Assembly: GCA_037447605.1 (NCBI GenBank) | Contig: CM074810.1 | Coordinates: 2,638,880 to 2,702,879 of the forward strand | Direction: 5' to 3' | From: Zygnema circumcarinatum SAG 698-1b | Taxonomy: Eukaryota > Plantae > Zygnematophyceae | Length of the DNA stretch: 64,000 bases | Shown: piece by piece, positions 1-64,000 of the stretch | Position numbering within the stretch: the stretch's first letter is position 1 | How the letters are laid out: each line of letters begins with the position of its first letter | Notes under the pieces: generated by a model | Database searches by the model: none | Told to the model about the DNA's origin: nothing | Seen by the model: the letters and a program-made list of their open reading frames with translations, nothing else | Position numbers and translations under genes: made by a program

Positions 1-1056
1 AATCTGAGGCGAATTTTAAACTCTAACACTGGTAGAGTGGGTTTGTGAACAAATTTTATATTGAGAATTTTGAGAGCAGCTTTAGAGCTGAAAAGCTGCT
101 ACTTACAGATTTTAAGCTTTCTTAGCTTTTTGAATCTGTTATTTTTTCTCTGACGTCTTTTCTTTTCTGAATTTGGTTAGGAAAAGTGAAAGTGACGGAA
201 AGCGGAGCAGCCCTACAATGGAACCGCGCTCGCTCCCATGAAATTTTAAAGCAAATTTTAGGTTTAGGGTTGTGAGAGCCATGAAGGGATCTTCAGGGAA
301 GAAAATTTCAATATGAGGAATTCACCAAAACATTAAGCTCTCTTTTTCAGTTTTTTTTTTTTTTTTTTGATTTTTTGTCGAGGAGAGTCACTTTAGTTTG
401 GATCGAGACGCTTCAAAACCGCGCCGAGTTTAAAAAAAAAAAAAAGCACTGGACGAAAAAAGCGGCAGCCCATATTTTGTAAGTGAGAGAACTTCCCTCG
501 AACAATTTTAGCTTTTAAAGGCAGATTAATAACCTCACCTCGCCTGTGCTCCCTCTCCCTCTCCTTCTCCCTCCCTCTCTCTCGCCCCCCCTTCCCCTCC
601 TCGCTCTCCCTCCTCTCCCTCCAGCTCTCCCTCCCCCCCTCCTCCCTAACACTCTCCCACTCCCACTTCCCCCCTCTCCCTCCCTCCCTTTCCCTCTTCC
701 TCTCCCTCTCCCTCGTCCTCTCTCTCTCTCTCCCCCTCCCTTCCCCACTCTCCCTCTCCCCCTTCCTCTCCCTCCCCCCCTTCCTCTCCCTCCCCCCGTT
801 CCCTGTCTCTCTCCCTCCCTCCCCCTCTCACGGTATCGATACGTTCGCCCTCTGGCAGAACAAATTCCATTTGGAGGCAAAAAATCGGCTTCAGAAAATT
901 GCATTCCGAAGCCGAGAGTTAACTCTTTGAGAGATCGCACACAGACCTGCAAGCAGGAGTAAGCAGCCTCCCTAACTGACACGTGGCAGCTCCGAGCCAC
1001 GGCATAGGTGACACGTGGCAGTCCGACATGTCAGCGTGGTGAGGCGCCACGTGGCG

Positions 1057-2196
1057 ATGGCCGGCGGAGACATGCAGGCGTGGGCCCTGCTGCTCGCGGG
1101 CGCGTCCGTACTGCTCTCGTGCTGCCTCACTGCACTTCTCATAGGGGAGCACCTCACTGCCTATAACTGCCCCGAGGTGCCTCTCTCCCTCCCCCTCTCT
1201 CTCTCTCTCCCACTCTCTCTCTTTCTCTCGCTCCCTCTCTCTCTCTCTCTCTTTCTCTCCCTTTTTCTCTTTCTCCCCCCCTCTTTCTCTCCACGCCTTT
1301 CTCTCTCCCCCTCTCTCTCTCTCCCACCCTTTCTCTCGTTCTCTCCCTTTCTCTCTCTCTCCCCCCCTTTCTCTCTCCCCCCCTTTCTCTCTCGCCCTCT
1401 CTCTCTCCCACCCTTTCTCTCTTTCTCTCCCTTTCTCTCTCTCTCCCCTTTCTCTCACCCCCATTTCTCTGTTCCCCTCTCTCTCTCCCACCCTTTCTCT
1501 CTTTCTCTCGATCTCTCCGCCCTCCTCCACCGTCTCCCTTTTTTGTCCCTTCGCTCTCTTGCTACTTCTCTCTCGCTCTCTCCCTCTCTCTCCCCACTCT
1601 TTCTTTTGTACGTCTCTCTTCCTCTCCTTCCCTTCTCTCTCCCTCCCTCCCTCTCCTCTCTCCCTCCCTCTCTCACCCCTCCACTCCCTCCATCTCACAT
1701 CGCCCCTCCCTCCCTTTCTGCCTCCCTCACCATAGACTTTTTTCCAAAATCAGTTGCTGCAAACTTTTTATTACAAACTCGGCAAATGCGTCCTACGTAC
1801 CTAAAAAGGGGAAATCGAATAATTTGAAATGCAGGAGCAGAAATGGATAATCAGCTGCATCTTCATGGTGCCCTTATACTCCGTTTGCTCGGTACTCCTT
1901 TTCTTTCCATAAACCCCCCTCCTGCTTGAAAGTTGCAATCTGTTAATCTGTGTGAAATCTAATAATTTTTTTTTTTTTTCTGAAGTTTGTTTCTCACGTT
2001 TAATTCATTTATCGGCAATTATTTTCCTGTGCAGTTTCTTTCCCTCTGGCAACCCCAGCTGGATACCGTTTCTAATCTCATTCGCAATTGCTACGAGGCT
2101 TATACTCTCTACTCGTTCTGCATGTACTTGGTTGCCTGCTTAGGTAAGAGGGGCTCTCTCTCTTTCTCTTTCTTCTCTCCCGCTCTCTCTTGCGCA

Positions 2197-2245
<49 letters not shown>

Positions 2246-4138
2246 CCTCTCGCACTCTCCCCCTCACACACGCTCATGCCCTAAGGACGATCCCCTTCGC
2301 CCCACCTTATACTTATCTCTCACTTCCTTTTCTGTCCCTCTGTCTCACGCTCTTTCTCTTCCCTTACACAATTTCCTTCTCTCCTTCTTCTCCTCTCCTC
2401 CCTCGATCACGCTCCTCTGTCCCTCCCACTCTATACGTCCTTTTCTACTCTCTCCCAACCTCTCTCCCGTCCCTCTCCCTCTCTCGCCTCTCCCCAACCC
2501 TCTCCATCCTTCTCCCTCCCTCCCCTCTGCATCCCTCTTCCTCCCCCCCCCCCCTTTCATCTCCATCCCCCTCCCCATTCCCTCTCCTCTCCCCCCCTCC
2601 CCCTCCCCNNNNNNNNNNCCCCGGCCCGCGCACCCCCCTCCTTCCCAAGCACAAGCCGCGGCGGCCGCCCGGGTACAGCAGGGTCACGGAGGAACTGCAC
2701 CACCCCCCCCCCATGAACCTCTTCTTCAAACCATGGCTGCCCGGACCGGAGTTTTACGTCACTATCAAGTTCGGCATTGTACAATATGTGAGGGTCTCTG
2801 TCTCTCTCTCTCGTTCACTCTCTTTCTCTCTAACTCTTCGCCTCTCCTTCTCTCTGGCCATTCCGTCTCCCTCTCTCCCCCTCTCCCTCTCTCTTACCAC
2901 ACTCCCGCTCACGCTTGCCCTCTCTCTCTCGTTCTCTTTCACTCTATTTTTCTCTTTCTTCCTCTCTCCCTCTCTTCCCCTCTCTCTCCCTCTCCCTCTC
3001 TCTCTGTCCCTCTCCTCTTCCCAGTCCCCCCCTCACCCTCCCTTTTTATCGGACGTAGAGGACGAAATTTGATTCTGATTTTGATTCAGGTTGATTCGTT
3101 CAATAGCTAATAACTGATTTCCCCACGGACCTGCTATTTGCAGATGGTTTTGAAGACTTTATGTGCCATAGTTCAATTGGTGTTGGACCCATGGCGACTT
3201 TATGGAGAGGGCTACTTTGATTGGTATACCGGGTATGAGCTTTACTCCCTTTAACCATTGTGAATTTCTATAAAGTAAAGTTTGCTGTCTTGCTTTACTT
3301 ATGGGAGGGATTTTGAGGAGAGAGAGAGAGCAGGTGAACATGGGGAGAGATGAGAGAGAGAGAGAGAGAGGCAGGGATGGGAGACATGCCCTTGCACTCC
3401 CTTCTTCTCACATTCCCCCTGAATGTGGAAGCTGTCACCTGCCGTGTTTTCTTTCTCCCTCTCTCCCTTCTTCCCCTCCCTCTGTTTCCCACCTCACTCA
3501 CTCTGTCTCTCTACCTCTCTCTTCCTCCCTCCACTCCCTCTCTTACCTCACTCATTCGCCTCCCCCTCTCTCTCTTCCCCTCTCGCTCTCTTTCCCTCCC
3601 TCCCCTCCCTGTCTCTCCCTCCCTCCCCACTCTCTCACTCATATCCATAATTTTCCCTCCCCTCTCTCTCGTATCTATCTCACTCCTCCCCACTCGCTCG
3701 CCTTCTCTCCCTCCCCTCTCTACCCTCTCTCTCTTTTATGCCACTCACTCTCCCTCTCCCCCTTCTCTTTCGCTCCCCCCCCCCTTCCCCCCCTCCCCCC
3801 TACTCCCTCCCTCCCTCCCTCTCTCCCTCCCTCTCTCCCTCTCCCTCTCCCTCCCTCTCTCTCCCTGCAGGTACCCCTACATGACCCTAGTGCTCAACTT
3901 CAGCCAGTGTTGGGCCATCTACTGTTTGGTCATGTTCTACCACGCCACGTGGCAGTACCTGGTCCCCATAAAACCACTAGGAAAGTTCGTGAGCATAAAG
4001 GCCATCATTTTTGTCACGTGGTGGCAGGGCGTCATCATTGCGCTCGCCTTCTCCTTTGACCTTTTGAAAGCCCCCGAAGATGACGTCGGCGGAATCTTGT
4101 TCCAAAATGCACTCCAAGACTTTCTCGTGGCAATAGAG
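1057..4138 (+). CDS. LAZ1/TMEM184 (organic solute transporter alpha-like) membrane protein, spliced, 3' end lost in gap
   Basis: GT-AG exons ~1057-1176, 1835-1891 (EQKWIISCIFMVPLYSVCS), 2035-2143 (IRNCYEAYTLYSF), <2619-2787 (KFGIVQY), 3144-3232 (LYGEGYFDW), 3871-4138 (YPYMTLVLNFSQCWAIYCLVMFY...KFVSIKAIIFVTWWQG...LQDFLVAIE). These are LAZ1/DUF300 motifs. Gaps at 2609 and 4443. Confidence 0.88.
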
Positions 4139-5041
4139 GTCTTGTCTTCTGCCCGAACATGTTTTTGTGGGCTGCCCGTACAACATTGTTCATGTTGCAT
4201 GTCGCAAAACCCTAAACCCTTCTTAAATTCCTTTAACTCTTAAGACCCCTAAAATGCCCAAAATGCCCAAAAAACCCAACAACCACCACAAGCAAACCCT
4301 AAAATTAACCTCTCTTGCCTCATTCCCTGCTACCTCTACCTTACTTTTCCTTTTCCTCTCTCTCCCTCTCCCATCATCTCCCTCCCTCTCCCATCATCTC
4401 CCTCCCTCTCCCATCCCCTCCCCTCCCCTCCCTCTCCCATCCNNNNNNNNNNTCGCGCGGACGGGCAGGGGTTGAAATATTTGGTATTCTGCCCAAAAGT
4501 GCGGGCAGCTGTCTCCTTCAAAAAAAAAGGAGTTCCGGTGCTGGTCCCCCCCCCCCCTGCTCTGCGTGCCTTCCCGGAAGTCCCAAAGGCCTGCAAGTAG
4601 CATGTCTTGCACCGCATATCTGAAATCATATCCGAAGACTTATAATCAAATGAGGAAAGATTAGAGGAAGATAGAGAAAGACAGGGAGGAAGAATAAAAG
4701 CAGAGGGGGAAGAGCTTTAGGCTATGCATGTTTAGGGTTGTGGGGAGATCTGCAGCAGCAGATTAAAGAGGGAGTGGAGAGAGAGAAGGGGAGAGGGAGA
4801 GAGAGAGAGGGGTGGTGGGAGAAGGAGCGTAGGGGGGAGAGAGAGAATTTGAGGAGACAGAGGGTGTGGAGAGAGTGAGAGGGGAGAGAGAGGGGCGAGG
4901 TAGCGAGTGGAGGAGGGGGGGGGGGAGAATAGCGGAAGAGAGGGAGAGGGGGAGAGAGAGAGTGGAGAGAGAGAAACCATGCAGCAGGGTTGCAGATAGA
5001 GCGGGAGGGGTTAAGGGAGGTGGCACGAGCAGGGTTCAGAA

Positions 5042-7639
5042 ATGGACATGGCTGGAGCTTATGTGGGGGAGTATGGGATGAGCTTCCTGCACGCTCAGCA
5101 GGGCATGGCACATGGCCATGGCAGCCATGGCATGCGTGGGCATGCGCATGACATGTCCATGAATGGCATGCATGGGGATGCGGTAGGGTTGGAATACCAT
5201 GCATTGCTATTAGATGCTGCCCAAGCGCAGCAGGAGGAGCTTGCAGGAGGGGGGGGGGGAGCAGGTATATTTCCTTTTTTTTAATCTTGCTTTTATTTAC
5301 TATTATGAATGGTATATGCAAGCACATGTGTCAAAATGTCTCTGCATTCATGCATGGTTGGATGCTGCTGGTTTTGGTGGTGGTCTCTTTCCTTTTGTGC
5401 CAAGATTTGGAAGGTATACGGCATCTTGGAAATCAGTTTTAAGGGAGAGAAAGAGTTTTCGGTTCGAGGAAAACTCCTTTAGCTGAATTTTCCCTATGTT
5501 TCAGGATTATAATAATGCGATGTTGATGATGCATGCATGCATGCTGAAGTCAGCACGTGACTGCATGACGTATTCTGTGCAGGCGGCTCGCACGGTTCGT
5601 ACATGCTGACGTCATCCGTGAATCACCATCATCATCATCATCAACATCCCCAAGAAGTGGCGGAGCTGCTCTGGGAAATGCCCTCTCGGCCGGCCGCGCC
5701 ATCACTGCAGGAGTTACATAACCAGGAAGTGATGTTGCAGCAGCACCATGAGATGATGTTGCTGATGCAGGAAGCAAACAGCCCCTACCAGTCCACCTCT
5801 TCTTCTCTCTCTCCTCCTCCAGAAGACGAGGAGGCAAAGATAATGAAAAGTGTGCGAAATGGAGCAAATTTCTTGAACAACTATTCAAAAAGAGATAGAG
5901 GATATGGCGGTCTTATGGAGGAGGATGTTCAAGTTCAACAAGATGGGGGGCTGTTTGAGCAGAACATCACAATGGAGGGACCAAGAGAGGTGAAGAGAGA
6001 GACCCATTGTAGGAGTGTGGAGCAGGAGAGAGTGGAGAGGGAGAGGGAGGGAGATGAGGAGAAGATGGATAAATATGGGGGAAGCGGCAGCCTTAGAGAA
6101 GACGCTATGAGGGGGCTGACGGAGGAGGAGAGAGGAGAAGCGAGTGGTGAAAGAGGACAGAGAGGAGAAAGGTACATGGAGGAGAGAGCAGAGGAATGCA
6201 GGTCACATAGTGCAATGAAGGTAGGAGAAAATGGACCTCAGGGGGAGGTCCTAAATGGTATTCTGAATAGTGAAGTGAGTGCGGGAGAGGAGAATGCTGG
6301 AAAGAATGAGAGAGGAGGAGGAGGAGGGAGAGAGGAGCGAGAGTACAGTGGTGCGGGAAGTCCACTCCAACTGAAACGGAATCAAATGCGGCAGCAAGAG
6401 CAGCCACCTTCAGAAATGATCATAGAAACAGGTGGGTCCTTCTTTTTTTTTTTTTTTCTAAGGAAATCTTTTTTCCAAGTGTTATTTTTATTTTTTTTCG
6501 AAAGGATTATTGTATAGGTGTTGCAGAAGTAACCCGTTCCTCTGCTATAAAAGACGCTAATTTGATAAAGCGCAGACCCACAAACAGGTGAGACAGGGAG
6601 AGATAGAGAGGAGAGAGGAGAGGAGGGAGAGGGAGAGAAGGAGAGAGGGAGAGAGGGAAGGAGGGGGAAAGACGGAGAGAGGGAGCGAGTGGGAGAGGGC
6701 GAGAGAGAGAGTGAGAGAGAGAGACTCTTATCTGCTTTTGTTTCTTTCCTCCTCATTTTCCTTCAGCATTTTCTAAGAATCAAAAAAGTAGAGTTTCGGG
6801 TTTTATTTCCAAATTCAGGCCCTATATTTTCCGCCACATTGGTCCCCAACATAAAAGGGCCAGTGAATCAGTACACTCCGCCGCCGGCAGAACTCGCCAA
6901 ACGCGCGTTCCTTGCCACAGTTACGGCGGCAGTTACGCCGTCACAGGGAACCAAATCATCGTCGGAAAAGAGCCGTCCGGAAACTTCTGAAAATGGGCAA
7001 AGCGTTGTAAATGTGCAAAAATCGACAAAAGAAGGGCGGGCAGAAAAAACTCCGCATACTTTCGGACAGCGGAGTTCGATATATCGGGGAGTTACTCGGT
7101 ATGGATGAAGGCTTTATTCTCTCACTCTTCCTCTCTCTCTCTCTCTGTCTCTCTCTCTCTCTCTCTCCCTTTCTCTCTCCCTCTCTCCACCTTTTGTGCC
7201 TCTCCTACCTCCCATATCTCTCGCTCTTCCTCTCGAACCATCTTCTTTCTCGCTCGCAATCCCCCCTCTCTCCCACCTCCCCCCTCTCCAAGCCCCTCCC
7301 TCCCTCTCCCATCTCCCTTTCTCTTTTTTCTTTCTCCCTTTCTTTCACCCGCTCTCGTTCACTTCAAACCTTACTGTCTCTTTCTCTCTCCCTCACTCCC
7401 CTTCTCCCCTCAATAGATCCTCCCACCCATCCCTTTCTCTCCCTCACTATCTGTCCTCTCCTGCCCTTTCTCCCACTTCTCTCCCTCCCCTCCGCTCGTC
7501 TCCCTCTATTTTCCCTCCCATAACCTCATTTCCTTTATTTTCATTTGTTTCCAGCCATCGGTGGACCGGAAGGTACGAGGCTCATTTGTGGGACAACAGC
7601 TGTCGAAAACTCGGACAGAATAAAAAGGGCCGGCAAGGT

Positions 7640-7676
<37 letters not shown>

Positions 7677-9254
7677 TCTCTCTCTCTCTCGCTCTCTCGC
7701 TCTCTCGCTCTCTCTCTCTCTTGCTCTCTAACTCTCGCCTCTCGTGCGCTCTCTCTCTCTCTCCTTCGCTTTCTCCCCCCCTCTCTTTCTCTCTCTTTAT
7801 CCCACTCTCTCTTTTTTTTCCTTTTCCTGTTTTGTGTATGAACCTTTCCTCACATCTTACAAAATGAAACTGCGTACTTTTTGCATGACTGAAGTAAGTT
7901 TTCGGATATTTTTTTTTTTTTTTTTTTTNNNNNNNNNNAGGGAGAGAGGAGCGAGAGTACAGTGGTGCGGGAAGTCCACTCCAACTGAAACGGAATCAAA
8001 TGCGGCAGCAAGAGCAGCCACCTTCAGAAATGATCATAGAAACAGGTGGGTCCTTCTTTTTTTTTTTTTTTCTAAGGAAATCTTTTTTCCAAGTGTTATT
8101 TTTATTTTTTTTCGAAAGGATTATTGTATAGGTGTTGCAGAAGTAACCCGTTCCTCTGCTATAAAAGACGCTAATTTGATAAAGCGCAGACCCACAAACA
8201 GGTGAGACAGGGAGAGATAGAGAGGAGAGAGGAGAGGAGGGAGAGGGAGAGAAGGAGAGAGGGAGAGAGGGAAGGAGGGGGAAAGACGGAGAGAGGGAGC
8301 GAGTGGGAGAGGGCGAGAGAGAGAGTGAGAGAGAGAGACTCTTATCTGCTTTTGTTTCTTTCCTCCTCATTTTCCTTCAGCATTTTCTAAGAATCAAAAA
8401 AGTAGAGTTTCGGGTTTTATTTCCAAATTCAGGCCCTATATTTTCCGCCACATTGGTCCCCAACATAAAAGGGCCAGTGAATCAGTACACTCCGCCGCCG
8501 GCAGAACTCGCCAAACGCGCGTTCCTTGCCACAGTTACGGCGGCAGTTACGCCGTCACAGGGAACCAAATCATCGTCGGAAAAGAGCCGTCCGGAAACTT
8601 CTGAAAATGGGCAAAGCGTTGTAAATGTGCAAAAATCGACAAAAGAAGGGCGGGCAGAAAAAACTCCGCATACTTTCGGACAGCGGAGTTCGATATATCG
8701 GGGAGTTACTCGGTATGGATGAAGGCTTTATTCTCTCACTCTTCCTCTCTCTCTCTCTCTGTCTCTCTCTCTCTCTCTCTCCCTTTCTCTCTCCCTCTCT
8801 CCACCTTTTGTGCCTCTCCTACCTCCCATATCTCTCGCTCTTCCTCTCGAACCATCTTCTTTCTCGCTCGCAATCCCCCCCTCTCTCCCACCTCCCCCCT
8901 CTCCAAGCCCCTCCCTCCCTCTCCCATCTCCCTTTCTCTTTTTTCTTTCTCCCTTTCTTTCACCCGCTCTCGTTCACTTCAAACCTTACTGTCTCTTTCT
9001 CTCTCCCTCACTCCCCTTCTCCCCTCAATAGATCCTCCCACCCATCCCTTTCTCTCCCTCACTATCTGTCCTCTCCTGCCCTTTCTCCCACTTCTCTCCC
9101 TCCCCTCCGCTCGTCTCCCTCTATTTTCCCTCCCATAACCTCATTTCCTTTATTTTCATTTGTTTCCAGCCATCGGTGGACCGGAAGGTACGAGGCTCAT
9201 TTGTGGGACAACAGCTGTCGAAAACTCGGACAGAATAAAAAGGGCCGGCAAGGT

Positions 9255-9291
<37 letters not shown>

Positions 9292-10785
9292 TCTCTCTCT
9301 CTCTCGCTCTCTCGCTCTCTCGCTCTCTCTCTCTCTTGCTCTCTAACTCTCGCCTCTCGTGCGCTCTCTCTCTCTCTCCTTCGCTTTCTCCCCCCCTCTC
9401 TTTCTCTCTCTTTATCCCACTCTCTCTTTTTTTTCCTTTTCCTGTTTTGTGTATGAACCTTTCCTCACATCTTACAAAATGAAACTGCGTACTTTTTGCA
9501 TGACTGAAGTAAGTTTTCGGATATTTTTTTTTTTTTTTTTTTTGTCGATGGGAATTGACGCTGGATTCGACACAGTCTACTTAGGTGAGACTAAAATCCA
9601 AAATATATCCTTACCCCCTCCCTAACATTTATTTTAGAAGAATTAAAAAAACGGAAGGATTTAAAATGATCGTTTCAAGAACTGCTGTAACTCAGATATA
9701 TACATTTTATGGAAATCCATAGCTTTTTGGCTTTTGAATTTCTGGTTCTGGTTTTTGGATTTAGGTTTTTGGTTTCTGGTTTCGTACACACCAATTCAAA
9801 ACTTTTAAATTCGGAAAATTAGAAGAAAAAGAAAGAAATTAGAATTCATCCTTCGCATTTTTTCCCTTTTTCCCCTTCCGTCCTTCATTTGCATCTCTTT
9901 TTCTTTTTAATTCCCTTCCATTTCCTTTTTTTTTTAACTTTTTCTTTGTGGTTGAGCAGGCGGATACGACAAAGAAGATGCGGCCGCACGTGCGTACGAC
10001 CTGGCGGCCCTGAAGTACTGGGGGCCCGGAACTGTAATTAATTTCCCGGTGAGAAAATATATTTATGCTTTATGCGCTTTTGAGTTCCCCTCTTTTGAAT
10101 TTTACGTTTTTTTGAGGAGGGGAACGAGGGTTTTTGTTGGAATAAATTTTCGATGGATAGGCATGTGAGTATGGGGGAGGGAGGGGGAGGAGAGGGAGAT
10201 AGGGAGGGGGGGGGTGGGGGGAAAGGAAGGAGGGGGGGAGGATGAGGAATGCTAGTGAGGGAGAGGGCAGGCACAAGAATACGAAGAGGGAGTAGGAGAG
10301 GGAGGGAGGGATGGTAGGGAGGAGAATAGGGAGAGGGAGAGGAAGAGAGGGAAGACAAGGGGAGGAATAGCAAGGGGGGGTAGGGAGGTGGGGGGAGGGG
10401 GGAGGGGGGAAAGGGGTAGGGGAGGGGAGGGGTGAGGGAGGCGGTGAGAGTGAGGAAGAGGGTGAGGAGTATAGGGAAGGGTGAGAGGAGGGGGGGAAGG
10501 GAAAGAGGGGAGGGAGTAGGCGGAGGGGGGAGAGAGCGGGAGAGGGGAAGAGGGTTAGGGAGGGGGGTGCTGGGGGGAAGGGAGCACGGGGAGTGAAGAG
10601 AGGTGGGGAGGGGGGGAGATGGAAGTAGAGAGGGAGGGAGAGACGGGGAGAAAGAGAGAGGGAGAGAGTTGTGCCAACTCGTCCATCCCAGCGGTTCTTT
10701 ACAGTTGAGCAATTACACGAAGGAGATTGAGGAGATGCAGAACGTCTCTCGGCAAGAGTACATTGCCTCCTTGAGGAGGTAATTC

Positions 10786-10840
<55 letters not shown>

Positions 10841-13438
10841 TTCGTTCTTTCTCTCTCGCTCTCTCTGCCTCGTCTCCTCACTGTTCCTCGTTCTCTCCCT
10901 CTCTTTTTCTCTCTCTTTCTCTCTCTTTCTTTCTCCGCCCCCCTCTCTCTCTCTCTTTATCTCCCTCACTGACTCACTTAAAACATTTGTATCCTCGCAT
11001 TTTGTATCTTGTCCTATCCACAGCTCTAATCCACCATCCCTCGGCGCTCTCTCTCCCCCCTGCCATTCTTTCCCACTTCTACAAAAGCAACCCTATGCAT
11101 TCTTTGATATTTCTTTACTTCAACTTAGTTTTTCTCTTGACTTTGAAGAATAATTTGAATGTGCAGAAAAAGCAGTGGCTTCGCTCGAGGTGCCTCAAAG
11201 TATCGCGGAGTAACAAGGTAATTCGATAAAGTCACATTCTTTTCAGAAAGAAGATGTGAACCGGAAATTCATCAAGTACAAAAAAAAAAAAAAATTTAAA
11301 ATCAAGATGAGATTCGACATAATTTAAAACAAAAAGATTATTATTTTCTTACTGTCTTTTTCCCTGCTCCATTGCTATTTCTTCAAAACATTTTTAATTA
11401 AAAAAAAAACTGCGTAGCAGTGATAGTCCGTCTATCTTCTGATTTTTTTTTCTTTACTTTTTTCGGTTTCAGGCACCACCAGCATGGTCGGTGGGAGGCG
11501 CGAATTGGGCGAGTTTTGGGCAACAAATACCTCTACCTCGGAACCTACGGTTCGCCTCTCTCTCTCTCTCTCTCTCCCCTCCTCTCTCTCTCTCTCTCTC
11601 CCTCTGTGCCTCTCTCACCCCCCTCTCTCTCTCACCCCCCCTCGCTCTCCCTCGCACCAACCTCTGTCTCTGCCTCTCTCTCACGCTCTCTCTATACCAC
11701 TCTCTCTCCCTCTCCCCCCTCCCTCTCTCCCCCCCCTCAACCTTTGATTGAATTACGTTTCTACATTTTGCATAATCTTTTTATGTTTCTTTTCCGCCCC
11801 TGCCCCCCCCCCTTATGCTCTCCAGCCACTCAGGAAGAGGCAGCTCAGGCGTATGACGTGGCAGCTGTCAAGTACAGGGGAATGAACGCCGTCACCAACT
11901 TCGACCTCGGACGATATATCGAGGGACTGAGGGGGACCCCTCCCAGAGGGGAGAGTGGCAGGCAGCAGGTGGGAGGGTTCTCTCCCTCTCCCTTTCCCTC
12001 TCGCGCTCTCCCTTCCCTCTCTCTCCATCTCCCTCTCCCACTCCCTCGTCCTCCATTTCTCCCTCACCCTCCTCCTCCTCCTCCCACCCTCCCTTTCCCT
12101 CTTCCTCTCCCCACGACCATCCTCTCCCTCTTCCCCACTCACCCTCTCCCTCTCTCTGTCCTCTCCCTTTCCCTTTCCCACTCCCTCTCCCGCTCCTGCT
12201 CCCTATACCTCTTCTTCTTTCTCTCTCCCTCGCTCTACCTCACCCTCTCTTCCCACCTCTCCAATCTCCATCTCGTTTTGCTTCTGCCTCTGCCTCTTCC
12301 TCGCCCTCTCCTTCTGGCTGGTCGTCTGATTCTGTCTTTGCATTTGCCTCCTTGTCTTTCTCTCCCTCTGCTCCGCTCACTCCCTCTTTCTCCCCCTCTC
12401 TCCGCTCCACCCACTTCTTCCCAACCTCCTCTTCTTCCCTTCCTCCCTCCCTCCCTCCGTCCCTCTCTCCTTCCCTCCCTCTCGCCGTCTCCTTCCCCCC
12501 CTTCTCTTCGTCTTCTAAAACTTCTCCTCCCCCCCTCCCTCTCTCCTTCCCTCCCTCCTTTTCCCCCTTCCCCCCTCCTCCCCTCCCTTCCCACTCCCCT
12601 CTCCTCTCCTCCCTTCGCCCTCCCCCCCTCCTCCCCTCCCTTCCCACTCCCCTCTCCTCTCCTCCCCNNNNNNNNNNTCCCCTCCCTCCCCCCCTCCCTC
12701 CCCTCCCAGACGTCCTCCTCTCAAGAGGACGACGCCTCCCAGCCTACCTCCGCGCTACAGCCGGGCCCGCAATCGCTCTTGGAGGAGCAGAGCACTTTGG
12801 ACCTCCAGCAGCGGCAGCTACAGCTGGAGCAGCTACAGCTACAGCAGCAGCAGCAGATGGAGCTACAGCGGCAGCTACAGCAGCTCTCTTCTTGGGGCCT
12901 TTCCGGCTCCTCTCTTGGCTTGCCCTTCTTTCAGCCCTCCCTCCTCCTGCCTAATGGAGCTTATACTTTGGAGCCCCTTCATGTGGGAGTGGGAGTGGGA
13001 GTGGGAGAGGATGGGGGGGGAGGGAAGGGCATCATGCTCAGCCATGGTGGAGGCATGCAGCTGCATGTGGACCAATCGCAAGGCCAGTTTTCGGAGGTAA
13101 GTAATTGGGGCTTTTCTTTTCTTTTCTTTTCTTTTTGTTTAATGGTTTATATGTTTCTTAAGATTGGGGCTTATGTAATTGAAAATAAAATTTGGGTTTT
13201 GTAGGATTCTTCTATGCATCAAGATGGGGCCTACTCTGCCTACTCTCCCGCATCCCCTCTCTCTCTCCCTGTGGAGCTGGGCGGGCAAGGAGGCTTCTCT
13301 AATCAAAATGTCTCCTTTATAAACGCATTTAATTCCTCTCGAATTATTTCCCAAAATGGGCCTCCGCTCCATCCCACGCACCTTCCCATGTTCGCCGTTT
13401 GGAGCGACAACCAAAATTCGAACGCCGGGCAGCAATAA
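5042..13438 (+). CDS. Double-AP2-domain transcription factor, ANT clade (AIL/PLT/WRI1-related)
   Basis: Exons 5042-5264, 5583-6431, 6819-7098 ([14 protein letters not shown]), 7555-7637 (copy 9170-9252; [27 protein letters not shown]), 9576-9584 (VYL), 9960-10048 ([22 protein letters not shown]), 10705-10778 (linker), 11167-11217, 11473-11549 ([25 protein letters not shown]), 11826-11968 (AVTNFD), 12710-13096, 13205-13438. Phases join in frame; the N-terminal exons are less certain. Confidence 0.93.
7939..9543 (+). repeat. Near-identical direct copy of 6325-7928 across an N gap (probable assembly overlap artefact)
   Basis: Starts right after gap 7929-7938; the only differences I saw are homopolymer lengths (one extra C). 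Confidence 0.85.
9576..9584 (+). CDS. 9-nt microexon encoding VYL of AP2 repeat 1
   Basis: cacag|TCTACTTAG|gtgag. Joins CAA G|TC TAC TTA G|GC to give Q-V-Y-L-G. Confidence 0.92.
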   Translation, partial: ST

Positions 13439-13979
13439 AAAAAAAAATTCTCAGTATGAACGCGTCTTTTTTTACTTCGCATTGGGACGGAGTTTTTTCG
13501 GGCAGGCGGAGGCGATGTTCCCTCCAATGATTGGCTGCCCAAATTTTTTTTAGGTCGGCCCTTCGCTTGCCCGCAAGAACTCCGATTTTGAGAAGCACAG
13601 CTACGTTTGGGTATGAACGGGGTATTGGGTGTGTTTGTGGGTATTGTAATAAGTGAAAAATTTCGACCGTTATTTTCAATGTACTGCAAAGCTTGGGTGT
13701 TTTTTGGCTGTCTGTAAATGCTAGAGGAAGGGGTAAACGGTAGGTAGGTTTGAGGGTTAGGGTTTGGGTTTCAGCTGGGTATTGGGTCGAAGAGGGCGTT
13801 CTTTTTTTGGTCCACTCAAATTTTGACTCTTGTTTTGTTTGAACAATAAAAATAAAACTGTAAGATTTGAATTTGTTCGAGTTGTGTGTTTTCTTTGTTG
13901 AGGTTGTGACATTATTGAGGAAGGGTCATTTGGCTTGTTATTACTGTCCAGTAAACAAGAGAGAATCACCCTTTTCCAG

Positions 13980-14500
13980 GGAAAGGAGGGGGGGGAGGGA
14001 GGGCGAGAAGGGGGGGAGGAGAGGAGAAAGGGGGGAGGCAGGCAGGCAGGCGAGAATGGTGGCAGAGGGAGAGAGGGATGTGAGAAGAAGAAGCAAGGAG
14101 AGAGGCAGGAGTGGCAAGCAGGTGAGGGGAGGAGGGAAGGGGAGGGAAAGAGAGGGAAAGAGAGGCAGGAGTGGCAAGCAGGTGAGGGGAGGAGGGAAGG
14201 GGAGGGGAGGGAGGGAAGGGGACGGAAGGGGAGGGAAAGAGAGGGAAAGAGAGGCGGGAGTGGCAAGCAGGTGAGGGGAGGGAGGGAAGGGGAGGGAAGG
14301 GGAGGGAAGGGGAGGGAAGGGAAGGGAAGGGGAGGGAAGGGGAGGGAAGGGGAAGGGAAGGGAAGGGGAGGGAAGGGGAAGGGGAAGGGAAGAGGAAGGA
14401 AAGGAGAAAGGAAGGGGAAGGAAAGGGAAAGGGAAGAAAGGGGAAGGAAAGGGAAGAAATGGGAAGGAAAGGGAAGGGGAAGGGGAAGGGTGGGAGGAGG
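13980..14500. repeat. GA-rich low-complexity tract with ~60-bp units (AGAGGCAGGAGTGGCAAGCAGGTGAGGGG) and (GGAAG)n
   Basis: Three copies of the unit, then a purine microsatellite, between the AP2 and P450 3' ends. Confidence 0.75.
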
Positions 14501-14687
14501 ATTCACGTTTTGATATCTCACGTTTGGCTCTGTAATTTACAACTCATTTACAGCTGTTGTACATGAACCCACTGGGAGGGGCTCGTATTCCGCAAAATTC
14601 AGTGACCTTTAGCCACTGTTTCACACTGAAGACTCCTACAATCTAAAAGTCCTTCTCATTCACCACTCCCACTCCCCCTCCTCCCTC

Positions 14688-16035
14688 CTAACACATCGTA
14701 ACGTGCTTCCGAGGTTTAGCCACAGCTTCCAAAGGCCGTGCCGGCCACACAGTAAGCCCAAACTTTGCCGTAAAATCGATCTCCTCCATATTTGAAACTT
14801 CCCACTCAAAGTAGTGAAGGAGATGGGCAAGCATGAGAACCACCATGTTGTAGCCCAAGGACATGCCCGGACAAACCCGCCGCCCAGAGCCAAAGGGAAG
14901 AAAGTTGAACTCGGTTCCACGATAATCAAGATCATTCTCAAGGAACCGCTCGGGTTTGAACTCGTGTGGATCCGGCCACGCCTTCGGATCATGGTGGATC
15001 GCCCACGAGTTGATCTGCAGCATTGTGCCGGCCGGCACGGAGTACTTTCCTTTGCCTAAAACCACGTCTTGAGAGGTTAAGTGGGGGACAAGCAAAGGTC
15101 CCACTGGTCGATGTCGGAGAGTCTCCTTCACTACTGCCTTAAGAAGGGGTAGTTCAAGCAGCCGATTCTCAAGGCTCTCCTTCCCTTCTCCCTCTCCCTC
15201 TCCCTCTCCTTCTCCCTCTCCCTCTCCTTCTCCCTCTCCCTCTCCCTCTCCCTCTCCCTCTCCCTCTCCCTCTCCCTCTCCCTCTCCCTCTCTCTCGAAG
15301 GCCTGCTTCAGCTCTTCCTGTACCTGAACCATCAATTGAGGCTTCTTCAGAAGCTCCAACATTGCCCACTCCACAGTTGCTGAGCTTGTGTCCGTACCTG
15401 CAAGAATCATATCTTGGAGAATTCCTATCTTTTCTATCTCCCCCACGTGATCTTCCTTTTCCGACATCAGCAATGCATCGCAGAGGTCCTGAGGGACCTC
15501 TTCTTCTAAGCCCTCCTCTCTCCCTCCCTCCAGCCCCTTCCTATGCCTCTCAACTTCATTCTTCAGAAAATTACGAAAGTAAGCATTCACCTTTCTACTG
15601 CGACTTATCACTGCATTGGGATCGAACGGCCGCAATAGAGGAATGTAATCGGAGAGATTAAAGGAACCCAATAAAACAAAAAGTTCGCTTGTGTTTTTTA
15701 TAAACTCGTCCGCTGCCGGGTCCTCCTCCTTCCCCTCAATGCTGTACTTGAATTTCCTCCCCACCGACATTTGGAGAATGTTGTTCAGAGAAGCTCTGCT
15801 GACGTGGCGGCGTAACGTCACGAGGCCTCCCCGGAGAGAGGCTTCCTCTCTAACGGCGGCAACCATACATAGAACCTCCGTTCTCCGTTTTGGGGCCCAC
15901 AGGTCGAGCCGCTTGCGAGTGAAGAGATTCATCGCACAAATTTTTCGAGCGAGTTTGTGGTGAGGGCCGGAGGGGGCGAACCCAATATCAAGACCTGTAT
16001 ACAAAAAGGAGAAAATTCGTATGTTATGTCGTTGT

Positions 16036-16076
<41 letters not shown>

Positions 16077-16626
16077 AAGAGAGAGACAGAGAGAGAACGG
16101 GAGAAGGGGAGAGAGAGGGAGAGAGAGGGAGAGAGGGACAGTGATTGACGGGCGCGAGCGAGAGCTACAGCAGGGAAATGCTGAAACGTGGAAGCAAGCT
16201 GAGGAACGGAAAAAAAAAAAAAAAAGTCCCACCATTATATCCCAATATGGCGGCCGACGGCGAGAGTGGGCGCGAGGAGCAGAGCGCGTCATTGTCGCGG
16301 AGCACCTCCCTGGCCGCCTCCATGGACGAGATAACGACAGAAGGTACGGACCCCACGTGGAGCAACATGATTGGTCCGTGCTTCTCCGCCATCTTGGCGA
16401 GAGCACGGTAAGGGAGTGGGTCTTCCGCCATGGCCGGGATGTTGCCCAGGACGGGCCATGGAAGGGGGCCGGGGGGGGGAGGGAGGGGGAGGCGGCGGAA
16501 GGAGAGGGAGAGGGAGAGCTGCGGGTAGAGGAGCGAGACGGAGAGGAGGAGGAGGACGCAGGGGAGGATCCAAGCCCATGGGAGGGCCTGCAGGGTGGAG
16601 GAGAGGGTTTCCAGGGTGGCAGCCAT
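14688..16626 (-). CDS. Cytochrome P450, CYP71 clan (copy 1, intact)
   Basis: Exon 1 16626-16233 (N-terminal TM, PPPPGP hinge), exon 2 15994-14688. Motifs AGTDTS, ETLR, PERF, PFGSGRRVCPG; phase-1 intron YNG|GLDIGFA. Confidence 0.93.
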
Positions 16627-16647
16627 GGCTCTGAAGGGGCCCACACG

Positions 16648-16678
<31 letters not shown>

Positions 16679-16772
16679 GAGAGAGAGAGGAGAGAGAGTG
16701 AGGGGAGGGAGGAGCACCGGGGCTGCGCGCCGCCGGTTTGTGGTCTCATGGTCAACGCAAGGGCCGTCGGCG

Positions 16773-17180
16773 ACCCAAAAACCAGAAACCGACCTCCGGC
16801 GGGGACCCAGAAACCAAAAACTGAACTCTGGCGGGAACCCAAAAACCGGAAACTGACATCCGGTGGGGACCCGAAAACCAGAGTCCGACCTCTGGCGGGG
16901 ACCCAAAAACCAAAAACTGACCTCCGGTTGGGACCCGAAACCAGAGACCTACCTCTGGCGGGGACCCAAAAACCAAAAACTGACCTCCGGTGGGGACCCG
17001 AAAACCAGAGACCGACCTCTGGCGGGGACCCAAAAACCAAAAACTGACCTCCGGTTGGGACCCGAAAACCAGAGACCTACCTCTGGCGGGGACCCAAAAA
17101 CCAAAAACTGACCTCCGGTGGGGACCCGAAAACCAGAGACCGACCTCTGGCGGGGACCCAAAAACCAAAAACTGGTGACC
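16773..17180. repeat. Minisatellite: ~13 x 32-bp units arranged as 64-bp dimers, upstream of P450 copy 1
   Basis: GACCC(A/G)AAAACCA..AC(C/T)GACCTC(C/T)GG.GGG recurs at 16773, 16804, 16836, 16868, 16900 ... 17155. Confidence 0.9.
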
Positions 17181-17749
17181 CGTGTGTCTCGAGTTTGTTG
17201 AGGTTGTTATATTGGTCGGCCACCGACGGTGGCGATTGGCTGCATGCGAGTTGATCGGACTGCTGTGGTTTCTTTGGCTCAGCTGCAAGGCTGGACGATG
17301 GGACACGTGGATTGTTCCTCCTCCGTGGGATCTCCAACCTTCCCCTCAGCCGTTGATTTTACTTTCTCAGACACTGAAGCTAGTGCATTCAAGCAGCACA
17401 ATTCAACATTGTTCGGGGTACCATGAATCCCCCGACAAATGGCAATGCTCTACTACAACATCGACCGGCGAACACAAAGCATCCCATGTTTCTCCATTCA
17501 AACTCTTGTCCCACAAAACTTGAGTTCTGAGTCGTATATCCATTCACGCCCTAAAACCCACTTCCCAAAATGCCCATGCTCAACAACAACAACAAGGTCC
17601 TAGGTCCCTAGTGGGTCTAGGGATTTCCATAGCCTTTGCACCCCAAACAAACAAACTTCATCAACCTAGAAAGAAGTTTCAAATGTACAATCGACATTGT
17701 CACGTCACACTATCTTGTCGCCATTCATCCGTACGATTAGACGTCTCCA

Positions 17750-20315
17750 ACAGTACAGTAGGGGGTCCTCATATTTTCCACCCTGGTTCCGGCCAATATG
17801 AGGCGAAAATATTAATTTTGCATATATAAGGTTCGTGTTACGAATAGACGGGTGGTATTATGTTAGGGTTCATGTTGGACCGTACGTATCGTACCGTATG
17901 ATATTGTACCGTATCGTACTGGCTCGTTTAGTATCGTATCGTATCATGCCATATCGTGACGCATACACGTAGTTTTCCGCTCTGTTGTTCGTCTCAGCTC
18001 GTACGACTAGTACGGACAATACCATATCGGGGCGTTTCGTATCGTATCGCCTAGTATCGTAAAGTATCGTACCGGTCGTTTCGTATCGTATCGTATCGAA
18101 GCCAGGAAGAAGGGGAGAAGAGCGACCGCCTCTTACGGCGGCACGAGCGGGGAGATTAGGTGAGTTTTGCGTAAGCCCGTAACGGCTAGTACAGATAGTA
18201 CGGCTAGTACGGCTAGTACGAATAGTACGGCTAACACACGTTACCGTACAAAAAGGTGGTTTCGGCAAAATCGGGAAAATGATACAGCGGCCCCACTTTT
18301 TGGATATCGGCGCCCCCTTTTGGGAAAAAATGTACTTTTTTTTTTGGCTAATTACCCCCCCCCCCTTGGATCTTTCGGGAGGAGAGATCTCGTAGACAAT
18401 CGGACCCCGNNNNNNNNNNTGAGCCCTTTTTCGGTTGGAGTTTTTGCGCCTCGTTTCATGGACCCATATTCGACTAAAACCCACATCAAGAGTGGCTTTT
18501 AGGGTTTTGAGAGGGGTTTTTCTGGCTATTTGGGTTTGGGATTTCCAGTGAAGAAATCTTCGTCATATGTTTTTTACCAGTACAGCCTCAGTCTTGATTG
18601 GTTTAAAAAAAAAAAAAATCAGGTATATATCTAGGCGCCTACAAAAGCCAAGATTAATGTTCCGCGTCTTTTTGAGTCAGATTTGGAAACCACGAGGAGC
18701 CGCGGACCACGGTGTTCTATGTGTCCATGCTTTCAGTAAGCTTCAACTTTGCGAGTGGTTTCTTTTTTCGGACGGTATCTGCGTGGTCCCTCGCAGGGTC
18801 CTCGTATTTACCACCCTAAGGAGTGCGTCCTCAATATTTTCGCCCCGATTTTGGGAAAATGATACAGCGGCCCCACCTTTTGGATATCGGCGCCCCTTTT
18901 GGGAAAAATTGTACTTTTTTTTTTGGCTAATCACCCCCCCCCCTTGGATCTTTCGGGAGGAGAGATCTTGTAGACAATCGGACCCCGCGCCTCGCGCGCA
19001 GGATCCGACCGTCGGATCGTCGGATCGCGCGGCGCGGCCCGCGAGATGCGGCGAGCCTACGGAAAAGTTGTCCTCACCTGACCCGTTTGGGTCAGAGGTT
19101 GCCACGTGGCAGTCTGCCATTGGACAGCCCTGCTGCCGGTCCCCCATGCCGATACAGTGGACCCCCATAATATTTTCCACCTTGTACAGTGCGTCCCCAA
19201 GGAATTTGCCCCGATTTTGCCGAAACCACCTTTTTGTACAGTAACTCAATGTTAACGTATTAGGGGTGTTAACCTAACCTGACCTATTCTCCAATACAAA
19301 ATCTGTTAATCAAAACGGATTTCAAACATGGGTCACGCTTTCACGCTGTACGGTAAATACGAATAAAATCTCTAAGTCGTACGATATACGTACGGCACCA
19401 ATAGGAGCTCTTGTATCTAAATCACGGTACGATACGATACGATACGATACATACGAACAGACATGAACTCTAACATAATACCGCTCGCCTATTGGTAACA
19501 CGGAACTTATATTTGCAAATTACAATATTTTCGCCCAGTATTTGCCGAAACCATGGCGAAAATATTATGGGGGTCCACTGTATCGGCATGGGGGACCGGC
19601 AGCAGGGCTGTCCAATGGTAGACTGCCACGTGGCAACCTCTGACCCAAACGGGTCACGTGAGGACAACTTTTCCGTAGGCTCGCCGCATCTCGCGGGCCG
19701 CGCCGCGCGATCCGACGATCCGACGGTCGGATCCTGCGCGCGAGGCGCGGGGTCCGATTGTCTACAAGATCTCTCCTCCCGAAAGATCCAAGGGGGGGGG
19801 GTGATTAGCCAAAAAAAAAAGTACAATTTTTCCCAAAAGGGGCGCCGATATCCAAAAGGTGGGGCCGCTGTATCATTTTCCCAAAATCGGGGCGAAAATA
19901 TTGAGGACGCACTCCTTAGGGTGGTAAATACGAGGACCCTGCGAGGGACCACGCAGATACCGTCCGAAAAAAGAAACCACTCGCAAAGTTGAAGCTTACT
20001 GAAAGCATGGACACATAGAACACCGTGGTCCGCGGCTCCTCGTGGTTTCCAAATCTGACTCAAAAAGACGCGGAACATTAATCTTGGCTTTTGTAGGCGC
20101 CTAGATATATACCTGATTTTTTTTTTTTTTAAACCAATCAAGACTGAGGCTGTACTGGTAAAAAACATATGACGAAGATTTCTTCACTGGAAATCCCAAA
20201 CCCAAATAGCCAGAAAAACCCCTCTCAAAACCCTAAAAGCCACTCTTGATGTGGGTTTTAGTCGAATATGGGTCCATGAAACGAGGCGCAAAAACTCCAA
20301 CCGAAAAAGGGCTCA
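17750..20315. mobile_element. Nested inverted-repeat (foldback/MITE-like) region
   Basis: 18420-19176 is the near-identical reverse complement of 19558-20315. TIR pair C(C/T)GTACAAAAAGGTGGTTTCGGCAAAATCGGG at 18244 and 19241 flanked by TA. A diverged inverted pair lies at ~17760-17900 / ~19420-19580. (GTATC)n tracts present; gap at 18410. Confidence 0.7.
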
Positions 20316-20341
20316 TTTCTGTAACAGGTTTCGCTCCAATC

Positions 20342-23300
20342 TCATCCCTCCGCTCTGAAACATAAGCAAGAAAGAATCAGGCGGAGAGGTAGGTTTCAGG
20401 GTTTTTAGGGTCGGGGAGGGGGGGGGGAGAGGCAGAGGAGATGGAGATGGAGATGGAGAGGGAGAGGGAGAGGAGATGGAGAGGGAGAGGGAGAGGGAGA
20501 GGGAGAGGGGGAGGAGTTGGAGATGGAGAGGGAGAGGGAGAGGGAGAGGGAGAGGGAGAGGGAGAGAGAGAGGGAGAGGGAGAGGGAGAGGCAGAGGAAA
20601 AGGAAGAGGGAGGGGGGAAGAGAGTGGGAGAGGGAGAGGGTGGGGTGAGAGGGGAAGGGAAATGGAAAGGAGGGGAGGGAGAAAGGGTGGGATGGGGAGA
20701 GGGATGGGGAGGGGGAGGGGAAAGGGAAGGGAAGAGAGACAGACGGAGGAAGAGAGGGGGGGCGCAAGCGAGAGAAAGTGTTAATGAGGGGAGGGAGAGG
20801 GAGCGAGAGAGGGAAGTGAAAATGAAAGGTGGAGGGAAAAGGTGAGGAAGGTAGGGGAAGGGGACAAGGAAGAGTGGCAGGGAGAGGGAGTGAGAGAGCA
20901 CAGGAGAGGGGGGGAGAGTGGGAGGGAGAGGGAGTGAGAGAGAGCAGGAAAGGGGGGGAGAGTGGGAGGGAGAGGGAGTGAGGGAGAGCAGGAGAGGGAA
21001 GGTGAGTGGGAGGGAGAGGGAGTGAGAGAGAGCAGGAGAGGGGGGGAGAGTGGGAGGGAGAGGACAGAAAGAGAAGGAAAAAGTCATCAGTAGATTTGCA
21101 CCTGAACGAATTATTCGTCTTTGAGGCCAACATTCCTTGGTTTCTATATTTATGAAAGTCGTCCAAAAATTTCCAATATTGCCGACCTTCATTGGTGGGC
21201 TGCACACAGGATGACGTGCATGCTGACGTCAGAAACGAGGTCAAAAAGTCAAAGACATTCAAGAACTAGAAAATGTCAACCCTCTGCGTGACTGCCATTT
21301 TTTTTTTTTTTTTAATTCACGGGGATATAAATGGGGATTACGACACAGAACTCAATGCCAAACAAAAGGATCTTACGATGAAACCTTTCAATACCTTTTT
21401 CAAATACTTCAAAAATTCGTCGTGAATCGTTCGGTTAAAAGTGAAGGTCCAATCGACGAGCTGGAAATTGACTTCGCTCTGCCATTAAAATTGAACACCA
21501 TAAAAAAAAATACGATAAGAAACATTAAATAAAAATAAGAAGGTGAGAGAAAGAGATGAAATGTCCCCCCTCCCCCCTCCCCCTGCCTTTCCCCCTCCCT
21601 CTCCCTCTCCCTCTCTCTCGCATTCTCTCCCGCTCTCCCTCTCCCCATTCCTCTCCCTCTCCCCCTCCCTCTTCCTCTCTCTCCCTCCCTCTTCCCATCC
21701 CTCTCCCTGTCCCTCTCTCCCTTCCTCTCCCTCTCCCTCTCCCTCTCTCGCTCTCCCCCTCTCTCCCTCTCTCCATTCCTCTCCCTTTCCCCCTCCCTCT
21801 TCCTCTCTCTCCCTCCCTCGTCCCAGCCCTCTCCCTGTCCCTCTCCCTCTCCCTCTCCCTCTCCCTCTCCCCTTCCCTCTCCCACTCCCCCTCCCCTGAG
21901 ACGCACCTCCCGCTTCCTCCAATCGAACCAATTGATGATTTTGATGCGAGGGAGCCACTTGCTAACGTCAACGGCTTCAAAGCTATCGCCCTGAACGTTG
22001 AACACCTGCAAACATTTTAGGGAAAAAAAATTCCATTAACATTTAAAAACGGAAGATGAAGCTGCTGCATACTTCTTATACCTGCAACGTCTATTGGAAT
22101 CTCCTGCTTGTGCCTTAGCTACTGGTACAGACAAACACACAATGAGGGAAATCCCACCTTGCTCACCCCACTCTCTCTCTCTCCTCTCTTCTTCCCTTGT
22201 CCTCATTCCTGCTCTCGTTCCTCCGTTCTCCCCTGCACTTTCCTCTCCAAACCCTATTCCCCCCATTGTTCTCATCTCATCGTCTCTCCCTTTCTTCCTC
22301 CCTCCCCCTCCTTCCCCCCACTCTCCGCCCACTTTCCCTTCCCCTCTCCCCCTCCCCCCTTATTCCTCTCCCCCCTCACCCCCTCCCACCTCCCCTCTCC
22401 CTCTCCCTCTCCCTCACCCTCACCCTCTCCTCTCCCTCTCCCTCTCCCTCTCCCCCTCCCCCCTTATTCCTCTCCCCCCTCCCCCCCTCCCACCTCCCCT
22501 CTCCCTCTCCCTCTCCCTCTCCCCCTCCCCNNNNNNNNNNCCCACCTCCCCACTCCCCCTCTCCCTCTCCCGCTCCCTCCCCCCCCCCCACTTCAGCTTT
22601 CCTCACTATCTTATATGCGTAGGAACGAGCCCAATGCCTCACCAAGCGTGACGTAACCCACACAGGCTCCTCAATCTCTGTAACCCTAAAAGTCTTTAAC
22701 CCTAAACCCCACAACCCTACACCCCGATCCCGATCCACCTACCTGGGTCCACCAGGAGCTCTTTACGGAGAACTGGTCGGCGCAGCATGGAGCCTCCACG
22801 TTGAAGAGAGCGGCGGTTTCCGGCACAGCCATTGGCTTGTTGTGCACTCCGTCCGTACAGTACTTCGCATAGAAGTTGGGGAGCATGCTCTCATCCGTCA
22901 ACTCGCTCTTGAAATTTCCGGTCAGCTGAAACCAACCAATCAACAACATAAAAAAAAACCCACAATTTGGATACAACTTCAAATGACGAAATCGAATGAG
23001 ATTAAAGATAAGTTTAAAATTATTAAAATTAAGATAAATAATTAAAATTACGTACCCTATTATAGAAGGTTCGAGGCTCAGGCACATAGTTATTGCCCCA
23101 TGGATATTGCAGCCCCCAATGGTAGAGGGTCATTCCGACCCAATCAACAACATCGTCTCCGGGATAGTACGGATCGTACATGTCGTCATATGTGTTCAGT
23201 TCTCCGTCTCCGTTCGTGTCCAGTAACGGAAAATCTGCACATGTCCACTTTTCGCATCTGTAACGGCCGCCGTTAAACGGATAACCTGCTCCGTTATTTG

Positions 23301-24378
23301 GAGCCCACAGCATCGCCAGGTCCTTCTCAATGATTGCATGCAAAATTCGGGCAACGAGCCGAAACTTTTCAATGTATAAGGTGGGCATTTGGGACCACGG
23401 GTACCTGAAAAAAATAGAAAAAAAAAGGTGAAAAAAACCTCCTTTTATTCCACTTCACTTCTCTCTCTCTCTCTCTCTCTCCCCCGCTCTCTCTCTCTCT
23501 ATCTCTCTCTCTCTCTCTCTCTCTCGTACCCAGCAGAAATTCGATATTTCCATGTTTTCAGAGATGAGAACTGACCAGCTTCCGTTCATCTCGTGTGCGA
23601 AACGGATCAAGAACGCAACGCCCTTCACATGGAACCTCTTCAAGAACTGCGCAAGGACCACCGCTGCCCGTTCCGTTACCTCCAACAGTCCGAGGTTCGG
23701 TTCTATGGTCACCATGGCAATGCCCCGCCGTTGTGCCACCTGTCACGTCACGTCACAACACGTCACAACACATCGTTTCACGAAATGCTCGATGAGGACT
23801 TGCTCGGATTTTCCATTTAAAAGAATTTAATTCAGGCAAGCACTAAGTAGGAGTTGGTTTACGGAGATTTGAAACGGGTGGCAAGGGAAAGAAAGGAGAG
23901 GTGGGAATGAAGGAGGATGAGAGAGGAGGGAGAGGNNNNNNNNNNGGAAGGGAGAGGGGGGAGGGGGGAGGGGGGAGTGGAACAGATGCATAACAGAACT
24001 GAAAAAATTCTGCCTTTCCTCAGCAATTGAATCCATTGCCAGAACAGACTCTATCAAAGTAAAAAAAATCCTCCCATAGAGTCAAATTATTTGATCTGCA
24101 CGTTGATGGCTTCACACCTGCTCCAAAAAGTCGGCAAGGTACAAAAAATCCTCCGACCTCATGGGGAGCTGAATAAAAGTTCCGAACACAACCGGATTCA
24201 CATTGTTCAGTTTTGCGTAATCCGTTTGGAACATACTGTTGTCCGTATTCACGCCGAACCAGGCGCCCTCCTCTGGCTCGAGGGGCGCCAAGGCTTCCAC
24301 GTGGCACAAGGGGATAAGCGAGGCGACAGCTAGAATAAGTACTGCGCTGCAGTGGAGTTGAAAGGCTAGATAATTCAT
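20342..24378 (-). CDS. Secreted glycoside hydrolase family 26 (mannanase/glucanase-like), 8 exons
   Basis: Exons 24378-24118 (signal-peptide-like, LAPLEPEEGAWFGVN), 23739-23576 (RFAHEMNGSW, acid/base Glu), 23404-23056 (WAPN, YYPGDDVVDWVG), 22925-22743 (KPMAVPET, nucleophile Glu), 22005-21907 (PRIKIINWFD), 21478-21395, 21199-21102, 20354-20342 (last exon tentative). Confidence 0.88.
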
Positions 24379-24389
24379 GGCTGATTGGT

Positions 24390-24830
24390 GGAGGTGGGGA
24401 GGGAGGGAGGGAGATTAGAGGGACAGCTGGAGGAGGGAAAGGGGCGTGCGGTGAGGGAGGGAGGGAGGGAGGGAGGGAGATTAGAGGGACAGCTGGAGGA
24501 GGGAAAGGGGCGTGCGGTGAGAGAGGGAGAGAGGGAGGGAGGGAGATTAGAGGGACAGCTGGAGGAGGGAAAGGGGCGTGCGGTGAGGGAGGGAGGGAGG
24601 GAGGGAGGGAGATTAGAGGGACAGCTGGAGGAGGGAAAGGGGGGTGCGGTGAGGGAGGGAGGGAGGAAGGGAGATTAGAGGGACAGCTGGAGGAGGGAAA
24701 GGGGGGTGCGGTGAGGGAGGGAGGGAGGAAGGGAGATTAGAGGGACAGCTGGAGGAGGGAAAGGGGGGTGCGGTGAGGGAGGGAGGGAGATTAGAGGGAC
24801 AGCTGGAGGAGGGGAAAGGGGGTGCGGTGA
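24390..24830. repeat. Minisatellite, 7 copies of a 54-66 bp unit immediately upstream of the GH26 ATG
   Basis: GATTAGAGGGACAGCTGGAGGAGGGAAAGGGG at 24413, 24479, 24545, 24611, 24673, 24735, 24789. Confidence 0.9.
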
Positions 24831-25679
24831 GGGAAGGGGATGGGAACGAGTCAGGGGTGGAATGGGGAATGGCGTAGAGGGAGGGAGGGAGCGACAAGGG
24901 GAGGGAGAGGAAACGAGAGAGATAAAGACGAACGTATGGGAGGGGAGGCAGGAAGAGTAATCATGAAACAAACCGGAGGAACGAATCGAGATCAAGAAAT
25001 AAGTTCAGGGTTGAAAGGGAGGGAGAGGCGGGAGGGAGAGAGAGGGTGAGGGCAGGGTAGGGGATCGAGAGGAGGGAGGGAGTGAGAGGGATGGAGGGAG
25101 GAGGGAGGGAGAAAAAAGGAAGTGCGGGCGAAAGCGAAATCAAAGACACGAAAAAACGAACATAACGACCGTGGTACTCTGTACGGATCCACGGAAGCTC
25201 GCCACGTGACGAAATATGAGTGGCCAGAACGGTCCTTTTTGAAGTGACAGCGTACAGTATGGCACCACGTGGCATGACCATTTCACACTGACGGATCCGC
25301 TCCCCTGTTCCGATTGTCGGAATGGATTAGGTCTCCAAGGATCTCAACACTGTTCCAATTTGTTTTACTACATTCAAAAACATGGAAGCATGCATATAGC
25401 TGTGCCCGTAATCTTTTTTGTTCATGAATGAATTCTCATAAAGACACAAGTCAAGTGTAGACGCACCTTCATGATGTTTTTCTCTTCAAAATTCAATCAA
25501 TCAGAAGCTGCCATCTGACAGTCGAGTCGAGTCGCGCACATGCGAATCCGGAGACCGTACATAAGGTGACGTCAGGTTTTTTGTCGTATTAGAAACCGTG
25601 GATATATCGTTTCCGCCAGGATATATCGGCTCTGGCCGATATTCGGCCGCCGAGGCCTTCCCTTCCCATTGAGCATCTT

Positions 25680-25732
25680 CCAATAGCGACTCGCCACGTG
25701 TACAAAGTATACACGTGGCGAATCCCCATTGG
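25680..25732. promoter_or_regulatory. Inverted pair of ERSE-consensus motifs (CCAAT-N9-CCACG) upstream of GH26
   Basis: CCAAT agcgactcg CCACG at 25680-25698 and CGTGG cgaatcccc ATTGG at 25714-25732. Confidence 0.5.
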
Positions 25733-26135
25733 AGATCACTTGAACTGGTATACAGTATGAGGAATCCATTGTCGAAGACCTCTCGTTTTTCAAGTTCTTT
25801 TAGGTCTGTGAAGTTTTAGACTTTTTAGAGTTCAAGGGTGTTGAGGTTTTTTAGGGTTTTTAGGGTTTTTTTCCTCTCCTTTTGTAGTCCCTTTTGTAAA
25901 CTCATTTAAAAGGAGGTGAGGCGGCAATCTCATACATCTTGCAGCGGGCTTAAGAATCAAACGGTTTGAAATTTCAGCTTGCGCCGAACATTTTTCACAC
26001 GTGCACCGCTCATAGAACAACATGTCAAAGCCTATAAGAAAATTCAAGTTTTTCTTCTTAGGCAATTCAAGACAAAAATTGTGCTAAGCGCACATTTGAA
26101 ATGGTAACGTAGAACATTCACACTATGCGCACACC

Positions 26136-26166
<31 letters not shown>

Positions 26167-26529
26167 NNNNNNNNNNCCCCCCCCCCCCCCCCCTTGACCG
26201 TACATGGTGCAAATACCCACTTCAGGAGTGCTCGAAAGGGCTTCAATGTGGGTGTTTTTAGAGCCTTTGGAGTTTTCAGATTTACAGAAAAAATACCACT
26301 CAAATTCAATGTCACATCCGATGTAATTTCCCAGTCGAATTCGTGTTCTCTCTCTCTCTCGCTCCCTCTCTCTCTCTCTCTCCCTCTCTCTCTCTCTCTC
26401 CCTCTCACTCTCTCTCGCTCTCTCTGCTGTCCCTTCGCCCCCCTCTCTCTCTCTGTCTCCCTCCCTCTCCCTGCCTCCTCGCTCTCCCTCACCCCTCCTC
26501 CCTTTCCTCTAATGTATCACCAACCCTAA

Positions 26530-28613
26530 TCAAACCTTTTTAGGTCTTACCATGACTGTTAAAGGCATCGCCGGCCGCATAGTCCCCACAAATTTCTCCC
26601 CTGTATTGATCAATTCTGTGATAGGAACGTCCCATTCAAAGTAATATAGAAGATGGGCGAGCATTAGGACCACCATGGTGTAGCCCAGGGAGAGGCCCGG
26701 ACACATTCTACGGCCCGAGCCAAAGGGAAGAAAGTTGAACTCAGTTCCACGGAGATCAAGATCATTCTCAAGGAACCGCTCAGGTTTGAACTCGTGTGGA
26801 TCCGGCCACGTCTTCGGATCATGGTGGATCGCCCAAACGTTGATCAGCAACGATGTATTCGCAGGGAATTCATATTTCCCTCCTCCTAAAACGATATTTT
26901 TGAGAGTGAAATGGGGAAGGAGAAGTGGCGCAACCGGTCGATGTCGGAGCGTCTCCTTCACTACTGCCTTAAGAAAAGGCAGCTGAAAGAGGCGGCTCTC
27001 AATGCTCTCCTTCCCCTCTCCCACTCCCACTCCCTCTCTCTCTCCCTCTCTCTCTCCCTCTCTCTCTTCCTCTCTCTCAAACACCACCTTCACCTCCTCT
27101 TGCAGCCGAGCCAACCATTGCTTCTGCTTCAGAATCTCCACCATTGCCCACTCCACAGCTCCTGCACTTGTGTCTGTTCCTGCCATTATCATATCTTGGA
27201 GAATTCCGATCATTTCTATCTCTCCCAATTGACCTTCCTTCTCCGCCATCAACAGAGCATCACAAAGAACCTGTGGGCCCTCCATTGAGCCTTTCTCCCC
27301 TCCTTCCTTCAGCTGTTCTCTACGCAGCTCAATCTCCTTCTTCAGAAAACTGCTCATGAAGGCACTCACTTTCCGGCATCTCTTTACAATTCCTCTGACA
27401 TCAAATGGGCGAAGCAGAGGGATGTAATCCCCAGGATTGAAAGCTCCACTTAACTCAAATAATTCTTCTGTTTTTTTTGAGAATTCCTCTGCTTCTGCGT
27501 CCTCCTCCTTCCCCTCAATGCTGTACTTGAATTTCCTCCCCACCGACATTTGGAGAATGTTGTTCAGAGACGCTCTGCTGACGTGGCGGCGTCACGTCAC
27601 GAAGCCTCCCCGGGGAGAGGCTTCCTCTCTAACGGCGGCAACCATACATAGAACCTCCGTTCTCCGTTTCGGGGCCCACAGGTCGAGCCGCTTGCGAGTG
27701 AAGAGATTCATCGCACAAATTTTGCGAGCGAGTTTGTGGTGAGGGCCGGTGGGGGCAGCAGCAATATCCTTTCCTGTATGGCAATAAGAAATTGAGAATT
27801 CAGATGGGTGAATTTAGATGTCAATCGGATGCCGTAAGTTTCTGAAATTATTTAGTGGATTGAAGTTTATCCTTAGCCTATGCAGGGAGTAAGTAGTTGA
27901 AAATCGTTAACATAATCATCAAAATAATCATTCTCAGGTTGTCTGCAACTTTACAAGATGTGAAAAATGAAGCAAAGAAGAATAACAGCACCATCAAAGA
28001 CAATAGAAGTCAGAGAAAACACTGTTACTGCTCACGATGACTGCAGCCGCGTGAAGAATCACCACCATAACTAACTGCAGCATTTCCCTGAAAAGCGCAC
28101 TATGAAAACTGGCTTCACGATCAATCAAAAAAAAAAAAAGTAGATTAAACAAAAATAGTAAATAATAGAATAGCATATAGTTAGTTTATGAGCAGCACCA
28201 TTGTAGGTCAAAATAGCCTCTGAGAAACGGAGGCTCCGCGAAGAACTTTGAGCGTCGTTTTCAGAAAGAACCTCTCTCGCTGCCTCCATGGAGGAGACCA
28301 CCACAAAGGAGATAGAGCCGAGATGGAGCGACATGATTGGTCCATAGGTCTCCGCCGTCTTGGCTAAGGAGCGGTAAGGAAGGGGGTCCTTAGGCTTTAA
28401 GGTCAAGTTACCCACCACCGGCCATGTCTGTGGGCCGGGTGGTGGAGGGAGGGAGAGGGGCCGACGGGAGAGGGAAGGGGAGAGGGAGAGGGAGAGCTGC
28501 GGGAGAAGGAGAGGAGCGGTGTAAAGGAGGGGGAGCAGGAGAAGGAGAGGGAGGAGCCATGGCCAGGGAAGGGCCTGCAGGACGGATTTTAGGGTTTCTA
28601 CATTTGTAGCCAT
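26530..28613 (-). pseudogene. Cytochrome P450 CYP71 clan copy 2 with one in-frame nonsense codon
   Basis: Exon 1 28613-28199, exon 2 27773-26530. TGA at 27594-27592 where copy 1 has TTA (VTLRRH -> VT*RRH); all catalytic motifs otherwise intact. Confidence 0.82.
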
Positions 28614-29772
28614 TGCAGGAAGGTTGGGGTTTGAGGAAAGAGAGAGAGCGGGAGGAGTACTAGAGGAATAGAGAGAAGGAGAGGAGAGAGATGAGAAAAG
28701 GATATGAAGATAAACTGTAAGGAGAGAGAGTGATGAGTGAGAGGTTAGGAGAGCGAAAATTATATGGACGTTTATAGAAGCAGGAGCGAGGTGCGGTCTA
28801 CGGCAACGTCACTTTTCTGAGTTTTTAGAACGCCGGCGATTGCAATTGAAAGATTTCAGTCCTGCCCGCGGTCAGCTCTGTGAGAGCCGCCGTGCATTGT
28901 CATTGGACGTGAGGGGCGCTGGGCTCCATTTGCATGCCTTTGATTGGCTATAACTTTTTTTCTACCCGGAGAAACGTTTTCAATCACCGGTGATTGGCGC
29001 TCAACTTCGACAGTAAAAAAAAAAAAAAAAAAAAATGTCTTTTGAAGGGACTCTACTTTTGAGGGGCACTTTCATTTCTATCTTAAATCTGCGCCAATCG
29101 CACTTTGTCACTTGTCAAACATGCAAACCTACACCAACTACATGCTGACATGTGTCATGCAACGTGTCCAAAAATGCAAGCAAAAGCAACACGTGTCCTG
29201 CCATGTGTCAAAAAATCAAAACCGCCAACCGCATACTGACACGTGTCATGCCACGTGTCTGGCCTGGTTCATCATGGTGTCGAACGGAGAGACTATGTGA
29301 AAGTGGGAGAGACAAGAGGGAAGGGGGGAGAATAAGAGAGAGAAAGAAACAAAGGGAAAGAGAGGGAAAGAGAGAGAGAGAGAGAGAAAAAGAGAGAGAG
29401 AGGGAGAAAGAGAAAGGGGGAAGGCTAAAGTGAGAGAGGGAGTATTTTCGTGACTGAAATATTTATTAAATGACGAACAAATAGTGCAATTGTTTTTTTT
29501 TTTGAGGCATAGTTTATGTTGTATGTAAGAAGCATTATTATAACTGTTTGTTTTTATGTAAATGCTTGTATTAATTGTTTGTGTTTTTCAATGTTTGCAT
29601 AAGCATAAAAAAGAATCAGTATTTGTGTACACTTAAAAGACAACTGAGAAACAATTATACAATCTCATCAATAGAAATACATAAGTTTTCAGGGTTTGAT
29701 CACAAGTCTAGTATACATTTAACAATGAAGAAAAAAAATTAGACTTATCTAGCTATTGTGTTTTACTGATTG

Positions 29773-30984
29773 TTAAGCCTCAGTACTACAAATTGGCAAA
29801 CGTCCATTTGCATGATTAATAATCAAACATTGTTGCTTGACCCGCTCACGAAAAAGTTTTGCATTTTGTGCTTCTCCCTGAAAGCGTTCATCTGACCTAA
29901 AAGGGGAATCATTGTCGACCTTCTCCTCCCATACATCCCCAAGATCGGCAAGCATGTTATGAAGAATGAAACAAATATACACCCACTCAGTCACTCGTTT
30001 TTTATCACTGGGCCCACGTAGTTGTACTCCCAGCATCTTCAAAGAGGAGAATCGTCCTTTTACGATTCCTATGCAATGCTCGTTCTGAACCCTGGTTTTG
30101 GCAATGCAGAAATTGAATTCTGTATTATCAAGAGTATCAGAAGCAGGAGCTTTGTAAGGAACCAGCATCCTCTCTGTCAACCGATATCCTTTGTCCCCGA
30201 TCAAGTATTCTCCTTCTGAGAAATATTCTTCAGGATTTCGAGAAATCTCCATTCGATCATAAACATATGTATCAGCACTTGACCCAGTCAATCCTATATA
30301 GCACGCTGTGACCCGCTTGTCAATATCACAAATTACTTGCACATTGATGGAATATTGTCGCTTTCGATCAAAGTAGAATGGTCCGTCCACAGCAGGTTTT
30401 TGCCCCAAAGGCACTACTGTTCCGTCAACAAATCCAACACATCCCGGAAACCCTTCGTCTTTTAAACACTCTGAAATTTCTTTCCGTCGTTCTGGGCTTG
30501 GCCATTTCAACCAAGTGTCGTCATGCTCTAAAATAGCCTTGAATACCCTGTCAGTGAAATTCAAAACAGTTCCTTTCCCAATTCCAAATCTTCGTCCAAC
30601 CTCTCCTAAGCTTGCCCCATTGCCACAATGACCCAACCGATATAAGGTGACCGCAAGTTGAATAGATATGGCTGTTTGCGGACAAGTACTATTATTTTTG
30701 AAAACACAGTTGCTTGATATTAAATCACTCAACTGCTGGAAACCTGCTTTTGTTGTTCGTAACGTTTGCCTAAAGTCTTCGTCGGGTAAGCGAAACAAAT
30801 GCTCTACACAAAATTCAAGTGACTTTCGATTGTTCACCCCTCTACAAACATAGCGGGATGACTGAACTAGCTCATATAAAATAGCCCACTGCCCCACTTG
30901 CTCATGGTTACCCTGAATGGTTGCTAATATAACCAAGATTTCTAAAAACCAGAGAAGATCGAGCTTTTCAGAGTATGCCGGCAT
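29773..30984 (-). mobile_element. PIF/Harbinger-type DDE transposase (HARBI1-like), intact 403-aa intronless ORF
   Basis: QLAVTLYRLGH..GAS HTH region, GCVGFVDGT, YSINVQVICD, GSSAD, YLIGDKGY, FN...RVQNEHCIGIVKGRF. Sits in an AT-rich island. Confidence 0.92.
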
Positions 30985-31170
30985 AATTTACTCGACAAAC
31001 TACCTGTAAATGCACAAAACAAAATATGGTATACAAGGTATTCAAAGTTTTGAAAGAAACTTTAAAAACAAAAAAAACAACTAAGATAAATAACAACAAA
31101 TATTTTACATCAAATGCACAAACACAAACACTATATATGAATCAAAATAAACAAATGAAAAAATAGTACG

Positions 31171-31241
31171 AGTCGAAGAGGGGATTTGAACCCCTTTATT
31201 ACTGTTTTGCAACAGTTGCATAACCAATTTGCCACTTCAAC
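31171..31241 (-). tRNA. tRNA-Cys(GCA)-like gene or pseudogene with a non-canonical 6-nt anticodon loop
   Basis: GTTGAAG-TG-GCA AATTGGTTA TGC-A-ACTGT TGCAAA ACAGT-AATAA-AGGGG TTCAAAT CCCCT-CTTCGAC-T. Seven-bp acceptor stem, perfect T arm, A/B boxes, U discriminator, T6 run 8 nt downstream. Confidence 0.6.
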
Positions 31242-31461
31242 TTAATGGAGAGGGGGAGGAATAACACACAGTCATACACGCAACAAAAGCATAAGCGAAG
31301 GAACGAGAGGCACAAGCAAAAAGGGAAGACTAAGGCAAAGGCAACATAGCAAGGGGCAAAGGCAAAGGATGTCGGGGCAGGAGCAAGGGAGGTAAAATAT
31401 GGAACGTGGAATGCGGAATGCGGAATGACGAATGAAGCAACAATACAAATAAAACAAAACC

Positions 31462-31842
31462 TACAGCAGCATTAGCATAAAAGCAAGAGCAGAAAAAGCA
31501 GGAGCAGAAAAAGCAAGAGCAAATAAAGCAGCAGCAACATCAACAGCAGCAGCAGGAGATGTAGCAGCAGCAGCAGGATAAGAAGCAGCTGAAGCTGCAG
31601 CAGTAGCAACAGAAACAGCAGCAACAGCAGAAGCAGCGGCAGCAGCACAACAACAACAGCAGAAACAGGAGATGAAGAAGAAGAAGAGGAAGCAGCAGGA
31701 GCAAAAAAAGCAAGAGCAAAAAAAGCAGCAGCAACATCAACAGCAGCAGCAGGAGCAACAGCGGGAGCAGCAAGAGCAGCAACAGCAGCAACAGTAGCAA
31801 CAGCAACAGCAGCAACAGCAGCAACAGCAGCAATGGCAGCAA

Positions 31843-31880
<38 letters not shown>

Positions 31881-32115
31881 GCAGCAGCAGCAACAACAGC
31901 AGCAACAGCAGCAACAGCAGCAACAGCAGCAACAGCAGCAACAGCAGCAACAGCAGCAACAGCAGCAATAGCAGCAATAGCAGCAATAGCAGCAATAGCA
32001 GCAATGGCAGCAATAGCAGCAATAGCAGCAATAGCAGCAATAGCAGCAATAGCAGCAATAGCAGCAACAGCAGCAGGAGAAAAAGCAAGAGCAGAAAAAG
32101 CAACAGCAACATTAA

Positions 32116-32152
<37 letters not shown>

Positions 32153-32380
32153 AGTAGCAACAGCAGCAACTCCAACAGCAAAGAAAAAGCAAGAGCAGAA
32201 AAAGCAGCACCAGAAAAAGCAGCAGCAGCATCAACAACAACAGCAACAGCAGGAGAAAAAGCAGCAGCACAAAAAGCAGCAACAACATCAACAGCAGCAG
32301 CAGGATCAGCAGCACGAACAGCAGCAAGAACAGCAGCAGCAGAAATAGCAAAAGCAGCAGCAACAGCAACAGAGCAAGGG
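31462..32380. repeat. Compound CAG/CAA trinucleotide array including 9-mer units (CAGCAACAG, CAGCAATAG)
   Basis: Direct reading; gives spurious polyQ/polyA/polyL ORFs. Confidence 0.9.
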
Positions 32381-32742
32381 AGACTAGGGAGGCATGGGCC
32401 AGGGCGAGGGAGGCAGGAGCAGGGGCAGGGCAGGCACGGGCAGGGGCAAGGGCAAGGACTCACCGCTGCTCAAGTCCGCGGTCGTCACTTGCTCACCGGT
32501 CGCACTTTTGTCGTCGTCGCCGGCTCACCGCTCACCGTTCAGTGGGGGGAGGCGAGAGGTCGCTCTGCTCGCTCCGCTGCAAGGATGTCTCGGGCGGTGG
32601 CGAGGGAGGAACCCTAAACCCTAAACCCGAGCTGATCTGAGCTCGCAGCGAGCGGTGGTGACGCGCGTGGCGACAAAACGGAGGGCGGCAGGCGGCGGGC
32701 GGCGGAGGGAGCGCGGCGGGGGGAGCGCGGCGGGGCGAAAAG

Positions 32743-33044
32743 GGGGGAGTCAAACCTGGCCCGGAGATGCAGAGTCAGACCTTGACCATCGCCAAACCAA
32801 TTCCGCGAGCCCGTCGGGCCAATTCCGCGTTGTACAGCAGGCCTTTTTCGCCAGAAGTGGACGTTCGACAGGCTCGGGTGCCGAGCCTGTATCTCATTTT
32901 TGTAACCTATTTCGAAGTACGGACGGGACAGACAGGTTCGGGGGGAGCCGCGGTTTCCGACCCGAATTCTGCAATCGAAATCAATACCTTTCCGCCGGCG
33001 AAATCTTTCAATTTCGCGGGCGATGGTCAAGGTCTGACTCCCCC
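32743..33044. mobile_element. Putative Harbinger terminus with subterminal inverted repeat
   Basis: GAGTCAGACCTTGACCATCGCC (32772-32793) is inverted at 33019-33040. The element ends ...GACTCCCCC followed by TAA, fitting G-rich Harbinger ends and TAA/TTA TSD; the partner terminus was not found. Confidence 0.5.
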
Positions 33045-33067
33045 TAATATGAAATATCTCTATTTTA

Positions 33068-33520
33068 GGGGGCGACTATTTACAGTGTACGGATTCTGAA
33101 TGTAGTGTACGATTTCGCCGGGCAGCAAAAAAATCCTTTTTTGGTTGCCCGGCGCTGTTTCATACTTTTTAGAATAGATACAGACCTTTTTTCGTCGGAT
33201 GTACGGATAGTGATTTGAAATGTACGAAGCGCGCGCGTCTACAAGGTATAAGGGCGCAACACGTGGAGCAACATGATTGGTCGCGGCANNNNNNNNNNTG
33301 CCGCGACCAATCATGTTGCTCCACGTGTTGCGCCCTTATACCTTGTAGACGCGCGCGCTTCGTACATTTCAAATCACTATCCGTACATCCGACGAAAAAA
33401 GGTCTGTATCTATTCTAAAAAGTATGAAACATCGCCGGGCAACCAAAAAAAGGATTTTTTTGCTGCCCGGCGGAATCGTACACTACATTCAGAATCCGTA
33501 CACTGTAAATAGTCGCCCCC
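33068..33520. mobile_element. Long-TIR (>=220 bp) DNA transposon/MITE, Mutator-like, with 8-bp TSD; interior is an N gap
   Basis: Arms 33068-33288 and 33299-33520 are reverse complements with a few substitutions; CTATTTTA duplicated at 33060-33067 and 33521-33528. Confidence 0.85.
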
Positions 33521-34742
33521 CTATTTTATCGTGAGAAATTCCTATGAGAGGATGCTCAAGGCAAGCTTACACGTGGCAGAAGGAGGTTGGCCCTTGGAGC
33601 ACGTCTGACACGTGTCCATTGGACAGATAAACACGTGGCAAGTGACTAAAGGTTTTGCGATGTGTGATTGGTCGATGGATGTGCGCGAACCTGCTGCAAT
33701 GTGCCCGAAACTGTGTCTGAAATTTTCCGGCTGAAGAAACTTCCGACAGAAACACTTGCAACAGACATTTTTTGAAGCATCCAAACCGTCCGTCACACGT
33801 GTAAAGGATCCATGTTTCAAAATCTCCGCAAACGACAAAAATTGTTCTCCAAAAAAAACTTTGTTTCGCCGTAAAAAGTGCAAAAAACACGTAAGCGACC
33901 AATCCTATGCGAGCAACACAGTTTCGAGGAGTCCTTTCCAGGTGACCGTTCAAAACGGTTTCCTCCGCAGAAAGGACAAACTTTCCTCACACGTTGTTCT
34001 GAACCATCCCCTTGGCAGTTTCATGATCCATCATGTTGTTAGTTCCACCTCATGTTGTTCGATGTCTATAGTTTTTGGTCATTCGAACATCATCCATCCA
34101 TAGAGAAGCACCCTGGAGAGGGGCCCTAAAAACCCTAAAAAACCCTAAAAACCCTCTCGGAATGGAAGACCCAACAAATTCCATGTTGTCCGTCCATACT
34201 ATTTCAACCTAGAATGCTAGAAATTAACAAAGAAAGTGTACCATAGGCCATGGATTTATCATTACCGTACCGTATCGTATCGTATCGTATCGTACCGTAC
34301 CATACCGTATCGTATCGTGTCGTATCGAGATTTGAGAGTTCGCTGTTTCTATGCTTCCCTCGCTTTCACATTGGTTTTTGCGAACATTTCAGCGAACCAA
34401 ACTCGTCAGTTTTCGACCGCAAACTGCGTCGGACTGGAAACCGCGCCACGGCATGCCGCCGGTTGAAATGTCGACATTGGATGATCGGACGGTCAGTGGC
34501 TGCCAATTGCTCAGATTAAGAGATCTCAGTCGTCCCTGACACGTGCGCAAAATACAGTAGCCCCAACACAAGATCGTCGGTACATGCACGACGGCCGTGC
34601 GTTCGTTCACGCGAGGGACAAGCCTTTTATTGAGAGTAGAGAGAGAGGGGAAGAGGGGAGGGGGAGAGGGAAAGGGGAGAGGGAAAGGGGAGAGAGGATA
34701 GAGAGGGTGGGAGTGGGGGAGTGTGTGTGTGTGAGAGAGAGC

Positions 34743-36616
34743 ATGTCCATGTCCATGTCTCTCGTCCTTGCAGCCCTCCCGTCCGCCCTGCAGGCCCTTC
34801 CTTGGCCATGGCAGCTCCTCTCCCTCCTACTTCTCTTCGCTGTACCCCTCCTCCTCCTTCTGAAGCTCTCCCTCCACTCGCGCTCCTCCCTCCCTCCCCC
34901 CCCCGGCCCTTCTCCATGGCCGCTGGTGGGCAACATTCCCGACATATCAAAAGACCCACTACCTTACCGTGGCCTCGCCAAGATGGCGGAGGAGTACGGA
35001 CCAATCATGTTGCTCCACGTGGGGTCCGTACGTTCTGTCGTTATCTCGTCCATGGAGGCGGCCAGGGAGGTGCTCCGCGACAATGACGCGCTCTGCTCCT
35101 CGCGGCCGCTCTCGCCGTCGGCCGCCATTCTCGCATGCAATGGTGAGATTCTGCTTACTTTAGGGTTAAAATACATTCAAACCGCTGCATCACTATTGAT
35201 AGTTAAAAGAGTAATTATTTTCGCTTGTTCCAGTATGACTGCTTGTTTTATCTCCCGATAAATCTTTTCATGACTTAGCTAGCGGCAAGTGATAAACAGA
35301 GACACCCCTCCCCCTCCCCCCCCCCCCTCCCTCTCTCCCCCCTTCCTTTTTTAATCAAATGATAAATCTAATCTTGCCCATATACAGGACGTGACATTGG
35401 GTTTGCCCCCTCCGGCCCTCACCACAAACTCGCTCGCAAACTTTGTGCGATGCATCTCTTCTCTCGCACACGGCTCAACATGTGGGCCCCAAAACGGAGG
35501 ACGGAGGTTCTATGTATGATTGACGCCGTTAGAGAGGAAGCCTCTCTCCGGGGAGGCCTCGTGACGTTACGCCGCCACGTCAGCAGAGCGTCTCTAAATG
35601 GCGTTCTCCAAATGTCGGTGGGAAGGAAATTCAAGTACAGCATTCCCGGGGAGGAGGACTCCGATGCTGACGAATTTGTAAAGAAAATTGAAGAAACGAT
35701 CGAGCTGCTTGGCTGCTTCAATCTTGCCGACTACGTCCCTTTCTTAAGGCCCTTTGATCCGAATGGAGTGATACGTCATTCTCGGAAAGTGAACACATAC
35801 ATGCGTGGATTTTATTAGAATGAGATTGAGATGCATAGAGAGCGACTGGAGAAAGTGGGGAATCAGCACTATCAGAAGCTTCCACAGGACCTCTGTGATG
35901 CTTTGCTCATATCAGAAACTGAATATGAATTGGGAGAGGCAGAGAAGATAGGTATCCTCTTAGACATGGCTGTAGCCGGTACAGAGACGAGTGCGGCAAC
36001 GGTAGAGTGGGCCATGGTGGACCTTTTGAAGCAGCCCCAATTAGTGGCTCGGCTGCAAGACGAAGTGAAGCAGGTGTTTGAGAGAGAGAGAGAGGGAGAG
36101 GGAGAGGGAGAGAGAGAAGGGAGGGAGAGTATCGAGAGTCAGCTGCTTCAGCTTCCCTTCCTCAACGCTGTGGTGAAGGAGACTCTCCGACATCGGCCCG
36201 TATCCCCTCTCCTCCTTCCTCACTTCACTACTGGCAACGTCGTTTTGGGGGGAGGGAGGTATGCTGTGCCGGCGGGAACAATGCTGCAGATCAACGGGTG
36301 GGCGATCCACCATGATCCGAAGGTGTGGTCGGATCCACACAAGTTCAACCCGAAGCGGTTCCTTGAAAAAGACATCGACATGCGGGGAACGGACTACAGC
36401 TTCATTCCCTTCAGTTCGGGCCGTCGGATATGTCCGGGAATGTCTTTGGGCTACTCCATTTCGGCGCTCATGCTCGCTCATTTGCTGCATTTCTTTGAAT
36501 GAGAAGTTCCGGAACCCGAATCGATTGATACAAGGGAGAAATTTGGGCTTACAGTGTGGCCTTTGCAGCCCTTGCAAGTGAAGGTTAAACCTAGGAATTT
36601 TGACCATAGTGTGTGA
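34743..36616 (+). pseudogene. Cytochrome P450 CYP71 clan copy 3, inverted, with two in-frame stops
   Basis: Exon 1 34743-35142, exon 2 35388-36616. TAG at 35816-35818, TGA (for conserved Trp) at 36500-36502; PERF->PKRF; PFGSGRR->PFSSGRR. Confidence 0.87.
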
Positions 36617-36639
36617 GTAGTGGGTGTGGTATAGGGAGT

Positions 36640-36784
36640 CAGTGGCGGACCCTTAGTGTTATCTGGGGGGGCTTAGCCACAGCCCCCCTTAGATTCTGAA
36701 AAGTGGTTGAATAGCAGAAATACACTCGAATTCTCAACTCACTGGTCAGCCCCCCTCTAAATTGAAATCTTGGATTCGCCACTA
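36640..36784. mobile_element. hAT-like MITE just after the P450 copy 3 stop
   Basis: Ends CAGTGGCGGA...TTCGCCACTA, internal GGGGGC/GCCCCC motifs, imperfect 8-bp flanks TAGGGAGT/GTGGGAGT. Confidence 0.6.
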
Positions 36785-37893
36785 GTGGGAGTGGGAGTGA
36801 GAGTGACAGTGTGAGTAGCTGTAGGATGTGGAATAGTAGGAGTGGTCAAAGGTCAGTGTGCGAATTCTGGCTGTTAGTGTTCAGCATTTCCTTGAGTTGA
36901 GCTAGAGTCCCGACTTAGAATGACACCTCTCCAGTGAGGGGAGGTGATGTATGAACTATCGGGCAGTGAGAGTTTGTTGTACTCATTGAAGCATATTTTG
37001 CGCTTAGTACTTTTCTCAGAGTTTTCGGCGTGCTTTTCGATTTCCCCCCCTCCCCCCCACACCCCACATCTAGGGCAGCCAATTTCTTAGCCGCAGGCTT
37101 TCGTGAGATAGGCAACGCGGTCAACGCATAGTCAGCACATACATATGTGTCGTACTGCACATAACAACCTGCTGTCCAGCATTTCATATGGCTCTCATGC
37201 TCTCATGGTGTTTCTATGGACGAAAATCTGCATGCAATTTATTAGCCGCCGATGTCGAATGTGGGACTTGCCTCGAACCTTTTCATCATTTTGGCGAAGT
37301 GGCAAATTACGTATAAAGCTTTTTCATTGATTGTGAAATAAGGTGATATATTTCCGCACACATTTGGGTTGATGGCGTTCCATGGTACGACGGCCCTTGC
37401 GAGCGCATTGGACGGTTCAGATGGCACCGATCTGCGATTCGGAAAATGGTGAAACCGAGACTCGAAGTTGCATCGAGCGGAATTTTAAAAGCGTAGATTT
37501 GAGCGAGCCGATGAACCATTATTAGAAAGTTCAAAAAGTTCAAGACAGACATAATTCATTCCTAAAATCTCTCGTTCAATCTAACTCAGCGAAGTTGAAC
37601 AATTACTATGCTTTTTCCGAACAGCAGCACAAAAAAGAAAAAAAAAAAAAAAAAACCCCTTATTTTCAAAAGAACAAAACAAGAAAAAAGAGTGGTTAAA
37701 CATCAAGCGAATAGAAAACGAAAACAGACACCTTTCTTGAAAGAAAAAAAATTCCACATTCGCAAGCCCTAGCAATGCATCCTCGGAACTGAACATTCCC
37801 TAACACGGTTCCATGTGACCCACAAAGAGCCCTCCCCACTTATTCAGAAGTATTCCAAGATTTCAAAATTTGGCTTGAGCCCTAAATATTTGG

Positions 37894-40800
37894 TTACCGT
37901 CTATCCTTGCAAAATATTTCCATTCTTCTTCATGAGAACCCAACACATGGACGGCAATCCCTCTGCTTCTCTCCACCCCTCTCAGTCGCTCGCTCGCTCG
38001 CTCGCTCTCTCTCTTCCACCTCTCCCTCTACTCTCTTTCATACTCACTTGCCTCTCCCTCTGAACCCTCCTCCCCCTCTCCCTCCTCCGCCTCCCCCTCT
38101 CCCTCCAAACCTCCCTCCACCTCGTCCTCCTCCCCCTCTACCTCCACCTCTCCCGCCGTCTCTCCCTCCCCCTCTCCCTCCACGGAACCCATTCGGACTA
38201 CCTCCTCTCCCCCCTCGGAACCCTCCCGGGCTCCCTCCTCGTCCTCCCCGGAACCCCCCCGGACTATCTCCTCTTCCTCCTCTCCCTCCTCTTCCTCCTC
38301 TATCTCCTCTCCCTCCTCGAAATGCTCCTCTCCCTCCTCGTTCTCCTCCACTTCCTCCTCTCTCCCTCTCCTCCATGAACTTAGCCACCTTTGCAGCCTT
38401 AGCAGGGACAGGTGAAGGCTTGGCTCTCTTTTGTCCGGGCCCTCCAAAGGGTGCATTTGGGGCCAACTCAAGCCCATCCTCATCCTCATCCTCATCGTCG
38501 TCTTCCCCCTCCTCCTCATCCTCATCATCATCATCATCATCATCCAACCCTTCCAGCTGCATATATTGCAAATAAGACCAAAATGAATCAGTTGAAATCA
38601 CCAAAAAGAAGGAAAGATTAAACGTTCCGACAACCCTAACATCGAACAACGCCGAAGAGTGTCCATATTGTAGGAAAGAAACAAGTTAAAGAGGAGAGAG
38701 AGAGCGAGAAAGAGAGAGAGAGAGAGAGAATGCTTTACCTCATCCTCATCTTCATCCTCATCTTCTTCATCATCTCCCTCGGCATCACCGTCTCCTCCCC
38801 ACCCTGGAAGCGCCTTAATAACATCCGATTTCGTCTCCTTTTTCTCCTTTTTGTCCTTTTTCTCTACTTTCTTCTGAACAGTTATTGTTGATTTCGTTTT
38901 CAACTCCTCTTCAACTAAATCATCCTCATCATCCTCCGGCTCAAGTTTAGCCGCCTTTGCAAGAGCTGCCTTTGCCTTTGCGAACCCAAAATCTTTCTGC
39001 TTTGTAACCAACTTTCCATCTGCAAATAGGCCAAAAGTAAGATAAGGGAAAGGGAAATGTTACTTTAACTGAAACCCTGAAACCCTAAACCTCCCAATAC
39101 CCTCTTTCTACATGGAACGTGACATACCTTTCTCATCATCTTCGTCCTCATCCTCCTCATCTTCATCTTCATCCTCGTCCTCATCATCCTCGTCATCGTC
39201 ATCATCATCTTCCATCTGTCTCCGTTGCATTTCCAGCAAATCCAAATCCTCCGGATTTCTGAAGGTCGAACGATTCACGTCAAAAAAAAAACTCTTTCAC
39301 ATTGAAAAAATCTTCACTATCAATTTTTCCATTCAAACTTTTACGCTTTCTCCATCGTACTCTCCCTCCGCCCTCCTTGCCCCCTTCCCCCCACCCCCAC
39401 CCCCCCNNNNNNNNNNCCCCCCCACCCCCCCCTCCTCTCCCCTCCCCCCTTTGATTCCAGAAAGATAAAGAGCCAAAATCAGATAAAATAACAGCGGAAC
39501 AGGATGGAATGGAACAGAACAAAACGGAACAGAACGGAAACGGAACTGAAACGGAAACAGAACGGATACACTCCAAGGGACCACGCCACGGAGGCCACAA
39601 ATCCCGTCACGTGGACGCTAGCGGATCCGTTGTGATGGAACAGAACCTGCACCCGCGCCAGCCTCTCAGAGGCCGCCACGTGTCAAAAGGACAGAGGCTG
39701 TGGCCTGCCACATCATCACCCGGTCAACAGCGGTCAACTTGGTGAATACGATCAAGGCCTTGATCGGCCAATGCAAGTCAAGCAGGTCAACACCAGTCAA
39801 GCAGGTCAACGCAAGTCAAACGGGTCAGTTCAAGTAAACCCCTGCTTTGCTCTGGCTTGAAAAAGAGGACTGTGGGAAAGCTCTGCGAAAAAAATAGCCC
39901 AAGAAAAAACCTAAATGGGCATTTTCGATTATAGATTTTATCTATATGGAATATAAGAAACCCAAAAAGAGAAATTTTGGAGTATACAGTTGGAGGGAAT
40001 TTAAAAATGAAAGCTCACCTGCTCTCCTTCCCCGAATTGCATTTCGAGTGAAAACTGGTCACAGGAACCTGCCCGGAAAGAAAGAAAAATGAAAAAAAAC
40101 GTTCAGAGCTAAGTAACATTTCATCCTTCTACTGAAAAAGGGTTGCAGACGTTGCAGCAACCCCAAATACTTCCATTATAGAAAAAAATCCCCTTGACAA
40201 AGTAAAAATGCATAAGGGGTCACAGAGCTCCTAAAGTAAAAAGCACTCACCCTTCACTAAAGTTCCGATAACTTTCAAATCGCCCTCATCTTCTTCGTCT
40301 TTCTCCTCCTTCTCCTTCTCCTCCTCCTCGTCTTCATCATCATCATCATCGTCATCATCATCAATGTCTCTCACCTGAACCCCACCATCATCATCATCAT
40401 TGAATTAGGGTTTTAGAAAAACCAAAACCTGCGACGCCTTTTGGAATTGAAAAATAAGGGATGAGAAACGTACTCTGCGATGCTGCTCTGCAGAAAACCG
40501 TTGTTAACTTTAACAAGGTTTGACTTTAGTAAGACTTGACTAATGCAGGCTTCCTTCCCCTTACGATGCATACGAGTGGGTCCTCAGATGTCAGTGAATG
40601 CACGAAAAGCGACTTGCATCATTTTCACAAACATTCGAATTGCAGCGATCTATGTGGTTCTGCTTTCCTCAGGATAAATGATCGATATTGGAGGGATATT
40701 ACTTTAGCGAGGGACGGTATTTACCCGAACACTGACGACAACTCGTTCCTTGTCCTTCGCATCCTCTCCAAGCGCCACCTGTCCACGCAACCACCCATCA

Positions 40801-42071
40801 GATGAGAGACACAGAGAGAGAGGGAGGGAGAGAGGAAGAGAGAGAGAGATACAGAGCGAGAGAGAGAGAGGAGGCAGCTACCTGGGCAACTTTCAGGTAG
40901 TGACCCCTCGGCACCGTGAGGCCACCCTCCTCTCCCGTCTCCACCTTCACTCCTGCGAGGGAGGAGGGAAGGGGGTGAGTGCAGGAGAGGAGAGGTGAGG
41001 TGAGGGAGAGGGGAAAGGGGGAGAGGGAAGCGGGGGGGAGGGACGAGAGAAGAGGGAGAGAAAAGATAGAAGAACAGGGAAGAGGGAGGGAAGGAGGGAC
41101 CTGGGGTAGGAGGGAGGGGCATTAGAGAGAAGGAAGAGAGGAAACGGGAGAGGAGACACGGGCGGAGATGCTACGGAGGAGTGACAGAGACAGAAGTAGA
41201 GGGGGAAAAAGGAGGAGGAGAGAGCGGGAGGAGGAGGAGAGAGCGGGAGGAGGTAGAGAGTGGGACGAGGTGGGGAGGACGGAGGAGGGAACGAGGAAAG
41301 AGAGGAAGGAGGCAGAGGACAGAAGGGAGAGAAAGGGAAGAGGGAGGGAGAGAGTGAGGGAGAGAGGCAGGGAGAGGAGGCGCAATCGAGAAAAATGCAG
41401 GAGAAAAAACGACATAAATCCATATTGATGTCATTTTTTTTTTTTGCCATTTTTTTAACTTTGAAACAGTGTGTTACTGGACAGAAAAAAAGAAGACCAA
41501 AAAAATACATTTCACCTTTCTCTGTTAAGAAAAATACGACGAAAAAAAAGGGGGAAATGAATCTTAACATATAAAATAGAACAAAGAAAGCCTTTTTTTT
41601 ACCCTCTTCTCCATCTACACCCCCCTCCCAAACTCACAAAAAAAAACCAAAGATCTTCCTTTTGCAATTTTTTTTTAACCTTTTCCAAAACCTTCACCTG
41701 ATCCACGACAACCCCTGAACCCTAAACCAACCTCAAAAGCAAAGACACCAAACCCTGTTCTATCCCCCCCTTCCCACGCCGCCCGCCATTCAGGGTTCAT
41801 GGCCGCCAGTCAGCCAGTCAGGGTTCATGGCCGCCAGTCAGCCAGTCAATGCTCAGAGCCGCCAGTCAGCCATCCAGAGTTCAGGGCCGCCAATCAGCCA
41901 TCCAGGGTTCAGGGGCTGCCAGTCAGCCATTCAGGGTTCATGGCCGCCAGTCAGCCAGTCAGGGTTCATGGCCGCCAGTCAGCCAGTCAATGTTCAGAGC
42001 CGCCAGTCAGCCACCCAGGGTTCAGGGCCTCCAGGGTTTAAGCGCTCACCCCAGAAGACGGGTCCCACCAT
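37894..42071 (-). CDS. Nucleoplasmin-like (HD2/FKBP53-type NPL) domain protein with acidic tracts and C-terminal RGG/GAR region
   Basis: Exons 42071-42050 (MVGPVFWG), 40952-40882 (VKVETG...LKVAQ), 40778-40725 (VALGE), 40374-40251 (acidic + LKVIGTL), 40068-40019 (DQFSLEMQF), 39646-~39570 (HNGSASVHVTGF), ~39258-39128, ~39019-38738, ~38557-38048 (FRGGRGG repeats). Terminal exon ~37900-37894 is tentative. Confidence 0.8.
41780..42040. repeat. ~28-bp tandem repeat (CAGGGTTCATGGCCGCCAGTCAGCCAGT) in intron 1 of the NPL gene
   Basis: Direct reading, about nine degenerate units. Confidence 0.8.
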
Positions 42072-42831
42072 GGCGCCGAAGGAGAGAGGCGCCGCCGAAA
42101 AAAGAGAGGAGAAGGGAAACGGTAACAAGGCGCCGCTTTTTGGGACCGCCAAAAAGTTTAAACCCTGGGGGGGGGAGGGGAGGGGGGGGGAGCCTACTCC
42201 TAGCTGCCGTACAGATACTGTAGGCCGTAGGCTCGTACCGTACAAAAACTAGATTGTACTTTACCGTACAACTAATTAGGGTTACAGTACAGTACAGTAC
42301 TGTACTGTACAGTATGTCCGTGCAGAGGACTGGACAGGGACCGTACGGCTCCATGAGGTTTGTCGTACAGTACTGTATAGCGAGGGGATTTTTAGGGACC
42401 GTTGGAGACGGGCAGGGTTTACATATGTGCTAAAGCAGTTTGTCGCCGTTTAACTGGCAAACTCAAACTAGTCACATAGAGCGTGGATCACATGTGATAG
42501 GAACGTTGATCCAGGTCAATACGATACAGTTCTGTATGGTATGATGTATGATATACCCTGATACATCCGATACATCTCGATGCAGTACGATATCGTTCGA
42601 TAACATTCCGATGCAGTACGGTATGTTCGGATATATTCCAATACAGTATGCTATGGCCAAATATATACCGATATAGTACGATATGGTCGATACATCCGTG
42701 TACCATGTTGGAGGCATGCCTGATGAATGAAATGTAGAACCGTCAAAATTTTCAAGAAATTTTTTTTCTACTTTTTTTAGACGCATGATGCATGAAACGT
42801 AGAATCGTCAAAATTTTCATGAAAAGCTTAG

Positions 42832-43502
42832 AGCCAGTGCAGGTTTTAAGGGAGGCGAAAATTTTACGAAAGAGTGTAGAGTAAGGGAGATACGAATAAC
42901 GATAAGCAAAATTAGGTCGAGATTAGGGTTTAAAGAAGAATAGCTTCCATCGAAGCTCTTTCAAGGTTACACCTTTGTTCATTTTCGCACACCAAGGAAT
43001 GTTACGTATAAAGTAAACAGAAGATGATCATTGGGAGGGATCCTAAACACGTAGACCTTGTTTTAAAAAGTGTCAAAAATCGCAGTGCAGTTTTGAACAT
43101 GGCTTTAATAACGAGTGTGCCATTCAAAATTTAAAGAGACAATTTTGTGCGATCGTTTATTTGAATGGAGTTCTGCACAAAATTGTCTCTCTAAATTTTG
43201 AATGACACACTCGTTATTGGAGCCACATTCAAGACTGCACTATTTCTTGAAAATCTTCCTATTTTTGACATTTTTTAAAACAAGGTTTGCGTATTTTGGA
43301 TCCTTCCTAATAATCATCTTTTGTTTACTCCATGTGTACCAATCTTGTGCGAAAGTGGGCAAAGGTGTAGCCTTGAAAGGGCTTCGACGGAGGCTATCCT
43401 TCCCGAAACCCTAATTTCGACTTAATTTTGCTTACCACTATTTGTATCTCCCTTACTCTATACTCTTTCGTAAAATCGCCTCCCTTGAAACCTGCATTGG
43501 TT
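42832..43502. repeat. Inverted duplication (hairpin) of the FHA-exon region; candidate hairpin-RNA locus
   Basis: Arms 42832-43150 and 43175-43502, 24-nt loop; both arms homologous to 47881-48213; ATG->ATA in both arms. Confidence 0.88.
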
Positions 43503-43691
43503 GTAGTTCCTCCTATGCGCAAGGGAAGCAAGACCTGTTCGACGAAAGAGAAGGAAATGGTATTGAATTCCACAACGCCTTGAAGTCGAAATAGCAGAGT
43601 TGGAAAGATACCCTTAGATATCCTTGAGCAGCTAGAATGAATGATCTTTTAGGGTTTTTAGGGTTCTAGATCTGCTTTGAATTTGTTTCAG

Positions 43692-44735
43692 AGGACGATG
43701 AAGACGACAACGATCAAGAGCAAAGAAGGGTTGGATGAAGACGATGAACATGATGAAGGTGATGACGATGCGCAAGAGGTTGAAAAGGCTGAGGATGAGG
43801 AGGTTGAAGAAGATGTAGACCGTGAGGATTCAATAGATGTGCCTGAGACTGATTTTGGAACGGGAGAGGCTGGAAACTGGGAGGAGGAAGATGACGCACC
43901 GGGAGAAGAAGCGTACGACAGGGAAGATGTTGATGAACCTGATAATTTGGAGATAGGTGCAAACATCTGTGGGGGAATGGGAAGTGATGACAATGAGTAC
44001 CAAGAGGATGATCTCGGTGAAAGCCCAGATGACCATCATGATGGAGAACATGAAGCTAACAGAGTTGTAGGGTTTCCTAAGGATGTACATGAATCAGTTA
44101 GTTTTAGTTTTACAGATGAAGAGCCGGAGGTTGAGGGTGGGGAGGAATTGGGATTGAGTGGGGAAGAAGGGGACTGGAGAGAGCACACAGATTGGATGGA
44201 GATAGTCGAGGACGAGTATGAACGGGGGACTCAGGATGGCGATTGTTCTGGAGAAGGTAAGCAGAGTGATTTCTTGGGACAAGGGGCCATGGACGATTTT
44301 GATGGCGGTGTAGACTACAACAACCTAAAAGGAGCTGGAGGGGGTCCTGATGTGGATAGTTCCAATGAAATTTTGGACGGGGACCGAGGATTGTCTCCTT
44401 CTCACGAAGCTGATGTTTATGAGTATGAAGATGACGAAGGTAGCTATAACGATGGACAAGGCGATAGACCTGGAAAAGGAGAAGACAGCGATGAAGATGA
44501 CGAAAAAGATGCGAATGACGATGAAATTTTTGGAGACGATGACTTTGACGACGATGGAAGGGACTTTGATGGAGATTTTGAGAGTACAGATGATGGGAAT
44601 GGAGAAGAGGATATCAGAGACGATGGGGATGATGATGGCGGAGATGGAGACGACGGTGGGGATAAAGAATACGATGGGGAGGGTGATGGTGGGAATGTCG
44701 ATAGCGATGGAATCGATGATGACAGTGATTTGTAA
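43692..44735 (+). CDS. Asp/Glu/Gly-rich acidic exon (open frame), orphaned paralog of 49996-50888
   Basis: 352-aa ORF starting just behind an acceptor tttcag|; no recognisable domain. Confidence 0.5.
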   Translation, partial: RTMKTTTIKSKEGLDEDDEHDEGDDDAQEVEKAEDEEVEEDVDREDSIDVPETDFGTGEAGNWEEEDDAPGEEAYDREDVDEPDNLEIGANICGGMGSDDNEYQEDDLGESPDDHHDGEHEANRVVGFPKDVHESVSFSFTDEEPEVEGGEELGLSGEEGDWREHTDWMEIVEDEYERGTQDGDCSGEGKQSDFLGQGAMDDFDGGVDYNNLKGAGGGPDVDSSNEILDGDRGLSPSHEADVYEYEDDEGSYNDGQGDRPGKGEDSDEDDEKDANDDEIFGDDDFDDDGRDFDGDFESTDDGNGEEDIRDDGDDDGGDGDDGGDKEYDGEGDGGNVDSDGIDDDSDL

Positions 44736-45551
44736 CTGCCCTGCAAAGGACCTCTTGTACTGATTGCTCTCGTGCCTTATGTGAATAGTCGTCCATGCTC
44801 TCTTTGCTGGTAGTAGACCGAGCCAGTCGTTTTGGCATCGTATGAAGCCAAGCTGTCAGATAATGTTCAACACTTGTGTTTGTCTTTGTGGCAACATGTT
44901 TGTCTCCAACGTGTTGGACTTGAAAAAAAAAAAAAAAAGGGGACGGACAGAAATTGACTGCCCGTTCCGAGCTGGAATACAGTTCTTCAACCTCGGCAGC
45001 GCGAGGTTTTGCAGCTTCTTCCTTCCAAACTTTGTGCGCACCTGCCTCAAGGGAGGCAGCATTAGTAGATCTAACCGTTCAGAGATAAAATACAAAGAAT
45101 TATTATAGGGTACAGGGTATATAGGGTATAGGATATAGGGTATAGGGTTTTTAGGGTTTTAAGGTACATACAGTTCAGTTACGATGCATTTGTCTACGTT
45201 CCCTGGAAATTGGGAGTCACGAAAGATGCAAATAAATGGGGTTCGAGGAGTCCCTGGTTTGACACGAACCTGAAGAAAAACAAACCTAAAATTCAAGGAT
45301 TAGGATTCACAAGTAAAAATCTTTGGGCTTCAAACTTAAAATTTCACATACTTCGGATCTAGGCGAAGCGCGTTCAGAGTTCAGGGTTCAAGGGTCAGGG
45401 TTTAGGGTTCAGGATTCATAAAGTGCACATTCTGCTTCCATCAATTTCTAAGGGCTGGAAATTATCGGATTCTGCAGTGACTTAAGCTCAAATCTAAATC
45501 GTGGAATTTTGGAGTTTTAGTCTTAGTTTTATCCCTTACCTCGTAAAGCTC

Positions 45552-45780
45552 TCAGCTGCAGAGCGCATCCCTCCATCGCCGATTCACGGCCCGCCCCACA
45601 AAGCGCTCCCTGAACCCTAATTCTGCACCGATCTGCAGCCTCACTTCATCCGGCAACTGCGGAAACAGAGAAATTGCATCCTCGGTTGAATGAAATGCAG
45701 CTTTGAAGGACCTTTCATCGCGACGGGCTGCACTACTTTCTGAGGCTCCTGAACCCTGCGGGTCTGCCACGGCGAGGGGG
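45552..45780 (-). pseudogene. F-box gene remnant
   Basis: SLFPQLPDEVRLQIGAELGFRERFVGRAVNRRWRDAL followed by a stop. Confidence 0.6.
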
Positions 45781-46143
45781 GAGACCCTGAACCCTAATCC
45801 TCCCCTCCTCTGCAGAGTCTGCGCTGCGCCTTCCAGAGGCTTCCCCTCTGCTGGCACGAGGGCAGGCCACGTGGCAGTGTGCGAGGTCCCTGATTGACTG
45901 GATGCTGGCAGAGAGACAAAATATTTCCAAACGGCCATTTTAAGATAAAGCAATCAATACCGTGGGGGGGAATCTGAATCAGCGTAATTTGGCATACATA
46001 AGCCTAATTTTTTTTAAGAGAGGAGATATGTCATGAAAATTAGGGTTTTCTTTGGCCTAGTTTTGTGCGGAATTCCGTCACAGTTACCGTTCGCAGTTAC
46101 GCCCCACACATAGAACCCGCCTCGTTCCCGGAACACCGCACAG

Positions 46144-47008
46144 ATGGCGGACTTTGGTGAGGGTTCAGGGTTTAGGGTTTAGGGTTCAGGGTTGAGGGTT
46201 TAGAGTTAAGTGTTCAGGGCTCAGGATTGGGTTCAGAGTTTAGGGTTTAGGGTTCAGGGCTCAGGGTTGAGGGTTTAAGGTTTAAGGTTTAGGGTTCAGG
46301 GCTCAGGGTTGAGGGTTTAAAGTTTAGGGTTCAGGGCTCAGGGCTCACGGTTTAGAGTTTAGGGGCTCGGGGCTCAGGGCTCAGAGTTCAGGGTTCAGGG
46401 TTTAGGGTTTAGGGCTCTGGGTTGAGGGTTCAGAGTTTAGGGCTCGGGGTTTAGGGTTTAAGATTTGGGGTTCAGGGCTCACGGTTTAGGGTTCAGGGTT
46501 CAGAATTTAGGATTTAGGGTTTAGGGCTCAGGGTTGAGGGTTTAAATTTTAAGGTTCAGGGCTCAGGGCTCAGGGTTCAGGGCTCAGGGTTCAGAGTTTA
46601 GGGTTTAGGGTTCAGAGTTCAGAGTTTAGGAATTAGGGTTCAGGGCGGAGCCTGCAAGGGTAGACGGTTGTGTTTAGGGTCAGGATTTGGTGACTTTACG
46701 ACTTGAGGGTTCAGGGAGCAGAGAGGGATTTGTTGTTTTAAGGGGCTTAGAAAATTAGGTTTTTACGTTTCCTTCAACTTTTTGAACCGTTTTTGTTTAA
46801 AAGTGACGACTCCTGCAAGTCCGCGTGTTCTGGTCATTGAATTAATGCTTTTGAATGCTTTATTTTCCACCCTGCCCGGCAGGCTACGGGCGCGTGCCCG
46901 AGGAGGAAAAATCGAAACTTATCGAAATGTTTTCCGGAACGTTGCAGAAAAGTACGATCTCATGAACGATGTGATGAGCGCGGGAATGCACCGCCTCTGG
47001 TAGGACAG
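46144..47008 (+). pseudogene. COQ5: Truncated COQ5 copy (end of exon 1 plus exon 2)
   Basis: MADFG|gt and [17 protein letters not shown]; 1-nt deletion and AAG->TAG relative to 53614-53740; transit-peptide region deleted. Confidence 0.82.
46160..46720 (+). repeat. Degenerate telomere-like (TTTAGGG/TTCAGGG/CTCAGGG) intronic array
   Basis: Heptamer periodicity by direct reading. Confidence 0.85.
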
Positions 47009-47986
47009 GTCTCTCTCTCTCTCCCTGTCTCTCTCGCTCTCCCTGTCCCTCTCTCTCTCCCTGTCTCTTAACCCTAATAAACCCTAAAAATTCTAAAAAC
47101 CCTGAAAACCAGATCGAGTTAGGGTTCGGTTCGTACAACGGAATGGACAAGTGACCGTACGATTTCGTAAGGTTTGTCGTGTAGCATGGGGATCTTTAGG
47201 GACCGTTGGAGACGGGCACGGTTTACATGTGAGCTAGCGCAGTTTGTCGCCGTTTAACTGGGAAACTGTAACTAGTCACAAATAGCGTGGATCACATGAT
47301 AGAAACGTTGATCCTGGTCAACACGATACAGTACGGTAATCATTCATATTCCCATACAGTACGATGTGGTCAGATATATCCGGTACCGTACGGTATGGTC
47401 GAATATATCCCGATACCGTACGGTAAGGTCAGACATGATCCCTATACAGTACGATATGGTCAAATATATCTCGATACAAAAGGATATATTCGATACATCC
47501 GATACAGCCGTATACCTCTCTCTTCTGGGCTCTGTTGCAGTGCTGGCGCTGGCGCTGAGCGACAGGGCCGGGCAGCCGGCGGGCATGCAGGAGGCATGCA
47601 TGATGCATAAAACGAGAAACGTCAAAAATTTCAGGAAATTCTTTTTTTTTTTTTCTTCTTTTAGATGCATGATGCATGAAACGTAGAACCGTCAGAATTT
47701 TCAAGATTTTTTTTTTTTTTCTTTTTTTAGATGCATGATGCCTGCATGACTCAAGGCGCATGTACGGTGTTCGGCGTGGGTTGCTCTTGGACGAGGCGTG
47801 GCTGCGCCATGGCAACCTTCAAACGTGAATACAGGGATGCCGGACAGGGTTGGCTTTCGTTGGTTCATAGGAGGAACTCCAGCCAGTGCAGGTTTAAAGG
47901 GAGGCGATTTTACGACAAGAGTTTAGAGTAAGGGAGATACGAATAACGGTAATCAAAATCGGGTCGAAATTAGGGTTTCGGGAAGA

Positions 47987-49973
47987 ATGGCCTCCATCGA
48001 AGCCCTTCCAAGTCTACAACTTCGCTCACTTTCGCACACTCAGGAATGTCATGCATGGTGTAAACAGAAAATGATCATTGGGAGGGATCCAAAACACGCA
48101 GACCTTGTCATAAAAAGTGTCAAAAAGAGGGGAATTTCTAGGAAGCAGTGCAGTCTTGAACGCGTTTCCAATAACGAGTGTGTGATTCAAAATTTAGGGA
48201 GACAGTCTTGTGCGGTCGTTTACCTGAATGGAGTCATCGTGCCGGCTTTGTGCTCGATGAGTTTTCGCATTGGAATCTCAATACAAGTGGGAGAATATCA
48301 GTTTCGCGTGGAGGAATGTTGCTGTAAAGATGTAAGTACCTCACTCATTCTTATATCTACAAGCTCCATCTTTTTAAGTTGTAATCAGCTGGAATTAGGA
48401 ACTTCAGAAGTCATTTTCAATATGTGTAAAAAAAAATTGTGCGTTGCAAGTTGGAAAAACGAAGGCTCAAAGGCTTAAAATAGTTAGTTCTTAAAAATAG
48501 ATAAAGGAAAGAAGGAGGAGGGGCTGGTGCAGATGGAGGAGGGGAGAGGGAAGGAGAGAAAAGGGGAAAAGGGGGGGAAGCTAGAGAGGAGCAGAGGGGA
48601 GAGGGGAAAGAGGGAGGAGAAGAAAGAGGAGATAGGAAAGGAGAATGATATAGTGGAAGCGAAGGAAGGAGAGGAGGAGGAGGAGGAGGAGGAGGAGGAG
48701 GAGGAGGAGAGAGTACAAGTGGTTGGGCCCGTTGTAAGAAAGGCAGGAACAGGAAAGCGGGCTCGATGTTATTATGAATCAGGCGAACCAAATGTTCGCA
48801 AAGGTGCCCGTTTTTTGGACGACAGGGTCAGCAGTAGACGGGAAACAGCCGAGGGGAAGCAGGCAGAATTGGATACCAACATCGAAGTGATAGCTAAATG
48901 TGGAATATGTCTAGAGGAACATACTGGGCATGTAATGTTCCGTATTTTGGGCTGCTCTCACCAATTTTGTTGGCCATGCATGAGGACGTATTCAGAAGTT
49001 GAAATCAAAACACGTCAGTTGCAAATTTCTTGCCCCGTTGTAGAATGTGATACAGCTCTCTCAATTGATGAATGTCGGCAGCTGCTTTCTCCCAGCTCGT
49101 ACGATGCCCTTCTGCAGCAGCAGGCAGAACCCTCCATTGCTGAAAGCGAGAAAATATATTGTCCCTTTAGTGACTGCTCAGCGTTGATAGTCAGAAACCC
49201 TCCTTCTAGTTACATGGCAGCAAACTCTTCTCAAACATCTGCAAGAAACTGTTGGACTATCAACAGAGGCAGAGTGTATGGAATGTCACAGACTCTTTTG
49301 TGTTGAATGTCGCGTCCCTTGGCACGTAGGAATGAATTGCGAGGAGTATGCTGCTCTTCTAGCAGACATAAGCAATACAGAAGATGACCAGCTCTATCAG
49401 CTCGCACAAGATAAAAAATGGAAGCAATGTGCAAAATGTCTGCAGATGATAGAGCATGCTGGCGGCTGCTATCACATGACTTGCAGGTGAGTAATTAACA
49501 GCAAGTTTGAATTTGTTCCAATATCACCAGCTATGGGTTTAAAACTCCGCTTCTACAAATTCACATGTAATGCATGTGTGCATCGACCTTCATTTTTTAT
49601 TTTATGTCAAGTCAGGTTGACTCGCATATCCTTGGTAGAAAGGGAGCAGCGGCAGCCATTAGGCATGAGCGCCGGGGTTTTGGGTTTTAGAGTATTTTCA
49701 GGTTATGTGAGCTGCAGAAAAGTTCGGTGTTGCATTCAAATTTTGAGAATCAAATGGATTGAATGTTTCGAAATTCGCTCTCTGCGCAGGTGTGGGCATG
49801 AATTCTGCTACGTATGTGCGGCTCCTTGGCAGAACAAACTCCCCACATGCAGTTGCCGGCTTTGGGGTATTGATTTCCTTTTCCGATTTGCAAATGAAGC
49901 CTGTGAAATGATTCCAGAAGGCCTTGAAGAAGAAATAGAAGAGTTGGAAGATGCCTTTGAGCTGCGAGAATGA
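47987..49973 (+). CDS. FHA + RING1-IBR-RING2 (RBR) E3 ligase gene, with an apparent frameshift inside the IBR
   Basis: Exon 47987-48331 FHA (IIGRD, ISRKQC, IQNLG, YLNG); exon ~48533-49487 RING1 (CGIC...CSHQFCWPC...CPVVEC), IBR (CPFSDC / CMECHRLFCVECRVPWH, frame change ~49200-49270), RING2 start (CAKC...GGCYHMTCR); exon 49790-49973 (CGHEFCYVC). Confidence 0.78.
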
Positions 49974-49995
49974 TCTGCTTTGAATTTATTTCCAG

Positions 49996-50888
49996 AGGAC
50001 GGTGAAGACGACAGCAATGAAGAGCAGGAAGGGTTGGATGAAGATGATGAAGGTGCACAGGACGTTGAAAAAGTTGAAGATGAGGAGATTGAAGAGGATG
50101 TGGAGCGTGAGGATTCAATAGATGTGCCGGAGACTGATTTTGGAACGGGAGAGGCGAGAAATCGGGAGGAGGAAGATGACGCACCGGGAGAAGAAGATGA
50201 ACCTGATAATTTGGAGATAGAGGGACATGTGGGGGGGAATGGGAAGTGATGACATTGAGGACCAAGAGGATGATCTCGGTGAAAGCACAGATGACCATCA
50301 TGATGAAGATCATGAAGCTAACAGAGTTGTAGGGTTTCCTGAGGATGTACATGGATCAGTTAGTTTTACAGATGAAGAGCCGGAGGATGAGGGTGGGGAG
50401 GAAGTGGGATTGGGTGGGGAAGAAGAGGACTGGAGAGAGCACACAGATTGGATGGAGATAGTCGAGGAAGAATATTGGGGGGGACTGAGGATGGTGATTG
50501 TTCTGGAGAAGGTAAGCAGAACGATTTCTTGGGACAAGGGGCCATGGACGATTTTGATGGCGGTGTAGACTACAACAACCTAAAAGAAGGAGCTGGAGGG
50601 GGTTCTGATGTGGATAGTTCCAATGAAATTTTGGACGGAGACCGAGGATTGTCTCCTTCTCACGAAGATGGAAAAGGAAAAAACAGCGATGAAGATGACG
50701 AAAAAGATGCGGAGGACGATGACATTTTTGGAGACGATGACTTTGACGACGATGGAAGGGACTTTGATGGAGATTTTGAGAGTGCAGATGATGGGAAGGG
50801 GGAGGAGGATAGCGGTGACGATGGGGATGATGATGGTGGAGATGAAGATGGGGACGGTGGTGATGACGAAGGTATTCACATACTGTAA
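49996..50888 (+). pseudogene. Acidic exon copy B with two frameshifts
   Basis: Homologous to 43692-44735 but split over ORFs 49980, 50227 and 50448. Confidence 0.65.
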
Positions 50889-52279
50889 GGCCCTAGAGCA
50901 GCCTGTACAAGAGGTCCTCTGCAGGGCTGTCATCATCGCTATCACATTCCCAGCATCACCCTTCCCATCTACGTCCATGCTCACTTTGCTGGCAGTTAAC
51001 GTGTTTGTCTGTGTGGCAACATGTTTGTCCCCAACGTGTTGGACTTGAAAAAAAAAAAAAAAAGAAAAAAAACAGACAGAAATTGACTGCCCATTCCGAT
51101 CTGGAATACAGTTCTTCAACCTCGTCAGTGAGAGGTTTTGCAGCTTCTTCCCTTCTGCAAACTTTGTGCGCACCTGCCTCAATAGATCTAACCGTTCAGA
51201 GATAAAATACAAAGAATTATTATAGGGTATACAGGGTTTAGGATATAGGCTATGTATATATTGAAATTCAACAGAGGGTATAGGGTATAGGATATAGGGT
51301 ATAGGGTGTAGGGTTATGGGTTTTTAGGTACATGCATTTCAGTTACGATGCATTTGTCTACGTGCAACTTTGACTCGTGGGAACACACGGGTCCTGGTGT
51401 GGTGGCGAGTGCCTTTCTTGCGCAAGTAACGCTGCTAATCTGTGAAGATTTTGCTTTCCCTTTAAGTCCAGCTTTCGTAGCTGCAGACATCAAACAAGCG
51501 TTGCCCAATAATCCAATTCAATCGAAGCCTGAAGATGTTTAATCACAACCAGGGTACGTTCCAAGCTCGCTTCTGAATCAATCGTGAAAGGTCGCGGCAT
51601 TGATGCCTTTGATATTGAATTAGCTGCTATTGTTGGACAGAAGTGTTGGCAATGTGACCTTAAGGAGGTGCAGCATAGAGACCAACCAGAGGAGAGACTG
51701 CAGACTTCCTTCTTTCTTCTTTGCAGCAAATGCCGGAACCACTGAGGCGTTGGTTGCATATCTCAATATGATAATAATATAACATATGATATATATATAA
51801 TATTTCTCATATCTCATATCTCATATATATATCTGTATATGCTGCCACTCCTTGTATGTTCAATTGGAGCGATTGAGGGTGTGCGTCTCTTTGTCCGGCA
51901 TGAACGTGCATGGTATCTTCCCTGGAAATTGGGAGTCACGAAAGATGCAAACAAATGGGGTTCGAGGAGTCCCTGGTTTGACACGAGCCTGGAGAAAAAC
52001 AAACCTAAAATTCAAGGATTAGGATTCACAAGTAAAGAATCTTTGAGCTTCAAACTTAAGCTTTCACATACTTCGGGTCTAAGCAAAGCGTGGGTTCAGA
52101 GTTCAGGGTTAAGGGTCAGGGTTTAGGGTTCAGGATTCATCAAGCGCACATTCTGCTTCCATCAATTTCTAAGCTCTGGAAACTACAGGATTCTGCAGCG
52201 ACTTAAGCTCAAATCTAAATCGTGGAGTTTTGGAGTTCTTAGTTTTAGTTTTAGTTTTATCCCTGATCTCGTAGAACTC

Positions 52280-52468
52280 TCACCTGCAGAGCGCATCAAA
52301 GCGCTCCCTGAACCCTAATTCTGCACCGATCTGCAGTCCCACTTCATCCGGCAACTGCGGAAATAAAGAAATTGCATCCTCGATTGAATGAAATGCAGCT
52401 TTTAAGGACCTTTCATCGCGACGGGCTGCACTACTTTCTGAGCCTCCTGAACCCTGCGGGTCTGCCAT
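52280..52468 (-). pseudogene. F-box remnant copy B, divergent from COQ5
   Basis: LPDEVGLQIGAELGFRERF with an internal deletion relative to copy A. Confidence 0.55.
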
Positions 52469-52923
52469 GGCGGAGCGGGTTGGCCCTGAACCCTAATCCT
52501 CCCCTCCTCTGCAGAGTCTGCGCTGCGCCTTCCAGAGGGTTCGAACCAAGCACCTAAGCAGGCTCCCCCTCTGCTGGCACGAGGGCAGGCCACGTGGCAG
52601 CGAGCTAGGTCCCTGATTGACTGCTGGCATAGAAACAGAAATTTTCCAAACGGCAATTTTAAAATAAAGCAATCAATACCTATTACTTCAGAATCTGAAT
52701 TAGCGTAGTTTGGCATTCATAAACCTAAAATTATTAAGAGAGGAGATAAGGTTGTATAGAAGAGGGTTTTATTTGGCCTAGTTCTGTGCAGAATTCCGTC
52801 ACAGTTACCGTTCGCCGTTACGTCCCACACAGAGAAACCGCCTCGTTCCCGGAATACCTCACGGTTTCGTTGTGTGACGCGGCACGAGAGTGCCACGTCA
52901 GCCCTAATTTGGATCAGACAGCC

Positions 52924-57596
<4,673 letters not shown>

Positions 57597-59720
57597 CATG
57601 GAACGTGTGGAACCGTTCAACGGACATGGAAACACGGAACAGGCAACACGGAACACGGAACAGGGAACGGCGAGGACGGACGGCAAGCCCACAACGGAAC
57701 GAAACGGAACAAAACGGAACGGAAGGGAACGGAACGGAACGGACTACTTCGCTGTTAGGAGTTTCTATTTGGGGGGAGAGCGGGGGTGTATGTTTGTCGT
57801 TTAGTTTTGAGGGTCACATGTACATAGGAGAACTGGGAACTGCGAACTGTCTGGGGAGGGAGGGTGGAAGGGAAGCGAATTTCTATGTACTGTGGGTTAA
57901 AGTAATCTCTCAAGTCCGCCATTTCTGTAGTGAATCAGGAATCGAAACCACGAGTTTTTTTCCCAACATGAACAATAACATGTGCCTAGGCATGAACTAA
58001 GTTCAGAACCCGTTCATGTCTGAACACCAATTAACGAACTTGTGTGAACGATCTCAACCGTCAGATTCGATGCCGCCGATCATACGGATACAGGTCATGC
58101 ATATCTACCACGTGGCATCGTCGGCCTTTTGTCGGCGCCGATTCTGCTACCGACCACCGTGTCCGTACATCCAAGTCCCTTTGCCGTACGGAACGTATTT
58201 TGTCGTTTTTGAACCGTATGTGCGACGAATGTTGTATCCGACAAATTAGACCTTGACCACATGCCTCGTCCAGCTCCAAAGATTTGGCCGCTGCCGACAA
58301 AAAGCAGATTCAATTCAATGATTGCCGCTTGGACCCATCTGCCGTTACTTTTGGACTGACTGAATCGAAGATTCTTCGGATCTGGTCGGCAGATTCTTTC
58401 AATCCGGTATGACCGTTTGGTTGTCGTTTAAAGGAGGGATGACGTAAGCGTAGCGGCTTTCCACCGACCCTGTACGGACAGCTCAGATTCCGGCGACCCA
58501 CGGTCACCGGCCACGCGTGACGTGACGTGACCGGCGCCGAAAATCCCGGAAGACGCAAGGCGGTCGACTCCCGCCATAAACCCGCGCGAGAGAGTGAAAG
58601 CGAGAGGGCGAGAGTGAGAGGGAGAGAGGAAGAAGGCGAGGAAGGGAGAGAGGGAGGGAGTGGGAGAGGGGAAGGGAAATCGAGGGAGAGCTAGTTAGAG
58701 AGCAGAATTGGGTGAGAGAGAGAGGGAGAACGAGCAGGGGGAGGGAGGTAAAGGGAGAGGGAGGGAAAGGGGAGGGAGAGGGAGGTAAAGGGAGAGGGAA
58801 AGGGAGAGGGAGGGAGAGGGAAAGGGAGAGGGAGGGAGAAGGAGGGTGAGAGGAAGAAATAGGGAGATAAAAGAAGAGGAAGAGGTAGGTAGAGGGGGGA
58901 ACATTGAGAGAGGGCTCGTGAATACATTCATAGACGGCCACATATTGGAGCCCTTTTGAGATTTGAATCTTTGTGGGCGACATGGGAAGGACGCACGTGC
59001 GAAGTGGAGGCGGTTGGGCCCACGTTCGCTGTACGGCCGTTCTATGCGCGGCGCTGTGTTACGGAGTGCTTGGTGGGTCGTGCTCCATGCATGTGATTGT
59101 ACCTTTGGTAAATACTTTGGGTAAAATTTGTAGAGCGTAGTAGGGAACATTGGGGAGTTGCGGGGAAAATCATGTCTGATCTATCTCTCTTTCTCTCGCT
59201 ATCTATCTCTCTCCATGTATCTCACTCCCTTCCCATCTCCTTCCCTCTCTTTCCCTCTCTCTTCTCCACATACCTCTCCAGTTCTCCTCCCTTGTCTCTC
59301 CCCCTCAACCCCCATCTCCCTCTCTCTCTCCCCCAACCTCTCTCCTCTCTCCCCCAACCTCTCTCACTCTCTCCCCACATGTCTCTCCGTCTCTTTCGCC
59401 ATATCTATCCCTCGCCTCCATCCCCGTGTATCTTCCCATGCCATGTTTCCACATACTAGCAAAATCTATTCTCACCACATTTCGCATATTCATCTACAAA
59501 ATTCGCCAGAGTCACCCGAATTCCCATCCCATAAATACCCATTTGATTTCAGAGTTTCTTGCTAGATGGAAATTGTCAGCTCTCAGTCCCTTGAAATATC
59601 TTCACAAAGAGCCGGAAAAAGTCTTCTCAACCTCTGAACCCATTTACACCCTTTCTTTTCCAAATTTTGCTGACCTCGAAAATAATACTTTCCTTGTTGT
59701 CTCTCAAAAAAACCTTGCAG

Positions 59721-61540
59721 GTTGTAATTTCCAGGACGGGATGAAATTTGAAGGCGAGGACTTTGAGATTTTGGACTCCCTTCCAAGTAAGGAGGCGTGC
59801 TGCTTCGAATGCAGGGCCATGCTCGGCTGCGTTGCGTTCACATTCTTCCACAACGGAACGGAGGCGAACACATGTGTCCTCAAAAAATACGTCAACGGAA
59901 CGCTGACAGTTGCGCCAAATGCCGTTTCTGGAATCGCGACAGGTGTCACCTTATCTCCGTTTTAACATGGAAAGGCTTCGATTTGTAACTTTCTTTTTGC
60001 TTTTAGATTTTTCTGACGTTTGACGATTGAAAAACCTCATCAACGATCAGATTTTGTCTCTGTCCGTCTTTTGAGCTGTAACGGAACATGGAAATAGAGC
60101 AATTCTTCATTCATGCCCGAGATACGCCGAGGTTTAGTCAAACCTCAAGACCTTAAACCCTAAAAATCCCAAGCCTTAAACCCCTAAACCCTTTTCTATG
60201 AAGTAGATGGACGGTTCAGCACGGCCAGATCTGACCAATCGAGATGTCTACTCTTGCAGGGGAATGCTATTTTGACCACGGCGTCGAGTACCCACTTTTT
60301 GACATGATGACATTTTCTGACGTGGAGAACAAGGAGACCTGCTGCTATTGGTGCGGAACCACGAGGAAATGCGCCGCCTTTACTTACTACCAATCCGGAC
60401 CGAGGGCAAAGACCTGCGTCGTAAAATACGCCGTAAAAAATCACATCTCGAGCCCAAACATGGTTTCTGGAGTCATCTCAGGTAGGGTGGGGCCCCTCTC
60501 CTTCTCCGTCACTCTCTCTTTCTCTCTCTTTCTCTCACACTTTATTTCTCCCCCTCCCACTCTCTCTCTTTTTTCTACCTCTCAATCTCTCTCACCTCCC
60601 CCTCCCCCTCCCCTCCCCCTACCCCTCCCCCTCCCCCTCCCCCTCCCCCTCCCCCTCCCCCTCCCCTCCCCTCCCCCTCCCCTCCCCTCTCCCCCTCCCC
60701 TCCCCCTCCCCCTCCCCCTCCCCTCCCCTCCCCTCCCCTCCCCCTTCCCCTCTTCTTTCCTCCCCCTTCCCCCTTCCCTCCCCTCCCCCTCCCCTCCCCT
60801 CCCCTCCCCTCCCCTCCCCTCCCCTCCCCTCCCCTCCCCTCCCCTCCCCTCCCCTCCCCTCCCCTCCCTCCCCTCCCTCCCCTCCCCTCCCCCTCCCCCT
60901 CCCCCTCCCCTCCCCTCCCCTCCCCCTCCCCTCCCCTCCCCCTCCCCCTCCCCCTCCCCCTCCCCTTCCTATTGACCTTGCCTCAATTACATTTGTTGAT
61001 TGGTTCCCCCGCCCCTTTTCTTTCCCTTCCTTTCAAGCAGGCAGAAGCGCGCGGTGCATGTTCGAGCCCTCCACGGACTACCGCGGGTTTGATCTGAAGG
61101 CCGTGACAGGTGTCACAACGCGGCAGGATTGCTGCGACGTGTGCCGATCCACTTTGAACTGCTCCGCGTTCACATTCGCGCCCTCGGCCCGAACGTGTTC
61201 GCTGAAATCGCGAAGTGTGAACAGAGTGGCGAACGGGGACGCCGTCTCCGCCCTCATGACGGGTCAGCCTTTTACCGAATCCAATGTTTTTTTTGCTTTT
61301 CTTAAACGTAGTATGTTTATATTTCGGATTCTTTTTGTTTATATTAACTTAAATGTAACTATCTGAAGCGCTTTCTGCTGTGTTTTTTATTTCTAATTTG
61401 TTTGGTTTGACCTGATCTTGCACTACGCTTGTCGTGTCGTGACGTGACGTGGCGTGACGCTTGTCACAGGGTTATCCTGCGCTAAAACAACGATCAAGCT
61501 TTTGGGGATCGAAGCCGAAAGCAAGTCAGCGATTGTGTGA
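59721..61540 (+). CDS. Protein with three tandem PAN/Apple domains (lectin-like); first exon uncertain (~58982/59044-59107)
   Basis: Exons 59721-59942, 60260-60481, 61041-61262, each C...CC..C.....C.AFTF...C.(L/V)K...VS(G/A); last exon 61470-61540. Confidence 0.82.
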
Positions 61541-61571
<31 letters not shown>

Positions 61572-62758
61572 TCTGAAATTTTACATTATTGTGAGCGTAC
61601 GTTCAACAAGCTCAAGTTAAAAAAATATATATTTAAAAAATGGGGTCGCCAAGTCCTCTCGAAATATTTTGACCGTTGAAGTTGTGACCGGGAGCAGGTC
61701 GGAGAATGGCCCTCCCCAGATTTTGCTTTCTCATGTGTATACATAGATTTAATATTTTACATTTTTTTCGAATGGTTATTCTTCTGAAGTTTTAGGATTT
61801 TTTTCAATTTGTTCAACGGCAAATTTAGCCTTTTTAATGGAACTCCACTTTTAAACATATGATCTCGTACGACTTATTTTTTTGTTGTTCTATGTCTTGC
61901 TTCTTTTCTTTTTTTTCTGTGTGCTCTTGTTCCGTCATTTATTTTGCCGTTCTGCCCAACTATAGTCAATTCAGCCTTTTTCTCTTCCCTTTTTTCTTTT
62001 CAAAACATTAATATACCTAATTGGATTTAAAAATAAAATAAACAGAGTGAATAATACTCCATAATTTGACATTTCTGTTTCATTTCTCAAAAAAAACAAA
62101 ATAAGAAAGAAAGAATGGGGTATTTTAATGTGGAGCCTGAAACTGCTCTCTCCTCAGCAACCCAAATAAGCCGAAACAGTGCTGGTCACATGCATCAAAT
62201 ATCAGTAAAAAAATTTGACTGAAACTGTTACAAGCCCCATTATCACGGAACTTCAACAGAAACAGTCACATAGAACCACAACGATGTGCCCTCAACCCAT
62301 GTCCATGCTCCATTACATCCACACACGAGCGTTTCCGTGCACACGAACAACCAGTAACCAGTTCCGTTACGCGTTCCATTAAACCGGACAGTTTCCATAA
62401 AATCTGGAGCATGTAACCTGTAGTTTTTGTCCCTCTTTTTGCCAATTGCGACAAATTTCCGAATCGAAATTCTGGCGAGCCTTGAAGCTCGCCATCATCA
62501 TGGAAAGACAATTATTGCTCCTCCGTCGTCTGCGGAGCCTACGCAGTCACATGCTCCAGTTCCGACGAACTTCCGTTCCGTAAAACACAAAGCGGCAATT
62601 GACCACCTGCATGGATCGACCGCCTCCATGCACGCATGCATACTGACGTGGCAGCCGTAACCCATGCAGCCGTTCAATTGCCCCCGTGACCTATCCGTAC
62701 ACTTCACATTCTATCCACATTCTTAGGGTTTAAGAAGAGGGTTCAGGAGCCCATTTTC

Positions 62759-64000
62759 TTAAGCTCGGAGAATCGCACCAATTGGGGTACTAGTCTGCTG
62801 CGAGTCCACCACCATGGAGTCCACCTTCCACGAGTTTTCCTCCTCTGGGCTTAAAACGTGGAGCAGGATTCCACCTCCCCTTCCGGCCCTTGCAACCGGC
62901 GACTCAATGACCCCCAATTTGCCGCCCTTGAGCCCAAAAATGCGGAAAGTTTGCTTCCACAAATGATGGGGGGCGGCTCCCGAACTGACTCCATGTGGCA
63001 AATTCACCAAATGTTCCCAACTGCAATCTTGAGCGTTGTGCCTGACTACCGTTGGAACCCATTCATTGGTCAAACTGAAATTTTGCGATTTTGCGACCGC
63101 ATAGACCGTCCCCCCCAAAGTGGTCACCGACTGAACCACTTGCAAGGCCGACTGCCGGGCGGCAAAGGGCTCCACAGTGTGCCACTTGTCATCATCCACG
63201 TCGTACACGTGTGCACGTTGGATCATTCCAGACGTCCCAATCACGTTCTGAACGAAGCAGACGGATTCCCCCAACGAGTAGGCGCCACCTGGCGTCTGCC
63301 ACGCGTCCTGCGGAACGTCCTTCCCCTCTCGCCACGTGGCCAGTATCGGATCCAGAATCTCCACAGATTTCGTAGCTCTGACGCCCTCGGATCCTGCGAT
63401 GATGACGTGCCCAGAATCGGATACGGCCACCATGGGCTGCAGTCTTCCTTGTCGCATGGGCGGCATCCGACGCCACGTGTACTGCCACGTGTCAAAGGCC
63501 CAGACCTCCTTGCTCAGATTGCGCCACGTGTCCCCTCCATCCCCGCCTCCGCCAATCAGCAGCAGCTGGGTCCCGACTCCGACGCAGGCGTACCCATGGA
63601 ACGCCTCCCAGTTCCCCGTCATCTGCAACGGTAACGGCGGCATATAGCAGCTCTCGCCGCTCCCCAAATCGATCAGTTTGAACGCCAAATGGACTTCGCC
63701 GCCCAGTCTCCGCTCGCCAACGCAGACACACACGAGCTCGTCCACCAATCCCAGGCTGCCACGTGTCTCATGAAGCTCCTTAGAGGCCAGGGCCTGCCGC
63801 CACGTGTGACACGTCTGGCGGGCGGCAGAGCGCTGCACGAAGGGGACACGTGCCAGGCATTTTAGGGCGACCTCGTCAGGGAGCCCAGGAATGATGCCAC
63901 GTGGCATATCGGACGGCTTAGAGGAGGAGGGGTCCGCCACGCTGGGCAGGGGGGGAGACGGCCGCGGGCGAGGGGCCTTGCGGGAGGGTCCACCAATGAC
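62759..64000 (-). CDS. F-box/kelch-repeat protein, intronless, 5' end beyond the window
   Basis: IIPGLPDEVALKCLARVP F-box; kelch motifs LLLIGG, WRRMPPM, VEILDP...W. The frame is open to position 64000. Confidence 0.9.
   Translation of the reverse strand, partial: VIGGPSRKAPRPRPSPPLPSVADPSSSKPSDMPRGIIPGLPDEVALKCLARVPFVQRSAARQTCHTWRQALASKELHETRGSLGLVDELVCVCVGERRLGGEVHLAFKLIDLGSGESCYMPPLPLQMTGNWEAFHGYACVGVGTQLLLIGGGGDGGDTWRNLSKEVWAFDTWQYTWRRMPPMRQGRLQPMVAVSDSGHVIIAGSEGVRATKSVEILDPILATWREGKDVPQDAWQTPGGAYSLGESVCFVQNVIGTSGMIQRAHVYDVDDDKWHTVEPFAARQSALQVVQSVTTLGGTVYAVAKSQNFSLTNEWVPTVVRHNAQDCSWEHLVNLPHGVSSGAAPHHLWKQTFRIFGLKGGKLGVIESPVARAGRGGGILLHVLSPEEENSWKVDSMVVDSQQTSTPIGAILRA

Follow-up and report, generated by a model that had tools for sequence, protein, structure and literature searches.

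A gene-derived fold-back beside its FHA-RBR paralog in the alga Zygnema circumcarinatum, with a C-to-T footprint in its paired arms that suggests cytosine methylation

When the start of a gene has been copied in inverted orientation beside a surviving paralog, is the resulting palindrome a source of silencing RNA, or is it a relic? The question is raised by a locus of Zygnema circumcarinatum SAG 698-1b that lies in a 64-kb stretch of contig CM074810.1; this whole stretch is referred to below as the window. Inverted duplication of target genes is the model for the origin of young MIRNA and hairpin-siRNA loci (PMC1790633, PMC3237417), and a Pol IV/V-like polymerase occurs in streptophyte algae together with DCL and AGO (PMC7994812, PMC11194755). 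Hardly anything is said to be known about the small RNAs of these algae (PMC7994812), and it is an open question whether DNA methylation guided by small RNAs existed before land plants (PMC11194755). An initial annotation proposed that one copy of a duplicated FHA-RBR gene had been turned into a hairpin able to silence the neighbouring gene or its family. The sequence comparisons described here indicate that the locus is a real, old and well-preserved fold-back; its regulatory function is putative and unproven.

An inverted-repeat search placed the near-palindrome at 42832-43500; its arms are 319 and 326 nt long and its loop 24 nt, in agreement with the inverted copy of an upstream region plus FHA exon (arms of about 320 bp, 24-nt loop) that had been annotated. 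The arms are made up of three pairs of segments, all collinear, at 42861-42991/43346-43476 (86%), 42997-43080/43261-43344 (82%) and 43084-43150/43175-43241 (90%), the innermost pair being separated by 24 nt. Overall the arms are 85.5% complementary, rising to 93% when G:U pairs in the plus-strand RNA are counted, and their alignment contains 45 mismatches over 310 sites and three indels. Folded as RNA, the 686 nt of the plus strand are predicted to form the single long hairpin that had been expected, at -437.5 kcal/mol compared with -158 for dinucleotide shuffles (z -48). The minus strand of the fold-back gives -394.1 kcal/mol (z -44), ie the plus strand folds better by 43 kcal/mol. The longest perfect duplex within the hairpin is 17 bp.

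Both arms had been said to match a segment about 5 kb away, at 47881-48213, and BLAST and MAFFT alignments gave the same result at 84-85% identity. That segment belongs to a paralog, here called copy B; the damaged copy that contains the fold-back is copy A. The whole of the B sequence represented in the arms and loop is 47841-48243 (plus strand), comprising the 5' leader and the start of the FHA exon. The left arm (42832-43150, plus strand) is the collinear copy of the 5' leader and the first two-thirds of the FHA exon, and its direct alignment extends over 42832-43171 against B 47881-48234. When aligned with B 47881-48213 it shows a change of ATG to ATA, an in-frame stop and a 16-nt deletion, and tblastn finds 69% and 67% identity in two frames. 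The 24-nt loop (43151-43174, plus strand) is the left copy carried forward to the turning point and corresponds to B 48214-48241. The paired part of the right arm (43175-43500, minus strand) is the reverse complement of B 48213-47881 and has a 4-nt deletion and the same change of ATG to ATA. The start codon was indeed lost from both arms, as annotated: each has ATA at the site of the copy B ATG (47987). The annotated right arm held as far as its paired part is concerned, but its true end was found by BLAST 41 nt further on, at 43541, the reverse alignment being 43175-43541 against 48213-47841. This extension (43501-43541, minus strand), the reverse complement of B 47880-47841, is unpaired at present because the equivalent of B 47707-47880, the 174 nt which directly precede the arm in B, is missing from copy A just upstream of the left arm.

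Self-BLAST of the region showed a tandem duplication, with copy A at 42316-47068 and copy B at 47129-53794. A telomere-like array is also present within 42400-48400. Elsewhere the window contains a Harbinger element and other inverted repeats, two of which are 98-100% identical and touch runs of N, and a P450 ORF with at best 41-48% identity to its matches, the named ones being land-plant proteins.

The parent had been described as an FHA-RBR paralog. Its FHA, RING and IBR domains are present in copy B, but the frame is broken in the IBR linker. Exon 1 (47987-48331, plus strand) consists of the ATG and an FHA domain (Pfam PF00498, E 2.2e-6, 28.5 bits, cut-off 20.7), followed by a GTAAGT donor at 48332. 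The RING1-IBR-RING2 series follows, with Pfam matches to zf-C3HC4 (22.9 bits, cut-off 21) and IBR (30.4 bits, cut-off 24.3) and IBR/RING2 matches in the last exon, and the Atlas neighbours of copy B are RBR-type E3s (score 0.94). Three-frame translation located a discontinuity at 49209-49245 (plus strand); the frame that contains RING1 and the first two IBR cysteines stops at 49304, and the remainder of IBR is in another frame, ie the uninterrupted frame of an RBR E3 was not found in copy B. A 37-nt intron at 49209-49245 that restored the frame was considered and rejected as implausibly short. The break may be genuine or may stem from an indel in the assembly, and copy B may itself be a pseudogene. 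Further downstream, a candidate donor at 49867 in RING2 and an acceptor ending at 49995 join RING2 to an acidic region in frame, a join that has a 1-in-3 chance of arising by accident, and the ancestral gene was probably an FHA-RBR with an acidic tail. The copy B counterpart of the acidic ORF carries -1, -2 and -1 indels. Homologs were searched for with the FHA exon, the RING region and the acidic ORF one at a time. The single-exon search with the RING ORF found no homolog, the FHA exon matched only a spurious 2203-aa repeat protein among 1.84 billion representatives, and an exact protein look-up of contigs for the acidic and FHA ORFs found no contig.

In copy A the region upstream of the fold-back (42316-42822, plus strand) is homologous to B 47129-47706, in BLAST blocks 42316-42698/47129-47501 and 42704-42822/47584-47706. 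The 174 nt expected next, between this region and the left arm, were lost from copy A at a later stage, and their deletion may have removed its proximal promoter. About 1.65 kb of copy B (48244-49888, plus strand), containing the end of the FHA exon, intron 1, RING1, IBR and RING2, has no counterpart in copy A, and tblastn detected no RING or IBR coding similarity there, as expected from the annotated loss of the RING-IBR-RING part. The remnant of the last RBR exon reported beyond the hairpin was recovered at 43554-43640 (plus strand); it matches B 49905-49973 including its TGA, and here copy A rejoins B. Between the right arm and this remnant, at the second junction, are 12 nt of unclear origin (43542-43553). 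Copy A then has an intact acidic (D/E-rich) ORF of 345 aa with its own ATG (43698-44735, plus strand), 157 nt downstream of the fold-back; the ATG at 43698 is in frame with the acidic region through a 1-nt indel in copy A. No Pfam family and no database homolog was found for this ORF. Counted by codon position, the A/B differences within it number 20, 13 and 33 (p 0.009), and 32% of them are synonymous, compared with 19% expected; the acidic region has therefore coded for protein during some or all of its history. A transcription unit that is still used may have the fold-back in its leader or its promoter.

Since copy B serves as an outgroup, the substitutions in the arms can be polarised. A three-way comparison gave 22 changes specific to the left arm, 21 specific to the right arm and 22 on the B lineage (or on the stem common to both arms). 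The differences between the arms are almost exclusively transitions, and about three-quarters of the arm-specific changes are GC-to-AT, 17 of 22 in the left arm and 15 of 21 in the right, in a polarised sample that is small (43 changes). On the B lineage only 3 of 22 changes are GC-to-AT and 11 of 22 show the reverse pattern; those 11 are better read as further C-to-T changes common to both arms. In direct comparison with B, the left arm has 31 AT-for-GC transitions and 6 in the opposite direction (p 4e-5), and the right arm 33 and 12. No such skew is seen in six flanking blocks of the A/B duplication (19:24, 6:3, 24:24, 4:8, 25:28 and 7:4). After strict column filtering, the ratio of transitions to transversions is 34:4 between the arms compared with 117:93 in the flanks (Fisher p 4.7e-5), and the polarity is 24:5 in the left arm and 24:8 in the right compared with 56:61 in the flanks. 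On the few sites available, the bias is absent from the unpaired extension at 43501-43541 (1:3 GC-to-AT against the reverse, 5 transversions) and from the 140 nt after 43541 (5:3, 9 transversions). The GC content of the arms is down to 38-39%, compared with 44% in B. By context, C-to-T changes were found at 9 of 36 CHG sites (25%), 18 of 174 CHH sites (10%) and 5 of 50 CG sites (10%), and the CHG rate is above that of the other contexts (p 0.024).

The B-specific changes comprise 12 nonsynonymous and 7 synonymous, which suggests that constraint on the B exon is weak at best. Such constraint could account for part of the asymmetry between A and B, but it does not explain the transition excess between the arms. 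Mutagenic repair synthesis was rejected as the source of the C-to-T changes: the template arm and the copied arm are equally loaded, and the rest of copy A is unaffected. GC-to-AT changes occur in the two arms alike and on either strand, which points to deamination as the cause rather than to selection for RNA pairing. The simplest reading of the substitutions is that the inverted repeat has long been densely methylated at its cytosines, which were then deaminated.

The explanation that we rank first, with slightly better than even confidence, is that the locus is a rearrangement relic that became methylated. The inverted repeat, lying in a plant-lineage genome, would have become the target of dense cytosine methylation, and the paired part of both arms would then have decayed chiefly as cytosines in CG, CHG and CHH contexts were deaminated to T. 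In plants inverted-repeat DNA is invariably and intrinsically methylated; the methylation occurs without transcription or RdDM, persists in Pol IV and AGO4 mutants and self-silences hairpin transgenes, and in the natural PAI1-PAI4 repeat it does not depend on transcription of the repeat (PMC9263138). Close parallels are PAI1-PAI4 of Arabidopsis Ws, an endogenous inverted duplication of gene sequence like the present one, and hairpin-RNA transgenes (PMC9263138, PMC3203196). Repeats of the PAI1-PAI4 type attract dense methylation, and the restriction of the C-to-T footprint to the paired arms is as expected for such a repeat. There are two differences. Methylation of the Zygnema repeat is indicated indirectly, by the excess of GC-to-AT transitions in its paired arms, and PAI1-PAI4 methylates unlinked copies in trans whereas no corresponding footprint is seen in copy B; copy B has 3 GC-to-AT changes among 22 lineage-specific ones, and selection on B could have masked such a footprint. 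The most probable present state of the locus is that of a methylated repeat, self-silenced at least in part, next to a paralog in decay. As methylation of this kind can occur without siRNAs, the footprint supports a methylated repeat and is no proof of a hairpin-siRNA locus.

The proposal of the initial annotation, that the hairpin is an active hairpin-siRNA or proto-MIRNA locus, goes further: a plus-strand transcript spanning both arms would fold and be diced, and the siRNAs would repress the neighbouring FHA-RBR gene or unlinked members of its family. We regard this as possible but doubtful. The underlying architecture is as proposed, an inverted leader and FHA exon in place beside their paralog, which is the arrangement of the inverted-duplication model (PMC1790633, PMC3237417). 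The locus has the long inverted repeat, short loop and, as predicted by folding, extended duplex of hp-siRNA/hpRNA loci, and its arms are gene-derived and retain complementarity to a protein-coding founder. The region may be transcribed, because the acidic ORF, intact and apparently under constraint, follows at a distance of 157 nt in the same orientation. If it were transcribed from the plus strand, for example as the leader of that ORF, the RNA would form a very stable hairpin, 93% paired, and dicing of this putative hairpin could yield siRNAs with a remaining match to the leader and FHA exon of the parent: 128 of 320 21-mers in the left arm and 164 of 347 in the right have three or fewer mismatches to B, and exact runs of 25 and 23 nt are shared with the B leader. 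Decay by C-to-T changes would also break DNA identity while keeping G:U pairs, and mismatched hairpins with G:U pairs are known to escape self-silencing when engineered (PMC9263138).

Other observations weigh against an active locus. Of the 45 mismatches, slightly more are retained as G:U rather than A:C in the plus-strand RNA than in the minus (24 vs 16), and the plus strand also folds better, but as a sign of selection on RNA pairing this wobble bias is not significant (p 0.27). The proximal promoter may have gone with the 174 nt deleted upstream of the left arm, and the longest perfect duplex is short at 17 bp. Copy B has only 3 GC-to-AT changes, ie no footprint of C-to-T decay in trans, and it has a frame break, and there may therefore be nothing left nearby to regulate. 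None of the sequencing runs that share sampled 31-mers of 42300-44300 is on record as RNA. Thirteen runs of unrecorded kind contain 18-39% of these 31-mers, a share which, at a guess, would fit coverage of the acidic ORF alone.

Classification as a MIRNA fares less well. Under the criteria of Axtell and Meyers (2018) a plant MIRNA is reportedly a short single hairpin with a fold-back of up to about 300 nt; the present fold-back is 686 nt long, with arms of 319 and 326 nt, and falls outside that size. The Rfam search gave only sub-threshold, mutually inconsistent MIR matches, eg MIR821 at 65 bits (cut-off 249). MIR161 and MIR163 are young Arabidopsis loci placed under the inverted-duplication model. 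Young Arabidopsis MIRNA and hp-siRNA loci (PMC1790633, PMC3237417) resemble the Zygnema locus in that both arms are similar to the founder gene beyond a single small-RNA site, in the short loop, and in having the founder or its family as the presumed target. They differ in that the present fold-back, with arms of about 320 nt, is far above annotated precursors in size and is known from DNA alone, and in that its host is a streptophyte alga, its paralog is 5 kb away and its own gene body has been replaced. A similar comparison can be made with Drosophila hpRNA loci, which derive from, and suppress, young protein-coding genes (PMC10317233). They too are long, gene-derived inverted repeats, there as here a potential source of endo-siRNAs against the parental family, but they operate in animal RNAi without DNA methylation, and siRNAs and phenotypes have been demonstrated for them, whereas the Zygnema locus is known as DNA.

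A plain neutral relic, in which relaxed constraint, ordinary mutation bias and sampling noise have produced the pattern without any special epigenetic state, is improbable, and less credible than the siRNA locus. GC-to-AT bias is common in eukaryotic mutation spectra. The polarised changes number only 43, and 11 of 19 B-specific changes are at third codon positions, so that constraint on B may explain part of the asymmetry. Against this, non-coding duplicated flanks of the same age have a ratio of transitions to transversions of about 1.3 and no polarity, where the arms have 34:4 (p 4.7e-5); the per-lineage divergence of the arms, about 7%, exceeds the 2.5-5% of the downstream flanks; and the bias is absent, on few sites, just past the paired part.

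The preferred reading, a methylated relic, presupposes a rearrangement, and the junctions show how it arose. Expressed in B coordinates, copy A runs through 47881-48243, returns over 48213-47841 in reverse and resumes at about 49889. Forward homology to B ends at about 43176 and the reverse copy begins at 43175. The upstream region and the loop are collinear with B, which identifies the left arm as the original copy. The inverted copy abuts the original, the spacer continues the original and the skipped DNA is deleted, as in fold-back or template-switch events. The two switches, no more than about 2 kb apart, and the spacer as a continuation of the original copy fit a replication-based event of this kind. 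We propose a single fold-back (template-switch) event in place, in copy A of a tandemly duplicated FHA-RING1-IBR-RING2(-acidic tail) gene. As the sequence shows, synthesis proceeded forward to the equivalent of B 48243, turned onto the opposite strand some 30 nt behind, copied about 370 nt backwards to B 47841, and then jumped forward to about B 49889-49905. The outcome was the loss of about 1.65 kb of coding sequence and the creation of a 0.7-kb near-palindrome from the gene's own leader and FHA exon. The near-equal numbers of changes (22, 21 and 22) suggest that the inversion is therefore approximately as old as the A/B duplication, or that the arms evolve faster.

Replication-based rearrangements of the FoSTeS/MMBIR type give inverted duplication with deletion. 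The likeness to them includes the abutting inverted copy, the short spacer continuing the original, the second switch about 2 kb away with the skipped segment deleted, and the location of all junctions within a few kb. The difference lies in the junction microhomology, which is at most 2-3 nt (GC) at the turning point and is not readable with confidence after about 15% divergence.

A very unlikely alternative to this event is a transposon-borne gene fragment, ie a fold-back, Pack-MULE or Helitron-type capture inserted in copy A. Long terminal inverted repeats with pieces of host genes are typical of such elements, and the window does hold the Harbinger element and the other inverted repeats already mentioned. 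However, copy A is collinear with B through the upstream region, the left arm and the loop and rejoins B in register past the right arm, there are no further copies of the arm sequence within the 64-kb window, and no foreign sequence lies between the arms. A gene-capturing transposon was rejected as a candidate on the collinearity of the locus with B and the lack of other copies in the window. A palindromic long-read chimera introduced during assembly is just as improbable. Fold-back chimeras do occur in long-read data, and the two other inverted repeats noted above are 98-100% identical and touch N runs, but such a chimera is excluded here: its arms would match perfectly, whereas the present ones show 45 mismatches over 310 sites and three indels; three studies provide six DNA runs that contain 97% of the sampled 31-mers of 42300-44300; and the nearest N run is at 39407. 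Together, transposon capture and assembly artefact retain a very small share of the probability.

Should nothing be transcribed from the fold-back, the locus would still be a well-resolved case of a template switch by which one of two duplicate gene copies was destroyed. It also illustrates that arms which differ only by transitions are not necessarily the product of selection for RNA pairing. With the founder gene kept 5 kb away, substitutions in the arms can be polarised, and the history of an inverted repeat can be read out from sequence. Beyond this we suggest, tentatively and as less likely than the methylated relic itself, that in a streptophyte alga inverted repeats already trigger cytosine methylation, possibly with hairpin siRNAs as guides, leaving a footprint coextensive with the paired arms, and that the C-to-T decay converts a perfect palindrome of self-silenced DNA into a mismatched locus whose RNA would still pair through G:U. 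If that is true, the locus would be a natural counterpart of the engineered 'G:U hairpin', which avoids self-silencing (PMC9263138), and would offer a concrete route from a gene fold-back to a working hpRNA or MIRNA. Confirmation by methylation and small-RNA data would date repeat-triggered silencing to before land plants and would show how fold-backs mature towards hairpin-RNA genes.

In copy B, the parent paralogue of the tandem duplication, positions 47987-50249 encode an FHA domain fused to RING1-IBR-RING2, and the long acidic tail is probably also part of the same gene. A literature search found no description of the FHA-RBR architecture, and a search of 1.84 billion representative proteins with the FHA exon of copy B gave no significant relative. 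Within the IBR domain of this copy the reading frame is broken at 49209-49245, owing either to a pseudogenising indel or to an error in the assembly.

Ahead of the gene the tandem repeats at 42600-42700 in copy A and 47330-47500 in copy B are where the two copies have diverged most, with 79% identity. In both copies short units (gatacagtacggtatggtc-like), each about 30 nt long and arranged in tandem, are followed by 66-nt repeats with a T-run at the end of every repeat. Each copy also carries an interstitial array of degenerate 7-nt telomere-like units, at 46139-46730 (copy A) and 53007-53450 (copy B), and a third array lies in reverse orientation at 55092-55608. On the minus strand of the duplicated unit there is an ORF at 45552-45953 in copy A, with a weak F-box-like match below the Pfam cut-off (E = 0.0017); its copy B counterpart is near 52250-52650.

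Apart from the fold-back in copy A, the window contains two further inverted repeats. The first is perfect (100% identity), with arms of 758 nt at 18420-19177 and 19558-20315 and a spacer of 380 nt; 10 N (18410-18419) stand directly before it. No coding sequence is evident in this repeat, which is either very young or a product of assembly. The second is a palindrome at 33127-33460 with 167-nt arms, 98% complementary and without a spacer, and with outer 75-nt arms at 33068-33142 and 33446-33520. Its structure is suspect because a run of 10 N (33289-33298) lies at the centre of symmetry.

In copy A, which is wrecked elsewhere, the acidic ORF (43698-44735, 345 amino acids), a D/E-rich frame on the plus strand 157 nt downstream of the fold-back, is intact and has a new in-frame ATG generated by a 1-nt indel, whereas its counterpart in copy B (50002-50890) has three frame shifts. 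Differences between the two copies are in excess at third codon positions, and this pattern of substitution indicates coding constraint on the acidic ORF, past or present. The ancestral gene may have been partitioned between copies A and B.
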